DNA of 64,000 nucleotides from Gemmatimonadota bacterium (GCA_003222115.1 QHUL01000054.1:56925-120924); one strand, 5' to 3'. Positions 1 through 64,000 are shown, counted from the first letter of the stretch. Program-made: numbers and translations. The notes: generated from the letters alone by a model not told the origin.

Positions 1-202
1 GCCCGTCGCGCAGCGCGGCGGACAGGGCCGCACCCGAGGGGCGGTTGTCGCGCCCCACGGCGATGCGCGGTGCGGCGCCGAGCCGCTCCCACGCAACCGT
101 GGCGAACGCCGTGCCGACCGCCTGCGCGACCTCGGCCGTGAGCTGGTCGCCCACGGTGCCGCGGATGTCGTATTCCCGGAAGATGGTGGCGGGGAGCTTC
201 AG
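1..202 (-). CDS. Phosphomannomutase/phosphoglucomutase, N-terminal part (runs off the window start; apparent CTG start)
   Basis: Manual translation gives LKLPATIFREYDIRGTVGDQLT...IAVGRDNRPSG (IFREYDIRG and VGRDxR alpha-phosphohexomutase motifs). GGAGG lies just upstream of CTG at 202. Not in the ORF track. Confidence 0.85.
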   Translation of the reverse strand, partial: MKLPATIFREYDIRGTVGDQLTAEVAQAVGTAFATVAWERLGAAPRIAVGRDNRPSGAALSAALRDG

Positions 203-223
203 AGAGCCCTCCGGCGCCCCGCG

Positions 224-1765
224 TCAGCGGGCCGTGGGTGCGTGCGCGGCGCTGACGGCCGGCGCGGCCGGGATCGCTTCGGGGGCAGGCGGGCCGGCCA
301 CGCCGCCGGTGCGCGCGAGGTCAAGCAGACGGTTCGGGCGCACGCCGAAGAACAGCAGCCCGGCGACGCAGACCGTCACGACGGCGTAGCCCAGCCGCCC
401 CAGTCGCATTCCCACGTGCGCCTCCGCGGACGGCTCGGGCTTCATGTACATCGCCATGATCACGGGGAGATAGTAGCCCGCCGAGATCACGCTCGTAAGG
501 ACGAGCGCGGCCGCGAGCCCACCCTGCCCCGCGCTCGTCGCCGCGGCGAGGATGTACCACTTGCCGATGAAGCCGGCCGTGCCGGGGAAGCCGAGCAGGG
601 ACAGCATGCACACCGCCAGGGCGAAGGCGAGCCACGGATGGCGCGTGGCGAGCCCGGCGAGGTCGTCGATCAGGACGTCCCGCTCGCCCTGGCGGCCCTT
701 GGCGGCGAGGAGCGCGAAGGCGCCGAGCGTCATCAGAGTGTAGGCGACGAGGTAGAACAGGAACGCCGCCGAGCCGGGCCCGGGGCCCGCCGCCACCGCG
801 ACGAGCAGGTATCCCGCGTGGGCGACCGAGGAGTAGGCGAGCATGCGCTTCACGGCTCGCTGGGCCAGCGCGATCAAGTTGCCGACCACCATCGTGGCCA
901 CAGCGAGCCACCACACGATCTCGTGCCAGGCCGCGACCGCGGAGAACGCCTCGCCCAGCACGCGGAACAGGGCGGCGAAGGCGGCCGCCTTAACGCCGCT
1001 CGCCATGTAGGCCGTGACCGGCGTCGGCGAGCCGTCGTACACGTCCGGGACCCACATGTGGAACGGCACCGCGGCGACCTTGAAGCCGAACCCGATCAGC
1101 AGCAGCGCGAGGCCGATTGCCAGCATCGTGCCCCCCCCGGCCCCCGCCCCGACCTGGGCCGCGATGGCGCGGAGGCCCGTCGTCCCGGTCGCGCCGTATA
1201 CGAGTGCGATGCCGTACAACAGGAAGCTGGAGGCGAAGGCGCCGAGCAGGAAGTACTTGAACGCCGCCTCGGCCCCTGCCGCGCTCTTGCGGTTGATTCC
1301 CGCGAGCACGTAGACCGACACCGACAGCAGCTCGAGCCCGAGGAAGACAACGATCAAGTCGTCGCCGCCTCCCATCAACATCATGCCGAGGGTCGCGAAC
1401 ACGATGAGGGCGTGGTACTCGGGGATGAGCAGCTGCTCGCGCTCCAGGTAGTTGAAGGAGAGCAGGACCGTCAAAGCGGCGGCGCCGAGGAACAGCCAGT
1501 CCGTGACGAAGCGGAAGTCGTCCACGGCGATCATCGCTGCGAGTGGCGTCGGCGCGGCACGGGCCGCGTGCCACCACAACCACCACACGGCGCCAGCCGT
1601 GGACGCGAGTGCGGCGAGCGTCACGCAGCCGGCGAGCCGCAGGTCCGCCGCGGTGCGGTGCCGCCAGGCGATGAGGAGCAGCAGCACCAAGCTCCACGCC
1701 GTGAGCACGAGCTCCGGGAGGAGCGCGAGCAGCAGGTCCCGGGAGCTCGAGAGGTCGAGGATCAC
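224..1765 (-). CDS. nuoN: NADH-quinone oxidoreductase subunit N
   Basis: Polytopic membrane protein with EAAFKYFLLG, FKVAAVPFHMWVPDVYDGSP and KRMLAYSS; GTG start overlaps the nuoM stop. Confidence 0.95.
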   Translation of the reverse strand: MILDLSSSRDLLLALLPELVLTAWSLVLLLLIAWRHRTAADLRLAGCVTLAALASTAGAVWWLWWHAARAAPTPLAAMIAVDDFRFVTDWLFLGAAALTVLLSFNYLEREQLLIPEYHALIVFATLGMMLMGGGDDLIVVFLGLELLSVSVYVLAGINRKSAAGAEAAFKYFLLGAFASSFLLYGIALVYGATGTTGLRAIAAQVGAGAGGGTMLAIGLALLLIGFGFKVAAVPFHMWVPDVYDGSPTPVTAYMASGVKAAAFAALFRVLGEAFSAVAAWHEIVWWLAVATMVVGNLIALAQRAVKRMLAYSSVAHAGYLLVAVAAGPGPGSAAFLFYLVAYTLMTLGAFALLAAKGRQGERDVLIDDLAGLATRHPWLAFALAVCMLSLLGFPGTAGFIGKWYILAAATSAGQGGLAAALVLTSVISAGYYLPVIMAMYMKPEPSAEAHVGMRLGRLGYAVVTVCVAGLLFFGVRPNRLLDLARTGGVAGPPAPEAIPAAPAVSAAHAPTAR

Positions 1766-3297
1766 GGCGCGATTGCGGTGGCGGTGGGCCCCGGCGGCCG
1801 CACGCTCTCGATGAACTGGCGCGCCGCGGGCTCCATGCGGTCGAGGATCGGCTTCGGATACACGCCGATCCATACGATGCAGGCGACGAGCGGCAGCAAC
1901 ACCGCCAGCTCGCGCGGCGTCAGGTCGGGCAGCTTCTCGTTCTCAGGCTTGTCGAGCGGGTTGAAGATCACCCGCTGCAAGGCCCAGAGCAGGTAGGCCG
2001 CCGCCACGATCACTCCGGTGGCGGCGATGCCGGCGGCCACGGGGTGCGTCCGGAACGCGCCCACCAGCACGAGGAACTCGCCGACGAAGCCGTTCGTGCC
2101 CGGCAGCCCGATCGACGACAGCGACACGAACGTGAGGATCGCGGCGAACAGGGGCACGACGCGCGCGATGCCGCCGTACGCGGCGATCAGCCGGCTGTGG
2201 CGCCGCTCGTAGATCATCCCGACCAGGAAGAACAGCGCGCCGGTCGAGATGCCGTGATTGATCATCACGAGCAGGGCGCCCTGCACGCTCTGCAGCGTCA
2301 GCGCCCAGATCCCGAGCATGACGAAGCCCAGATGCGCGACCGACGAGTAGGCAATCAGCTTCTTGAAGTCGGGTTGCACCATGGCGACGAGGCCGCCGTA
2401 CAGGATCCCGACGAGTGACAGCGCCACGATGGCGGTCTCGACCGGCGGCGCGAGTGCCACGGCCGGGAAGAACGGCACCGCAAACCGCAGGAAGCCGTAG
2501 GTCCCCATCTTGAGCAGGATGCCGGCGAGGATCACCGAGCCCGCCGTCGGCGCCTCCACGTGCGCGTCAGGGAGCCAGGTGTGGAACGGAAACATCGGCA
2601 CCTTGATCGCGAAGGCCAGAAAGAACGCCGCGAACAGCCAGAAGGCGAGCGGCCCGAGGTCACCGAGGTTCCGCATCAGGTGGAAGTAGTCGAAGGAGAA
2701 GATTCCGGTGCGCTGGCCCACGAGGTAGACGAGCGCAAGGATGGCCACGAGCATGAGCAGCGATCCGAACATCGTGTAGATGAAGAACTTGATCGCCGCA
2801 TACAGGCGGCTGTCCCCGCCCCACACCCCGATGATGAAGTACATCGGGATGAGCATCACTTCCCACATCACGTAGAACAGGAACAGGTCGAGGGCGACGA
2901 ACACCCCGATCATGCCCGACGTCAGGACGAGTAGCAGCGCGTAATACGCCCGCTCCCGGGTGGTGATGTAGCTGTAGCTGCCGAGCACCGAGAGCGGAAC
3001 GAGCAAGGTGGTGAGCAGCACCATGAACAGGGAGATGCCGTCCACGCCGACGGTGTAGTGGATCGACCACGGCGCTCCCGTCCCGAACAGCGGCACCTGG
3101 ATCCACGGCGCGTCGCAGACGAATTGCATCCCGCCCGACGGCACGAAGGTCCACCACAACGGGACCGCGATAGCGAACTCGATCAAGCTCGCCACGAAGC
3201 CCAGGTGCTTCGCCCAGCGCGGCGGCGCGATGAGAATCGCAACGGCCGCGACGGCGGGCCAGACGAGCAGCGCGGTCAGCACCCAGCGCGCGTACAT
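1762..3297 (-). CDS. nuoM: NADH-quinone oxidoreductase subunit M
   Basis: AIKVPMFPFHTWLPDAHVEAPT, LLKMGTYG, KKLIAYSSVAH; operon position. Confidence 0.96.
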   Translation of the reverse strand: MYARWVLTALLVWPAVAAVAILIAPPRWAKHLGFVASLIEFAIAVPLWWTFVPSGGMQFVCDAPWIQVPLFGTGAPWSIHYTVGVDGISLFMVLLTTLLVPLSVLGSYSYITTRERAYYALLLVLTSGMIGVFVALDLFLFYVMWEVMLIPMYFIIGVWGGDSRLYAAIKFFIYTMFGSLLMLVAILALVYLVGQRTGIFSFDYFHLMRNLGDLGPLAFWLFAAFFLAFAIKVPMFPFHTWLPDAHVEAPTAGSVILAGILLKMGTYGFLRFAVPFFPAVALAPPVETAIVALSLVGILYGGLVAMVQPDFKKLIAYSSVAHLGFVMLGIWALTLQSVQGALLVMINHGISTGALFFLVGMIYERRHSRLIAAYGGIARVVPLFAAILTFVSLSSIGLPGTNGFVGEFLVLVGAFRTHPVAAGIAATGVIVAAAYLLWALQRVIFNPLDKPENEKLPDLTPRELAVLLPLVACIVWIGVYPKPILDRMEPAARQFIESVRPPGPTATAIAP

Positions 3298-3300
3298 CGG

Positions 3301-5277
3301 CTAGCGGACCGCCGTCCAGAGCACGGCGAGGACGCCGCCCACGAACAGCACCACGTAGAAGCCCAGCTGGCCGGTCTGCAGGCGGCTCCCGATCCAGCCC
3401 AGCGCCCGCGATAGCCGCGCTGCGCCGTTCACCCCGGCGCCGTCGATCAGGCCGAGATCGATCGTCCTCCACAGCACCTCGCGCGACAGCCATATGAGCG
3501 GCCGCACGAACAGGAAGTCGTAGATCTCGTCAACGTACCACTTCTTCCATAGCACGCGTGCGAAGCCCCGCTCCGCCGGCGCGAGGCGGGCCGGGACGAG
3601 CTCCTCCGGCCGGAGCAGCCGCACCGCGGCGATGATCCCGAGCCCGGCCGCGGCCACCGCGGCGATCACCAGCGCCCACTCGGTGCCGTGCGGCACTTCG
3701 ATGCCGGGGCGCAGCCGCGCCGCGACGGCCGTCACCGGCTCGAGCCAGTGCTCGAGCCACTCACGGCCGCGCAACAGCGCGGGGACGTTGAGCGCGCCGC
3801 CCGCGAGGCTGAGCGCCGCGAGCACGACCAGGGGCCCCGTCATGACCCAGGGCGCCTCGCGCAGGTGCGCGGACTCCCGCTCGCCCGTCCGGTTCGGGCC
3901 GTGGAAGGTGTAGAGCATCAGGCGCGTCATGTAGAACGCGGTGAGCAGCGCCGTGAGCAGGCCGAGCAGCCAGTACACGTACCACAGCGGGTGCACGTCG
4001 CCCAGGGAGAAGGCGGCGCTCAGGATTTGGTCCTTGGAGAAGAATCCGGCGAAGGGCGGGATGCCGGCGATGGCGAGCGTCGCGACCCACATGAGCGTCG
4101 ACGTCCACGGCAGGTGGCGAGCGAGACCGCCCATGTTGCGCATGTCCTGCGCGTCCTCGCGGGAGTGCGTGGCGTGGTAGGCGTGATGGAGCGCATGAAT
4201 CACGCTCCCCGCGCCGAGGAAGAGGAGCGCCTTGAAGAAGGCGTGCGTCACCAGATGGAAGATGCCAGCGGCGTACGCTCCCGACCCGACACCCAGGAAC
4301 ATGTAGCCCAGCTGGGAGACGGTGGAGTAGGCGAGCACGCGCTTGATGTCCCACTGCTTGAGCGCGATCGTCGCCGCAAAGAAGGCGGTGAGCGCGCCGA
4401 TCCCGGCCACGACGGCGCTCGCCACGGGAGCGAGCGCGTACAGCACGTTGCAGCGGGCCACGAGATAGACGCCTGCCGTCACCATGGTGGCGGCGTGGAT
4501 CAGGGCCGAGACGGGCGTCGGGCCCTGCATCGCGTCGGGAAGCCAGGTGTACAGTGGAATCTGCGCGGACTTGCCCGTGCACCCGAGGAAGAGCAACAGC
4601 GTGATGGCGGTGACGGCAGGCCCGCCCGGCGTGAAGAGCTTCGGCGCCTGGGCGAACAGCGGCTGGAAGTCGAGGGACCCCGTGTGCGCGAAGATCATGA
4701 GCATCGCGACCAGGAACCCGACGTCCCCGATGCGGTTCACGAGAAATGCCTTCTTGCCGGCGTCGGCGTTGATCCGCTCGTTGAACCAGAAGCCGATCAG
4801 CAGGTAGGAGCAGAGCCCCACGCCCTCCCAGCCGACGAACATGACGGGGAAGCTTGCCCCGAGCACGAGCACCAGCATGAAGAACACGAAGAGGTTGAGG
4901 TACGCGAAGTAGCGCGCGTACCCGGGATCCTCGCCCATGTAGCCCACGCTGAAGACGTGGATCAGCGAGCTCACGCCGGTGACGACGAGCAGCATCACCG
5001 CGGAGAGCTGGTCGAGCTGCAGCGCCACCGTCACGTGGAGCTCCCCGACGGGCATCCACTCCCAGTAGGGGAAGACGAGCGGCCCCGGGGTTCCCTCTCG
5101 GAGGAAGGCCAGGACGATGACGATGGCGAGCGCGAGGGCGGCCAAGAGCACCCCGACCCCGATGATCGACACGGCGTGCTTCGCCCGGGGGCGGCGTAAT
5201 GCCAGGACTCCGTTCGCCAGGAATCCGGCGAGCGGCAGCGCCGGGACGAGCCACAGGAGCTGCAGCGCGCTCGGCAT
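3301..5277 (-). CDS. nuoL: NADH-quinone oxidoreductase subunit L
   Basis: GKSAQIPLYTWLPDAMQGPTPVSALIHAATMVTAG, HAFFKALLFL. Confidence 0.96.
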   Translation of the reverse strand: MPSALQLLWLVPALPLAGFLANGVLALRRPRAKHAVSIIGVGVLLAALALAIVIVLAFLREGTPGPLVFPYWEWMPVGELHVTVALQLDQLSAVMLLVVTGVSSLIHVFSVGYMGEDPGYARYFAYLNLFVFFMLVLVLGASFPVMFVGWEGVGLCSYLLIGFWFNERINADAGKKAFLVNRIGDVGFLVAMLMIFAHTGSLDFQPLFAQAPKLFTPGGPAVTAITLLLFLGCTGKSAQIPLYTWLPDAMQGPTPVSALIHAATMVTAGVYLVARCNVLYALAPVASAVVAGIGALTAFFAATIALKQWDIKRVLAYSTVSQLGYMFLGVGSGAYAAGIFHLVTHAFFKALLFLGAGSVIHALHHAYHATHSREDAQDMRNMGGLARHLPWTSTLMWVATLAIAGIPPFAGFFSKDQILSAAFSLGDVHPLWYVYWLLGLLTALLTAFYMTRLMLYTFHGPNRTGERESAHLREAPWVMTGPLVVLAALSLAGGALNVPALLRGREWLEHWLEPVTAVAARLRPGIEVPHGTEWALVIAAVAAAGLGIIAAVRLLRPEELVPARLAPAERGFARVLWKKWYVDEIYDFLFVRPLIWLSREVLWRTIDLGLIDGAGVNGAARLSRALGWIGSRLQTGQLGFYVVLFVGGVLAVLWTAVR

Positions 5278-5278
5278 C

Positions 5279-5575
5279 TCAGCCCTTCAGCAAATTGATG
5301 TTCTGGAGGTCGACCGTCTGCTTGTGGCGATAGATCGCGAGGATGATCGCTAGGCCGACCGCCGCCTCAGCGGCGGCCACCGCCATCACGAAGAACACGA
5401 AGATCTGGCCCGCCACGCCAAGCGACTGGGCCAGCGCCACGAACGTGAGATTCACCGCGTTGAGCATCAGCTCCACGCACATGAAGATGACGATCGCATT
5501 GCGACGCAGCAGCACGCCGGCGACGCCCAGGGCGAACAGCACCGCGGAGACGGCGAGCGATGGTCCGAGGAGCAT
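5279..5575 (-). CDS. nuoK: NADH-quinone oxidoreductase subunit K
   Basis: [20 protein letters not shown]; 98 aa, three TM segments. Confidence 0.96.
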
Positions 5576-6091
5576 TCAGAGCTTCCGCTTCGCGAGCACG
5601 ACGGCGCCGACGATCGCCGCCAGCAGCAGCACGCTCGTGATCTCGAAGGGGATGAGGTACTGGGAGAACAGCGGGCGCGCCACGGCGCCCACGATCCCCT
5701 GCTCCTCCTGCAGCTGCGCCATCACGTTGCCCCCGCGCGTCCCGGCGGCGGATGGCGTGGCACCGCGCAGCAGCTGGAAGAAGAGCAGGCCGCCCAACAG
5801 CGTCGCCACGGCGAGGCCCGCCGGCCCCTTCAAATCGGACGGGCCGGCCCGCCCCAGGTTCAGCAGCATGATCACGAAGAGGAACAGCACCATGATCGCG
5901 CCGGCGTAGACCAGCACCTGCAGCACGGCGATGAACTGCGCGTCCAGCACCACGAACAGCGCCGCGAGCGAGAACAGGGTCTGCACGAGCCACAGGGCGC
6001 TCGCGACCGGACTGCGCCGCGTGATGCACATCGCCGCTCCCACCACGGCGAGCGCCGAGAAGGTCCAGAACACGAGCTGCGTCAGCGACAC
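5576..6091 (-). CDS. nuoJ: NADH-quinone oxidoreductase subunit J
   Basis: QVLVYAGAIMVLFLFVIML, YLIPFEITSVLLL. Confidence 0.95.
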   Translation of the reverse strand: MSLTQLVFWTFSALAVVGAAMCITRRSPVASALWLVQTLFSLAALFVVLDAQFIAVLQVLVYAGAIMVLFLFVIMLLNLGRAGPSDLKGPAGLAVATLLGGLLFFQLLRGATPSAAGTRGGNVMAQLQEEQGIVGAVARPLFSQYLIPFEITSVLLLAAIVGAVVLAKRKL

Positions 6092-6094
6092 CGC

Positions 6095-6601
6095 TCACTC
6101 CCCCCGGGGATCCGAGGGGTCCCACAGCGTCGAGACGGGGTGCGTCTGCGCGCACAGGCGCTCGAGATCGTAGACGAACCGGTCGCGCGAGTACTCGGAG
6201 TTCTCGTAATGCACGCCGACGTGGATGGCCTCCTCGGGGCAGACCTCCTGGCAGTAGCCACAGAATACGCAGCGGAATTCGTCGATCTCGTAGATCAGCG
6301 GGTAGCGGTTGCCCTGCTCGTCCTCGCCCGGCACCAGCTTGATGCAGTTGGCGGGACAGATCTGCGGGCACAGGCCGCACGCTACGCACTTGGAGCGCCC
6401 CTGCTCGTCGGTGAGCATGCGGTGCGTGCCGCGCCAGCGGGACGAGATCGTCCAGTCCTCGGTGGACTTCTCTTCCGGGTACTGCATCGTGACCTTCGGC
6501 TGGAACAGGTGCCGGAAGGTGAGCGCCATGCCCTTGAGGGTCGCGCGCACGTAGGACGTGGCCGAGCCCGGCCGCTTCATCACCTTCACCCCGACTGCCA
6601 T
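6095..6601 (-). CDS. nuoI: NADH-quinone oxidoreductase subunit I
   Basis: Two 4Fe-4S motifs (CVACGLCPQICP, CVFCGYCQEVCP); start MAVGVKVM at 6601 adjoins the nuoH stop. Confidence 0.95.
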   Translation of the reverse strand: MAVGVKVMKRPGSATSYVRATLKGMALTFRHLFQPKVTMQYPEEKSTEDWTISSRWRGTHRMLTDEQGRSKCVACGLCPQICPANCIKLVPGEDEQGNRYPLIYEIDEFRCVFCGYCQEVCPEEAIHVGVHYENSEYSRDRFVYDLERLCAQTHPVSTLWDPSDPRGE

Positions 6602-7770
6602 CAGACCTCCCCCTCCGCCCGGGCCACCGAGCCCGAGACGATGCGGCCGCGATCGAGCCACCAGAACAGCAACCCGGCCAGCACGGCGTTGAGCCCGAAC
6701 AGCGCCCAGCCGAAGGCCGGCCCGTAGGCCCAGCCGAGCTGCTCCTTGAGATACCACACCGCGGTGGCGAGCACGGTCAGATAGACGAGCGCGAGCGGCA
6801 GCAGGACCTTCCACCCCAGCGCCATCAGCTGGTCGTAGCGGAACCGCGGCAGCGTCCAGCGCACCCAGATGTACAGGAACATGAAGCAGGCGGTCTTGAC
6901 GCAGAACACGGCGCCCGTCGCGAGGGTCTTCGCGAGCGTCCAGGGGGGCCCGTTGTCCCAGCTCGTGAACGGGATGTCCCACCCGCCGAAGAACAGCGTA
7001 GCCATCAGGGCCGAGGCGGTGAGCATGTTGGCGTACTCGGCGATGTAGAACATCGAGAACTTCATCGCGCTGTATTCGGTGTGGTAGCCGGCGATCAGCT
7101 CGCCCTCCGCCTCGGGGAGATCGAACGGGACGCGGTTCGTTTCGGCGAACGCGCTCACGAGGAAGATGAAGAACGCGAGGAGCAACGACAGCACGTACCA
7201 CCCGCCCGCCTGCTGCTGGGCGATCACCCGCGAGAGGGTCACGTTCCCGGCGAGCAGCAGCACCGCCACTGTGCTCATCCCCATGGCGATCTCATAGGAG
7301 ATCATCTGGGCGCTCGCCCGCAAGCCGCCGAGCAGGGCGTACTTGTTGTTCGACGACCAGCCGGCCAGCGTCACGCCGTACACGCCGAGCGAGCTGATCG
7401 CGAGAATGTAGAGGAACCCGACCGGGAGGTCCGCGACCACCATCGGCACGTCGCCCCAGCGGGTGGGGAGGGGGGCGGCGAACGGGATGACGGCGAACGT
7501 CAGCAGCGCCGGCGTGAAGGAGATGGCCGGCGCGAGCAGGAACAGCGCCTTGTCGGCCCGCACCGGCAGCGTCTCCTCCTTGAGCAGGCTCTTCAGCCCG
7601 TCCGCGGCCGGCTGCAACAGGCCCTGCGGCCCCACGCGGTTCGGGCCCAGCCGGTCCTGGATGAAGGCGCAGATCCGCCGCTCGACCAGCGTGGTCAGCG
7701 CGACCGTCACAAGGATTGCGGTGAACACGACGACCACCTTGGCGATCGAGCTGACGAGGAAGAACGTCAC
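6601..7770 (-). CDS. nuoH: NADH-quinone oxidoreductase subunit H
   Basis: QDRLGPNRVGP, AETNRVPFDLPEAE, LPRFRYDQLM; GTG start overlaps the nuoG stop. Confidence 0.95.
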   Translation of the reverse strand: MTFFLVSSIAKVVVVFTAILVTVALTTLVERRICAFIQDRLGPNRVGPQGLLQPAADGLKSLLKEETLPVRADKALFLLAPAISFTPALLTFAVIPFAAPLPTRWGDVPMVVADLPVGFLYILAISSLGVYGVTLAGWSSNNKYALLGGLRASAQMISYEIAMGMSTVAVLLLAGNVTLSRVIAQQQAGGWYVLSLLLAFFIFLVSAFAETNRVPFDLPEAEGELIAGYHTEYSAMKFSMFYIAEYANMLTASALMATLFFGGWDIPFTSWDNGPPWTLAKTLATGAVFCVKTACFMFLYIWVRWTLPRFRYDQLMALGWKVLLPLALVYLTVLATAVWYLKEQLGWAYGPAFGWALFGLNAVLAGLLFWWLDRGRIVSGSVARAEGEV

Positions 7771-9311
7771 GCGCGCGCTCCCGCCTTCGCGGTGATCCCC
7801 TGGCCGGCGGCGCCGAGCCCGGCGTAGGACAGGCCCTGGAAGGCGTCCGTGGAGCCCGCGAGCGCGTCGAACGCCTCGGCGGCGCTGGCGCAGTGCTCGG
7901 CACCGTCCACCTGGGCCAGCAGCTCGGACAGGACCCACCAGGCCGGGCGCGCCATTCCGGGCGCGGGCTTCGCCTGGAAGTAGCGCTGCACCCGGCCGTC
8001 CCGGTTGACGTAGGTACCGTCTTCTTCCGCCACGTTGGCGATCGGCAGCACGACTTCCGCCCCGTGCGCGCTTTCCGGAAGGACGGTGCCGAGGTAGAGG
8101 AGGGTGCCGGCGGTCTCGATCGCGGCGTCGGGCTCGTCGATCACGAGCACGACGGCCGCCGTGCGGCTGGTCTCGAGCGCGGCGGCGTAGTCGCGGCTGT
8201 AGCCGAGCAGCTCCGCGCCGCGCGCGTTGGGTGCGCGCTCGGCCCGGAGGGCGAGGTCGGGCACGCCGGGGAGCGGCGCCTCGTCGCCCATCACGACCTG
8301 GAACGCGCCGGTCCACTCGAACCGCGCCAGCAGCCGGCGGGCCAGGAACAGAGCCTCGGTCGACGTGCGGGGCGAGACGAGGGCGACCGCCTTGCCGCCG
8401 GCGCCCCGCAGCACGGTGGCTGCGCGACTCAGCGCCTCGTCCCAATCGGTCGCGTGGCGCCGCACCAGGGGCGCCTCGATCCGGTCGCCGCGGTTCATCC
8501 AGCGGTAGTTCAGCCGGCCGTGATCGCAGATGAAGTACCGGTTCACCTGGAGGTTCGGCCGCGGGCGCACGCGCACCACGACGTTCTCGCGGGTATCGAG
8601 CGTGACGTTGCAGCCCTGCGAGCAGCCGGTGCAGATCGACGCGGTCTTGTCCAGCTCCCAGGCGCGAGCCTTGTGGAGGAAGTCTTTCGAGAGCAGCGAG
8701 CCCACCGGACAGAGATCCACCACGTTCCCGGCCCAGGGGTGGTCCAGGCGCGCGTTCGGGTGGATGCCGATGTAGGCGCGATCCCCGCGCTCGGAGACGT
8801 TGATCACGGGCTCCCCCGCCAGGTCCTCCATGAAGCGGACGCAGCGCGTGCACAGGATGCAGCGATTCGGCACGTACAGGACGTCGGGCCCGAAGTCCTC
8901 GACCGGATTGAAGCGCTTGGAGTACTCGGCGTAGCGCGTGCCGGGGCGGCCTTCTTGAAAGACGAAGTCCTGCAGCTCGCACTCGCCCGCCTGATCGCAG
9001 ATCGGGCAGTCGAGCGGGTGGTTGATCAGCAACAGCTCGAGCACGCCCATGCGCGCCTGCTTCGCCTGCTCCGATTGCGTGCGCACCACCATCCCCTCGG
9101 CCACCGTGGTCGCGCAGGCGATCTGGAGCTTCGGCGCCTTCTCGACCTCGACCAGGCACATGCGGCAGACGCCCGCGACCGCCAGCCCGGGATGGTAGCA
9201 ATAGTGCGGAACGAGGACGCCCGCCTGCTTCGCCGCCTCGATGACGAGCGTCCCCTGGGGGACGCTGACCGGTACGTCGTCGATGGTGAGGTTGATGAGC
9301 TCGTCAGGCAT
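7767..9311 (-). CDS. nuoG: NADH-quinone oxidoreductase subunit G (short form)
   Basis: CYHPGL..GVCRMC, NHPLDCPICDQAGECELQ, CILCTRCVR, CTGCSQGC. Confidence 0.93.
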   Translation of the reverse strand: MPDELINLTIDDVPVSVPQGTLVIEAAKQAGVLVPHYCYHPGLAVAGVCRMCLVEVEKAPKLQIACATTVAEGMVVRTQSEQAKQARMGVLELLLINHPLDCPICDQAGECELQDFVFQEGRPGTRYAEYSKRFNPVEDFGPDVLYVPNRCILCTRCVRFMEDLAGEPVINVSERGDRAYIGIHPNARLDHPWAGNVVDLCPVGSLLSKDFLHKARAWELDKTASICTGCSQGCNVTLDTRENVVVRVRPRPNLQVNRYFICDHGRLNYRWMNRGDRIEAPLVRRHATDWDEALSRAATVLRGAGGKAVALVSPRTSTEALFLARRLLARFEWTGAFQVVMGDEAPLPGVPDLALRAERAPNARGAELLGYSRDYAAALETSRTAAVVLVIDEPDAAIETAGTLLYLGTVLPESAHGAEVVLPIANVAEEDGTYVNRDGRVQRYFQAKPAPGMARPAWWVLSELLAQVDGAEHCASAAEAFDALAGSTDAFQGLSYAGLGAAGQGITAKAGARA

Positions 9312-9338
9312 CACCCTTCCCCTCTCCCCCTTCCCCGC

Positions 9339-10619
9339 TCAGGCCACCATGACGGGCTGCTTGCGTCCCGCGATGTAATCCTCGAACTCGGTGCGGAACT
9401 TCTTGATCCCGGAAACGACGGGTGCGGCGCAAGAGTCGCTCAGCACGCAAATCGTCTTCCCGGTCATGTTGTCCGACAGGTCGAGCAGCAGGTCGAGGTC
9501 CGCCATCTTCCCCTGCCCCGCGAGGATCCGCTCGAGGATCTTGGTGGTCCACGCGGTGCCCTCGCGGCACTGGGTACACTGCGCGCACGACTCGTGCGCG
9601 TAGAAGCGGGCCAGGCGCATGATCTGGTAGACCATGTCCGCGGAGTCATCGAACACGATCACGCCGCCTGAGCCGAGCATCGTGCCCTTCTCGACACAGC
9701 CCTCGTAATCGAGCAGGCAGCCCTCAGATTCCTCGCGGTTGAGGATGGGCACCGACGAGCCGCCCGGGATGCACGCCTTGAGCGTGCGCCCGGGCCGCAT
9801 CCCGCCGCACAACTCGTGGAGCAGATCCTTCAGCGGGAAGCCCATCGTCACTTCGTAGTTCCCCGGCAGGCGCACGTGCCCGCACACCGAGAACAGCTTC
9901 GTGCCGGTGCTCTTGGGGTTGGAGAGCGACATCGCCTTGTACCACGCGGCGCCCTGCCGCAGGATGTGCGGCACGGCGGCGAGCGTCTCCACGTTGTTGA
10001 TCGTGGTCGGCATCCCGAACACGCCGAACGCCGCGGGGAACGGCGGCTTGATCCGCGGGTTTCCGCGCTTCCCCTCGATCGAGTTCATCATCGCGGTCTC
10101 TTCCCCGCAGATATACGCCCCGGCCCCGCGGTGCAGGTGGATCTTGTGGCCGCCGAGCACGCCGGCCTTCGTTGCCTCGGCGAGCGCTTGCTCCATGATG
10201 GCGTAGGGCTCGGTGAACTCCCCGCGGATGTAGATGTAGCCCACCTCGGCCTGGATCGCCCGCATCGCGATCAGCGTGCCCTCGAGCAGGGCGTGCGGCG
10301 TCCAGCGCATGATCTCCCGGTCCTTGAACGTCCCGGGCTCAGACTCGTCCGCGTTCACGCACAGGTAGTGGGGTTTCTTCTTCTCTTTCGGCATGAACGA
10401 CCACTTGAGCCCCGTCGGGAAGCCCGCCCCGCCGCGCCCCCGCAGCCCCGATTCCTTCACCACGTCCGTGATCGCCGCCGGCGCCATGGTCTGGGCCTGT
10501 TTCCACGCCTCGTAGCCTCCGCGCTTCGCCCACCCCTTGTAGGTGCGGGCGTCGGGGTCGCCGAAGTGCTTGGAGAGCAGCGCCGTCTCCTTGGCATGCG
10601 GTTTGTGAGGGTAGCCCAT
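9339..10619 (-). CDS. nuoF: NADH-quinone oxidoreductase subunit F
   Basis: SGLRGRGGAGFPTG, NADESEPGTFKDR, GAYICGEET, ESCAQCTQCREG. Confidence 0.96.
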   Translation of the reverse strand: MGYPHKPHAKETALLSKHFGDPDARTYKGWAKRGGYEAWKQAQTMAPAAITDVVKESGLRGRGGAGFPTGLKWSFMPKEKKKPHYLCVNADESEPGTFKDREIMRWTPHALLEGTLIAMRAIQAEVGYIYIRGEFTEPYAIMEQALAEATKAGVLGGHKIHLHRGAGAYICGEETAMMNSIEGKRGNPRIKPPFPAAFGVFGMPTTINNVETLAAVPHILRQGAAWYKAMSLSNPKSTGTKLFSVCGHVRLPGNYEVTMGFPLKDLLHELCGGMRPGRTLKACIPGGSSVPILNREESEGCLLDYEGCVEKGTMLGSGGVIVFDDSADMVYQIMRLARFYAHESCAQCTQCREGTAWTTKILERILAGQGKMADLDLLLDLSDNMTGKTICVLSDSCAAPVVSGIKKFRTEFEDYIAGRKQPVMVA

Positions 10620-10650
10620 CAACCCCACCCCTCCCTTCCGCATTGGCCCT

Positions 10651-11151
10651 TCACTTGTATTTCCTCACGAGCTCCGGAACTCTCTCCGGCGTCACGCTCT
10701 CGACGAAGTCGTCGTTGACGAGCACGGGCGTCGCGAAGCCGCAGGCGCCCAGACACTCGACCTCGATCACGGTCCACTGGCCGTCGGGGCTCGTGGCGCC
10801 GAGCTCCTTGGCCCCCGTGTGCGCGAGCAGGGCCTTCACCACGTCCTCGGCGCCGCAGATGTTGCAGGGGGAGGTCGTGCACACCTGCACGAAGTTCGCG
10901 CCCACGGGGTGCTGATGGTACATCGTGTAAAACGTCACGACGCCCTTCACGTACGCGGGCGTGAGCCCGAGCACCTCCCCCACCTCGACCATGTTGCGGT
11001 CGGAGATCCAGCCGCGCTCACCCTGCACGAGCCACAGCGCGGGCAGCAGGGCGGCCTGCTTCGTCGGGTAACGGGTGAGGATCTCCTGGAGCCGCTCCAG
11101 CGTCTTGCCGGTGAAGACGGGCGCGTATTCCTGCGTCTCGACCGCGCTCAT
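10651..11151 (-). CDS. nuoE: NADH-quinone oxidoreductase subunit E
   Basis: VVTFYTMY, CTTSPC, ECLGAC 2Fe-2S ligands; ATG overlaps the nuoD stop. Confidence 0.94.
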   Translation of the reverse strand: MSAVETQEYAPVFTGKTLERLQEILTRYPTKQAALLPALWLVQGERGWISDRNMVEVGEVLGLTPAYVKGVVTFYTMYHQHPVGANFVQVCTTSPCNICGAEDVVKALLAHTGAKELGATSPDGQWTVIEVECLGACGFATPVLVNDDFVESVTPERVPELVRKYK

Positions 11152-12446
11152 CGGTCGACCTCCCCCATCACGATGTCCACCGACGCGTTGATCGCGATGA
11201 GGTCGCTCAGGAGATGCCCCTCGGCCATCTTCGGCAGCGACGACAGGTTGATGAAGGACGGCGGCCGGATGCGCCAGCGGACGGGCTTCGCCGAGCCGTC
11301 GGACACGAGGTAGGTGCCGAGCTCCCCCTTGGGGTTCTCGATCCCAACGTAGGCCTCCCCCACCGGCGCCTTCACGCCTTCCATCACCTGCTTGAAGTGG
11401 TAGATCATCGCCTCCATGTCGCTCATGGCGCGCGATTTGGAAGGCAGGATCACGCGGGGGTCGTCCACGTTCACGGGCCCGTCCGGGAGCCGGGCGAGCG
11501 CCTGCTGGAGGATACGGTTCGACTGGTGGCACTCCTCGAGCCGCACGAGGTAGCGGTCGTACACGTCGCCGTGCTCGCCGACCGGGACGTCGAAGTCGTA
11601 GGTCTCGTAGTCGAGGTAAGGCTTGTCGCGGCGCAGGTCGTAGGCGACGCCGCTCGCGCGCAGCATCGGCCCGGAGAGCGAGTGATTGATCGCCTCCTCC
11701 CGCCTGAGCACGCCGACGTTCTGGGTGCGGCCCACCCACACGGCGTTGCGCGTCAGCACCCCGTCGATCTCGTGCAGGGTCTTGGGGAACGTCTCCGTGA
11801 AGTGGCGCAGCCCCGTGACGAACGCGTCGGGGATGTCGGCCATCATGCCGCCGACACGGGTGACGCTGGTCGTGAGCCGCGCGCCGGTCCACATCTCCTG
11901 CAGGTCGTAGATCCGTTCCCGCTCCTGGAACGCCCACAAGAACGGCGTGAAGGCGCCGAGGTCGATCGCGGTCGTGCCGAGCCACACCATGTGCGAGATG
12001 ACGCGGCTCATTTCACAGGCGATCACGCGCAGCACCGTGCAGCGAGGCGTGATCGCGATGCCCATCAGCCGCTCCGCTGCGAGCGCGAACCCGACGTTGT
12101 TCGCCATCGGCGAGAGGTAGTCGGTGCGGTCGGTGAGCGGGATGATCTGATTGTAGTGGCGGTATTCGCCCAGCTTCTCGAAGCCGGAGTGGAGGTAGCC
12201 CACGTGCGGGATGCAGCGCACGACGACCTCGCCGTCGAGCTCGACCACGAGGCGCAGCACGCCGTGGGTCGCGGGATGCTGCGGGCCGATGTTGAGCAGC
12301 ATGTGCTCGCTGCCCGGCTCCACCGCGACCTGGCCCGCGACCTCGCCTCCGCCCGTGCCACCGACTGTCAGCGGAACGCGCACGGGGCGCCCCTGAGCGT
12401 CCAGCCCCGGCGTCGCGAGCTCGAGCTCGACCGTGCGCTTGTTCAT
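11148..12446 (-). CDS. nuoD: NADH-quinone oxidoreductase subunit D
   Basis: NIGPQHPATHGVLRL, GYLHSGFEK, ENPKGELG, C-terminal DIVMGEVDR. Confidence 0.96.
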   Translation of the reverse strand: MNKRTVELELATPGLDAQGRPVRVPLTVGGTGGGEVAGQVAVEPGSEHMLLNIGPQHPATHGVLRLVVELDGEVVVRCIPHVGYLHSGFEKLGEYRHYNQIIPLTDRTDYLSPMANNVGFALAAERLMGIAITPRCTVLRVIACEMSRVISHMVWLGTTAIDLGAFTPFLWAFQERERIYDLQEMWTGARLTTSVTRVGGMMADIPDAFVTGLRHFTETFPKTLHEIDGVLTRNAVWVGRTQNVGVLRREEAINHSLSGPMLRASGVAYDLRRDKPYLDYETYDFDVPVGEHGDVYDRYLVRLEECHQSNRILQQALARLPDGPVNVDDPRVILPSKSRAMSDMEAMIYHFKQVMEGVKAPVGEAYVGIENPKGELGTYLVSDGSAKPVRWRIRPPSFINLSSLPKMAEGHLLSDLIAINASVDIVMGEVDR

Positions 12447-13063
12447 TCGGAGAACGGGAGCTTGCCGCGCTCGCCTCGGCGCAGCCGCTCCTTCATATCC
12501 TCGGGGAGCTCGTCGAACGCCTCGGCGATGGCCAGCTCTTCCATGGAGTAGTGCGCCTCGGGATTGGCGCCCAGCGCCTGGCGCACCTGCTCCGCGCGGC
12601 TGAATCGGCCCCGCAGCGGGAAGTCCTTCCGAAGCGGATACCCCTCGGCGTAGGTCTCCCACATGAGGATCCTGCGGAGGTCCGGGTGACCGCGGAAGGT
12701 CACGCCGAACATGTCGTACACCTCCCGCTCGAGCCAATCGGCGCCGGCCCAGAGCCCGACCACCGAGTCCACGGCGAGCTCCTGCTCTTTGGGCAAGTCG
12801 ACCTTCACGCGCAGGTCGACGCGTCGCTCGAGCGACCGCACAAAGTACACGAGCTCGATCGGCCGCTCGGCGTCCCGGTACTCGACGGCCGTCACGTCCA
12901 CCAGGTAGTCGTAGCAGTGGCCAGCGGAGTCGCGCAGCCAGCGCATCACCTCGCCCAGCGCATCGCGGCCGACGGTCACGATCGTCTCGCCGTCGCGCGC
13001 CACGACCGCGCGGCCGATCGCGTTGCCGAAGGTCGCTCGCAGGGCGTCGACGGAGGGGTTCAC
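12443..13063 (-). CDS. nuoC: NADH-quinone oxidoreductase subunit C
   Basis: [35 protein letters not shown]; GTG start overlaps the nuoB stop. Confidence 0.94.
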
Positions 13064-13665
13064 GCCGACCGGAACTGGTGCACCGAGTTGCCGAAGGGCT
13101 CGGAGATCTCGTCGATCCGCTCGGGCGGGAGGCGGAGCCCCTTGTCGTCGAGCGGCTGCTCGCGGCGCAGCTCCGGATCGAGCACCGTCTCGCCCTTGAT
13201 CTTCTTGTGCAGCAGCAGCACGCCGTACAGCAGCCCTTCCGGACGCGGCGGGCACCCGGGGACGTACACGTCCACCGGGACGATCGTGTCGATGCCCTGC
13301 ACCATGGCGTAGTTGTCGAAGATGCCGCCGGTCGAGGCGCACGCCCCCATCGAAATGACCCACTTGGGCTGGGGCATCTGGTCGTAGACGCGGCGGATCA
13401 CGGGCGCGAGCTTGAACGGCAGTCGCCCCGCGCAGATCAGCACGTCCGCCTGGCGGGGCGAGAACGCCTGTCGCTCCATCCCGAAGCGCGCGAAGTCGAA
13501 GCGGCTGGCCGCGGTCGCCATGAACTCGATGGCACAGCAGGCCGTGCCGAAGGGCATCGGCCACAGGGAGTTGGCGCGCGCCCAGTTGACCAGGTCGTCC
13601 AGCCGCGTCAGCAGCCAGTTGGGGCTCTGGCCGGCGACTTCTGTTGTTTCGAGGACGCGTTTCAT
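13060..13665 (-). CDS. nuoB: NADH-quinone oxidoreductase subunit B
   Basis: [28 protein letters not shown]. Confidence 0.96.
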
Positions 13666-13691
13666 ACGCCCTGCGCGACGACGTCGCGAGC

Positions 13692-13736
13692 CGTCGTCAC
13701 GTGACGTCGTCTCGTGACGTCGTTTCGTGACGTCCT
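13692..13736. repeat. 13-nt imperfect tandem repeat (CGTCGTNNCGTGA x3 plus a partial copy) between nuoA and nuoB
   Basis: cgtcgtcacgtga / cgtcgtctcgtga / cgtcgtttcgtga / cgtcct read directly. Confidence 0.85.
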
Positions 13737-13747
13737 CGCTTCATGTT

Positions 13748-14122
13748 TCAATCCCATTCCAGTGCCCCGCGCTTCCACACGTAGATGTAGCCCACGGCAA
13801 GAATCAGGATGAACACCAGCATCTCCACGAGCAAGAACCCCGTCCCCGTCCCTGGCGCACCCCCGTCGCGGAAGATCGTCGCCCAGGGGAAGAGGAACAC
13901 GGTCTCGATGTCGAAGACGATGAAGAGCATCGCGACGAGATAGAACTTCACGGAGAACCGCTCGCGCGCGTCCCCGAGCGGCGGCATGCCGCTCTCGTAG
14001 GGAAGCTCCTTCACGGGGGTGGGCCGGCGCCGCGTGATCAGGTGCGAGGCGGCGATCATGCCGACCGCGTTCGCGACCACGAGCAGCAACAGCAGCAGGA
14101 AGGACGCGTAGGGTTGGATCAT
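13748..14122 (-). CDS. nuoA: NADH-quinone oxidoreductase subunit A
   Basis: PYESGMPP, FYLVAMLFIVFDIETVFLFPWA, WKRGALEW. Confidence 0.95.
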   Translation of the reverse strand: MIQPYASFLLLLLLVVANAVGMIAASHLITRRRPTPVKELPYESGMPPLGDARERFSVKFYLVAMLFIVFDIETVFLFPWATIFRDGGAPGTGTGFLLVEMLVFILILAVGYIYVWKRGALEWD

Positions 14123-14231
14123 CGCGCTCGTGAAAAAATTCACTTAAGCCGCCGAAACGTACCGCGCCGCTGCAGCCGTGTCAACCGACCGAGTGGCGTA
14201 AGTGTCGATGGCGCCGATATATTGCGCGACC

Positions 14232-14792
14232 ATGTCCATCAAATCCGATCGCTGGATCCGCCGCATGGCGCACCAGCACCGCATGATCGAGCCCTTTGCC
14301 GACGACCCGGCGCGGGGCGGCGTCATTTCCTACGGCGTGTCGTCCTACGGCTACGACATGCGTGTCGCGCCCGAGTTCAAGATCTTCACCAACGCCCTGT
14401 CGGCGGTCGTCGACCCGAAGCACTTCGATCCGAAGTCCTTCGTCGAGTTCCACGGCGACGTCTGCATCGTGCCCCCGAACTCGTTCGCCTTGGCGCGCTC
14501 GGTCGAGTACTTCCGCATCCCCCGCAACGTGCTGACCGTCTGCGTCGGGAAGAGCACGTACGCCCGTTGCGGCATCATCACCAACGTGACCCCGTTCGAG
14601 CCCGAGTGGGAGGGCTACGTCACACTCGAGATCTCGAATACCACGCCACTCCCCGCGAAGATCTACGCCAACGAGGGAATCGCCCAGGTCCTGTTCTTCA
14701 CGGCCGACGAAGGGGACGAGTGCGAGGTGAGCTACGCGGACAAGAAGGGCAAGTACCAGGCGCAGCGGGGGATCACGCTCCCCAAGCTGTGA
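14232..14792 (+). CDS. dcd: dCTP deaminase
   Basis: [46 protein letters not shown]. Confidence 0.95.
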
Positions 14793-14798
14793 CAGGCG

Positions 14799-15218
14799 TC
14801 AAGCGGTCGACGGCCTGGCCGCGCCAAAGACCGTGATGCCCACCGCGGCCACGACGAGGATCACGACATCCGGGATCCAGCCCAGCTCGGCCGCCGGGAT
14901 CGCCATCTGCACCAGGTACATGGCGAAGTCGAACAGGCCGATGAGCAGGCCGAGGAGCACCGTGCCTTGCAGCGAGCGCCCCAGCTGGGCCAGCACGCTG
15001 CCCGTGACCAGGACGACCGCTCCCTGCCCGGCGGCGATGGCGAGCGCCGTCACGGCGTCGCTGAACAGCGTGTGGATCAGCCCCGAGCGGTTCGGGATGT
15101 AGCTGAACAGCCAGGTGTGGATCAACGCGATCACGATCCCGGCCGCGGTCGCGCAGATTGTCGCCCACACGGCGTAGTAGATGACGATTCTCATCCTGTC
15201 GCCCGATTCAACGGCCAT
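14799..15218 (-). CDS. Hypothetical integral membrane protein (about 4 TM)
   Basis: GGGAGG RBS before ATG (MAVESGDRMRIVIYY); four hydrophobic stretches. Confidence 0.7.
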   Translation of the reverse strand: MAVESGDRMRIVIYYAVWATICATAAGIVIALIHTWLFSYIPNRSGLIHTLFSDAVTALAIAAGQGAVVLVTGSVLAQLGRSLQGTVLLGLLIGLFDFAMYLVQMAIPAAELGWIPDVVILVVAAVGITVFGAARPSTA

Positions 15219-15292
15219 GCACGCCTCCCGAAGTCTGTGTCCGCCGGTGAGGGCCGGGGCAGGCTCAATTTGCCGCTTCCCCCGAGTCCCCG

Positions 15293-17371
15293 CTAGCGTA
15301 GGGCGGCCGTCGCGTCCTCGAGCGCCGCGCGAGCCCCGTCGATCCGCGCGGCGAGGTCCGCCAGCTCGCGCTCGGCGGTGGCGGGGTCCGCGTAGCGGAT
15401 CGCCTCGTTCACCGAGGGGAAAGCCATCGTGGCGTAGCCGTTGTCCACGTCCGACGCGAACTGCAGGCTGCGATACCAGCGACGGCTGGCGAGGCCCTGC
15501 GGCCGCGTGAGCCGGCGCTCGACCTGCATCAGCGCGGCGTTGGCGCGGGAGGCGCGAGTGGAATCCGTGATGGCGAGCGCGCTGTCGCGGGCGCGTGCCA
15601 GCGCCCGCGCCGCGTCCGTGAAGCGGCCGAGGGCGTCCTTCAACCCCTGAGTGCTCACGGTCCATTGCTTGCGCGTGATCCCGGAGTCGAGCTGCGACAC
15701 CAGCCGGGTCAGCTCGGTTCCGAACGCGACGTAGTCGTAGGGCAGCAGTTCGGCGTTCGCGAGCCGCGCGGCCATCACGGCCACGAGCTGCGCGCCGGCC
15801 CGGTGCGCCCGGTACCCCGGGTCGCCGAACCGCGACATCCAGTCGTAGGAGTCGTACATCGAATGGTAGATCCCGTCGGGAGCGTCGAACCCGATCCCGC
15901 CCGCGGGAATGCCGAGGTGGTGATAGAAGCCGGCGAAGTCCGAGCCCCCGCCCAGGTTGCCGAGTGTGAGATCCGCGGTATCGCTCTTGTTGCGCAGCAG
16001 CCAGACGTCGTATACGGTCCCCGGTCCCCGCGGGTCGGGCACCGCCTTGGCAGCCTCCCGCACGAGCGGTTTGAGCGAGGGAGACGCGGCGCCGCTGAAG
16101 GTCGATCCCGAGAACGTGCCGTCTTCGTTGATGTAGGCCACCGCGTGCGCCAGGAGCGAATCCTCCATCTCCTCCACCCACTCGGTCGATCCCGTGAGGC
16201 CCCACTCCTCCGCGTCCCAGGTCGCGAAGATGACCGTGCGCGCCGGCCGCAGCCCCTGCCGCGCCAGCCCGGCGAAGGCGCGCGCCGCCTCGAGCACCGT
16301 GACCGTGCCGCTGATGTTATCCCGCGCCCCTGGGCCCCATGCGTCCCGGTGGGCGCCCACCACGATCCACTCGTCGGGATAGCGCGCCCCGCGCACCATC
16401 CCGAACGTGTCCCAGATCGGGTGCATCGCGCGCGCGCCGCGCTCCGTCTGCACGTGGAGCCGCGCCCGCACGGGGCCCGGGCCGAGGTGGTAGCGGAACG
16501 GCAGCGCGCCCTGCCAGGCCTGCGGCACGGAAGGGCCGGCGAGCGGCTCGAGCAAGCGCCGCGCGTTGCCGTAGCTCATCGGCACTACGGGGATGCGCGG
16601 GATGGGAAGCGACTCTTCGGGCGCGCGGCGGGCCCCCGGGAGCGAGGCGTAGCCCGGCGTGGTGGGATCGCCATTGACGTTCAGGACGCTGCCGCGCTGG
16701 ATGCCTCCCCAGGGGCGCATCGGCCCGCGGGGATAGACGTCGCCGCGGAAGTACCCGTCGTCCTGCGGGTCGGAGTAGATGATCAGGCCGGTGGCGCCGT
16801 GCCGCTCCGCCTCGCGGGCCTTGATGCCGCGGAAGGAGCGCCCGTAGCGGGCCACCGCGATCCTCCCCCGCACGCTGACGCCCAGCGAGTCGAGCGTCTG
16901 GTAGTCTTCGATCAGCCCGTAGTTCACGTACACGACGTCGCCCGTCACGTCGCCGTCCCCCGTGTAGCCGTTGAACGGCGGGACCTGCGGCCCCTGCGTC
17001 GCGGGGTTGCCCGCCACCGGTGGCTCGCGCAGCGCCAGCGGCACGGCGACCGCCCCCGGACGGGCGATGAGCCACGCCGCCACGATCTCGGGCTGTGGCA
17101 GGTAGACCGTGTACTCCTTCGTCCAGCTCTCGAGACCCCACGACCGCAGCTTCTCGACGACGTAGTCGCGCGTCACCGCCTGCGCCGGCGTTCCGGCCAT
17201 GTGCGGCAGGCGGGTCAGGTCGCGCGACATCGCCCGCAGGCTCGCGCTGTCGGGGATCGCGAGCAACAGGCGCTCGAAGTCGCGCTCGGCGGCGGCTGGG
17301 GGCGACCGCAAAACGGGCGACGGGCCTTGAGCGAGTAACACGACGAGAACGGCGATCGGAAGCGGGCTCAT
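15293..17371 (-). CDS. M28 peptidase, glutamate carboxypeptidase II-like (PA and TfR-dimerisation domains), secreted
   Basis: Signal peptide; HMAGT, YVNYG, IYSDPQDDG, GAHRDAW, WDAEEWG, GSDF, YHSMYD. Confidence 0.9.
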   Translation of the reverse strand: MSPLPIAVLVVLLAQGPSPVLRSPPAAAERDFERLLLAIPDSASLRAMSRDLTRLPHMAGTPAQAVTRDYVVEKLRSWGLESWTKEYTVYLPQPEIVAAWLIARPGAVAVPLALREPPVAGNPATQGPQVPPFNGYTGDGDVTGDVVYVNYGLIEDYQTLDSLGVSVRGRIAVARYGRSFRGIKAREAERHGATGLIIYSDPQDDGYFRGDVYPRGPMRPWGGIQRGSVLNVNGDPTTPGYASLPGARRAPEESLPIPRIPVVPMSYGNARRLLEPLAGPSVPQAWQGALPFRYHLGPGPVRARLHVQTERGARAMHPIWDTFGMVRGARYPDEWIVVGAHRDAWGPGARDNISGTVTVLEAARAFAGLARQGLRPARTVIFATWDAEEWGLTGSTEWVEEMEDSLLAHAVAYINEDGTFSGSTFSGAASPSLKPLVREAAKAVPDPRGPGTVYDVWLLRNKSDTADLTLGNLGGGSDFAGFYHHLGIPAGGIGFDAPDGIYHSMYDSYDWMSRFGDPGYRAHRAGAQLVAVMAARLANAELLPYDYVAFGTELTRLVSQLDSGITRKQWTVSTQGLKDALGRFTDAARALARARDSALAITDSTRASRANAALMQVERRLTRPQGLASRRWYRSLQFASDVDNGYATMAFPSVNEAIRYADPATAERELADLAARIDGARAALEDATAALR

Positions 17372-17496
17372 TGAGGATTCGGGATCCTGAGGGTTCGGTG
17401 GCATCACCCACGGGGCGCCTAGTTATACCGGCGGTGGCGCGCTTCGTCCAGCCGGGCACGGTTGCGCCGCGCGCCTCTCGGGCCAAGCTTGATGTG

Positions 17497-18162
17497 ATGT
17501 TCGTCGCTCGCGTTCGGTCGCTGGCGCTGCTCAGCGCCCTGACCTGCGCCTGCGGGCGCGTGGGCGTCGTGGGGCACGGGTCGAGCCGCGGCTCGCTGGT
17601 CGCCTCCTCCGTGTACAACGAGGCGGGCATCCCCCAGATCACCCCCACGAGCACGAGCCGCCTGCTGCACGCCGTGGGGCCCTGGACGTTCATGCTCGCT
17701 CCGGACGACTCCGCGGAAGGTGCCTTCATGGCGGCCTTCGCGGCCGAGCGGCTCGGCGCGCAGCGGGTCTCGATCTTCTTTGTGAATGACGAGTACGGCG
17801 CAGGGCTGCGCGACGGCGTCCGGGCGGAGCTGCAGCAGCGCCGTGTTGCCGTCCTCGACGAAGTGGGGTTCGGCACGGAGAGCGACTACGCGGCGCTGGT
17901 GGGCGCGTCGCTGCGTCGCGGGCGGCCGGACGTGATCATCATCGCCGGTCGTGCGGCCGACTCGATCTACGTCGTCGCGTTCTGGCTACCCGACGCGCCC
18001 GACTCGCTGTCGCGCGCCTTCGTGGAGCGGTTTCGCCGCATCGCGGGCCGCGTTCCACAGTCCTCGGACGCGATGTCCGACAGCTTCCGCCCGGATCGGA
18101 CGCCGCGGCTCGTCATGGCCCGGCTGGTGCGGGGCGCCGCCGTGCGGATGGAGTCCCGTTGA
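17497..18162 (+). CDS. LivJ-like (type 1) periplasmic binding lipoprotein, internally deleted; possible pseudogene
   Basis: Lipobox-like TCAC; VVGHGSS, YNEAGIPQITPTST, NDEYGAGL, PDVIIIAG. Only 221 aa, with expected segments apparently missing. Confidence 0.7.
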   Translation: MFVARVRSLALLSALTCACGRVGVVGHGSSRGSLVASSVYNEAGIPQITPTSTSRLLHAVGPWTFMLAPDDSAEGAFMAAFAAERLGAQRVSIFFVNDEYGAGLRDGVRAELQQRRVAVLDEVGFGTESDYAALVGASLRRGRPDVIIIAGRAADSIYVVAFWLPDAPDSLSRAFVERFRRIAGRVPQSSDAMSDSFRPDRTPRLVMARLVRGAAVRMESR

Positions 18163-20090
18163 GCGTGCAGCGCTCGGGACTCAGTCTGCGCACGCTGCTG
18201 CTGCTGCTCGTTCTCGCGGCAGCGCTCTACGCAGCGGGGCTCTCGATCTACCTCACCCTGTCGGTCGGCCGCGCGGCGGCGTCGCTCGGCGAGGGCGCGG
18301 AGGCGGTCGTTTACCAGCTCGAGGACCTTACGCACCGCGACGACGCGCTCGACCGGGCCGTGACCGAGGCGCGTCGCGTACTGGACGGGCCTGCGGCACC
18401 TGACCCGCGCGCATTGCGGCTCATCCGCACCCTCGCGGCCGCCGGCGGCACGCGCAGCCGGGCGGTGACCTTCGCCAAGGTGCCCGGTGTGATGCGGGTC
18501 GAGGCGGCGCGAACCGACGAGCGGATGTCGCGCCTGGGCGACGCCCTCACCGAACTCGCCGCCCTCGCGGAACTGGGGCGGCGAGGCGCAGCCCGGGAGC
18601 AGCTCCGCGCAACCGACTCGCTCCACGACCTTGTCGGCGAGAGCCTGGCCGCGTCCGGCGATCTCGCTCGGTCGGACTTGCTCGACCGCCAGCGGGCGCT
18701 GCGGGCGGCAACGACGCAGGCCTCGCGAGTGGCGCTCGGGTGGCTCGCGATCGGGGTCCTGTTCATCCCGCTCTCCTTCCTGATCGTCCGCCGCCGCGTC
18801 GTCCGGCCCCTCGAGACGCTCGAGCAGGCGCTGGTCCGCGTCGCCGAGGGCGATCTCACGGTGCAGGTCGAGGCGGCCCATACGGACGAGCTGGGCCGGC
18901 TGGCTGAGCACTTCAACGACATGACGCGCGTGCTGCGCGACCGTGCCGAGGGGCAGGGCCGGTTCGCGGCCGCGGGTGAGCTGTTGGCGGGGGTCGCGCA
19001 CGAGGTGAACAATCCGCTCATGGCCATCGCCGCGCACGCCGAGAACCGTCTTGCCGACCCCGCGGTCACGGAGGAGCAGCGGGCCGAGATGACGCAGATC
19101 CTGCGACAGGCGCGGCGGGCGTCCAAGCTGCTGCGCGGCCTGCTGCGGTTCGTGCGGGCCACGGAGCGCGAGGTGGGCATGGTCAACCTCAACGACGTGG
19201 TCCGCGGGGCGCTCGACCTCGTGTCCTATCGCTTCGGCGTGGACGAGATCGCCGTGGGCGGCCGGCTCGATCCCGCCTTGCCCGCCGTGCAGGGCGACGC
19301 CATCAAGCTCGAGCAGGTGCTCGTGAATCTCCTATCCAACGCGATCGAGTCGCTGCGGGGCGTCGAGCGCCCGCGGCGGCTGACGGTGGACACCTGGGCC
19401 CAGGAGGGCCGCGTCCTCGTGGCGGTGGAAGACGGCGGTCGCGGCGTCGCCCCCGAAGTCGCGCCGCAGTTGTTCCGCCCGTTCGCGACGACCAAGGGCC
19501 GGCGGGGAACAGGGCTCGGTCTCTACATCTCACGCCAGATCGCGCGCGAGGCGGGCGGCGATCTGGTGCTCGACCCCGCGGCCGGGCGCGGCGCCCGGTT
19601 CGTCGTGTCACTGCCCGTCGCCGCGGTTCCCGAACCGGCCCTCCCTGCGGCGCCGGAGGCGGCCGGCGCCCGCTCGAGCGGCCCGCGGCGAGCGCCGCCC
19701 GGTGCCGCGTCCCTCAAGGATCTCCGCATCCTGATCGTGGACGACGAGGATGCGGTGCGCCGCCCCATGGCCAAATACCTGACTCGACGCGGCGCGCGGG
19801 TGACGGAGGCGCCCGACGGGGAGGCCGCGCTGGCGCGGCTGCGGGACGGAGCGTTCGACATCATCCTCGCGGACCTCCGCATGCCGCGCATGGGCGGCGT
19901 GGAGCTGTACGCCCGGCTCGAGCAGGCCCATCCGGAGGTCGCGGCGCGGGTGCTCTTCCTCTCGGGCGACATCTCGCAGCTCGCCGAGCCGGGAAACACG
20001 CCGGTGGCGCGCGAGCGCGTGCTCGTGAAGCCGGTGGAGCTGAGTGAGCTGGAGCGCAGGATCGTGGAGTTCGCGCTAGACAGGGCGTAG
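18159..20090 (+). CDS. Hybrid sensor histidine kinase (TM-sensor-TM-HAMP-HisKA-HATPase-REC)
   Basis: DELGRLAEHFNDM (HAMP), AHEVNNPL (H-box), NLLSNA, GTGLGL, ILIVDDE..DLRMP (receiver). Confidence 0.93.
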   Translation: MSVQRSGLSLRTLLLLLVLAAALYAAGLSIYLTLSVGRAAASLGEGAEAVVYQLEDLTHRDDALDRAVTEARRVLDGPAAPDPRALRLIRTLAAAGGTRSRAVTFAKVPGVMRVEAARTDERMSRLGDALTELAALAELGRRGAAREQLRATDSLHDLVGESLAASGDLARSDLLDRQRALRAATTQASRVALGWLAIGVLFIPLSFLIVRRRVVRPLETLEQALVRVAEGDLTVQVEAAHTDELGRLAEHFNDMTRVLRDRAEGQGRFAAAGELLAGVAHEVNNPLMAIAAHAENRLADPAVTEEQRAEMTQILRQARRASKLLRGLLRFVRATEREVGMVNLNDVVRGALDLVSYRFGVDEIAVGGRLDPALPAVQGDAIKLEQVLVNLLSNAIESLRGVERPRRLTVDTWAQEGRVLVAVEDGGRGVAPEVAPQLFRPFATTKGRRGTGLGLYISRQIAREAGGDLVLDPAAGRGARFVVSLPVAAVPEPALPAAPEAAGARSSGPRRAPPGAASLKDLRILIVDDEDAVRRPMAKYLTRRGARVTEAPDGEAALARLRDGAFDIILADLRMPRMGGVELYARLEQAHPEVAARVLFLSGDISQLAEPGNTPVARERVLVKPVELSELERRIVEFALDRA

Positions 20091-20145
20091 GGCGTGGGGC
20101 GTAGGCGCTCGGGCCGCCCACTCGACGCCCCACGCCCAACGCCCT
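20082..20145. repeat. Inverted 7-mer repeat hairpin ((R)GGGCGT x3 ... ACGCCC(N) x3)
   Basis: agggcgt agggcgt ggggcgt ... acgcccc acgccca acgccct; overlaps the kinase stop codon. Confidence 0.8.
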
Positions 20146-20155
20146 ATCATGCAGC

Positions 20156-20425
20156 ATGCTGGTGGTCGCCGTGCTGCTCGTGACGGTGCTGATGCGGATC
20201 GCGATCGTGTGCGCCGTCGTCTACCTGCTGCTTCCGCCGGGCCCGCTCTGTCCGCACTGCCGCAGCGCCATGCTGCCGATCCGCAACCGCTTCCTGGATC
20301 GGCTGCTGCCCGCGATTCAGCGTCGCTGGTGCCTGGAGTGCGGTTGGAACGGCGTGGTGCGGCGCGGGCAGGCGAGGCCGACGCGCACCGCCGCTCCCCC
20401 GGCACACCGTCCCAGCGCCCGATGA
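20156..20425 (+). CDS. Small membrane-anchored zinc-ribbon protein
   Basis: Hydrophobic N-terminus followed by CPHC...CLECGW; TATCAT 5 nt before the ATG. Confidence 0.65.
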   Translation: MLVVAVLLVTVLMRIAIVCAVVYLLLPPGPLCPHCRSAMLPIRNRFLDRLLPAIQRRWCLECGWNGVVRRGQARPTRTAAPPAHRPSAR

Positions 20426-20437
20426 TCCCCACGCGGA

Positions 20438-21679
20438 TTATTTCGTGATCAGGCGCGCGGCGCGTTCGTAGAAGAAGTAATCCCAGGCCCAGTTGAGCAG
20501 CACGAACAGCTTGTTGCGGAATCCGATGAGCTGGATGAGGTGCACGATCAGCCACACCACCCAGGCCGGGAACCCCTTGAAACCGATCCCGCGGATGTAG
20601 GCGACGGCGGCATTGCGGCCGATGGTGGCGAGCGAGCCGGGGTCGCGGTAGCGGAACGCCTGAGGGAGCTCCCCGTGCAGCTGGCGGGTGACGTTGGCGG
20701 CGGCCGTCTCGGCCATCTGGAGCGCCACGGGGGCCATCATCGGCAGCGGCTGGCCGTCCGCCTCGAGGTAGGCCGCGTCGCCGATCACGTAGATCTCCGG
20801 ATGTCCGCCCACCTGCAGTGTGGGGGCGACGCCGATCCGGCCCTGCCGCCCGGTGGGGAGCCCGAGCCGGCCGGTGAGCGACACCGCCCGCGCCCCGGCG
20901 GCCCAGATCAGCGTCCGCGCGGGAATCACTTCCCCGCCCTTCAGCCGCACGCGCTCTCCGTCGTAGTCTTCCACCGCCGCGCCGAACCGCACCTCGACTT
21001 TCTTACGCCACAGCGTCTCCGCCGCCGCCTCCCCGAGGCGCGCCGGCATGCCGCCGAGCAGCCGGTCGGTCGCTTCGAGCAGCAGAATGCGCACGTCCTT
21101 CACGTTGAGGCGTGGATAGTCCTTCACGAGCACCAGCCGGATGAGCTCCGAGAGGGCTCCCGCCATCTCCACGCCCGTCGGCCCACCGCCCACCACGACG
21201 AAGGTGAGCTCGGCGCGCCGGCGCTCGGGATCCGGCTCCAGCATCGCGTTTTCGAAGCGCCGCAGCACGTGGTTGCGGATCGCGAGGGCGTCGGGGATGT
21301 CCTTGAGCCCGAACCCCCGGCGCGCGATGCCCTCGAGCCCGAAATAGTTCGTCTCGCCGCCCACCGCGAGAATCAGGTAGTCGTAGGCGACGGGGCCGTT
21401 GTCGGTGACGACCCGCTTGCCGGTCGGATCGAGGCCGGTGACCTCGACCATGCGGAACTCGAAGTTGTCTTGACCCCGCACGATCGCCCGCACCGGCCGC
21501 GCGATCTGCTCGGGCTCGAGCCCGGCGGTCGCCACTTGGTAGAGGAGCGGCTGAAACAGGTGATAGTTGTGCCGGTCGAGCAGCACCACGTTCACCGCTG
21601 CCCGGCGCAGCGCGCGCGCCGCCCGCAGGCCGCCGAAGCCGGCGCCGACGATGACGACCGTGGGTTGTGCCGCGCTCAC
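20438..21679 (-). CDS. ndh: Type II NADH dehydrogenase (NDH-2)
   Basis: [46 protein letters not shown]. Confidence 0.9.
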
Positions 21680-22077
21680 AGCGATTCGGACAGAATCGCG
21701 AGGTCGCTCTCCGGACCGCCCCGCAAGGTGTCCCGGATGGTGTTGTCGGGATTGAGCAGAACGATGGTGGGTCGGTGCCGTTGCGCTTCCTCCGGCGTCA
21801 TCTGCGCGTAGCTGATGATGATCACCGGATCCCCCGCCTGCACGAGGCGCGCCGCCGCCCCGTTCACGCAGATCGTGCCCGAGCCCGCCTTGCCCCCGAT
21901 GGCGTAGGTGTCGAAGCGCGCGCCGTTGGCGATATCGACGACCTGGACGCGCTCGAACGGCAGCAGGTTGGCGGCCTCCATGAGGTGGCCGTCGATCGTG
22001 ATGCTGCCCTCGTAGTGCAGCGCCGCCTGCGTCACCGTGGCGCGATGCAGCTTCGATTTGCAGAGCGTCCAGAGCAC
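21676..22077 (-). CDS. panD: Aspartate 1-decarboxylase
   Basis: [18 protein letters not shown] autocleavage site, [15 protein letters not shown]. Confidence 0.95.
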
Positions 22078-22126
22078 GTTGGGCCTTTGCCGGCGGGATG
22101 TTCAGAAAGCTAACTCCGCGGCGCGC

Positions 22127-22156
22127 TTGCTAGTTCCCCCCGGAGGCAGGTATCAT
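22127..22156 (+). promoter_or_regulatory. Sigma70-like promoter for sdhCAB
   Basis: TTGCTA-18 nt-TATCAT, 10 nt before the sdhC ATG. Confidence 0.5.
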
Positions 22157-22166
22157 CTCACCGTTC

Positions 22167-22868
22167 ATGACTCCACCCGTCGCCGCTCACGCGCCCGCCA
22201 CGCCGCGCCTCGTCCGCTCGTTGATCGGCAAGAAGGTGATCATGGCCATCACGGGCGTGATCCTGCTGCTGTTCGTCATCGCACACCTGCTCGGCAACCT
22301 GAAGGTCTTTCAGGGGGCGGAGCACTTCAATGCCTACGCGGAAGGCCTGCGCACGCTGGGCGCGCCCTTCTTCCCCCGCGGGTCGCTGCTGTGGGTGGCC
22401 CGCGTCGTGCTGCTCGTGGCCGTGGGCGCCCACATCTGGGCGGCGATTGTGGTGACGCGTGCGAGCTGGGGCGCGCGCCCCGTCGGCTATCACGCGCTCG
22501 AGGCGGTCGAGACCACGTACGCGGCGCGGACGATGCGGTGGGGGGGCGTGATCATCGTGCTGTACGTGATCTATCACCTGCTCGACTTCACCTTCGGGCG
22601 CGTCAATCCGAGCTTCGTCCCCGGCGACGTGTACCACAACGTGATCGCAAGCTTCCGCGCGTGGCCGGTGTCGGCTGGCTACGGCGTCGCCATGGTCGTC
22701 GTGGGCCTGCACGTCTACCACGGCCTGTGGAGCGCGTTTCAGACCCTGGGCCTCAACCGGCCCCCGACCGTACGGTGGCGTCGCGGCGTGGCAGGGATGG
22801 TCGCGGGGCTGATCACCGCCGGCTACATCGCCATCCCGGTGGCGGTGCTCGCCGGGGTCCTGCGCTGA
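22167..22868 (+). CDS. sdhC: Succinate dehydrogenase/fumarate reductase cytochrome b subunit
   Basis: [19 protein letters not shown], heme His residues, [11 protein letters not shown]. Confidence 0.92.
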
Positions 22869-22870
22869 CC

Positions 22871-24784
22871 GTGGAGCTCCGCTCCAAGGTGCCGTCGGGC
22901 CCGCTCGCGGAGCAGTGGGAGCGGCACCGCGCCGAGATCAAGCTCGTGAACCCGGCGAACAAGCTGAAGCACCGCATCATCGTGGTCGGTTCTGGGCTCG
23001 CTGGGGCGTCGGCGGCCGCGTCGCTCGCCGAGCTCGGGTACAACGTCTCCTGCTTCTGCTTCCAGGACTCCGCCCGACGCGCGCACTCGATCGCCGCCCA
23101 GGGCGGCATCAACGCGGCGAAGAACTACCAGAACGACGGTGACTCGGTGTTCCGGCTGTTCTACGACACCGTGAAGGGCGGCGACTTCCGAGCGCGCGAG
23201 GCCAACGTGTACCGCCTCGCCCAGATCAGCGTCAACATCATCGACCAGTGTGTGGCGCAGGGCGTGCCGTTCGCGCGGGAGTACGGCGGCCTGCTCGCGA
23301 ACCGCTCGTTCGGCGGCGTCCAGGTCTCGCGCACGTTCTACGCGCGCGGCCAGACCGGCCAGCAGCTCTTGCTCGGGGCCTACCAGGCGTTGTCCCGCCA
23401 GATCGGCCTCTCTAAGGTCACGATGTACCCGCGCAGCGAGATGCTCGACCTGGTCGTGGTGGACGGTCGCGCGCGGGGCATCATCGTGCGCGACCTCGTC
23501 AGCGGCCGGGTGAGTGCGCACGGGGGCGACGCGGTCGTGCTCGCGACGGGCGGGTACAGCAACGTCTACTATCTCTCGACCAACGCGAAGGGTTGCAACG
23601 TGACCGCGATCTGGCGGGCTCACAAGCGCGGGGCCGCCTTCGCGAACCCCTGCTTCACCCAGATCCACCCCACCTGCATTCCGGTGACGGGCCACCACCA
23701 GGCGAAGCTCACGCTGATGAGCGAGTCCCTGCGGAACGACGGCCGCATCTGGGTGCCGCGGCGCAAGGGCGACACCCGGAGTCCCAACGAGATCCCGGAC
23801 GACGAGCGCGACTACTACCTCGAGCGGCTGTATCCGAGCTACGGCAACCTCGCCCCGCGGGACATCGCCTCGCGGCGCGCCAAGGAGGTGTGCGACGAAG
23901 GCCGGGGTGTGGGCCCGGGAGGTCACGGTGTCTACCTGGACTTCCGCGATGCGATCGCCCGGCTCGGCCGCGAGGTGATTGCCGAGCGCTACGGCAACCT
24001 GTTCGAGATGTACCAGCGGATTACGGCGGAGAATCCGTTCGCCGCGCCGATGCGCATCTATCCGGCGCCGCACTACACGATGGGCGGGCTGTGGGTGGAC
24101 TACAACCTGATGACGACGATCGACGGGCTGTACGCGATCGGCGAAGCCAACTACTCCGATCATGGGGCGAACCGGCTCGGGGCGAGCGCCTTGATGCAAG
24201 GGCTCGCGGACGGCTACTTCATCCTGCCCTACACGATCGGCGACTATCTCGCGCAGGTGAAACTCGACCAGCTCGACACGGCGCACCCGGCGTTTCGGCG
24301 GACGCAGGCCGAGGTGAGCGACCGCGTGAACAAACTGGTCGCCGCGGGGGGCCGGAAGAGCGTCGACGCCTTCCACCGCGAGTTGGGCCGACTGCTGTGG
24401 GACAACTGCGGCATGTCGCGCGCCGCGGCGGGGTTGCAGGAGGCACGGGACAGGATCTGCGTGCTGCGCGAGGAGTTCTGGCGCGACGTCTACGTCGGCG
24501 GCACGGGCGAGGATTTCAACCAGACGCTCGAGCACGCGGGCCGCGTCGCGGACTTCCTCGAGTTCGCCGAGCTGATGTGCCACGACGCCCTGCATCGCGA
24601 GGAATCGTGCGGCTGTCACTTCCGCGAGGAGTATCAGACGCCTGAGGGTGAGGCGAAGCGTGACGACGCCCGCTTCGGTTACGTCGCCGCCTGGGAGTTC
24701 GCGGGCGTTGGGGTCGCGCCGGTGCTGCACCGGGAGCCGCTCGAGTTCGCCACCGTGCATCCGGCGCAGCGGAGCTACACCTAA
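22871..24784 (+). CDS. sdhA: Succinate dehydrogenase/fumarate reductase flavoprotein
   Basis: [18 protein letters not shown] (covalent FAD His), [22 protein letters not shown]. Confidence 0.95.
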
Positions 24785-25533
24785 TGAAGGTCACGCTCCA
24801 CGTGTGGCGCCAAGCGGGCCCCGCTGCCCCCGGCAGGTTCGTCCGCTACGACATGACGGACGTGAGCCCCGACATGTCGTTCCTCGAGATGCTGGACGTC
24901 CTGAACCAGCAGCTCATCGCGCGGCGGGAGGAACCCATCGCGTTCGACCATGACTGTCGGGAGGGGATCTGCGGCGCGTGTGGCATGGTGATCAACGGGC
25001 GGCCGCACGGCCCGCAGCGTGCCACCACGGCTTGTCAGCTGCACATGCGGACCTTTCCAGACGGCGCCGAACTGTGGATCGAGCCGTGGCGCGCCAGGGC
25101 CTTCCCGCTCATCAAGGACCTGGTGGTGGACCGCGGGGCCCTCGATCGCATCGTCCAGGCCGGAGGATTCATCACCGTGCGCACGGGCAGCGCCCCCGAG
25201 GCGAACGCGATTCCGGTGCCCAAGCGGGACGCGGATCTCGCGATGGACGCCGCGGCATGCATCGGATGCGGCGCCTGCGTCGCGGCGTGCCCTAACGCCT
25301 CCGCGATGTTGTTCGTGGCGGCCAAGGTGTCGCATCTGGGGTTGCTGCCGCAGGGGCAGCCCGAGCGCTCCACTCGCGTGGCGAACCTGGTGGCGCAGAT
25401 GGACGCGGAGGGGTTCGGGGCGTGTACCAACCACGGCGAGTGCATGGCGGCGTGCCCCAAGGAAATCAGCATCGACTTCATCGCGCGGCTGAACCGGGAC
25501 TACATCAAAGCCGCCATCAGCCATGAAGGCTGA
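24784..25533 (+). CDS. sdhB: Succinate dehydrogenase/fumarate reductase Fe-S subunit
   Basis: [33 protein letters not shown]. Confidence 0.95.
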
Positions 25534-26452
25534 CGGCGCCCATCGTCTCCTTCACGGCCTCGGCGGACTGCTTGAGGGCGGCCTGCTCCTCCGGGGAGAG
25601 CTTCACCTCGATGATCTGCTCCAAGCCACGCCGCCCCAGCTTGCACGGCACGCCGCAGTACATCCCGGACAACCCGTACTCCCCCTGGAGCCACGCCGCG
25701 CAAGGGAGGACGCGCTTCTTGTCGAGCACGATTGCGGCGACCATCTGCGCGACCGCGGCCGAAGGGGCATAATAGGCGGAGCCGGTCTTGAGATGGCCGA
25801 CGATCTCGGCCCCGCCGTTGCGCGTGCGCTCGACGATCTTGTCGAGCCTCGCTTTGTCGAGGAGCTGGGTGACGGGGATTCCGGAGACCGTGGTGTAGGC
25901 GACGAGCGGCACCATGGTGTCGCCGTGACCGCCCAATACCATCGCCTGGACGTCCTCGACCGAGACGTCGAGCGCCTCGGCGAGGAAGGCGCGATAGCGT
26001 GCGGTGTCCAGCACGCCCGCCATGCCGATGACCCGCTCACGCGGGAAGCCGGTGACGGTCTTCGTGACCCAGCACATCACATCGAGCGGATTCGACACGA
26101 CGACGACGATCGCCGTCGGGCAGTGCTGCTTGATCTGCCGGGCGACCTGCTGCACGATGTCGGCGTTGGTGCGGACCAGGTCGTCGCGGCTCATCCCCGG
26201 CTTGCGGGCGATGCCCGCCGTCACGACCACGACTTCGCTCCCCGCCGCGGGACCGTAGTCGTTCGCGCCGATGATGCGGGTGTCGAACCCCTCGATCGGC
26301 GCCGACTGCCACTGGTCGAGACCCTTTCCCTGCGGCACGCCTTCGATCACGTCGACCAGGACCACGGTGCGCGCGAGCTGCTGCTCCGCGAGCCGCTGGG
26401 CGGCGGTGGCGCCCACGTTGCCGGCGCCGACCACGGTGATCCTGTTGAGCAT
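25517..26452 (-). CDS. mdh: Malate dehydrogenase (LDH-like)
   Basis: [44 protein letters not shown]. Confidence 0.95.
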
Positions 26453-26508
26453 GACTCAGGGACCTTTCGGCTCGAGGGCGGCCGGATGCGGCGCGCCGCG
26501 TGGACCCC

Positions 26509-27531
26509 TCACCCGCCCCGCGTGTGCATCTCCCGGTGGGGATCGGCGCGCAGTGTCTCGAGGCGGTACAAGGCCCCCCGCTCGGCCACGCCGAGGCGCG
26601 CCTCCGCCCCGCGGTCGCTCCGGCCACGCCACGCGCCGGCGATCAGCTGGGTGAGCTCCTCGTCCGCGGCACCGCGGCGCAGCGGCTCGCGCAGGTCCAC
26701 GCCCTGCGCGGCGTAGAGACACAGGAACCAGGTGCCGTCGGCCGTGAGGCGACTGCGATCGCACGAGCCGCAGAACGGCGCCGTGACCGACGCAATGACG
26801 CCGAACACCGTGCCATCGGGTAAGCGGAACCGCACGGCGGGCGCCGCCGGGCTCTCCTCGGTCCCAACCGGCTCGACCGGTCCGTAGCGGCGCGTCAGGC
26901 GCTCGAGGATCTCCCGCTGCGGCACGACCTGGTCCGTCGTCCAGCGGGTTGCGCCCCCCACGTCCATGTACTCGATGAAGCGGACCTCGGCATCGTGCGA
27001 TCTGCCGAACTCGATCAGGTCCGCCAGCTCGTCGTCGTTGAAGCCACGGACCACCACGGTATTGAGCTTGAGGTGCCGGAATCCGACCTGGCGCGCCGCC
27101 TGGATTCCCGCGACTACGTCGTCGTGGCGGGTGCTCTTCGCGAACTCACGCATGCGCGCGGGTCGCAGCGTGTCGAGGCTCACCGTCACGCGAGCGAGCC
27201 CAGCCCGTCGCAGCGCCTCCGCCTCACGGGCGAGCAGCAGGCCGTTGGTGGTGAGGGCGAGATCTTTGAGACCCGGGACCCGGTCCAGCATGGCCACGAG
27301 CGTCGCGAGCTCGTGCCGCAGCAGCGGCTCGCCGCCCGTCAGCCGCACCTTGTCCACGCCCAGCCCCGAGAATACCCGGACGAGGCGCTCGATCTCCTCG
27401 AACGTGAGGATCGACTCGCGCGGGAGCCACACGTACTCGTCCTCGGGCATGCAGTAGCGGCACCGCATGTTGCACCGGTCGGTGACCGAGATGCGGAGGC
27501 TCCGCAGGGGGCGACCGAAGCGGTCACGCAT
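26509..27531 (-). CDS. moaA: GTP 3',8-cyclase
   Basis: LRISVTDRCNMRCRYC, TGGEP, FCGSCDRSRL..CL, C-terminal GG. Confidence 0.95.
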   Translation of the reverse strand: MRDRFGRPLRSLRISVTDRCNMRCRYCMPEDEYVWLPRESILTFEEIERLVRVFSGLGVDKVRLTGGEPLLRHELATLVAMLDRVPGLKDLALTTNGLLLAREAEALRRAGLARVTVSLDTLRPARMREFAKSTRHDDVVAGIQAARQVGFRHLKLNTVVVRGFNDDELADLIEFGRSHDAEVRFIEYMDVGGATRWTTDQVVPQREILERLTRRYGPVEPVGTEESPAAPAVRFRLPDGTVFGVIASVTAPFCGSCDRSRLTADGTWFLCLYAAQGVDLREPLRRGAADEELTQLIAGAWRGRSDRGAEARLGVAERGALYRLETLRADPHREMHTRGG

Positions 27532-28003
27532 GTGTTGGCAGGTCGGAGGGCCGGCGACCGTCGGGGAGTCCTGGAGGGACGGTGGGACGGCCCGACGGGT
27601 CCACCCAGACCTCCGACCCGTCGCGCCGGATCTCCTTCTTCCACACGGGCAGGCGCCGCTTCACTTCCTCGATCACGTAGCGACAGGCCTCGAATGCCTG
27701 CGCCCGGTGCGGCGCGGCGGCGACGATGGCAATGCTCGGCTCGCCCACGGCCACGTGCCCGAGCCGGTGCCGCAGGGCGATGCGCGCGCCCGGCCAGCGC
27801 TCCCGCGCGTCCCCGACGATTCGCTGCAATTCGGCTTCCGCCATGTCGTCGTAGGCGCTGTACTCGATCGCCGCCACCCCGCTCTCCTCCGGCCCGTTGC
27901 GGACCGTGCCGAGGAACACGCAGGTGCCGCCGCAGTCCGGCGCTGCCGCCTGGGCGATGAGGGCGTCGACGGCGATCGGCTCTCGGCTCAGGTACTCGCC
28001 CAT
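27524..28003 (-). CDS. moaE: Molybdopterin synthase catalytic subunit
   Basis: FLGTVR, HRLG, APHR, KRRLPVWKKE. Confidence 0.92.
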   Translation of the reverse strand: MGEYLSREPIAVDALIAQAAAPDCGGTCVFLGTVRNGPEESGVAAIEYSAYDDMAEAELQRIVGDARERWPGARIALRHRLGHVAVGEPSIAIVAAAPHRAQAFEACRYVIEEVKRRLPVWKKEIRRDGSEVWVDPSGRPTVPPGLPDGRRPSDLPTHA

Positions 28004-28004
28004 G

Positions 28005-28268
28005 TCATCCACCCGCCACCGGGGGAAGGAACGCCACCTCGTCGCCGTCGCGGACGCCCGCGTCCAGCTTCACGTGCTTCAGGTTCACGGCGGCGAGCGG
28101 TCGCTCGGGCAGCTGGCGGGCGCCGGGCAACTCCTCGCGCACGCGGCGAACGACGTCGGCGACGGTGGCCGGCAACGACAGCAACACGGCGGCCTCCTCG
28201 CGCCCTACGAGCTCCGCGTAGCGGGCGAAGAAGCGTACCGTCACCGTTCCCGACCTCGCGACCGTCAT
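28005..28268 (-). CDS. moaD: Molybdopterin synthase sulfur carrier
   Basis: VRFFA, AVN, DGDEVAFLPPVAGG. Confidence 0.92.
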   Translation of the reverse strand: MTVARSGTVTVRFFARYAELVGREEAAVLLSLPATVADVVRRVREELPGARQLPERPLAAVNLKHVKLDAGVRDGDEVAFLPPVAGG

Positions 28269-28291
28269 GCGTCGAAAGATAATACGGCCTC

Positions 28292-30076
28292 TCAGCCCCC
28301 CGTGGAACCGGTCGCCAGCCCCTTCCAGAGCCGGGCCTGCTTCGCGGAGGGCAACGGAGCGAGCGAGGGGGCGAAAGTCGTGGCGGTGCGCTCCTGCACC
28401 GTGGTGGCGAGGTTCAGCGTCTGCCCGTTCCGCTGCACGACGAGGGTCAGCGGCTGGCCGGCTCTGCCGCGGTAGCGGGCGCGGTATTCGGGCGTCCACT
28501 CCGCATTCGGGCGCACTGCCACGTCGCCCACCTTGACGAGCACGTCCCCGCGCCGCAAGCCGGCGCGCTCGGCGGCACTTCCCGGCACCACGCCCAGGAC
28601 GATGCGCTCCCCCTGGTCGTTCGGGGGGGCGTTGACGCCAAGGAAGGGCGTCGCAACGGTCCGTCGATTGGGCGTGATGCCGGCCTTGGCCAGCACCGCC
28701 TCATAGGGGAGCGGCTCGCGGCCGTTGATGTAGCGCTGGTAGAATCCGTCCACGTCCGGCATCCCGACCTCCCGCAGCAGAGCGAGCAGGTCGTTCGTGG
28801 AGAATCCCTTTCCTCTCTGGTAGAAGCGAGTGAACAGCGCGCGCATGACGTCATCCAGGCTCCGGACGTTGTTCGTCGCGTCGCGGATCGAGACGTCGAG
28901 CAGCAGCCCGGTGAGCGACCCTTTCGGGTAGTAGAGCTGGGAGCTGTTGACGTAGACCTCGTTGATCCACGTCGCGACGCTGCCGTCTTCCTCGCTCCAG
29001 GCCTCCGGGGCCGATTCCACCTGCTGCATGTTCCCGCCGGCGCTCGCGAGGAACTGCTCCGCCGTCCACAGCCCCGAGCGCAGGTTGGTCACGTCGGCGT
29101 AGTAGTCGGTGACGCCTTCCGACCACCACAGCAGCGGGGTGTACTGCTCGCCATGGTAGTCGTACGGCCACATCTCGGCCGGCCGGATCCGCTTCACGTT
29201 CCAGCGGTGGAAGAACTCGTGCGAGATCAGCGGGATCACCAAATTGCCGAGGGTGCCCTGGGCGTCGGCGAACGCAGTCTGGGGCAGGATGTCGTACTGC
29301 GCGCAACTGTGTTCGAGGCCGCCGCCGAAGCTGACGGGCTCGCGCATCGCGCTGAGGAAAATCGTGTAGGATCCGCATGCCGACCCGCCCATCAAGCGGT
29401 CCTCGGTGAGGGCGATGTTCTTCACGGCCGACCGCAGGTTGCGCGCGACCGCCGGCGTATACGCGTCCGCTGGCCATACGGCGAGCCGGATCCACTCGCC
29501 GTCCGCTTGCAGCGAGTCGAGGCTGTACGTCCCTACAAACGTCTGTGCGTCGGCGAGCTCGTGGTAGTCCGCCGCTGCATACGGGCCGCTGCCCGAGCCT
29601 TTGAGCGCCGTGGCCACCTGCCAGCCCGCCGGCAGCGCGAACCGCACCTCGGCCGGCCGCTGCAATTGGCCCTCTTCGTAGAGAAACAGGTTCGTGCCGA
29701 GGAACTGCCCGTAGTCGTCCACGACGCGCGCGAGCGACAGATCGACCGTGTCGGCGAGGTAGTCGAATTCGATCGTCACACGCTCGCTCTTGCCCGTCGC
29801 GACACGCCAGGTGTCCTTATCGTAGCGGTCCCAAAAGAGCGCCGCGCCGGTCGCGCTCCGGACGCCGAAGCCGCGCACGTAGCGTGCGTAGTTCTGGATC
29901 TCGTAGGCCCCGGGACTCCACGCCGGCAGCGATACGTACAGCGTATCCCTGCCGCCCGCCGGGAATTCGGCTGTGACGTGAAACACGTTCGTGGCGGGCG
30001 AGGGGATCGAGACCTCGTATTTCACGGTCTGCGCAGATAGCGGGACGGCGACAAGGAAGCCGATCAGCCAGCGCAC
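28292..30076 (-). CDS. M61 glycyl aminopeptidase-like metallopeptidase with PDZ domain, secreted
   Basis: Signal peptide; PAWSPGAY, GGGLEH, HEFFHRWNVKRIRP, LWWSEGVTDY, C-terminal PDZ (GSAAERAGL..GDV). Confidence 0.9.
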   Translation of the reverse strand: MRWLIGFLVAVPLSAQTVKYEVSIPSPATNVFHVTAEFPAGGRDTLYVSLPAWSPGAYEIQNYARYVRGFGVRSATGAALFWDRYDKDTWRVATGKSERVTIEFDYLADTVDLSLARVVDDYGQFLGTNLFLYEEGQLQRPAEVRFALPAGWQVATALKGSGSGPYAAADYHELADAQTFVGTYSLDSLQADGEWIRLAVWPADAYTPAVARNLRSAVKNIALTEDRLMGGSACGSYTIFLSAMREPVSFGGGLEHSCAQYDILPQTAFADAQGTLGNLVIPLISHEFFHRWNVKRIRPAEMWPYDYHGEQYTPLLWWSEGVTDYYADVTNLRSGLWTAEQFLASAGGNMQQVESAPEAWSEEDGSVATWINEVYVNSSQLYYPKGSLTGLLLDVSIRDATNNVRSLDDVMRALFTRFYQRGKGFSTNDLLALLREVGMPDVDGFYQRYINGREPLPYEAVLAKAGITPNRRTVATPFLGVNAPPNDQGERIVLGVVPGSAAERAGLRRGDVLVKVGDVAVRPNAEWTPEYRARYRGRAGQPLTLVVQRNGQTLNLATTVQERTATTFAPSLAPLPSAKQARLWKGLATGSTGG

Positions 30077-30174
30077 CGGGTGACTCCGCGGGGACGGGAC
30101 GTGCTGTGTACACCGCTCAAAACGAAGCGGCCCAGACGGTTAGTCCGGGCCGCGTGGTGGGCGCGACGCGCGCG

Positions 30175-30489
30175 TCAGGAACTCACTTTCTCGCTCGCCT
30201 CGGCCACCATGGCACGCAACTCCTTGCTGGGCTTGAAGACCGGCACTGGACGCGCGGCCACTTCGACCGGGTCGCCGGTGCGCGGGTTGCGGGCCATGCG
30301 CGTCTTGCGCTGCCGGATCTTGAACGTCCCAAACCCGCGTATCTCAATGTTATGCTGCTCGGCCAGTGCCGCTTTCACGGCGTCCAGGAACGAGTCAACG
30401 ACGCGGGCGCAGTCCTTCTTTGAGATGAGGGGACCGGCGGTTCGTGCGATTTGTGCGGTGACCTTTTCGACCAAATCGGCCTTCGTCAT
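30175..30489 (-). CDS. HU/IHF family DNA-binding protein
   Basis: MTKADLV, IEIRGFGTF, ARNPRTG, PVFKPSKEL. Confidence 0.93.
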   Translation of the reverse strand: MTKADLVEKVTAQIARTAGPLISKKDCARVVDSFLDAVKAALAEQHNIEIRGFGTFKIRQRKTRMARNPRTGDPVEVAARPVPVFKPSKELRAMVAEASEKVSS

Positions 30490-30548
30490 CCGTCCCCCCT
30501 GAAGGGCCCAAGGGTTGCGCAAAGCCGGGGGCCAACATACGGGCTTAC

Positions 30549-31658
30549 CTATTGAGTGTCAAGGGCTTGGAGGAATTGGCGGAAGTGTCCCTGTGCGTCA
30601 TGTGGGCCCGGCGACGCCTCGGGGTGGTACTGGACGGCGAAAATCGGGTACTCGCGGTGCCGCACGCCTTCGACGGTACCGTCGTTGAGGTTAAGGTGGG
30701 TGACCTCGAGAGCGCTCGCTCCAGGGACGCCCGAGGTGTCGCCCCGCACCGCAAAGCCGTGGTTTTGTGACGTTATAAGTACTTGTCCTGTCTGCACATC
30801 CCGAACCGGGTGATTGCCCCCGCGATGGCCGTAGGGAAGCTTGACCGTCTCGCCGCCCAGAGCAAGCCCCAGCAGCTGGTGGCCGAGGCAGATGCCGAAG
30901 ATCGGTACAGTGCCGTCGGCGAGTTCACGCAGGGTGTGAATCGCGTATGCCACCGCTGCCGGGTCGCCCGGGCCGTTCGAGAGGAAGACGCCGTCCGGCT
31001 GGAGCTCGCGGACGCGATCGGCTGGCGTCTGCGCCGGGACCACGGTGACGCGGCACCCGTTCTGGATGAAGAGGCGCAGGATGTTGCGCTTCATCCCATA
31101 GTCGTAAGCGACGATGTGATGCTTGGCGTCGGCCGGCCCCTCGGTGTGTTCCGCGGCGATCGTCGCCGCCGTCGCGAGATCGAGCCCGTCCATCGAGGGA
31201 CTGGCGGCGAGGGCGGCCCGCACGTCGTCGCCGGGCCGCTCACCCAAAGCCACGACGCCGCGCATCGCGCCGCGAGATCGGATGTGCCGGGTGAGCTGGC
31301 GCGTGTCGACGTCGGCGACGATCGGCACGTGGGCCGCCGCCAGCCAGTCGGCGAGCGCGCCAGTCGCCCGCCAGTTGGACGGCTTGACCGCCAGCTCCCG
31401 CACGATGACGCCGGCGACGTGCGGTCGGTCCGACTCCACGTCTTCCGGATTGATGCCGTAATTGCCGATCATCGGCGCGGTCATCACGACGAGCTGCCCC
31501 ATATAGGAGGGATCGGTGAACACCTCTTGGTACCCGGACAAATTGGTGGTGAACACGACTTCGGCGTAGGCGGGCTCGAACGGGAAGGGAGCGGTTCCGG
31601 GGAACCACGCGCCGTCTTCCAGGAGCGCGTAGGCCGGGCGCTGCTCAGGGACGGGGAT
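30549..31658 (-). CDS. carA: Carbamoyl-phosphate synthase small subunit (start codon uncertain or non-canonical)
   Basis: [46 protein letters not shown]. The frame stays open upstream of the ORF-track GTG at 31556. Confidence 0.9.
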
Positions 31659-32007
31659 TGGGACTCGGCGGTTTTTGTGGAGTCGGCTGCTGCGGCGTCT
31701 GGAGCGGCAGTGGTGCCGCCTGCACGGGCTCCGGTGCCGGGACGTTGCCCTCGAGCACGGAGCGCGGCGCCCCGCCCCGAGCCGACAGGATCGCGAGGCA
31801 CAGCGACAGGAACAGGAACAGTCCGGCGCACGACCAGGTGATCTTCGTGAGCAGCGTCGTGGCCTGGCGTCCGCCCATGAACATCTCCGTGCCCGACCCG
31901 CCCCCGAGCGACGCGAGCCCGCCGCCCTGCCCTGCCTGCAGCAGCACCGCCATGGCGAGGACGAATGAATCGAGCAGCAGGACGGCCATCAGGATCGTGG
32001 AGACCAT
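31645..32007 (-). CDS. secG: Preprotein translocase subunit SecG
   Basis: [24 protein letters not shown]; two TM segments; downstream of tpiA. Confidence 0.9.
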
Positions 32008-32023
32008 GCGGGAGGTAAGCTAG

Positions 32024-32769
32024 TCAGCCCGCGGCGGTCTGCACAAGCTCCGCCCAGCTCTCCGGGTTGAGGGACGCGCCCCCTACGAGCGCGCCGTCGA
32101 GCTCCGGCTCAACGAGCAGCTCCGCGATGTTCTTCAGGCTCACGCTGCCGCCATACACCACGCGTGTCTCGCCCGCTCCGTGCGCGGCGAGCCAGGAACG
32201 GATCTCCCGATGCACGAGGGCGGCGTCCTGCGGCGTCGCGTTGCGGCCCGTCCCGATCGCCCAGACCGGCTCGTAGGCGATGAGAACGCGCCGCAGCGCG
32301 CCGCCATCCAGGCCGCCGAGGGCCCCGCTGAGCTGGCGCCTCACGACGGGCAGCGTGTGGCCGGCGTCCCGTTCGGCGAGGGTCTCGCCGACGCACAGCA
32401 ACGGGACGAGGCCGGCCGCGAGGGCCGCCGCCGTTTTCCTGCGGGTGTCGTCGTCCGTCTCCCCGAACAACTGGCGCCGCTCGGAATGGCCCACCAGCGC
32501 GGCCTTGGCGCCCGCTTGGGCGGCGAGGGGCGCCGAGACCGCGCCGGTGAAGGCGCCCTTCGCTTCCCAGTGGATGTCCTGCACGCCCACCAGCAGGTCT
32601 TCGCGCTCTCGCACGGCGTCGGCCGCCGCTTCGAGCGACACCGCCGGCGGGAAGAACCACACGGTACGGTCCTCGTGGCGCCGGTAGCGGGTGCGGAACG
32701 TCTTGAGGTAGGCCCGGGCCTCGGCCGGCCCGAGATGCATCTTCCAGTTGGCGGCAAAGAGGAGCCGCC

Positions 32770-32773
<4 letters not shown>
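32024..32773 (-). CDS. tpiA: Triosephosphate isomerase
   Basis: AANWKM, GHSERR, AYEPVWAIGTG, YGGSV, LVGGASL. Confidence 0.95.
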
Positions 32774-35726
<2,953 letters not shown>

Positions 35727-35734
<8 letters not shown>

Positions 35735-36548
35735 GGAGCGCGCGGTTCACGGCCGCGCGCATCACCTCGACGGGTGCGGCCTGGCCGGGGAAGAAGCGAG
35801 TGAGCGCCGCCGCCCCCTGGCGCACCAGCATCTCGCGGCCGTCCGCGGCCGCAACGCCGCGGGCGCGGAGCATCCGCACCCAGCGGGTCTCGCCCGGCGC
35901 GTAGACGAGGTCGAGTGCCGTGGTGACCTGCGGCATCTCCTCCGCAGCGAGCGGCAGGGGGTCGGGTTCCTCCAGGCCGAGGGGCGTGGCATTGATCACG
36001 ATCTCGGTCGCCACCGGGCCCCGGGCCGCGTGCGCACTCGCGCCCACGCCCTCCGCCCAGCGGGCGAAGGCGCGCGCGCGCTCCGGGTCGCGAGAGCGGA
36101 TGTGCAGCTCCGCCCTCGCCTCCGCGGCCGCGACCGCCACCGCGCGGGCCGAGCCCCCCGTGCCGAGCACGAGCCAGCGTCCCGCCCCGTCCCCGCCCAG
36201 CGCGCGCAGGGCGGCGAGCACGCCGGGCACGTCCGTGTTGTCCCCCACCAGCTGACCGTGCTCGGTCCAGAAGGTATTGCACGCTCCCACGCGGGCGCAC
36301 AGATCGGTTTTGCGCGCGCAGCATCGTTCCACCGCTTCCTTGTGGGGCACGGTGACGTTCCCGGCGGCGCCGACGCTCGCCAGCGCGCTGAGCAGCGAGG
36401 AGAGGGCGGCGGCGGGGGTCGGCAGCGCGACGTAGACGGCGTCGAGCCCGAGCGCTCGGAATGCCGCGTTGTACATCGTGGGAGAGAGCGAGTGGGCGAT
36501 CGGCTCCCCGATCACCCCCAGCAGCCTGGTGCTAGCGCTGATCTCCAC
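35727..36548 (-). CDS. aroE: Shikimate dehydrogenase
   Basis: GEPIAHSLSP, NVTVPHK, GDNTD, LGTGGSARA, NATPLG, DLVY. Confidence 0.92.
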
Positions 36549-37008
36549 GCTCGGCCTCCGCGACGATGCGCTCCACCGCCGTCGCGACGAGCGCCTCGAG
36601 CTCCGCGCAGGTGTCGCGGTAGACGTCGAGGTCCCCACCAAACGGGTCGCTCACCTCGGCCTCGTCCCCCTCTCGCCCGGCGTACTCGCCCAGCACGAAC
36701 ACATGCCCTTCGCCACCGAGCTCGTCCACACGCGCGCGGTGATGACGCGCCATCGTGAGAATCAGGTCGGCCGCGTCCACCATCTCGCGGGTGAGCAGCT
36801 GCGCGCGGTGGCCCGAGAGATCGAGCCCCCGCTCGAGCCCCACCAGGTAGGCGCCTTCCGACACCGGCGCACCGTCCCACGCGCCCGTCCCCGCCGAGGA
36901 CACGTCGATCGCGTCGAGCCCGCGCTCCTTGAGGGCGCGCTCCAACAACGCGGCCGCGAGCGGGCTGCGGCAGATGTTACCGGTGCAGACGAGCAGGATC
37001 GTCTTCAT
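36532..37008 (-). CDS. Low-molecular-weight protein arginine/tyrosine phosphatase
   Basis: CTGNICRS P-loop, SAGT, DPFGG. Confidence 0.92.
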   Translation of the reverse strand: MKTILLVCTGNICRSPLAAALLERALKERGLDAIDVSSAGTGAWDGAPVSEGAYLVGLERGLDLSGHRAQLLTREMVDAADLILTMARHHRARVDELGGEGHVFVLGEYAGREGDEAEVSDPFGGDLDVYRDTCAELEALVATAVERIVAEAERGDQR

Positions 37009-37015
37009 TCGCGTT

Positions 37016-37669
37016 TCACGGAGCCAACCGGCCCGCGGCGCGGCGCAGATCCGCCAGCGTCAGCGCGCCTTCGCGCACGAGGCGGGGCGTCGGGCGTGTG
37101 CAGTCAACCACGGTCGACGGCGGCGAGTTCCCCAGGACCCCGCCATCCAACACCACTAGTGTACCTGCTTCGGCCGCCGCCGCGAAGTCGCGCAGGATCG
37201 CTTCCGGCCCGGGGGCCGGAGGCTGGCCGGGCAGGTTGGCCGACGTCGAGGTGATCGGCTCCCCCAGCGCGGCGACGAGCCGGGCCATCCCCCGGTGCGA
37301 CGTCCACCGCACGGCGATCCCCCCCTCCGGTCCCCGCAGCAGATCGGGAAGCCGGCCGCCACCTCCCGCGAGCACCAGCGTGAGGGGGCCCGGCCAGAAG
37401 GCGCGGGCGAGCGCGCTCGCCACCTCGTTGAAGGCCAGTCCCTGGGCTTCGGCCATGGTCTGGCCGCTCACCAGCAGCAGGAACGGCTTGTCGGGCCGCC
37501 GGCCTTTCAACCGGGCGAGCGCGCGCACGTCCGTCTCGCGCGCCCGCGAGCCGAGACCATACACCGTTTCGGTCGGGTAGGCGAGCAACCCTCCGCGCCG
37601 CAGATGGGCCGTGACGGGGGCCAGTGCCCCCTCGACCTCGGCGTCGGTCCGGAAGGGGACGGGCTTCAC
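37016..37669 (-). CDS. tsaC: L-threonylcarbamoyladenylate synthase (Sua5/YrdC)
   Basis: YPTETVYGL, KGR, WPGPLT, STSAN, PSTVVD. Confidence 0.9.
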   Translation of the reverse strand: MKPVPFRTDAEVEGALAPVTAHLRRGGLLAYPTETVYGLGSRARETDVRALARLKGRRPDKPFLLLVSGQTMAEAQGLAFNEVASALARAFWPGPLTLVLAGGGGRLPDLLRGPEGGIAVRWTSHRGMARLVAALGEPITSTSANLPGQPPAPGPEAILRDFAAAAEAGTLVVLDGGVLGNSPPSTVVDCTRPTPRLVREGALTLADLRRAAGRLAP

Positions 37670-38370
37670 CGCAGCTCACGCGCCAGGGCCTCGGCGATGC
37701 GGAAGTCATCGGCAGTCGTGACCTTGAAGTTCTGCGGCGTGTCGGGCACCACCTCGAGGGGCGCGCCGGCACGCTCGCACACCTCGGCGTCGTCCGTGGG
37801 GGCCTCGTTCCCGCCGAGTCGCGCGTAGGCCTGCTCCAGCATCGCCCGCGGGAAGCCCTGCGGCGTGTGGGTACGCCACAGCCGCTCTCGCGGAACGGTC
37901 CTCACGATCTGGCGGTTCTCGACGACCTCCTTCACGGTGTCGCTCACGGGCACGGCGGCAACCGCGCCGACCCCCTCCCGCGCGCGCGCGATCACGCCGT
38001 CGATGGTTTCGCGGCTGACGAAGGGGCGGGCGGCGTCGTGCACCAGCACCACGGTGGCGTGCGGGGTCAGAGCGCGCAGGCCCGCGCGCACGGACTGCGC
38101 GCGCGTGTCGCCGCCGGGCACGAGCCCCAGCCGCTCACCCCCGAGCTTCGCGAGCCAGTCGGGCGGCTGCTGGACGTGGCCCGCGGGGAGCGCGACCACG
38201 ACGTGCACCACCTCCGGGTGCGACGTGAACGGCCGCAGCGCCCGCAACAGCATCGGCACGCCATGGATCGGGCGGAACTGCTTGGGCTCGCCCGGACCGG
38301 CACGCACACCGGCCCCGGCCGCCACGATCACGACGCCGACGTCAGGCCGCGACGCGGCGGGCGAGCTCAC
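37666..38370 (-). CDS. ispD: 2-C-methyl-D-erythritol 4-phosphate cytidylyltransferase
   Basis: VAAGAGVR..PKQF, GGDTRAQSV, VHDAARP, TPQGF, TDDA, NFKVTT; start approximate. Confidence 0.92.
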   Translation of the reverse strand: MSSPAASRPDVGVVIVAAGAGVRAGPGEPKQFRPIHGVPMLLRALRPFTSHPEVVHVVVALPAGHVQQPPDWLAKLGGERLGLVPGGDTRAQSVRAGLRALTPHATVVLVHDAARPFVSRETIDGVIARAREGVGAVAAVPVSDTVKEVVENRQIVRTVPRERLWRTHTPQGFPRAMLEQAYARLGGNEAPTDDAEVCERAGAPLEVVPDTPQNFKVTTADDFRIAEALARELR

Positions 38371-39706
38371 CGATCCCGTCCAGCGCGACGAGCTCGACCC
38401 CCGCCGCGCCGGGCGCGATCCGCGACCGCGCCGAGCAGAAGACGCGGCGGAAGCCCTGGCGCGCGGCCTCCGCCAGCCGCCGCTCCACGCCGGCCACGGG
38501 CCGTATCTCGCCGCCCAACCCGACCTCGCCCAGGAACAGCGCGTCGGCCGGGAGCGGGCGGTCCCGCACGCTCGACACCAACGCGGCGAGCACCGCCAGA
38601 TCCGTGGACGGCTCGACCAGGCGGATCCCGCCCGTGACATTCACGAACACGTCCAGCTCCCCGCAGGCCACGCCGCCGCGGCGCTCCAGCACCGCGAGCA
38701 GGACCGCCAGCCGGCGGTGGTCGAGGCCGGTCGCGACCCGCTGCGGCGTGCCGAACCCGGCCTTCGCAGCGAGCGCCTGGATCTCAACGAGGAGCGGGCG
38801 GGTGCCTTCCATCAGCGCGGTCACGGCGGAGCCGGAGGTGTTGGTCACCCGGCCCGCGAGGAACGTCGCCGCCGGGTCCGCGACGGGCAGGAGCCCGCCC
38901 CCCGTCATCTCGAACACGCCGATCTCGTCGACCGAGCCGAACCGGTTCTTCACGGCGCGCAGCACCCGGTGATCGAGCGTGTGCTCGCCTTCGAAGTAGA
39001 GGACGGTGTCCACGATGTGCTCAAGCGTCTTGGGCCCGGCGATCCCGCCCCCGCGCGTCACGTGCCCGACGAGCAGCACTGCTGGCCCGGCCTGCTTGGC
39101 GAAGCGCATCAGCCGCGCCGCGCACTCCCGCACCTGGCCGACGTTGCCGGGGGCGCCCTCGAGCTCGTCGGTGTAGGTGGTCTGGATCGAGTCCACGAAC
39201 ACGACGCGGGAGCCAAGCGCCTGGGCGTGATGGAGGATCGCCTCGAGCCGCGTCTCCCCCAACACGTGGACGCCGCGCGCGTCGTCCGCCAGCCGCTCCG
39301 CGCGCAGGCGCAGCTGGTCGGGCGACTCCTCGCCAGAGACGTAGAGGGTGGGGATGCCGGCCTGCTCGAGCCGGGCGGCGCATTGGAGCAGCAGGGTGGA
39401 TTTTCCGATGCCGGGCTCCCCGCCCACCAGCACGACGGATCCGGGGACGATGCCCCCGCCGAGCACGAAATCGAATTCGGCCAGTCCGGTGCGCCAGCGC
39501 TCCGGGCGGACAGTTGCAAGGTTGGAAAGTTGGACGGGAGCGACGTCTCCCGCTCTGGCCTTCCAACCTTCCGACCTTCCAACCGATCGCCCCACCGCCT
39601 CCTCCACCAGCGTATTCCACTCCCCGCACGCGTCGCAGCGCCCCGCCCACTTCGGCTGCTCCGCGCCGCATTCCGTGCAGCGGAACACGGAGCGCGCCTT
39701 AGCCAC
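38342..39706 (-). CDS. radA: DNA repair protein RadA/Sms
   Basis: CTECG..GRCDACGEW zinc finger, GEPGIGKST, KNRFG. Confidence 0.96.
   Translation of the reverse strand: MAKARSVFRCTECGAEQPKWAGRCDACGEWNTLVEEAVGRSVGRSEGWKARAGDVAPVQLSNLATVRPERWRTGLAEFDFVLGGGIVPGSVVLVGGEPGIGKSTLLLQCAARLEQAGIPTLYVSGEESPDQLRLRAERLADDARGVHVLGETRLEAILHHAQALGSRVVFVDSIQTTYTDELEGAPGNVGQVRECAARLMRFAKQAGPAVLLVGHVTRGGGIAGPKTLEHIVDTVLYFEGEHTLDHRVLRAVKNRFGSVDEIGVFEMTGGGLLPVADPAATFLAGRVTNTSGSAVTALMEGTRPLLVEIQALAAKAGFGTPQRVATGLDHRRLAVLLAVLERRGGVACGELDVFVNVTGGIRLVEPSTDLAVLAALVSSVRDRPLPADALFLGEVGLGGEIRPVAGVERRLAEAARQGFRRVFCSARSRIAPGAAGVELVALDGIGELARRVAA
39505..39598. repeat. Inverted 8-mer repeat (AAGGTTGG-like / CCTTCCAA-like) inside the radA linker
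   Basis: acagttgc aaggttgg aaagttgg ... ccttccaa ccttccga ccttccaa flanking a small cgggag/ctcccg stem. Confidence 0.75.
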
Positions 39707-41111
39707 GGTTCGCCTCGGGCGGTGTGTCCCGCAGGGTGCGGTTGTCGAACCGGGTGAATTCGCGCTTGAAGTACAGCGGCACGAGGCCGGTGGGGCCGTT
39801 GCGCTGCTTACTGACGAGCAGCTCCGCCAGACCCTCGATGTTGTTCCCGTCTTTGTCGGTCGGGCCGTAATACATCTCGGGGCGGTAGATGAAGCACACC
39901 ACGTCCGCGTCCTGCTCGATCGCGCCCGACTCGCGCAGGTCGGAGAGCTGCGGGCGGTGGTCGCCGGTGCGCTGGTCCGGCGCCCGCGACAGCTGCGACA
40001 GCGCGACGACCGGGATGTCGAGCTCCTTCGCCAGCGCCTTGAGGGAGCGCGAGATGTAGGAGATCTCCTGCTGGCGGCTCTCGGCGTCGGAGGGGCCTTG
40101 CATGAGCTGGAGGTAGTCCACGACCACCATGCCGATGTCGTGCTCGGCCTTGAGGCGGCGCGCCTTGGAGCGCATGGCGAGGGGGGTGAGCGTGGCGGAG
40201 TCGTCGATCCAGATGGGAGCCGTCCCGAGCAGCCCGGCCGCGCGGGCGAGCTTCGGATAGTCGTCGTCGCGCAGTTGGCCACGCCGCAGCCGCTGCGCGT
40301 CCACCAGGCCCTCCGAGCACAGCAGGCGCTGCACCAGCGCGTCCTTGGACATCTCGAGCGAGAATACCGCGACCCCGATGTTGCGCTCGATCGCCGCGTG
40401 CTGCACCACGTTGAGCACCAGGGCCGTCTTTCCCATCGACGGCCGCGCCGCGATGATGACCAGGTCGGCCTTCTGGAACCCGGCGGTCAGGCGGTCGAGG
40501 TCCACGAACCCGGTCGGCACCCCCGTGACGGCGCCGTGGCCCGCCTGCAGCTGCTCGATCCGCTCCATCGTCGGCCAGATGAGCTCTTTGAGGCGCGTGA
40601 ACTCCTCGCTGCGCTTGAGCTGGGCGACCTGAAACACGCGGTGCTCGGCATTGTCGAGCACCTCGGAGGAGCTCGCGCGCCCGTCGTAGACGTCCTGAAT
40701 GATGGACGTCGCCGCCTCGATCAGCCGGCGCAGCACCGCCTTGTCGCGGACGATGCGGGCGTGATAGTCGACGTTCGCGGCCGTGGGGACGACGTCGATG
40801 AGCGAGCCGATGTACTCCATGCCGCCGGCGCGGTCCAGGTCGCCCCGACGCACCAGCTCGTCCCGCAGCGTCACCGGGTCGATGACGTCGCCGCGTTCGG
40901 TGAGCGCCACCATCGCGCGGAACAGGAGACGGTGCGCCTCCCGATAGAACATCGTGTCGTCGAGCAGCTCGGCGGCCTTGAGGGCCGCGTCCTGATCCAG
41001 CAGCATGGCCCCGAGCACGGCCTGCTCCGCCTCGTTGCTCCAGGGAGCCTGGCGGCCGGCGTACTCTGCGGGATGCTCAGTCGAGGAGACGGCGGGCGAT
41101 GCGGACGTCAT
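39699..41111 (-). CDS. dnaB: Replicative DNA helicase
   Basis: EAEQAVLG, AARPSMGKT, DYLQLM, LSQLSR, DLRESGAIEQDAD, KQRNGP. Confidence 0.97.
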   Translation of the reverse strand: MTSASPAVSSTEHPAEYAGRQAPWSNEAEQAVLGAMLLDQDAALKAAELLDDTMFYREAHRLLFRAMVALTERGDVIDPVTLRDELVRRGDLDRAGGMEYIGSLIDVVPTAANVDYHARIVRDKAVLRRLIEAATSIIQDVYDGRASSSEVLDNAEHRVFQVAQLKRSEEFTRLKELIWPTMERIEQLQAGHGAVTGVPTGFVDLDRLTAGFQKADLVIIAARPSMGKTALVLNVVQHAAIERNIGVAVFSLEMSKDALVQRLLCSEGLVDAQRLRRGQLRDDDYPKLARAAGLLGTAPIWIDDSATLTPLAMRSKARRLKAEHDIGMVVVDYLQLMQGPSDAESRQQEISYISRSLKALAKELDIPVVALSQLSRAPDQRTGDHRPQLSDLRESGAIEQDADVVCFIYRPEMYYGPTDKDGNNIEGLAELLVSKQRNGPTGLVPLYFKREFTRFDNRTLRDTPPEANRG

Positions 41112-41856
41112 CCCAGGTCGGCTTCTTCCAATTGGGGTTGCGCAGCAGGGCTGCGGGATGGTAGGTGACGATGACCGGGACGCCCCGGAACCGATGCACC
41201 TGGTTCCGCAGGCCCCCGACCGATTGCTTCGTGTTGAGGAGCGTCTGCGCCGCGGTGCCCCCCATCGCCAGCACGACCTTGGGCTTGAGGAGCTCGATCT
41301 GGCGGAACAGGTACGGCGCGCAGGCCGCGATCTCGTCGTACTGCGGCAGGCGGTTCTCGGGTGGGCGGCACTTCACCACGTTGCAGATGAACACCCGCTC
41401 GCGTGGCAGCTCGATCGCGGCGAGGATCTTCGTGAGCAGCTCGCCGGCCGGTCCCACGAAGGGGCGTCCGGTGTCGTCCTCCACTCTGCCGGGACCTTCC
41501 CCGACGACGACGAGCCGCGCGTCCTCCGGCCCCTCGCCCGGTACGGCGTTGCGTCGCCCGTCGCACAGCCGGCACTTCGTGCACCCGCGCACCTGCGCGG
41601 CGATGGCGTCGAGTGACTTCGCCTGCTGCAGGGGATCGCTCGTGAACAGGTCGCCGCTCGGGGGGTCGAAGGAGATGCCGGGCGGTGGAAGCGCCGTGCC
41701 CGGACGGTCGAGCTTTCCGTCCGCCTGACCACCTGTCCGCCCGACGGCCGACGGTGATGTGGGAGGCGAATTGGTCGGCGACAGAATGACCGAGTCGCCC
41801 CCCAGCAGCCGCTGCTGTTCCAGGTAAGTCCGCGCCCGTGCCCGCCCGTCCGTCAC
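41077..41856 (-). CDS. Uracil-DNA glycosylase, family 4
   Basis: CTKCRL, VGEGPG, GRPFVG, NVVKCRPPENR, YHPAALLR. Confidence 0.92.
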   Translation of the reverse strand: MTDGRARARTYLEQQRLLGGDSVILSPTNSPPTSPSAVGRTGGQADGKLDRPGTALPPPGISFDPPSGDLFTSDPLQQAKSLDAIAAQVRGCTKCRLCDGRRNAVPGEGPEDARLVVVGEGPGRVEDDTGRPFVGPAGELLTKILAAIELPRERVFICNVVKCRPPENRLPQYDEIAACAPYLFRQIELLKPKVVLAMGGTAAQTLLNTKQSVGGLRNQVHRFRGVPVIVTYHPAALLRNPNWKKPTWDDVRIARRLLD

Positions 41857-43043
41857 GATAGAGCCTGCTCCACCGCGTCGAGGATTTTTTCCGCCACGTC
41901 GCGCTTGGGAAGAAGCGGGAGCCTCACGGGCTCACCTTGCTTCGGTACGATCGTCACGCGATTCGTGGAGACTTCAAATCCCGCGCCGGGCTCGAGCGCG
42001 TCGTTCAAGATGATGTAGTCCAGATGCTTTTCGCGCAACTTGCCCCGGGCGCGCTCCAGGCCGTTGCCGGTCTCGAGCGCGAACCCGACCACCACGCACT
42101 GCTTGGGGCGTTTGAGTGAGCCCAGGATGTCGGGCGTCGCTTCCAGTTCCACCGTGATGCGGCCGTTGGCGCGCGGCAGCTTGGCCGGGAGGGGCGCCGT
42201 CGGGCGGAAGTCGGCCGGGGCAGCGGCCATGAGGAGGAGTTGCGCCTGCGGCATCGCCGCCTGGACCGTGCGCTGCAGCTCCGCCGTGGTCTCGACGCGC
42301 TGCACCGTCACGCCCGGCGGCACCGCGAGGTCCGTCGGGCCGGTGATCAGGATCACCTGCGCCCCGCGCGCCGCGGCCGCCTGGGCGAGCGCGAAGCCCA
42401 TCCGGCCGCTCGACGGGTTGGTCAGGACGCGCACCGGGTCGAGGTGCTCGCGAGTCGGGCCCGCCGTGACGACGACCGTCTTGCCTTGGAGCCGTCCCGG
42501 TGGCGCGAGCAGCCGTGCCGCGGCCGCGTGGATCGTCTCGGGCTCGCTCATCCGCCCGGGTCGATCGCTCGGTCCCTCGGCCAGCGGGCCGGTCTCGGGT
42601 CCCACGAACTGCCAGCCGCGCTGCGCCAGCACCTTGAGATTCTGCTGGGTCGCCGGGTGGGCGTACATGTCGTCGTTCATCGCCGGGGCGCACAGCACCG
42701 GCCCGGTGCGGGCGAGCAGCAAGGCGGTGAGCAGGTCGTCGGCCATGCCCATCGCCGCGCGCGCCACGAGGTGCGCCGTGGCTGGGGCGATGATGACGAG
42801 ATCAGGCTCCTTGGCGAGCGCGATGTGCGCGAGCGCCCGATCCTTCTCCCACAAGGAAGCGAGCACTGGACGCCCCAGCAGCGCCTCGAACGTCAGCGGC
42901 CGCACGAACGCGGCGGCGGACGCGGTGAGCACCACGTCCACCGTCGCTCCGTCCTCGGCGAGCCGCCGGGCCAGCGTGCAGCTCTTGTAGCAGGCGATCC
43001 CGCCCGACACGCCCAGGACGACGTGCCGGCCGGCGAGCGACAT
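41853..43043 (-). CDS. coaBC: Bifunctional phosphopantothenoylcysteine decarboxylase/synthase
   Basis: GVSGGIACYK, APAMN, TAGPTRE.LDPVR, NPSSGRMG, GFALET. Confidence 0.95.
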   Translation of the reverse strand: MSLAGRHVVLGVSGGIACYKSCTLARRLAEDGATVDVVLTASAAAFVRPLTFEALLGRPVLASLWEKDRALAHIALAKEPDLVIIAPATAHLVARAAMGMADDLLTALLLARTGPVLCAPAMNDDMYAHPATQQNLKVLAQRGWQFVGPETGPLAEGPSDRPGRMSEPETIHAAAARLLAPPGRLQGKTVVVTAGPTREHLDPVRVLTNPSSGRMGFALAQAAAARGAQVILITGPTDLAVPPGVTVQRVETTAELQRTVQAAMPQAQLLLMAAAPADFRPTAPLPAKLPRANGRITVELEATPDILGSLKRPKQCVVVGFALETGNGLERARGKLREKHLDYIILNDALEPGAGFEVSTNRVTIVPKQGEPVRLPLLPKRDVAEKILDAVEQALS

Positions 43044-43255
43044 CAGATCTCCTGGCGCCGCCGCCGCACCAGCCGGAACGTCAGTCGCGCCCGCACCAGC
43101 TCCTCGAGGGCGCGCGTGGTCAGCTTCTGCTCGAAGTCGACCGAGCGGTCGCGGGGAAAGTCGTTCACGAAGCGCGCGAACTTCGCCGCCACGAGCACGC
43201 CGAGGTACTTGTTCCCCGTCTCGGTCGCCACTTCTGCCGGAGTGATGATCCGCAT
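43043..43255 (-). CDS. rpoZ: RNA polymerase omega subunit
   Basis: 70 aa, NKYLGVLVAAK..R, K.TTRALEE; lies between gmk and coaBC. Confidence 0.85.
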   Translation of the reverse strand: MRIITPAEVATETGNKYLGVLVAAKFARFVNDFPRDRSVDFEQKLTTRALEELVRARLTFRLVRRRRQEI

Positions 43256-43270
43256 CGCGTCTGGTTCTCC

Positions 43271-43924
43271 TCAGGCTCCGCGCGGGGCCTTCCCGGCCGC
43301 CTGGGCCAGGTCCCGCGCGAGCGCGTCCAATCGTCGTTCGAAGTCTGCCGGCCGCCGTGGCACCCCGGCGTCACCGTCGATGATCGCCGACACAGCCCGG
43401 ACGGCCTGTGCCAGGTCGTCATTCACGAGCACGTAATCGTACTGCGAGGCTTCCCGCACCTCCTCGACCGCTCGCCGCAGGCGGCGCTGCAGAGCGTCGG
43501 GGGACTCGCTCGCGCGCTGCCCCAGTCGCTCGAGCAGCGCGGCGACGCTCGGCGGCAGGATGAAAATGCTGACGGACGCGGGCGCCGGATACGCCGCCCG
43601 GACCTGGCGCGCCCCCTCCACTTCGATGTCGAGCAGCGCGTGCCGCCCGGAACGGAGGATCCGGTCCACTTCGCTCTTCAGCGTGCCGTACCACTCACCG
43701 GCGTACTGCGCCGACTCGAGGAACTCGCCGGCGCGCCGACGCCGCGCGAACGCCGCGCGGGACAGAAAGTGATACGCCTGCCCGTCCAGCTCACCGGGGC
43801 GCGGCGGCCGCGTGGTGGCCGAGACCGAATACCCGACATCCGGCCGCTCCGCGAGCAGGGCCCGCGCGATCGTCGTCTTGCCGCCGCCCGAAGGCGCGGA
43901 CAGGACGACGACGACCGGCTTCAC
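43271..43924 (-). CDS. gmk: Guanylate kinase
   Basis: SAPSGGGKT, SVSATTRPPRPGE, YHF, YGT, DIEVEGA. Confidence 0.95.
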   Translation of the reverse strand: MKPVVVVLSAPSGGGKTTIARALLAERPDVGYSVSATTRPPRPGELDGQAYHFLSRAAFARRRRAGEFLESAQYAGEWYGTLKSEVDRILRSGRHALLDIEVEGARQVRAAYPAPASVSIFILPPSVAALLERLGQRASESPDALQRRLRRAVEEVREASQYDYVLVNDDLAQAVRAVSAIIDGDAGVPRRPADFERRLDALARDLAQAAGKAPRGA

Positions 43925-44796
43925 TCGAGGTTCTCCAGCTGCTCCCGGAATTTCTCCAGTTCGCCCTTCATCGCGATCACCGCCTGCGTGATCGCGGCGT
44001 CGTTGGCCTTCGAGCCGATCGTGTTGACCTCGCGCAGCACCTCCTGCGCGAGGAACCCGAGCTGCTTGCCAACCGCCCCCTCCTTCGCGAGCGCCTCGCG
44101 GCACGCGGCGACGTGCGTGCGCAGCCGCACCAGCTCCTCCGTGATGTCCACCCGGTCGGCGAGCAGCGCGATCTCCACTGCCAGGCGCTGCTCGTCCACG
44201 CGTACGCCCGCCGCGAGCTCCGCCACGGCCTTCTTCAGCCGCTCCAGCTCGGCCCCGAGCCGGGCCGGCGCCCGCGCCTCCACGCCGCGCGCCAGCTCCG
44301 CAATGGCGTCGAGCCGGCGCGCCAGATCCGTCGCCAGGGCCTGTCCCTCGCGCGCGCGCATCTGCAGCACCTCGCCCGCCGCCTGCTCGACGATCGGTGC
44401 GAGCTCGCCCCAGGCGACGGCATCCACGCCGTTCGCCTGGATCGTCAGCACGTCGGGCTGCCGGGCCACGAACGCGAGGTCCGGCTCGCCCTTGAGCTTG
44501 AGCTTCCGCTTCAGTTCCCGCAGCGCCGCCACGAGCTGCCGCGCGCGCGCCAGATCCACCAGCACCGTGCCCTCGCCGGGCGGCGGCTCCAGCCAGCGGG
44601 CCGTGACTGCCACATGCCCGCGGTCCAGGAGCTGGCGCAGCCGGTCCCGCAGCGGGCCCTCCATCCCGCTCAGCTCGAACGGCAGCCTGAACTGCGGATT
44701 GTAGTAGCGGTGATTGACGGTGCGGATTTCGATCCGCAGCCGCCCGCCGAGGGCGCTCCCGTCGGCGGTTCCGAACCCCGTCATGCTCCGCGGCAC
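43921..44796 (-). CDS. yicC: YicC/YloC family endoribonuclease
   Basis: SMTGFG, RTVNHRY, DITEELVRL, REVNTIGSKA, REQLENLE. Confidence 0.93.
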   Translation of the reverse strand: MPRSMTGFGTADGSALGGRLRIEIRTVNHRYYNPQFRLPFELSGMEGPLRDRLRQLLDRGHVAVTARWLEPPPGEGTVLVDLARARQLVAALRELKRKLKLKGEPDLAFVARQPDVLTIQANGVDAVAWGELAPIVEQAAGEVLQMRAREGQALATDLARRLDAIAELARGVEARAPARLGAELERLKKAVAELAAGVRVDEQRLAVEIALLADRVDITEELVRLRTHVAACREALAKEGAVGKQLGFLAQEVLREVNTIGSKANDAAITQAVIAMKGELEKFREQLENLE

Positions 44797-44840
44797 AGAC
44801 TTTAAACGTAGTCGCGCAAAGCACTTAGGTCAATGGGCCC

Positions 44841-46658
44841 TCAATTCGTGAAGACCCAGCGCACGCCGTACAGCTGCGGGCGTCGCGGATAGTCGAGTCC
44901 GGGCACGTAGCTCGCGCGCATCAGGTTGTTGTTGCGGATCATCCAGAAGATCGTGACGCCGACGATCTGCATCTCCACGTTCGTTTCCATGAACGTCGCG
45001 CCCGGTAGCAGGAGCGGCGCCGCGCCCGTCACATCGCGCCCCGCCGTGCCGGTGCTCCACGACTCCGCGGCGATCTCGCCCCGGAGCGTGAACACGCCGC
45101 TCTTGTACACGCGCCAAAACTTCGAGGCGAACGTCAGCGACACGCGCGCGTGATGCGGTGGCTCGAAATCGTTACCGTATGCGATGCGCGGGTGGAAATA
45201 CCAACCGGCGAGCTGCAGCCCGGGGAGCGGCCGGAGGCTTGCAGAAACCGTGAGGTAATCGGTTTGCAGGGAGGGGCTCAGGCTGCCGACGTTCTGGAGC
45301 GCGGCCGGCCGGCCGAGCGGCGCGAACGGGTCGCGGCGCACGGCGCCGACCTCGAGCGTAACCCAGCGACGGTCCCACCGCACGGCGCCCGCCAGCGCCG
45401 TCGCGTTCTGAGTGAAGTCGGCGGCGAGGGTCGGCGCCTGGAGGTCGTTCGTCAAGGCAACGTCCCCGCGGGCCGAGAAACCCAGGGGCAGCTCGACGCC
45501 GGCGCCGAGATGCAGCGCGCTGCCATGGCGCCCCCCGACGTAGGCGGCGTGGCGGGCATCGGCATCGAGCGTTATCCGCCGCACCGGGATCCAGGAGACG
45601 CGCCCCTCGAGTTGCCAGGGGCGTGGCTCGTCCCGCAGACGGACCGCGAGCTCGGCGTGGCCGCGCCGCCACGTGTTGCCCACCTCGACGATACCCTGCG
45701 ACAGGGAGCGCTTGGTCACGGCCGTGTCGCGCTGCACCGTCGCCGTGGCGAGCGTGAGCTGCAGCCGCGGGCCCAGTCCATCGGCGCGCTGCGTGAGGAA
45801 CAGCCGGAAGATGCCGTCGCGCCGCCGCTGCCGCACCTCGTCCGTGAGGACGCCGGCGTCGCGGTGCCAGTCGGAGCTCAGGATCTGGTAGGACGCCCCG
45901 GCGCGCGGGGTGGGGACGTATTCGACCTTCAGCCACAGGTCGACGTCGCGGAAGGCGGTGGTCGCGCTGCTCGAGAAGCCGTCGATCGTGTTCCAGTCGG
46001 CGGCGAGCGACAAGCCGAGCCCCGAGCGCCAGCGCTTGGCGAAGGCGCCGCGGTAACCCTGGTTGCTCGCCTCGCCCGAGAGGATGCGGATCTCGCTCGT
46101 GGGGACGGTGGACTCACGGCGCGCGCTGACGAGGTACACGCGCAGCTGCGCCGGCAGCACCACGACGTCCACCCGCTCGAGCGGCGCGAGCGGGATGCGG
46201 GCCGGATCGACGTAGACCGAGTCGCGGCCCAGCGGGAGGTACGGCACGCCGTCCCAGTAGATCTCGACGCCGGCCGGCCCGCGCCCGCCGTACATCACGT
46301 ATTCCGCCTGGCCGTAGTACCCTCCCCGCGCCACGTACACGCCCGGGACGTGCGCCAGCAGGTCGCTCAGGGTCCGGACGTTCGTGAAGACCAGGGAGTC
46401 GATGGGAAAGGAATAACGCCTGCCGCGCGGCATGGGGCCGGCGGGGAGCGGGGCGGCGAACGCCGGCAGGAGCCGCGGCGCCGTGTCCCGCGCGGCGGTC
46501 GTGTCCCGCCGGGTCGTATCGCGAACGGCGGTATCGCGCGCGGCCGTGGGCGCGCGCCGGGTGGTGGTGTCGACTTGCGCCGCCGCGACCTCCGCCCCCG
46601 CCGCACTCCCCGCCAGCGCGAGGCACACCGCGCCCGCGAGGAGGCGGCGACGAATCAC
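44841..46658 (-). CDS. Outer-membrane beta-barrel protein with TonB-plug-like N-terminal domain
   Basis: Signal peptide; RDT-repeat linker; LSDLLAHVPGV, YWDGVP, LERVDV (plug-like); C-terminal YGVRWVFTN strand. Confidence 0.75.
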   Translation of the reverse strand: MIRRRLLAGAVCLALAGSAAGAEVAAAQVDTTTRRAPTAARDTAVRDTTRRDTTAARDTAPRLLPAFAAPLPAGPMPRGRRYSFPIDSLVFTNVRTLSDLLAHVPGVYVARGGYYGQAEYVMYGGRGPAGVEIYWDGVPYLPLGRDSVYVDPARIPLAPLERVDVVVLPAQLRVYLVSARRESTVPTSEIRILSGEASNQGYRGAFAKRWRSGLGLSLAADWNTIDGFSSSATTAFRDVDLWLKVEYVPTPRAGASYQILSSDWHRDAGVLTDEVRQRRRDGIFRLFLTQRADGLGPRLQLTLATATVQRDTAVTKRSLSQGIVEVGNTWRRGHAELAVRLRDEPRPWQLEGRVSWIPVRRITLDADARHAAYVGGRHGSALHLGAGVELPLGFSARGDVALTNDLQAPTLAADFTQNATALAGAVRWDRRWVTLEVGAVRRDPFAPLGRPAALQNVGSLSPSLQTDYLTVSASLRPLPGLQLAGWYFHPRIAYGNDFEPPHHARVSLTFASKFWRVYKSGVFTLRGEIAAESWSTGTAGRDVTGAAPLLLPGATFMETNVEMQIVGVTIFWMIRNNNLMRASYVPGLDYPRRPQLYGVRWVFTN

Positions 46659-48172
46659 GCCGCCGCGCGCTTCAGAATGAATTCCGAGAAAAGACGCACG
46701 CCGACCGCCGTGGGCCCCTTGGGCTGATGGGGCCCCTCGTTCTCGGTGTAGGCGGTCCCGGCGATGTCGAGGTGGACCCACGCGAAGCCGTCGACGAATT
46801 CCCGCAGGAACCAGCCGCCCGCGATCGACCCGGCGCCCCGCCCGCCGGAGTTCTTCACGTCCGCGATGTCCGATTTCAGGAGCTCCCGGTATTCGTCCCA
46901 CAGCGGCAACGGCCAGCAGCGCTCCCCCGCCCGCTCTCCCGCCTCGCGTACCTCGGCGAGCAGCGTCTCGTCGTTTCCCATTTGGCCGATCGCCACGTGC
47001 CCGAGCGCGACGACCACCGCCCCCGTGAGCGTGGCGGCGTCGATCACGGCCGCCGGCTTGAAGCGCCGCGCGTACGAGAGCGCGTCGCACAGGATGAGCC
47101 GCCCCTCGGCGTCGGTGTTGATGATCTCGATGGTCTTGCCGAGATGGCTCTTGACGACGTCGCCGGGCTTCACCGCCGTACCGGACGGCAGGTTCTCCGT
47201 GGCCGGGATCAGGCCGACCACGTTCACTTTCGGCTTCAGCAAACCCACGACCTCGAACGCACCCAGCACGGCCGCCGCTCCGGACATGTCGTACTTCATG
47301 TCCTCCATGCTCTGCGCGGGCTTGATCGAGATGCCGCCCGAGTCGAACGTGACGCCCTTGCCGATCAGCGCGATCGGTGCCGCGTCCGCGGCCCTCCCCG
47401 CCCCCTGGTACTCGAGCACGATGAACCGCGGCTCCTCCTGTGTACCCTGCGCCACCGCGAGCAGTGCCCCCATGCCTTCGGCCTTCATCGCCGCGCGGTC
47501 CAGCACCGTGATGCCGAAGCCGTGTTGCTGGGCCAGCTGGCGGGCCTGGTCCGCGAGGTAAGTCGGCGTACACACATTGCCGGGCTGCACCTGGAGATAG
47601 CGGGCCAGCCTGTGGCCGGCGGCGATCGCGTCGCCGATGCGCCGCCCCGCCTCCGCCTCTTTGGCTTCCGCGGCCGGCACCACCATCGCGACCGCCTCGA
47701 CGTCGGGTTTCGGATCGTCGTTCGTCCGTTTCAGCTCGGTGAACGCCCACGCCCCCTGCCCTGCCCCCTCGACCGCCACCTGCCCCACATCGCGGGCGCT
47801 CACCCCGTTCCGCGCTTCGGCCGCCACCGCGAAATGAAACCGCGTCGCCCCCAGCGCCCGGGTGCGGCGGGCGGCCACCGCGGCGGCGCGCCGCAGCGCA
47901 TTGCGGCTTACCTCATTTGCCTTGCCCACGCCGACGAGCAGGATCCGCTGCGCCTTCCCGGCGGGGGGATAGAGGAGGCTCGTCTCGTCACGCTTGCCTT
48001 TGAAATCACCGCTCGCGATGGCCCGGGAGACGAGCCCGCCCGTCGCTTTGTCGAGGTCCGCGAGCGACGCGGGGACGTCGCTGCCCTCCGCCAGGGCGAC
48101 GGCGAGAAGGGGGGTCTCGATCTGGGGGAGGGCGGCCGTGGCGACGGCGCTCGTGACGGTCTTAGCGGACAT
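46655..48172 (-). CDS. pepA: Leucyl aminopeptidase (M17)
   Basis: [33 protein letters not shown]. Confidence 0.96.
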
Positions 48173-49367
48173 GCTCGATAATGCACTCGGCGAACGTGGA
48201 GGTCGAGACCTCGATCGCGCCAGGCAACTGGCGGGCGAGATCGTAGGTCACCCGTTTGGAGGCGATGGCCCCCTCGATGCCGCGAATGATGGCCGCGGCC
48301 ACGTCCGTCCAGCCAAGTTCCTCGAACATCATCGCGCCCGAGAGGATGACGCTGCAGGGGTTGACCTTGTCCTGCCCCGCGTACTTGGGCGCGGTGCCGT
48401 GCGTCGCCTCGTACACGGCGTAGCCGTCGCCCACGTTGCCCCCCGGGGCGAGGCCGAGGCCGCCCACCTGGGCCGCCGCGGCATCGGACAACAGGTCGCC
48501 GTTGAGGTTCGGGGCGGCGATGACGGAGTACTCGTCCGGCCGCAGCACGAGCTGAGCGAACATCGCGTCGGTGATGCGGTCCTTGATCACCACCTTGCCG
48601 CCGTCCCCTTTCCCCTTTCCCAGTTCGCTCTCGGGAATCGTCCGATCCCCGAACTGTTTCCGCGCGACCTCGTATCCCCACTCTCGAAACCCGCCCTCGG
48701 TGAACTTCATGATGTTGCCCTTGTGCACGAGCGTGACCGAGGGGCGCCGCGTGTGGATCGCGTATTGAATCGCCTTCGCCACCAGCCGCTGCGTGCCGAA
48801 CTGCGACATCGGCTTGATGCCGATCGCGCTGCCGGGGCGGATCTTCGCGTCGTAGCGCTCCGTCAGGAATCGGATGACCGCGTCCGCAGCGTCGCTTCCA
48901 GCCTCGTACTCGACGCCCGAATAGACGTCCTCGATGTTCTCGCGGAAGATCACGACGTCGAGCTTGCCGGGCTGCTTCATGGGGGACGGGACCCCCTCGA
49001 AGTAGCGTACGGGCCGGATGCAGGCGTACAGGTCGAGCACCTGGCGCAGCGCGACGTTGAGCGAGCGGATCCCGCCGCCGACGGGCGTCGTAAGCGGCCC
49101 CTTGATCGCGACCCGGTGCGCCCGGATCGCGTCCAGCGTGGCCTGCGGCAGCCAGCTGTTGGTGGCGTTGAATGCCTTCTCCCCTGCGAGCACCTCGAGC
49201 CATTCGACCCGGCGGCGGCCGCCGGATGTCCGCTCGACCGCGGCGTCGAACACGCGGCGCGCGGCGCGCCAGATGTCGGGGCCGGTGCCGTCTCCCTCGA
49301 TGAACGGAATGATCGGCCGATCGGGCATGATCCAACGTCCCTGCTGGAACTCGATGCGGTCACCCAT
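48162..49367 (-). CDS. icd: NADP-dependent isocitrate dehydrogenase
   Basis: [39 protein letters not shown] (KY NADP determinant). Confidence 0.95.
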
Positions 49368-49522
49368 CTTCCGGTGCTCCTCCACGGGCCGGTGCTAATG
49401 GTTGGTGCAGTCTACACGCTCCGGTTAGGCTCGCGCCACCGGCCTTGCAACTCGCCCCGGAGAGGGCTACATCATCCCATCCCACACGATCTCGGTATCC
49501 CGTAAACCGCGGAGGTGTCCCC

Positions 49523-50913
49523 ATGCGAATCAGACGGATGTCGGGAAGCCTGCTTCTGGTCCTGACGGCGGCGGCGTGCGAGCGCTCTCCCGAAACCATT
49601 ACGGGGAATGCGCCCCGTCCGTCCATGGCCACGGCGACGGCCGCGACGAGCCTGCAGGGGACGATCGGCATCAACGTCCTGCTCAAAGGCCCCGCGACGG
49701 CGGCGCAGCTCGCGGAGCTCAACACGCTGGGCACGGTGACCGACGAGATTCCCGAGCTCAACGCGCTGCTCATGGCCCGCTCGACGCGGTGGCCGTGAGC
49801 GACTTCACCGGCGGACTCAGCACGTGGGATATGGACGCAGTGAACGTCACGGTGAGCCCCTTCACATCCACCCGGAACACCTCGGGCTTCACCGGGGACG
49901 GCGTATTCGTGGGCATACTCGACACCGGGCTGCTCGACAACTGGCGGTCGTATTTCCCAGCGGACCGCATCGCCACGCAGTTTGCGATCGCGTTCCAGGG
50001 TGGAGGCGGCGCCATGAACAAGGGCGCCGTGCCGTCCCAGCCCAACGTGTGGGAGCACGACCAGAACTCTCACGGCACGCACGTCACCAGCACCATCCTC
50101 GGGTACCGCTTCGGTGCCACACCGATCAACGGGGTCGCTCCCAGGGCGACGATCATCCCGGTGAAGGTGCTGAAACAGAGCGGCTTCGGCTGGTCCTCGA
50201 TGATCGCGCGCGGCATCGTGTACATCACCGACCTCAAGATGGCGGGGCAACTCGGGGCGAGTCCGGCCGTGATCAACATGAGCCTGGGCGGGCCCACCCT
50301 CGACGTCGTGGAGCAGGCGGCGATCGACCGGGCGGTAGCGCACGGCGTCATCATCGTGGCGGCGGCCGGTAATGCGGGCACGAAGGGCATGGGCTTTCCC
50401 GGGGCCTACGAGCCGGTGATCTCGGTGGCGGCCGTGGGCTGGACGGGGCAATGGGTCGCGCACCCGTTTGGGAGCGGCACGTTCTGCAACTCGCCCCGCA
50501 ACTGGTGGGTGTGCGGCGACGTGGCCGACCCGACGGACCCGAACGACTTCTTCATCGCGCCGTTCTCCAGCCGCCAGAAGGCGGGGCAGGATCTCGACGT
50601 GGCCGCGCCCGGAGTGTTTACGGTAGGCCCCTATCAGCTGAATAGCGGCTCCCGGCTCAGCTACTTCTTCTTGAGCGGCACGTCCATGGCGACCCCCCAC
50701 GTGGCGGGAATCGTGGCGTTGATGGCGCAGAAGGACCCGGCACTGACTGCCGGCGGCGCCGAGACGATTCTCGAGGGGAGTGCAACCGCGCTGCCGGCGG
50801 GCTCGCGCTCGATCACGAATCCGGACGGCTCCCCGGGCACAGTCAGCTGGGGGACCGATGCCACCGGCGCGGGGCTCGTCACCGCGGACGCGGCTCTCGC
50901 GGCGACTCCGTAG
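49523..50913 (+). pseudogene. S8 subtilisin-like lipoprotein protease, frameshifted in the propeptide
   Basis: GGAGG-ATG 49523 encodes signal peptide, lipobox (AAAC) and an I9-like prodomain that stops at 49798. The catalytic domain (ILDTG, HGTHV, AAAGN, GTSMATPH) is in another frame ending at 50913. Confidence 0.8.
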
Positions 50914-50937
50914 CGCGGGTTGGTCGTTGCTTCCCCG

Positions 50938-50966
50938 GGGCCCGCTTCGTGGCGGGCCCTGTTTTT
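50938..50966 (+). terminator. Intrinsic terminator after the S8 protease gene
   Basis: GGGCCCGC-ttcgtg-GCGGGCCC followed by TGTTTTT. Confidence 0.85.
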
Positions 50967-51018
50967 CCACGACCGGCGGGGTTGCGCTCCCGAAAGTGCT
51001 GCGCCTAACATTGGAGCG

Positions 51019-51366
51019 ATGCGACAGGCCACGACGCTCACGGTGCTGCTGCTGGCTGCAGGGTGCTGGCTCGCGGGAGGACCCGGCGGTCTCACGGTGC
51101 GCGCCCTGCTCGCCTGCCAGCACCACCACGCGGCGGCGGGCCACGCCGGACACCACGGCCCGGTCGCGCCGAGCGACCCCCCCTGCTTCTGCGCGGACAT
51201 GACGGCCGCATCCGACCTGGCGACGGTGTCGCCAGCGGTGCCGGTCCCGGAGCTCCTCCCGGTGCTGACGGCGCCGGTGATCGCATTCACGGACCCTTCC
51301 CCCTTCCCTCTTCCCCCTTCCCCGTCTTTCGCTCCGGAGTCTCCCCCGCCCGATCCGTGCGCGTAG
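51019..51366 (+). CDS. Small exported His/Cys/Pro-rich protein (DUF2946/CruR/CutF-like leader ORF)
   Basis: Signal-like N-terminus, CQHHHAAAGHAGHH, PCFC, Pro-rich tail ending APESPPPDPCA; first gene of the operon. Confidence 0.65.
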   Translation: MRQATTLTVLLLAAGCWLAGGPGGLTVRALLACQHHHAAAGHAGHHGPVAPSDPPCFCADMTAASDLATVSPAVPVPELLPVLTAPVIAFTDPSPFPLPPSPSFAPESPPPDPCA

Positions 51367-51402
51367 GCTGACCTCCCTTTCACCTACAGCGTCGGGGGAA
51401 GC

Positions 51403-52455
51403 ATGCGCAATACGCTCTGTGGCGTGTTGCTCTGCGGCTGTGCGGCAAGTGCCGCGGCCCAGGGCACGCCGGTCACGTTCGAGGAGCCGCAACCCGTGGC
51501 CGTGACGGGGTTCGCGGTGGGCCGCGCCGACTACGATCGGCTCGCCCGCAGCAACAGCTTCACGGCCGGGAAGATCGGCGTGAGTCTGTTCAAGCCTGTG
51601 GGAGAGGCCTATTTGTTCGCGCAGCTGACGACCGCACTCGAAGACGGCCAGACCTCCACCGAGATCGACAACCTGCTCGTGAGCTGGACGCCGCAGCGGG
51701 CGAACCGATGGACAGTCGCATTCGGTCGGTTCGACGCGCCGATCGGCTTCGAGCGCGATGACGAGCCCTTGAACCTCATCGCCACGAATTCCTTCAACTT
51801 CGCGTACGCGCGCCCCGGCAAACTCACCGGCGTGCAGCTGCATTACACCGTGACGCCGCGGTTCGAGCTGTGGGGCGTCGCGGCCAACGGGTGGGACGTC
51901 GCGGCGGACAACAATCGGGGGAAGACGGCGCTCGCCCGCGCCCAGTGGATCCCCATTCCGTGGGTGACCCTGGGAGTCACGGGAGTGTATGGCCCCGAGC
52001 GCGACGCCACCGATGCGCATCAGCGTTCCCTGTTGTCGAGCGACCTCACCGTTGACCGCGGGCGCGTGATCGTCGGCGCCGAGCTCAACCTCGGCCGGGA
52101 GCAGGATCCCGCCGGGAACCCGACGTGGCGCGGTGGTGCGGTGACGGCGTTCCTGCGCCTCACGCGCAGCCTCGGGTTCACCGCCCGATACGATCAACTG
52201 GAAGACTCGGACGGCCTCCTCACCGGCACGCCCCAGATCCTGCGATCCGTCACCGTGGGCCCGATGTGGTACTTCTCGCGCGCGAGCGAGGGGATCTTCA
52301 GCAACATCGAGCACACCCGCTTCCACCTGCCGCAGATCGCACTGCGGGGCGCCGTCCGCGCGGATTGGTCGTCCCAGCCGTTCTTCACGGATGCGAGCGG
52401 CGGGCTGCAAGGGTCGAATACCCGAGGTATCCTCGAGCTCGTGTACATCTTCTAG
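51403..52455 (+). CDS. Putative outer-membrane beta-barrel porin
   Basis: Signal peptide; FGRFDAPIGFE, NGWD..DNNRGK, amphipathic strands, C-terminal ELVYIF. Confidence 0.8.
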   Translation: MRNTLCGVLLCGCAASAAAQGTPVTFEEPQPVAVTGFAVGRADYDRLARSNSFTAGKIGVSLFKPVGEAYLFAQLTTALEDGQTSTEIDNLLVSWTPQRANRWTVAFGRFDAPIGFERDDEPLNLIATNSFNFAYARPGKLTGVQLHYTVTPRFELWGVAANGWDVAADNNRGKTALARAQWIPIPWVTLGVTGVYGPERDATDAHQRSLLSSDLTVDRGRVIVGAELNLGREQDPAGNPTWRGGAVTAFLRLTRSLGFTARYDQLEDSDGLLTGTPQILRSVTVGPMWYFSRASEGIFSNIEHTRFHLPQIALRGAVRADWSSQPFFTDASGGLQGSNTRGILELVYIF

Positions 52456-52468
52456 GCGGAGGGATTCC

Positions 52469-53014
52469 ATGCTGTACGACTTGCGGCACGCGGACGCCCG
52501 GATCAAGTGGCTCGTGACCTGCCTGCTCGCCACGCTCGGCCTCTCCTACGTGTTCGGCGCGCTCATGGTCTCCCTCTACGCGGGATTCACACCGCGGGGT
52601 GTGGCGGCAACCTACCGCGGTCGGGAAATGTCGATGCCGATGCCACCCGAGACGACCATGGTCCTGGAGCATCCGATGGCCATGGCCGAGTTTGCCAAGC
52701 CGGAGACTCACACCGTCGACACCAATCTGCTCATCCAGGACACCCACGTGCACGTCCCGATGTACGGCATGATCGCCGCTGCCTTGTCGCTCGTAGTCGT
52801 CGGCCTATCCCTGGAGCGACGCCGGGCGTTCGGCCTCATCACCGTGCTCTTCGCCGCGCCGTGGCTCGACTTCGCCGGCATGTGGCTCACCAAGTTCGCC
52901 TCCGCGCGCTTCGCGATCATGACGCTCGTCGGCGGGTGGGCGATGGGCTTGGGCTATGTCGTCGTGGCGGCGCTGGCAGTCCAACAGATGTGGTTTTCAC
53001 GCGAGAGGAGTTGA
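52469..53014 (+). CDS. Membrane protein (about 4 TM) with Met/His-rich loop and THVH motif
   Basis: GGAGG RBS; REMSMPMPPETTMVLEHPMAMAEF loop; QDTHVHVPMYG. Confidence 0.75.
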   Translation: MLYDLRHADARIKWLVTCLLATLGLSYVFGALMVSLYAGFTPRGVAATYRGREMSMPMPPETTMVLEHPMAMAEFAKPETHTVDTNLLIQDTHVHVPMYGMIAAALSLVVVGLSLERRRAFGLITVLFAAPWLDFAGMWLTKFASARFAIMTLVGGWAMGLGYVVVAALAVQQMWFSRERS

Positions 53015-53017
53015 CCG

Positions 53018-53569
53018 ATGAACGTGCCGATGCGCCTGGCGACGATCGCCGCGGTCCTCCACATCACTCCCGCCGTCGTGCTGGTGAAGCGCCCGGACGC
53101 GGTTCAGGCCCTGCTGCCGGGGGCGGACGCCTACTTCGCGCGCGAGGTGCACCTGAGCACGCCGGACGCCCACCGCCTGCACAAAGCGGTGGAGTGGAGC
53201 CCCGAGGACGGCGTGCTGACGTTCTACGTGGGGAGGACCGGGTCGGCGGCCGTCGGCGCGCTCGAGTTCGTGCGCGTGGACACGCCCCACGGACCGATCG
53301 AGGTGGCCGTCGGTTTCACCCCGCAAGGCACGGTGCGCGGCGTGCTCGTCACCAAGGCCACGGTCGAAATGAAGCCGTGGGTGCTCGAAGCGGTGGGCGC
53401 CGGTCTCACAAACCACTATCGACAGCTCAAGCCCGGCGATACCCCAAACGGGGCCGCCGCCATCGCCGGGCAGGCCGGTGATCTCGCCGTGTACATCGCC
53501 GGAGAGGTGGACAAGGGCGTGGCCCGGGCGCTGGCCGCCTACGGGGCGTTCTACACAGGGAGCGCCTAG
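53018..53569 (+). CDS. Exported FMN-bind/RnfG-like fold protein lacking the canonical flavinylation motif
   Basis: GAGGAG RBS; AVQALLPGAD, HGPIEVAVGFTPQGTVRGVLV pattern; no (S/T)GAT. Confidence 0.6.
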   Translation: MNVPMRLATIAAVLHITPAVVLVKRPDAVQALLPGADAYFAREVHLSTPDAHRLHKAVEWSPEDGVLTFYVGRTGSAAVGALEFVRVDTPHGPIEVAVGFTPQGTVRGVLVTKATVEMKPWVLEAVGAGLTNHYRQLKPGDTPNGAAAIAGQAGDLAVYIAGEVDKGVARALAAYGAFYTGSA

Positions 53570-53583
53570 GGCGCAGAAACACG

Positions 53584-53614
53584 AAACCGCCCGGCGCTCG
53601 GCCCGGGCGGTTTT
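53584..53614. terminator. Bidirectional intrinsic terminator
   Basis: AAACCGCCCGG-loop-CCGGGCGGTTTT between convergent genes. Confidence 0.8.
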
Positions 53615-53630
53615 GCGGAGAGGCTCTCAG

Positions 53631-54014
53631 CTACAGCGCCGGATCGTACAGCTCGTCCCAGGCGACCGCGAAGTCGCCGCGGCAGCGGGGGCAGACCATC
53701 CGCTCGGGATGTCCCCCTAGCTGAGCGCGCTCGCTGCAGCTCGGGCACACGGCGTAGCGCGGGCCCCAGCTGGCGGGATAACGGACGGCATCGTGGGGGC
53801 GCGGAACGATCGTCCAGCGGCGTGGGGGCACCTCGACCACCTTCAGGAAGGCGCAGGGCACAGGCAGGGCCTTCCCTTTCACTTCCACCACAGCCTCGAG
53901 CGGGCCCAACTCCCGCACCCGGTACCACGCGCCGCGCCGCAGCTTGCAGTTGAGATCGGCCTGCAGACGAGCCCAGTGCTTCCCATTCCCATTCCCATTC
54001 CCATTCCCAGGCAT
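53631..54014 (-). CDS. Unassigned small zinc-ribbon protein, paralog 1 (WAR/LRRGAWY family)
   Basis: GAGGT RBS; WARL..LRRGAWYRV..W..YAVCPSC..CPRC..AW. Confidence 0.8.
   Translation of the reverse strand: MPGNGNGNGNGKHWARLQADLNCKLRRGAWYRVRELGPLEAVVEVKGKALPVPCAFLKVVEVPPRRWTIVPRPHDAVRYPASWGPRYAVCPSCSERAQLGGHPERMVCPRCRGDFAVAWDELYDPAL
53980..54009. repeat. (TTCCCA)5 microsatellite encoding GNGNGNGNG in paralog 1
   Basis: Five exact copies read directly. Confidence 0.9.
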
Positions 54015-54124
54015 GCACACACCTCGGCCCTACGACTGTCGAAGGCTGAAAAGAGGAGGAGCTGAGATCGGCGGGCGCGGCGATCCTGGCCTGGGACAAT
54101 GATATGCCGTCCGGCCCAGGAGGC

Positions 54125-54140
54125 CGTGTCGCAGATCACA
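54125..54140 (-). promoter_or_regulatory. CRP/FNR-like box upstream of paralog 1
   Basis: TGTGA-TCTGCG-ACACG on the minus strand, 20 nt before TATCAT (54099-54104). Confidence 0.6.
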
Positions 54141-54217
54141 ACGCCGACGAACTTCCTCCGCCCTCACGGTTATGTTTACGCGGCGGCACGGAAACGTCGC
54201 TCGCGTGGGAGGGTCGC

Positions 54218-54646
54218 ATGCGACTCGCATGGCATGTCATGACGGTCGGGGCGCTGATCGGCGCAGCCTGCTTCGATCCCACGGCCAGCAGTCAACGCGG
54301 CACGTTGACGCTGGGCGGGACGTCCGCCGACCAGCTCGCCTTCTCAGTGCAGCCGCAGAACGCGGTCGCCCGCCAGATCATCACCCCGGCGGTGCAGGTG
54401 ACGGCCCTAGATCCCCTCGGTAACACCGACGTGAGCTTCACGGGAGACGTGACGGTGAGCCTGGGCACGAATCCCGGGGGTGGCTTTCTCGGAGGGACCC
54501 TCACTGTCGGCGCCGTGAACGGTGTCGCGAGCTTCGGGGACCTGACGGTGAGCTCGGCGGGAACGGGCTACACATTGGTCGCCTCTGCCCCGGTGTCCGG
54601 AGCCAAGAGCGCCACGAGCAACGCCTTCGACATCACGAGCCCCTGA
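54218..54646 (+). CDS. Lipoprotein with an Ig-like (invasin/Big-like) domain
   Basis: GGAGG RBS; GAAC lipobox; QLAFSVQP, TPAVQV, NGVASFGDL, GTGYTLVA, SNAFDI. Confidence 0.75.
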   Translation: MRLAWHVMTVGALIGAACFDPTASSQRGTLTLGGTSADQLAFSVQPQNAVARQIITPAVQVTALDPLGNTDVSFTGDVTVSLGTNPGGGFLGGTLTVGAVNGVASFGDLTVSSAGTGYTLVASAPVSGAKSATSNAFDITSP

Positions 54647-54667
54647 ACCTCGGCCCCCCGCAGGGCC

Positions 54668-55027
54668 TCAGGCCGACGCGGGAGTCGGCTCGTTCCAGGC
54701 TATTTCGAACAGCCCGTTGCAGCGATGGCAGCGCATGCTCGTCGGGTGACCCTGGAGCGCCGCGCGGTCGCGGCAATTGGGGCACACGGCGTACTGCTGG
54801 CCCCAACCCGAGGGGAACCGCGGCGCGTTTTGCGGCGCGGCCACGACGGCCCAGCGGAGGCCGGGCGTCGGTGAGAGCTGCAGATGCCCGCGGGGAACGG
54901 GTAGCGGCTTCCCCTTCACGTCTACGATCGCCTCGCTCGCCGTGAGCTTGAGGATCCGGTACCAGGCGCCGCGGCGCAGGGGGTGGTTCTCATTCGCTTT
55001 CAGGCGGGCCCACTGGAAGGCTGGCAT
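54668..55027 (-). CDS. Unassigned small zinc-ribbon protein, paralog 2 (WAR/LRRGAWY family)
   Basis: GAGGT RBS; WARL..LRRGAWYRI..W..YAVCPNC..CHRC..AW. Confidence 0.8.
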   Translation of the reverse strand: MPAFQWARLKANENHPLRRGAWYRILKLTASEAIVDVKGKPLPVPRGHLQLSPTPGLRWAVVAAPQNAPRFPSGWGQQYAVCPNCRDRAALQGHPTSMRCHRCNGLFEIAWNEPTPASA

Positions 55028-55099
55028 CGCGGTACCTCGGGCGCTGGGATGTAGGGATACGGTGGCCAGGGGATGATACCGCGTCAACCCTGCACGGGC

Positions 55100-55115
55100 G
55101 GTGCCCGTGGTCACA
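55100..55115 (-). promoter_or_regulatory. CRP/FNR-like box upstream of paralog 2
   Basis: TGTGA-CCACGG-GCACC on the minus strand, 21 nt before TATCAT (55073-55078). Confidence 0.6.
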
Positions 55116-55125
55116 CGGCGGCCGG

Positions 55126-56316
55126 TTAGCGCTCCCTACCCGATTGCAGGATCGTCGCTGCGACCTCGGGATAGATGCCGATGGCGTGGCTGCGAAAGCT
55201 CAAAGACGACTGTCTCGTCGGCGTAGTGATCTGGATCGCGTTGGATCGCTGGTTGGGCATGTGGCAGTCGATGCAGGAAGTGATCATGCGCGCACCGATC
55301 TTGGCCGCCATCGGATGCTGGCTGGTTTGATGACATGCGAGGCACTTGCTCGCGAACGGAGCCAGGTCTCGTTGCGGTCGATGGACGTCGTGGCACGTGG
55401 AGCAGGACATCGTTGCGCTGGAGCGAAAGCACTTGCTGCGCCGCAAGAGTCCGACCTGATCTCCGTGCACGTCGGGGATCGGGGCATCCGATGCGGGGGA
55501 CAGGTAGTCATCCAGCTTTTCACCCGGCCGGTACGTGAACGGGGCCCTGATCTGCTCCCGCAGGCCCGAATGACACAAGGCGCAGTTATCCAACTTTCTC
55601 TCTCTGGAGAAGTGCGCCGGATTGATAATGTATTTTCCACGGGGCTCCGCCGGATGGGACGACTGGTACTGCACATGCTGGTGCCCGTCGCCGTGGCACT
55701 TTTCGCACGAAATGCCCAGCTCATAATCGCGAGAGTACTGCAGCGCGCGACGCTCCTGTTTGAGCTTGAATGAGGTGCTGTGACACTCCAGGCATCTCGG
55801 GACGATGACTCGTGCAAAGTCTATCTCACCATCCGTGTAGCCGGGACTGTTTATCCACTGATCGATTCCGGCCAGGTAGGACACGGGCAATTCGAACAAC
55901 AGGCCGTTCTTCCAGTAGAGATACGATTGCCCTCTTCTGCCGGACCCGACCACCAGATCAATCCGCTCCGTCCTCGAGGTCGACCGTGCCGAGTCCGCGC
56001 CGGTCTGATAGAACGCACCCCTGCGCCGCTCCATCTTGAAGTAGATCCCGGCCACCCCGGTGCGCAGCACGTTGTGCCCATCGGCAAAGCTTCCCTTGAC
56101 GGACTGGGCGCTTGCCTCGGCGGATGTCTTGAAGTGAGCGGTTTGAGCGAAGGCATTGAATAGCGCCTCGTGGCAGGCTTTGCACGGCATGGCGTGCGCC
56201 GCGAGGACCCACTGTCCGAACGCTCGCGTGACGGCGGCGGCCAGGAGACAGACCGCAGCACCGGCGCGTGTGATGGCGTGCTTGGGGTGCACTCGTCGTC
56301 GTTGCGCAGTGTTCAT
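55126..56316 (-). CDS. Multiheme cytochrome c (7 CxxCH; c554-like family)
   Basis: CKACH, CLECH, CEKCH, CALCH, CSTCH, CLACH, CIDCH; GSGRRGQSYLY; signal-like N-terminus; start uncertain. Confidence 0.85.
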   Translation of the reverse strand: MNTAQRRRVHPKHAITRAGAAVCLLAAAVTRAFGQWVLAAHAMPCKACHEALFNAFAQTAHFKTSAEASAQSVKGSFADGHNVLRTGVAGIYFKMERRRGAFYQTGADSARSTSRTERIDLVVGSGRRGQSYLYWKNGLLFELPVSYLAGIDQWINSPGYTDGEIDFARVIVPRCLECHSTSFKLKQERRALQYSRDYELGISCEKCHGDGHQHVQYQSSHPAEPRGKYIINPAHFSRERKLDNCALCHSGLREQIRAPFTYRPGEKLDDYLSPASDAPIPDVHGDQVGLLRRSKCFRSSATMSCSTCHDVHRPQRDLAPFASKCLACHQTSQHPMAAKIGARMITSCIDCHMPNQRSNAIQITTPTRQSSLSFRSHAIGIYPEVAATILQSGRER

Positions 56317-56398
56317 GCCCGAGGTGAGAGTCGAACTCACACGGGGTTGCCCCCGGGGGATTTTGAGTCCCCTGCGTCTGCCATTCCGCCACTCGGGC
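56316..56398 (-). tRNA. tRNA-Leu(CAA)
   Basis: GCCCGAG/CTCGGGC acceptor stem, GGCGGAATGGCAGACGC D-arm, GGGGA-CTCAAAA-TCCCC anticodon arm, long variable arm, GTTCGACT T-loop; CCA not encoded. Confidence 0.95.
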
Positions 56399-56459
56399 GA
56401 GCGGTGCGGGAGACTAATCTTAGCCGCCGCGCCGATGCCCCGCACATGAGCACGGGCGG

Positions 56460-56475
56460 GGTGTCGCGCATCACA
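56460..56475 (+). promoter_or_regulatory. CRP/FNR-like box upstream of paralog 3
   Basis: GGTGT-CGCGCA-TCACA (reverse complement TGTGATGCGCGACACC, near-identical to the paralog 1 box); TATACT at 56503-56508. Confidence 0.55.
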
Positions 56476-56573
56476 GCCCTGGTGCGGAGCGGGCCGAGAT
56501 CATATACTGGTCGTGCTGCAACGCAGGGCCGCGCCCTTCACCGAAGCCACCTCGAGCACCGCGGAGGGCGCGC

Positions 56574-57035
56574 ATGCATCAGTTACAGCAGTGGGCCCGG
56601 GTCAGGGCCCGCACGACCTGCCCTCTGCGCCGCGGCGCCTGGTACCGCGTCGTCTCCCTCACAGCGGTCGAAGCCGTCCTCGAGGTCCATGGCCGGCCGC
56701 TCTCCGTCCCCCGTCCCCTGCTGCAAGTGCTCCCGATTCGGCCTCGCATGTGGTCCGTGGTGTCGCGCCTGCGCGGCGCGGTGACTCCCCCGGCGAGCTG
56801 GGGTGCGAGATACGGCGTATGCCCGCGGTGCGCCGCCCGGGCTCCCTTGCACGAGCGGCAGGCCACCCTGCGCTGCCCCAACTGCAGCTTCGCCTTCCTG
56901 ATTGCCTGGTCGGACTCGCATTGGCGCGTGTTCGAGCTGCTGTCCGGCAGCCCGGCCGCTCGCGCGGTGGTCAAGGCCCGCGACGCCGCCCGAAGACTGT
57001 GGCGTCGCTCTGCGCCGGAACGGTCTGAGGCTTGA
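56574..57035 (+). CDS. Unassigned small zinc-ribbon protein, paralog 3 (WAR/LRRGAWY family, C-terminal extension)
   Basis: GGAGG RBS; WARV..LRRGAWYRV..W..YGVCPRC..CPNC..AW. Confidence 0.8.
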   Translation: MHQLQQWARVRARTTCPLRRGAWYRVVSLTAVEAVLEVHGRPLSVPRPLLQVLPIRPRMWSVVSRLRGAVTPPASWGARYGVCPRCAARAPLHERQATLRCPNCSFAFLIAWSDSHWRVFELLSGSPAARAVVKARDAARRLWRRSAPERSEA

Positions 57036-57045
57036 CCTAGCGACG

Positions 57046-57078
57046 AAAACGGGCGGTCGGCGAGAGCCGACCGCCCGT
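57046..57078 (-). terminator. Intrinsic terminator for the ECF sigma operon
   Basis: 13-bp stem ACGGGCGGTCGGC-gaga-GCCGACCGCCCGT with an A-run on the left (U-tail on the minus strand). Confidence 0.75.
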
Positions 57079-57086
57079 CGTGCCTG

Positions 57087-57632
57087 CTACGGCCTACGCC
57101 GGGGGGGCTTGGCTTCGCGGGGGCGCCGCGGCGCGCGCCGTGGACCCATCATCTCGCTGCGGCGCCGCCGCTGCTCGCGAATCTCCTGAATGCGCCGTCG
57201 CAGCTGCTCTCGCATCATCTGGTAGCGCGCCTGCTGCACCGGCGTGAGGTAGCCCGAGACTTCGCGGTTCTCGTTGCGTTCGATCTCCGCCAGGGCGGTC
57301 CGGTTGCGGTCCCGCGCGTCCATGAGCCTCCGCACGCTGTCCGAGTTCGCGGCGACGCCGGGCTGGAGCTGTCCCCGCAGCGCCTCGTTGACGGTCCGCT
57401 GCCGCTGCGCGAGTTCCACGCGCTGCTGCGTGAACTTCTGCTCCGTCCCCTGCAGCTTCGCGGCCTGGTCGTCCGACAGGTTGAGATCCTGGCGCACGCG
57501 CGCGTTCCACCGCTCTCTGATCTGCTGCCGCAGCTGCTCTGCTTCAGCGTCGCCGCTCGTGTCGGCCGGGGTCTGCGCCGCGAGCGCGGGCGACACCAGC
57601 GCGAGCAGCATCACGAACAGAAATCGCTTCAT
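57087..57632 (-). CDS. Spy/CpxP-like periplasmic helical protein
   Basis: Signal peptide; LNLSDDQ and LTPVQQARY (LTxxQ-like motifs). Confidence 0.75.
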   Translation of the reverse strand: MKRFLFVMLLALVSPALAAQTPADTSGDAEAEQLRQQIRERWNARVRQDLNLSDDQAAKLQGTEQKFTQQRVELAQRQRTVNEALRGQLQPGVAANSDSVRRLMDARDRNRTALAEIERNENREVSGYLTPVQQARYQMMREQLRRRIQEIREQRRRRSEMMGPRRAPRRPREAKPPRRRP

Positions 57633-57636
57633 GGTA

Positions 57637-58071
57637 TCAGCTCTCCAGTGTGCGCAGCAGCGCGCGCAATTCGGCGGTGTTCAGGCTCTCGAGCCCCGGG
57701 TCGAGACCGCCGGGGCTCTCCTCGGCGAATGGCTGCTCGAGCGCGCCAACGGTCTCGCGCAGCTGATCGGCTGTGAGGTCGCTAAGGTCCTCCCCGAGCG
57801 GCGCGCCCACGGCCGCCGTGGGAACGCGTTCCCGCAGCAGACCCCGCGTCACGAGGCCCGCCCCCAGCACCAGCACGATCGCCGCCGCGATCTTGAGCCA
57901 TGCGGGCTGCATCCACACCCAGCCCCCCAGCATCACGCGTGGCTGCTGGCGCAGCCGCGTGACCACCGCCTGCGCCGTGCGCTCGACGTCCAGCCGCTCC
58001 GCCGCCCCGGCCCCAAGCAGTCGGGCGAGCTCGCGCAACCTGCCGTCTTGCAGCTCTTCGTCCATGTTCAC
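57637..58071 (-). CDS. Putative single-TM anti-sigma factor
   Basis: WLKIAAAIVLVLG TM segment; directly downstream of the ECF sigma. Confidence 0.65.
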   Translation of the reverse strand: MNMDEELQDGRLRELARLLGAGAAERLDVERTAQAVVTRLRQQPRVMLGGWVWMQPAWLKIAAAIVLVLGAGLVTRGLLRERVPTAAVGAPLGEDLSDLTADQLRETVGALEQPFAEESPGGLDPGLESLNTAELRALLRTLES

Positions 58072-58613
58072 TCTAGGGACTCCTTCAGGCGTCTGACGGC
58101 GTGGTGATAGTGCACACGGGCCGCGCCGGGCGACGTGCCCAGCGCGGCGGCGATCTCCTCGTACTCCAGGCCCTGCTGCGCGCGGAGCAGGAACACCTCC
58201 CGCTGCATGTGCGGCAGCCGCTCCAGCCCTTCCCGCAACCGCCCCTCCGTCTCACCGGCCACCGCCGTCTCGTGCGGGTCGCCGTCGCGTGAGCGTAGCT
58301 CGTCGTCGAGCGGCACGACCCGCACCTGTCCGAACCGCCGCGCCGCGTCCTTCAGCACGTTGCCCCCGATCGTCAGCAGCCAGGTGCGGAACTGGCACTG
58401 GCCGCGGAACCTCCCGACCGCACGGAACGCCCGAATGAACGTCTCCTGCACCAGGTCGTCGAGGTCCGCGTCGGGGGCACCCGCGGCCCCGAGGAAGCGG
58501 GCCAGCGCCCGCGCGTGCCGCCGCACCAGCTCGGCCGCCGCCTGCTCGTCCCCGCCCTGCCAGGCGGCGATCAGCGCCGCGTCGGCCGCGGCGAGGGACT
58601 GGGCGTGGGGCAT
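58068..58613 (-). CDS. ECF RNA polymerase sigma factor
   Basis: DDLVQETF, FRTWL, LPHMQREVFLL, YEEIAAALG. Confidence 0.92.
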   Translation of the reverse strand: MPHAQSLAAADAALIAAWQGGDEQAAAELVRRHARALARFLGAAGAPDADLDDLVQETFIRAFRAVGRFRGQCQFRTWLLTIGGNVLKDAARRFGQVRVVPLDDELRSRDGDPHETAVAGETEGRLREGLERLPHMQREVFLLRAQQGLEYEEIAAALGTSPGAARVHYHHAVRRLKESLE

Positions 58614-58652
58614 GCGTCGGTACGGTGGACGTTTGGGCGGCGTCAATATTAA

Positions 58653-58740
58653 GGCGGACGGCGTCGGACAGCGTCGGACCGAAGCCGGCGCGACTGGCGC
58701 ACGGTCCGTCCCTGCCCGTCCCGGTCCGCCTCCGTCCGCC
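58653..58740. repeat. Inverted 10-mer repeat hairpin in the divergent promoter region
   Basis: ggcggacggc gtcggacagc gtcggacc ... ggtccgtccc tgcccgtccc ggtccgcctc cgtccgcc. Confidence 0.7.
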
Positions 58741-58741
58741 C

Positions 58742-58770
58742 TTGTATTTCCTCGTGCCTGCCCCTAGCTT
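58742..58770 (+). promoter_or_regulatory. Sigma70-like promoter of the TetR/aryl-CoA operon
   Basis: TTGTAT-17 nt-TAGCTT. Confidence 0.65.
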
Positions 58771-58773
58771 CGA

Positions 58774-58795
58774 GATTCGAACGATCGTTCGAATC
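58774..58795. promoter_or_regulatory. TetR (PaaR-type) operator, perfect 22-bp palindrome
   Basis: GATTCGAACGATCGTTCGAATC lies just downstream of the -10 element; its core fits the CNAACGNNCGTTNG consensus reported for Thermus PaaR. Confidence 0.8.
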
Positions 58796-58798
58796 CAC

Positions 58799-59401
58799 AT
58801 GCGTCCCTACGACGAGCGGCTCGACCATCTCCTCGCCCGGGCGGCGAAGGTCTTCGCCGAGCGGGGCTATCACTCCACCACCATGCGGGACCTGGCGGCG
58901 GCGAGCGGCATGTCGCTCGCCGGGATGTACTACTACGTCAAGGGCAAAGAGGAGCTGCTCTCCCTCATCGAGGAGCGGTGCTTCACTCGCGTGCTGGACG
59001 GCGCCCGCCGGGCGATCGCCGCGGTGCCGGGCGGCGGCGACCCACTCGAGCGACTCCAGGCCTTCATCCGCCACCACGTCACCTTCTTCGCCGCCCACAT
59101 GCCCGAAATGAAGGTGTTGTCGCACGAGGCCAATTCCCTCACGGGCGAGCGGCTGCGCCGGGTCAACGCCATCAAGCGGCGCTACGTGGACCTGCTCGAG
59201 GGGCTGCTCAAGGACGCGGCGCCCGACGAGAGCGCGGTGGAGCGCAGCGCGGCCGCGTACGCGCTGTTCGGGATGATGAATTGGATCTACAACTGGTACG
59301 ACCCCGCGGGCGAGATCGACCCCGACCGGCTCGCGGCCCTCATCGCGCGCATCTTCCTCGGCGGCTTCGCCGAGGCGCGTACCACGGTACACGGAGGCTG
59401 A
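58799..59401 (+). CDS. TetR family regulator (PaaR/KstR2-like)
   Basis: AAKVFAERGYHSTTMRDLA HTH, YYYVKGKEEL, GMMNWIYNWYDPAG. Confidence 0.9.
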   Translation: MRPYDERLDHLLARAAKVFAERGYHSTTMRDLAAASGMSLAGMYYYVKGKEELLSLIEERCFTRVLDGARRAIAAVPGGGDPLERLQAFIRHHVTFFAAHMPEMKVLSHEANSLTGERLRRVNAIKRRYVDLLEGLLKDAAPDESAVERSAAAYALFGMMNWIYNWYDPAGEIDPDRLAALIARIFLGGFAEARTTVHGG

Positions 59402-59407
59402 CGGGAT

Positions 59408-60223
59408 ATGGCGACGCTGACGCAGCCCAAGGTCGAGCAGAAGACGCTGGTTCGCTATCGCGTCGAAGACGGGCTCGGGATCGTCGAGCTGGACGATCCG
59501 CCCGCGAACACCTACACCCACGAGATGATGCGCCAGCTGGATGATGCGATCCTGCAGGCGCGCTTCGACGACACCGTCCACGTCATCGTGCTGCGCGGGC
59601 ACGGCGACAAGTTCTTCTCGGCGGGGGCGAACATCGCGTACCTGAACAGCATCACCCCCCGCTATAAGTACTTTTTCTGCCTGCATGCGAACGAGACGCT
59701 CAACCGCCTCGAGCAGACGCCCAAGCTCACGATCGCGGCGCTGAACGGCCACACCGTGGGGGGTGGGCTCGAGATCGGCATGGCGTGCGATCTGCGGCTC
59801 GCCAAGGAGAGTCAGAACAAGATCGGCCTTCCCGAGGTGAACCTGGGGGTGCTGCCCGGTACGGGCGGCACGCAGCGACTGGCCCGCATCGTGGGCAAGC
59901 CCCGCGCGATCGAGATGATGGTCAAGGGCGAGACGTTCTCGTTCGACCGGGCGAAGGAGATCGGCCTCGTGCACGAAGTCTTCCCCGCCGAGGGGTTCTG
60001 GGAGCAGGTGGTCCTTTACGCGAAGCAGTTCTGTCCGCCTAACAAGGCTTCCAAGGCGGTGGGCCTGATCAAGCGCGCCGTGCAGTCCGGGGCCGAGGTG
60101 CCGTTCGAAAGCGGGCTGACGCTCGAGCGCGAGCTGCAGCAGCAGCTGTTCCAGAGCGACGACGCGAAGGAAGGCATCGCGGCGTACGTCGAGAAGCGGG
60201 TCGCGGAGTTCCAGGGCCGGTGA
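59408..60223 (+). CDS. Enoyl-CoA hydratase/isomerase (crotonase) family protein
   Basis: FFSAGANI, GGGLEIGMACD, GLPEVNLGVLPGTGGTQRL. Confidence 0.92.
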   Translation: MATLTQPKVEQKTLVRYRVEDGLGIVELDDPPANTYTHEMMRQLDDAILQARFDDTVHVIVLRGHGDKFFSAGANIAYLNSITPRYKYFFCLHANETLNRLEQTPKLTIAALNGHTVGGGLEIGMACDLRLAKESQNKIGLPEVNLGVLPGTGGTQRLARIVGKPRAIEMMVKGETFSFDRAKEIGLVHEVFPAEGFWEQVVLYAKQFCPPNKASKAVGLIKRAVQSGAEVPFESGLTLERELQQQLFQSDDAKEGIAAYVEKRVAEFQGR

Positions 60224-60227
60224 GCCG

Positions 60228-61661
60228 GTGAAGACGGACCTCTTCATCGGGAACGCGTGGCAGCCGGCCGCGAGCGGCAAGCGCTACGGCGTGATCAATC
60301 CGGCGACCGAGGAGTGCCTCGCCGAGGTGGCCGAGGGGGACGCGGCGGACATCGACCGAGCGGTGCAGGCCGCGCGCACGTGCTTCGACTCCAAGGACTG
60401 GCAGGGGCTGTCTCCGCGCAAGCGCGGCGCCCTGCTGTTCCGGCTGGCCGACCTGCTGGAGCAGCGCGCCCAGGATTTCGCCGAGCTCGAGACGCGCAAC
60501 AACGGGAAGCCGCTGTTCGAGTCGAAGATCGACATTGCCATGGCGGTGCAGACCTACCGCTATTACGCCGGGTGGGCGGACAAGCTGACGGGCGACACGC
60601 TGCCGGTGGACGGGCCGTTCTTCGCCTACACCCTGCGCGAGCCGGTCGGCGTGGTGGGGGCGATCGTGCCGTGGAACTTCCCGCTCAACCTCGCCTCCTG
60701 GAAGATCGCGCCGGCGCTGGCCGCCGGGTGCACGGTGGTCTTGAAGCCGGCGCACGAGACCCCACTCACGGCCCTGCTGCTCGGCGACCTCGTCGTCGAG
60801 GCGGGCCTGCCGCCGGGCGCGCTCAACGTCGTGCCCGGCATGGGCACGGCGGCGGGGGCTGCGCTGGTGCGACATCCCCAGGTGGACAAGATCGCCTTCA
60901 CCGGCTCGACCGAAGTGGGCCAGTGGATCATGCGCGAGGCGGCGGGGACCGTGAAGCGCGTGACGCTCGAGCTCGGCGGCAAGAGCCCGAACATCATCTT
61001 CGCCGACGCGGACCTCGCGGCCGCCGTGCGCGGCGCCCAGACCGGGATCTTCTATGGAAAGGGCGAGGTGTGCGCGGCCGGGTCGCGGCTCCTGGTCGAG
61101 AAAGCCGTCCACGACCAGGTGGTGGAGCAGCTCGCGGAGCGGGCCAAGAAGCTCACCCCCGGCGACCCCTTCGACAAGAACACGCGGCTCGGCGCGCTCG
61201 TCTCGCAGCGCCAGCAGCAGAAGGTCCTCTCCTACATCGCGGCCGGAAAGAAGGAAGGGGCGGCGCTCGTGGCGGGGGGCAACCCGGCCCAGGTGAACGG
61301 CAAGGGGTACTTCGTCGAGGCGACCGTGTTCGACGGAGCGCGGCCCGGGATGACGATCGTGGACGAGGAGATCTTCGGGCCCGTGCTGGCGGTGCTGTCC
61401 TTCGACGACGAGGCGGAGGGGATCGGGCTCGCGAACCGCACCCTGTACGGGCTCGCCGCCGGGGTGTGGACCAGGGATGTCCAGAAGGCGCACCGCGTCG
61501 CGCGCGCGATCAAGGCCGGAACCGTGTGGGTGAACAGCTACAACTTCTACGACGCCGCGGCGCCGTTCGGCGGCTACAAGTTCTCCGGGTTCGGGCGGGA
61601 CCTCGGGAAAGCAGCGCTGGAGAGCTACACGGAGATCAAGACGGTCTGGGTTGGGCTGTGA
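60228..61661 (+). CDS. Aldehyde dehydrogenase
   Basis: PWNFP, FTGSTEVG, TLELGGKSP, GEVCAAG, EEIFGPV, FGGYKFSG. Confidence 0.95.
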   Translation: MKTDLFIGNAWQPAASGKRYGVINPATEECLAEVAEGDAADIDRAVQAARTCFDSKDWQGLSPRKRGALLFRLADLLEQRAQDFAELETRNNGKPLFESKIDIAMAVQTYRYYAGWADKLTGDTLPVDGPFFAYTLREPVGVVGAIVPWNFPLNLASWKIAPALAAGCTVVLKPAHETPLTALLLGDLVVEAGLPPGALNVVPGMGTAAGAALVRHPQVDKIAFTGSTEVGQWIMREAAGTVKRVTLELGGKSPNIIFADADLAAAVRGAQTGIFYGKGEVCAAGSRLLVEKAVHDQVVEQLAERAKKLTPGDPFDKNTRLGALVSQRQQQKVLSYIAAGKKEGAALVAGGNPAQVNGKGYFVEATVFDGARPGMTIVDEEIFGPVLAVLSFDDEAEGIGLANRTLYGLAAGVWTRDVQKAHRVARAIKAGTVWVNSYNFYDAAAPFGGYKFSGFGRDLGKAALESYTEIKTVWVGL

Positions 61662-61686
61662 GGGCGGTAGAGGGCGGTAGAGGGCG
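61661..61686. repeat. (AGGGCGGTAG)2.5 intergenic 10-mer repeat
   Basis: Read directly between the ALDH stop and the thiolase ATG. Confidence 0.8.
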
Positions 61687-61688
61687 CT

Positions 61689-62876
61689 ATGGTCGATCGC
61701 AAGGCATACATCTGTGCAGCGTTGCGAACGCCCGTCGGGAAGCACGGCGGGGCGCTGGCGCGGGTGCGCGCCGACGATCTCGCCGCCGTCCCGATCAAGG
61801 CGGTGGTCGGGCGCACGGGAATCGATCCCCGCGCGATCGACGACGTGATCCTCGGCTGCACCAACCAGGCGGGCGAAGACAACCGTAACGTTGCCCGGAT
61901 GGCGCTGCTCCTCGCCGGCCTCCCCGTAGAGGTGCCGGGGCAGACCGTGAACCGGCTGTGCGGCTCCGGGCTGCAAGCGGCGGCGAGCGCGGCCCAGGCG
62001 ATCAAGGCTGGCGAGGGGGAGGTGTTCATCGCCGGAGGCGTCGAGAACATGAGCCGCGCTCCCTATGTGATGCTCAAGCCGGGCGAATCCTGGAGCCGCA
62101 GGCCGCCCGAAGTGGCGGACACGACGGTCGGCTGGCGGTTCGCGAACCCGCGCCTCAGCACGGAGTGGACGATCTCGCTCGGCGAGACGGCCGAGGTCGT
62201 GGCGGAGCGTTACAAGATCGGCAGGGCCGAGCAGGACGCGTTCGCGGTAGAGAGCCAGCGGCGCGCCGAGCGAGCGCTCTCAGACTGCGTGTTCACCGAC
62301 GAGCTCGTTCCCGTGCCCCTCGCGGACGGCTCGAGCTTCGCGAAGGACGAGTATCCGCGGCCCGGAACGACGCTCGAGTCGGTCGCGAAGCTCAAGCCCG
62401 CGTTCCAGCAGGGCGGCACGGTGACGGCCGCGAGCTCCAGCGGGATCAACGACGGGGCGGCGGCCCTGTTGGTCACGGGCGACAAGGGCGGCAGTGGTGG
62501 CCCGGAGCCGCTGGCGCGCATCGTGGCGACCGCGGTGGCGGGCGTGGATCCCAGCTGCATGGGGCTGGGTCCCATTCCAGCGACCCAGAAGGTGCTCAAG
62601 CGGGCCGGGCTCAAAATCGACCAGATTGATCTCGTCGAGCTGAACGAGGCATTCGCCGCGCAGGCGATCGCCTGCATTCGCGAGCTCAGGCTCGACCCCG
62701 CGAAGGTAAACGTCTACGGCGGGGCGATCGCGCTGGGTCATCCGCTCGGCGCCACGGGCGCGCGGATTCTGACGACCCTCGTGCACGCCTTGCACCGTAC
62801 GAAGTCCCGTTACGGCTTATGCACGATGTGCATCGGCGTGGGCCAGGGGATCGCCATGGTGGTGGAGCGCGGGTGA
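61689..62876 (+). CDS. Thiolase (PaaJ/PcaF 3-oxoadipyl-CoA thiolase-like)
   Basis: NQAGEDNRNVARM, NRLCGSG, NEAFA, GHPLGATG, CIGVGQG. Confidence 0.92.
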   Translation: MVDRKAYICAALRTPVGKHGGALARVRADDLAAVPIKAVVGRTGIDPRAIDDVILGCTNQAGEDNRNVARMALLLAGLPVEVPGQTVNRLCGSGLQAAASAAQAIKAGEGEVFIAGGVENMSRAPYVMLKPGESWSRRPPEVADTTVGWRFANPRLSTEWTISLGETAEVVAERYKIGRAEQDAFAVESQRRAERALSDCVFTDELVPVPLADGSSFAKDEYPRPGTTLESVAKLKPAFQQGGTVTAASSSGINDGAAALLVTGDKGGSGGPEPLARIVATAVAGVDPSCMGLGPIPATQKVLKRAGLKIDQIDLVELNEAFAAQAIACIRELRLDPAKVNVYGGAIALGHPLGATGARILTTLVHALHRTKSRYGLCTMCIGVGQGIAMVVERG

Positions 62877-63631
62877 TGGCCGCGTACGACCGGGTGCTGG
62901 TCGACATCTCGGAGGGGATCGGCACACTGACCCTGAGCCGTCCCGAAAAGCTGAACGCGTTCGACCGCGAGATGTGCCGCGACCTGATCGACGCGCTGCG
63001 GATGTTGTCCGGGAGCGACCAGGTGCGCGTGATCCTCCTCACCGGCGCGGGCCGGGGGTTCTGCGCGGGCGCGGACCTCGGAACGCTGGCCGAGGGGGCG
63101 GCGGAGCTCGTCGGCGCCGGCCGAGAGGTGCCGGTCCTGATCCGCGCGGCGCCGCAGCCGGTGCTCGCCGCGGTGAACGGGCCCGCGGCGGGTGGTGGGG
63201 CGAACCTGGCGCTCGCGTGCGACTACCGCATCGCCTCGGATCAGGCGTCCATCGGACAGGTGTTCCACAAGCTCGGGCTCGTGCCCGACTGGGGCGGGAG
63301 CTTCTTCCTCCCCCGGCTCGTGGGTCCGTCCACGGCGCTGGAGCTCGTGTGGAGCGCCCGCATGGTGCCCGCCGCCGAGGCGCTGGCGCTGGGGCTGTTC
63401 GACCGCGTGGTGCCGCAGGAGCGGCTGCAGGCCGAGGCGCGGGCGCTGGCGCGGCTGTGGGCGAGCCAGCCCCCGCTCGCCGTGCGGCGCGCCAAGGAAG
63501 CGCTGTACGTCAGCGAGCAGAGCACGCTCGCCTCGATGCTCGAGCTCGAGCTGGCGCAGCAGATGGAGCTGTTCGCGACCCCCGAGGCGCAGCGGCGCAT
63601 CGGGGCATCCCGTGCCCAGAGGAGCCACTGA
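62876..63631 (+). CDS. Crotonase family protein (PaaG-like isomerase)
   Basis: RPEKLNAF, FCAGADL, AGGGANLALACD, KLGLVPDWGG (Asp type). Confidence 0.85.
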   Translation: MAAYDRVLVDISEGIGTLTLSRPEKLNAFDREMCRDLIDALRMLSGSDQVRVILLTGAGRGFCAGADLGTLAEGAAELVGAGREVPVLIRAAPQPVLAAVNGPAAGGGANLALACDYRIASDQASIGQVFHKLGLVPDWGGSFFLPRLVGPSTALELVWSARMVPAAEALALGLFDRVVPQERLQAEARALARLWASQPPLAVRRAKEALYVSEQSTLASMLELELAQQMELFATPEAQRRIGASRAQRSH

Positions 63632-64000
63632 TGGTCCGCAAGCTGAGCAACTTCGACGACTGGATCGACTACTTCCGCTACTGGCAGGACTCGATCGGCT
63701 TGCCTCAGGGTGAGCTCCGCAACTTCCAGTTCGATGCCAAGTTCGGGGATCCGGAGGTGCCGCACATCGAGTTCGGTCACTACCGGGGTCAGCGCAAGTG
63801 GCCCAGCGTGATGCACATCCCGGATCAGCGCATCCGCGACGCGCTGCTCAACCTGATCGTCTACCAGGGCGACACCGAGTTCGCCTCCGTGGAGCAGCAG
63901 CGGAATCTGCTGGGTCATGCGCCCACGGACTACGACCTGCTCGCCCTCATGCGGGTGATGACGGAGGAGATGCGGCACGGGTGGCAGATGTCCTACCTCC
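63631..64000 (+). CDS. BoxB-like di-iron aryl-CoA epoxidase subunit, short form; partial at the window end
   Basis: Manual translation MVRKLSNFDDWIDYF...LIVYQGDTEFASVEQQR..APTDYD..EEMRHGWQMSYL resembles BoxB QGDTEPASVEQQR and EExRH iron ligands. Absent from the ORF track. Confidence 0.8.
   Translation, partial: MVRKLSNFDDWIDYFRYWQDSIGLPQGELRNFQFDAKFGDPEVPHIEFGHYRGQRKWPSVMHIPDQRIRDALLNLIVYQGDTEFASVEQQRNLLGHAPTDYDLLALMRVMTEEMRHGWQMSYL

Follow-up and report, generated by a model that had tools for sequence, protein, structure and literature searches.

Three open reading frames clustered around a tRNA-Leu gene in the window analyzed here, a 64,000-nucleotide stretch of DNA from a Gemmatimonadota bacterium, encode divergent paralogs (A, B and C) of a protein family that we refer to as FAM and that, as judged from sequence searches, is undescribed and restricted to the Gemmatimonadales. 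The main result of the analysis is a link between this family and sigma factors, with FAM found fused to, overlapping with or encoded near an ECF-type sigma region 2 that is not followed by region 4. This association leads us to propose, tentatively, a role for FAM in transcription initiation alongside truncated sigma proteins; we are more doubtful that this role is specifically that of region 4. The link may point to promoter-recognition factors being assembled in a new way.

The three reading frames were recovered at the coordinates and strands originally predicted (Table 1), with the tRNA-Leu gene located between B and C and with intervening genes, encoding a predicted lipoprotein and a multihaem cytochrome, that are unrelated to the paralogs. 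All three copies are intact, with pairwise identities of 53% (A/B) and 47% (A/C), and their alignment bears out the proposed collinear pattern, yielding 43 invariant columns that include WAR, LRRGAWYR, W67, WG, Y-x-V-C-P-x-C, R-A-x-L, C-x-x-C, F and A-W, with the CPxC...CxxC cysteines among them. Each copy has its own ribosome-binding site (GAGG or GGAGG, 7-10 nt upstream of the ATG), and the translations of A, B and C present no hydrophobic N-terminus, in agreement with the predicted absence of signal peptides. Paralog A carries a (Gly-Asn)5 repeat at its N-terminus, encoded by GGGAAT repeats, and has a possible alternative start at GTG 54020. For paralog B, an alternative start at 55114 gives a longer ORF; the ATG at 55027 is the one preceded by GAGG. 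The basic tail of paralog C spans about 35 aa and is kept in its orthologs (152-153 aa).

Table 1. Coordinates of the paralogs, neighboring genes and putative promoter elements in the window, and of the region-2-only genes located on other contigs of the source genome.
Feature	Position	Strand	Description
Paralog A	53631..54014	-	127 aa; predicted SH3-like barrel and C4 zinc ribbon; family HMM E 1e-54
Upstream element of A	54126..54141	-	TTGTGA-N7-CAC; putative promoter element
Predicted lipoprotein	54104..54646	+	Between A and B; 180 aa; no Pfam match
Paralog B	54668..55027	-	119 aa, the modal family length; family HMM E 7e-59
Upstream element of B	55101..55116	-	GTGTGA-N7-CAC; putative promoter element
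Multihaem c-type cytochrome	55126..56316	-	Between tRNA-Leu and B; Pfam cytochrome families
tRNA-Leu(CAA)	56316-56398	-	Between B and C; ARAGORN
Upstream element of C	56461..56476	+	GTGTCGCGCATCACAG; putative promoter element
Paralog C	56574..57035	+	153 aa; same core and basic tail; family HMM E 3e-49
Region-2-only gene	C87:26760-27068		102 aa; E 1e-27
Region-2-only gene	C82:189480-189836

Searches with a profile built from the three proteins, as had been suggested, provided the taxonomic range, copy number and neighbors of the family, and indicated that the similarity is not due to chance, since the profile retrieved 1881 proteins (E<=1e-3, among 3996 candidates) as well as five further intact copies in the same genome. 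The three paralogs are real, but counting three was an undercount: the source genome holds eight FAM copies, and its relatives up to 20. FAM was found only in two families of one Gemmatimonadota order, in 69 of 301 phylum genomes, with 1 to 20 copies per genome; genus g7 has a lone copy. The carriers are soil Gemmatimonadales. Otherwise syntenic loci hold one to three copies, a pattern of tandem birth and death with dispersed members, and the neighboring genes vary both between paralogs and between genomes. In the family tree, A, B and C each have their own orthologs in other genera, with A defining its own ortholog clade. NG86 estimates of dN/dS among the closer orthologs (0.10-0.35) denote purifying selection, rather than a ratio near 1, and support the suggestion of old duplications maintained by selection. 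By paralog, the ratio is 0.25-0.35 for A against the nine closest relatives listed (0.25-0.49 over all 12), 0.10-0.29 for B and 0.20-0.33 for C against its five orthologs.

The initial failure to recognize a family was borne out by searches of Pfam-A, NCBIfam, PADLOC and PHROG, which returned no family at cut-off for A, B or C. The best Pfam match was IBR_1 (21.1 bits versus a cut-off of 27), NCBIfam matches reached at best E >= 0.003, far under their cut-offs, PADLOC returned no hits and the best PHROG E-value was 0.019. Across 70 family members, matches at E<=1e-3 were to generic zinc-ribbon models alone and involved at most 9/70 sequences (9/70 for the SprT zinc-ribbon model, 9/70 for IBR_1). 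The C-terminal ~40 residues thus show a sub-threshold likeness to generic zinc ribbons (SprT, IBR, TiaS, PriA, LysW and TFS/RpoM types), but, unlike these, they do not match any model at its curated cut-off, and the N-terminal barrel with its WAR...LRRGAWYR signature is left uncovered.

AlphaFold2 models predict that FAM (~115 aa) comprises an SH3-like beta-barrel followed by a Cys4 zinc ribbon, in line with the architecture put forward from the sequence. In the model of paralog B (pLDDT 83.2, pTM 0.71), residues 1-57 superpose on SH3 domains (best Z 6.7, rmsd 2.2 Å over 54 residues), and all 50 structural matches listed are SH3 or SH3-like domains, every one with Z < 8. What is shared is a predicted SH3-like fold, which does not imply homology, and Foldseek searches with the model returned nothing at E<=1e-3. 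The four cysteines (C82, C85, C100 and C103 in B numbering) are invariant in 70/70 sequences and in 62/62 C-terminal halves, and short strands surround both Cys knuckles in the model. The site has the two-knuckle pattern of a zinc ribbon and is a predicted zinc site; the best structural neighbors of this part are zinc ribbons, but only with Z <= 3.0. No Sigma70_r2 or Sigma70_r4 match was detected in A, B or C: within the family, region 2 is carried only by rare fusion proteins, and the model is all-beta, with no helical HTH.

In sigma factors, region 2 makes contact with RNA polymerase and recognizes the -10 element; recognition of the -35 element and binding to the beta flap normally fall to region 4. 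Two groups of fusion proteins, P0168 (214 aa; four distinct sequences) and P0178 (234 aa; five full-length), which are 33% identical and collinear, join an ECF region 2 to FAM. Their N-terminal ~95 residues correspond to ECF sigma region 2, on the basis of a profile hit to residues 20-107 of M. tuberculosis SigK (E 4e-8), and NCBIfam ECF models match these proteins over the first ~90 positions only. FAM follows directly after region 2 and is itself followed by the end of the protein, without region 4. The fused form is rare: no uninterrupted full-length region-2/FAM fusion was found among 201 family genomes or 401 phylum genomes, and a stop interrupts the sole full-length match (G185). A further protein, P0162 (250 aa; one sequence, on one 8.4-kb contig), contains a complete receiver domain (PF00072, residues 5-115, E 7e-21) and then FAM at residues 129-241, in the position of the response-regulator output domain. 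Sigma and receiver domains are the only recurrent fusion partners of FAM.

The two halves are also found as separate genes. In G185, the region-2 ORF and FAM lie in one frame with a single stop between them, and in G139 the TGA of a region-2-only gene overlaps the ATG of FAM as ATGA. A region-2-only ORF lies 87-716 nt upstream of FAM, on the same strand, in G376, L097, L098 and L103 (A-type FAM) and in L054 and L065 (B-type), and 124 nt downstream of FAM in G035. These sigma-linked FAMs come from at least six clades of the tree, A, B and D among them. Short region-2-only ORFs, defined as open frames of <=170 aa with E<=1e-10, were identified in 24 of the 201 family genomes. An alignment of 17 such proteins revealed that all end within ~35 residues of region 2.4, most of them within 20. 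In the source genome, none of 25 PF08281 matches is a short region-4-only ORF, and no FAM gene, in the window or elsewhere in that genome, sits beside a region-2-only gene.

Region-2-only ORFs were present in 24 of 48 genomes with four or more FAM matches versus none of the 153 others, counts that overstate the support because related genomes are not independent. Physical proximity is less frequent: a region-2 ORF is near only 5/142 FAM ORFs in 80 related loci, and a region-2 match lies within 5 kb of 13/79 FAM copies versus ~6 expected, these copies again not being independent. FAM copies also outnumber region-2-only genes (eight versus two in the source genome, up to 20 versus 3-4 in its relatives). 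Genomes with a single FAM lack a region-2-only gene, and the ancestral FAM copies must therefore have another function or act by themselves, as with the FAM gene that directly follows a class II ribonucleotide reductase gene and the one of genus g7.

A two-part motif with ECF-like spacing, GT[TG]AC-N16-19-TCTT[TCA][AC], precedes 15/18 region-2-only genes and 8/89 FAM genes in related loci. Restricting the ending to TCTT[TA]A left only four sites in the source genome, versus one in a reversed-sequence control, and two of the four precede the two region-2-only genes. A promoter with such a -35-like half calls for a -35 reader, and the region-2-only protein has none; a full-length ECF sigma could be an alternative reader of this conserved promoter.

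These observations are consistent with FAM being a transcription-initiation module that would work with truncated, region-2-only ECF-type sigma factors, the two proteins acting together, with FAM binding DNA or RNA polymerase and possibly standing in for region 4. In some organisms both halves reside in one polypeptide and in others they are encoded by translationally coupled or adjacent genes. In the source genome they are unlinked: its eight FAM genes include the three of the window, and both region-2-only genes lie on other contigs. The earlier suggestion of a regulator or of an RNA polymerase- or ribosome-associated factor gains indirect support in its first two parts, through the ECF region-2 fusion and coupling and the one receiver fusion, while nothing points to the ribosome.

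A division of this kind has precedent. In the ECF classification literature, the SigO-RsoA system of B. subtilis is described as distributing sigma2 and sigma4 over two distinct polypeptides (Casas-Pastor et al. 2021, PMC7826278). The arrangement proposed here for other genomes would likewise have sigma function shared by two small proteins of neighboring genes, region 2 lying on one of them. Free region-2-only polypeptides are encoded by two genes in the source genome, and an adjacent or fused partner occurs elsewhere (P0168, P0178, G185, G139 and others), outside this window and genome. Unlike FAM, which is predicted to be all-beta and unrelated to region 4, the second subunit of SigO-RsoA keeps a helical region 4; FAM has moreover expanded to 8-20 paralogs that are mostly unlinked to a region-2 gene. 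The N-terminal half of the fusions and the region-2-only proteins are, like canonical ECFs, clearly related to ECF region 2, but canonical ECFs, including the extension groups ECF41, ECF42 and ECF238, have both sigma2 and sigma4, and the region-2/FAM proteins lack sigma4. To go by the account of the published ECF library, both Pfam domains were required for inclusion (PMC7826278), a filter under which region-2-only and fusion proteins would have been excluded.

A second likeness is provided by phage T4, as far as the proposed role of FAM holds, in that both systems would combine a region-2-only sigma-like protein with a second small protein in the place of region 4. The late sigma factor gp55 of T4 is region-2-only, and its co-activator gp33 takes the site on the beta flap that region 4 would otherwise hold. 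Unlike FAM, this is a phage system with a sliding clamp as activator, and its proteins are not known to be related to FAM in sequence or fold. WhiB-like proteins, which are restricted to the Actinobacteria, are also small (~100 aa), with four invariant Cys, conserved Trp and Arg and many paralogs per genome; their targets are sigma factors and RNA polymerase. They are helical and hold a 4Fe-4S cluster. The parallel is an analogy only, with no homology found and no Pfam hit, and FAM is not helical in the predicted models.

The gene order in G139 allows another reading, since sigma/anti-sigma pairs are typically arranged with such an ATGA overlap at the end of the sigma gene. FAM could accordingly be a soluble, zinc-holding anti-sigma factor or co-factor that binds and controls region 2 without replacing region 4, which we regard as unlikely. 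Zinc-binding anti-sigma factors such as RsrA are small cytoplasmic proteins with Cys-bound zinc, encoded just downstream of the sigma gene. FAM resembles them in size, in its predicted Cys zinc site and, in G139 and G185, in lying directly downstream of a sigma gene in a co-transcription layout, which is untrue of A, B and C. The four invariant cysteines could together sense redox state or a metal, and ECF sigmas with fused C-terminal regulatory extensions are common, 19 ECF groups with such extensions being reported in the classification cited above (Casas-Pastor et al. 2021, PMC7826278). Unlike FAM, the known extensions are placed after region 4 rather than replacing it. An anti-sigma role sits poorly with a sigma partner that lacks region 4 entirely and with the exact placement of FAM where region 4 would be in the fusions. 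FAM is furthermore predicted to be all-beta, unlike the helical class I anti-sigma domain, and in place of the H-x3-C-x2-C motif it presents CPxC and CxxC, with no conserved His. It also far outnumbers its sigma partners, lies mostly distant from sigma genes and, in the receiver fusion, would better fit an output domain.

The regions upstream of A, B and C contain putative promoter elements that differ from the motif of the region-2-only genes. The element of A starts 37 nt before a TATCAT hexamer at 54099-54104, that of B 38 nt before TATCAT at 55073-55078, and that of C 37 nt before GATCAT at 56498-56503. TGTGA is found at the matching place in 4/7 A-type upstream regions and at -80 to -92 in 11/29 B-type regions, three more of which have GCGTGA variants, and GTGTC is found at -111 to -117 in 4/6 C-type regions.

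Such conserved elements of their own would suit A, B and C being regulators that bind DNA or RNA on their own, such as small transcription factors or proteins associated with the nucleoid or with RNA, with no connection to the region-2-only proteins; the few sigma and receiver fusions would then merely reuse a generic nucleic-acid-binding domain. Free-standing FAM proteins are basic, as originally noted, with a pI of 10.2 and a net charge of +10 (medians of 91 cores), and conserved Arg and Trp residues abound in them. Since P0178 has an acidic FAM domain (pI 5.5), charge is no family-wide argument. SH3-like, KOW, Tudor, Hfq and integrase C-terminal folds head the weak structural matches, and among solved structures the TiaS tRNA-binding zinc ribbon gives the best sequence-profile match (E 0.0055). 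Dispersal with tandem birth and death is as in transcription-factor families, and the lack of region-2-only genes in single-copy genomes fits as well. We nevertheless give this explanation a low probability, because it leaves unexplained the confinement of region-2-only genes to genomes with an expanded family, the recurrence of fusion, splitting and coupling across several clades, and the presence of the region-2-only promoter motif upstream of some FAM genes.

A protein-binding adaptor or small redox or metal protein with no action on transcription, its SH3-like barrel docking a peptide or partner and its Cys4 site holding iron as in rubredoxin or sensing a metal, would agree with the peptide-binding SH3 and SH3-like folds among the top 50 structural neighbors (including NdhS of photosynthetic complex I, 6hum_S, Z 5.3), with CxxC...CxxC knuckles, for which the sequence by itself does not tell zinc from iron, and with the cytochrome and membrane-protein genes beside the copies in the window, but it is highly improbable given the low structural scores, the changing neighbor genes, the inserted appearance of the cytochrome gene and the recurrent fusion to sigma and receiver domains alone.

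The cytochrome gene is low in G+C (GC 0.61, GC3 0.76 versus GC3 0.80-0.93 in neighboring genes) and has no counterpart clustered in the related loci; it is probably an insertion, outside the system. The lipoprotein, whose true start is probably the Met at 54218, has relatives adjoining family members in 41/80 related loci, nearly all of them one syntenic locus; it is a neighbor gene, perhaps no part of the system. The tRNA-Leu(CAA) gene is a conserved landmark, kept in 10/10 checked syntenic loci of other genomes. In metatranscriptomes, contigs with 100% identity from two soil runs span 54406-54959 (paralog B), and one contig spans 56666-56816, within paralog C.

The three paralogous ORFs of the original prediction, here named A, B and C, were recovered in the window (G+C content of about 70%) with their positions, strands and collinear pattern all reproduced, and each is preceded by its own ribosome-binding site (GAGG or GGAGG, 7-10 nt upstream of the ATG), as had been claimed. 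A is 53% identical to B and 47% identical to C in the alignment, and the 43 columns invariant among the three comprise the WAR, LRRGAWYR, W, WG, Y-x-V-CPxC, R-A-x-L, CxxC, F and AW elements. The three copies are present as described; the count, however, is too low, since the genome harbors eight intact copies (A-H) of the family, which we designate FAM.

Coordinates of FAM genes, window features and region-2-only sigma genes (C numbers are contigs of the window's genome)
Feature	Location	Strand	Details
A	window 53631-54014	-	127 aa ORF
B	window 54668-55027	-	119 aa ORF
C	window 56574-57035	+	153 aa ORF
Multihaem c-type cytochrome gene	window 55126-56316		between tRNA-Leu and B; directly beside tRNA-Leu
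tRNA-Leu(CAA)	window 56316-56398	-	
ECF sigma / anti-sigma / periplasmic-protein operon	window 57087-58646		C convergent on it
D	C11:73562-73912		
E	C69:6709-7068		
F	C91:56096-56479		
G	C91:57183-57545		
H	C41:59025-59342		
Region-2-only gene	C87:26760-27068		102 aa, GC3 0.87, E 1e-27 to region-2 profile
Region-2-only gene	C82:189480-189836		E 6e-15

The tRNA-Leu(CAA) gene was also present in all ten syntenic loci checked in other genomes, a B-type gene directly follows the tRNA in such loci, and the order C - tRNA-Leu - B is old. The cytochrome gene probably constitutes an insertion at the tRNA, because its G+C content (0.61) and GC3 (0.76, against 0.80-0.93 in the adjoining genes) are low and no counterpart was found in the syntenic loci of relatives. 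The convergent arrangement of C and the ECF operon recurs in all syntenic loci. A predicted lipoprotein of about 185 aa with no Pfam match (54104-54646) is encoded in multiple copies near FAM genes (63 genes in 41 of 80 loci), nearly all of these loci being one syntenic locus. Downstream of the BBP2 porin gene, at 52391-53569, lie two adjoining genes with no Pfam match (207 aa, membrane-like, and 183 aa), the first of which is kept in 22 related loci.

The fold guessed originally, a beta-barrel N-terminal domain followed by a C4 zinc ribbon, was supported by AlphaFold2 modeling and structure searches, which do not in themselves point to a function. Using an alignment of A, B, C and 67 of the 120 matches listed, hand-thinned to 70 sequences, B was modeled as an all-beta protein (mean pLDDT 83.2, pTM 0.71). 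Residues 1-57 superpose on SH3 domains (best match 6uzj, Z 6.7, rmsd 2.2 Å over 54 residues), and the best 50 structural matches listed were all SH3 or SH3-like domains. The C-terminal half, modeled alone from 62 sequences (pLDDT 81.7), appeared weakly zinc-ribbon-like with VIA-align (best Z 3.0, among IBR, LysW, ZitP, Rpa12 and HP0958/CT398 types), and the best sequence-profile match to a solved structure was the TiaS zinc ribbon (E 0.0055). Foldseek searches of PDB with the whole model returned nothing at E ≤ 1e-3, its weaker matches being of the KOW, Tudor, Hfq, integrase C-terminal and SH3 types, and neither a search of the BFVD viral models nor one of PDB with the C-terminal half yielded matches at that threshold. 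The anticipated basic, Trp-rich character was also borne out: median pI is 10.2 and median net charge +10 across 91 FAM cores, and four Cys, five Trp and several Arg show little or no variation across the 70 sequences.

No Pfam, NCBIfam, PADLOC or PHROG model matched FAM at threshold, in agreement with the earlier statement that no family could be recognized, and no confident Pfam match was found; the best library match was the IBR_1 zinc-ribbon model (21.1 bits against a cut-off of 27), and matches at E ≤ 1e-3 in the 70 members were restricted to generic zinc-ribbon models, in at most 9 of them. A full-text search of freely accessible papers returned no description of FAM or of a sigma factor with region 4 swapped for a zinc-ribbon/SH3 module. 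The finding stands, and FAM is without description in the libraries and papers searched. A defense or phage origin was discarded after PADLOC returned no hits and PHROGs nothing below E 0.019, and no mobile-element genes were seen around FAM copies.

The proposed HMM search for taxonomic range, copy number and neighbors placed FAM in one order, with up to 20 copies per genome and neighbors reflecting synteny only. The profile of A, B and C matched 1881 proteins at E ≤ 1e-3 among 3996 candidates, all unnamed or annotated as hypothetical and with named sources confined to Gemmatimonadales or Gemmatimonadota MAGs, and every cluster from a protein atlas search was unnamed and of Gemmatimonadota. 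In a search of 1.84 billion cluster representatives, the 70-sequence profile yielded 515 matches at E ≤ 1e-3, 345 at ≤ 1e-10 and 48 at ≤ 1e-30, and 436 of 444 stretches with the LR[RK]GAWYR[IV] pattern in one-genome-per-species collections code for relatives. Among the best 80 loci, 79 carry Gemmatimonad labels, mostly from soil MAGs; the other, a 7.3-kb "Actinobacteria" MAG contig (VAWH01000081.1), presents an A-type FAM in Gemmatimonadales gene order and is probably mis-binned. Within the phylum, FAM was matched in 69 of 301 genomes: 65 of 125 in the family to which the window's genome belongs (f1), the window's own genome and all 3 genomes of another family in that order. The 172 genomes from ten other families gave no match. 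With a single protein as a more sensitive query, matches were found in 136 of 201 f1 genomes (61 of 78 genera); these genome counts take in four genomes flagged as unpublished (G182, G308, G369 and G412).

Fully scored genomes contain 14, 15, 17, 19 and 20 copies, and whole genera have exactly one (as in g7, 10 of 10 genomes). The number of adjoining copies varies from one to three within otherwise syntenic loci, and FAM genes are therefore born and lost in tandem. Conserved neighbors were dropped as a functional clue, because the best 80 related loci fall into three syntenic classes; the neighbors common to related loci (porin, isocitrate dehydrogenase, aminopeptidase, SecDF, RidA, MurI and lipoprotein) mirror synteny rather than function, and those of D-H are unrelated to one another. 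Copy F, which is divergent, immediately follows a gene of class II ribonucleotide reductase type (828 aa), and in three genera (C91:53500-57545, with copies F and G, and loci L036 and L040) the order is large protein, Ser/Thr kinase with N-terminal zinc ribbon, reductase and FAM, with pyruvate kinase further on; this may be the ancestral context of the family.

The original suggestion of old duplications under selection was upheld, as A, B and C each fall in an ortholog clade of their own and present dN/dS values below 1 (Nei-Gojobori, each gene against its 12 most similar relatives). Values were 0.10-0.29 for B (71-76% amino acid identity), 0.20-0.33 for C against five orthologs (67-76% identity), reaching 0.61 with more distant paralogs, and 0.25-0.35 for A against the nine closest relatives listed, reaching 0.49 over all 12. 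With dS near saturation (0.7-1.7), these ratios are upper bounds. There is modest evidence that B and C are transcribed. Contigs 100% identical to the window, from two soil metatranscriptome runs of one study, cover 54406-54959 (one run) and 54544-54914 (the other) over B, and a contig of one of these runs covers 56666-56816 over C; no contig covers A, an absence that carries no weight at such depth, and most of the 3.8-kb stretch is bare. The evidence is modest because depth is just 2-3 where covered and RNA libraries can carry DNA; the study also has DNA runs flagged as possible sources of this assembly.

In sigma-70-type promoter recognition, region 2 reads the -10 element and the helical region 4 reads the -35 element. 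The reading developed here is that FAM partners region-2-only proteins, truncated ECF-type sigma factors lacking region 4, in transcription initiation. We regard this as plausible, if somewhat short of probable, and as the reading that most simply accounts for the fusions, the coupled genes, the co-occurrence and the promoter described below. A scan of 38 over-long FAM proteins, picked by length from the matches returned, and four matches of a search for longer forms identified three fusion types only (P0168, P0178 and P0162); the remaining long forms, with the look of mis-called starts or tails of low complexity, were rejected. P0168 (214 aa, four distinct sequences) and P0178 (234 aa, five full-length sequences), from several sources, consist of a Sigma70_r2-like N-terminus (22.1 bits against a cut-off of 24), a short linker and a FAM domain that runs to the protein end, with no region 4. 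The two groups are 33% identical and collinear across both domains. A profile combining them aligns with region 2 of M. tuberculosis SigK (4nqw_A residues 20-107, E 4e-8) and with further ECF sigma factors; about 20 NCBIfam ECF models are also matched, but not beyond their first ~90 positions. In P0162 (250 aa, a single sequence), FAM occupies the output position behind a full receiver domain (E 7e-21), in which an acidic pocket, the phospho-acceptor Asp and the conserved Thr and Lys can be read by eye. No uninterrupted region-2/FAM fusion was found in 201 f1 genomes or 401 phylum genomes, and a metagenome scan for the DNA context of fusions gave one weak partial match.

Both modules also occur as separate, closely placed genes. 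In G139, the TGA of a 133-aa region-2-only gene overlaps the ATG of a 117-aa FAM gene (GCATGACC), behind GGGAG, and in G185 a region-2 ORF and a FAM ORF share one frame with a single stop between them. The G185 FAM (L134, contig C72 of that genome) ends in FAVA, three residues early and without the invariant final Trp; taken with the in-frame stop, this may reflect either decay of a fusion gene or an error in sequencing. Region-2-only ORFs further lie upstream on the same strand of A-type FAM genes, at about 350 nt (G376, L097 and L098) and 716 nt (L103), and of B-type genes, at 366 nt (L054) and 87 nt (L065), and downstream of FAM at 124 nt in G035 and 2.2 kb in two sister genomes. Most FAM copies are unlinked to a region-2 ORF (5 of 142 FAM ORFs in the best 80 related loci have one nearby); the linked ones are spread over at least six clades of the FAM tree, including the A, B and D clades, and P0168 and the G139 FAM both belong to the D clade. 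Proximity to any sigma gene was set aside as an argument, since 13 of 79 FAM copies in five genomes have a Sigma70_r2 match no more than 5 kb away where about 6 would be expected, a weak excess among loci that are not independent.

The ATGA coupling in G139 and the FAM cysteines would also fit an anti-sigma-like regulator. We deem this unlikely, given that the sigma partner is missing region 4, that FAM copies are in excess, that the HxxxCxxC motif is absent from FAM and that the predicted fold is all-beta.

The partnership with region-2-only proteins is also suggested by co-occurrence. The 17 region-2-only proteins aligned (91-118 aa, one from the unpublished G182) all end within about 35 residues of region 2.4, most of them within 20. 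The window's genome encodes two, that on C87 being directly followed by a convergent gene; the divergent gene on its other side (C87:25522-26595, minus strand, 357 aa) has a visible N-terminal part that by eye resembles a receiver-type domain. Short region-2-only ORFs, defined as open frames of at most 170 aa matching the C87 protein at E ≤ 1e-10, were detected in 24 of 201 f1 genomes, all of them among the 48 genomes with four or more FAM matches (24/48, against 0/153 of the others); the 24 belong to 12 genera, are related and so not independent, and include the unpublished G182 and G308. Single-FAM-copy genomes contain full-length ECF relatives only. Complex prediction for a region-2-only protein of the window's genome (17-row alignment) with B (70 rows) scored 0.00 in both runs, which speaks neither for nor against binding; these two proteins may not be natural partners, and they may come together on RNA polymerase only.

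The motif GT[TG]AC-N16-19-TCTT[TCA][AC] is present within about 115 nt upstream of 15 of 18 region-2-only genes (one of the 15 from G182), a match that is partly circular because the motif was derived from those regions, whereas its rarity elsewhere is not. With the stricter ending TCTT[TA]A, the window's genome contains four sites, against one in a reversed-sequence control, and two of the four precede its two region-2-only genes. The other two, C11:333-362 and C50:97578-97607 (both on the minus strand), are candidate regulon members, and one of them precedes a small secreted-looking protein. The motif also occurs upstream of 8 of 89 FAM genes in related loci. The upstream architecture of A, B and C is different: an element of the form (G/T)TGTGA-N7-CAC or GTGTC...CACAG, which we take to resemble a CRP/FNR-type site centered near -41, starts 37-38 nt before a TATCAT or GATCAT hexamer, and its position is conserved upstream of 11 of 29 B-type, 4 of 7 A-type and 4 of 6 C-type genes. 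Several GTGTGA...CAC elements also lie upstream of the C87 region-2-only gene (C87:26599-26759); one of them, GTGTGAGCCTCCGCAC, differs little from the element that precedes B-type FAM genes of other genomes (GTGTGAGCCGGGCCAC), a hint that the two have a regulator in common.

The distinct putative promoters before A, B and C, like the single-copy genomes, would suit a free-standing nucleic-acid-binding regulator whose fusions are incidental; this alternative does not fit the co-occurrence of FAM with region-2-only genes, and we likewise find it improbable. That FAM is an adaptor or redox protein is very unlikely. For A, B and C themselves, the proposed sigma link would follow from FAM membership, clade-level linkage in other genomes and the two region-2-only genes of the genome, rather than from local context.

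Within the proposed partnership, FAM could stand in for region 4, touching upstream promoter DNA, the beta flap or both. This substitution is favored because FAM takes the place of region 4 in the fusions and because the -35-like half of the promoter would be unreadable by a region-2-only protein; as a specific claim it remains rather doubtful. A charge analogy with region 4 was dropped, as the ECF region 4 encoded in the window itself has no basic character and the P0178 FAM domain is acidic. More speculatively still, and with a low likelihood in our estimate, soil Gemmatimonadales might run a modular sigma factor, in which binding to RNA polymerase and recognition of a common, CTCTTTA-like -10 element would fall to one to four region-2-only subunits. 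A pool of 8-20 interchangeable FAM subunits, A, B and C included, would each confer another upstream (-35-like) specificity or input signal, so that the small subunit expressed would set promoter choice combinatorially.

The closest functional analogy is phage T4 gp55/gp33. None of the 25 Sigma70_r4_2 matches in the window's genome is a short region-4-only ORF, at Pfam sensitivity, so that a SigO-RsoA-type partner is not evident and was rejected as an explanation. SigO-RsoA, the closest known system, is a split ECF factor whose second subunit, according to PMC7826278, still carries region 4, which FAM does not. For a protein to be retained in the published ECF classification, it had to match both the sigma2 and the sigma4 Pfam domain (PMC7826278), and this requirement would explain why region-2-only proteins and region-2/FAM fusions are missing from it.

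If FAM does substitute for region 4, an unrelated beta-barrel/zinc-ribbon module would broaden the range of designs known for sigma factors, especially as most of its genes stand apart from the sigma genes and number up to 20 per 3-4 Mb genome; two protein sets missed by existing classifications would be explained, and compact new parts for orthogonal gene control would become available. A modular factor would moreover be without precedent, both in replacing sigma region 4 by a non-helical module and in having specificity subunits that can be exchanged. Should the sigma reading fail, FAM is still a large family without annotation, with 515 representative clusters at 50% identity and 436 loci across species-representative genomes, that is under selection, appears to be transcribed and ranks among the most expanded small-protein families of abundant, poorly studied soil bacteria.

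Two further observations concern the FAM genes of the window. The protein encoded by A starts with MPGNGNGNGNGK, coded by tandem GGGAAT units (53973-54016) that were passed over as a repeat in read mapping and could change in length through slippage; its close relatives P0004 and P0005 have 129 and 127 aa. One DNA contig (run X6) joins 53672 to 54960 with a shorter side of only 21 letters, skipping 1287 bases that hold most of A, the lipoprotein gene and most of B, and this junction may be a strain variant or an assembly artifact between paralogs.
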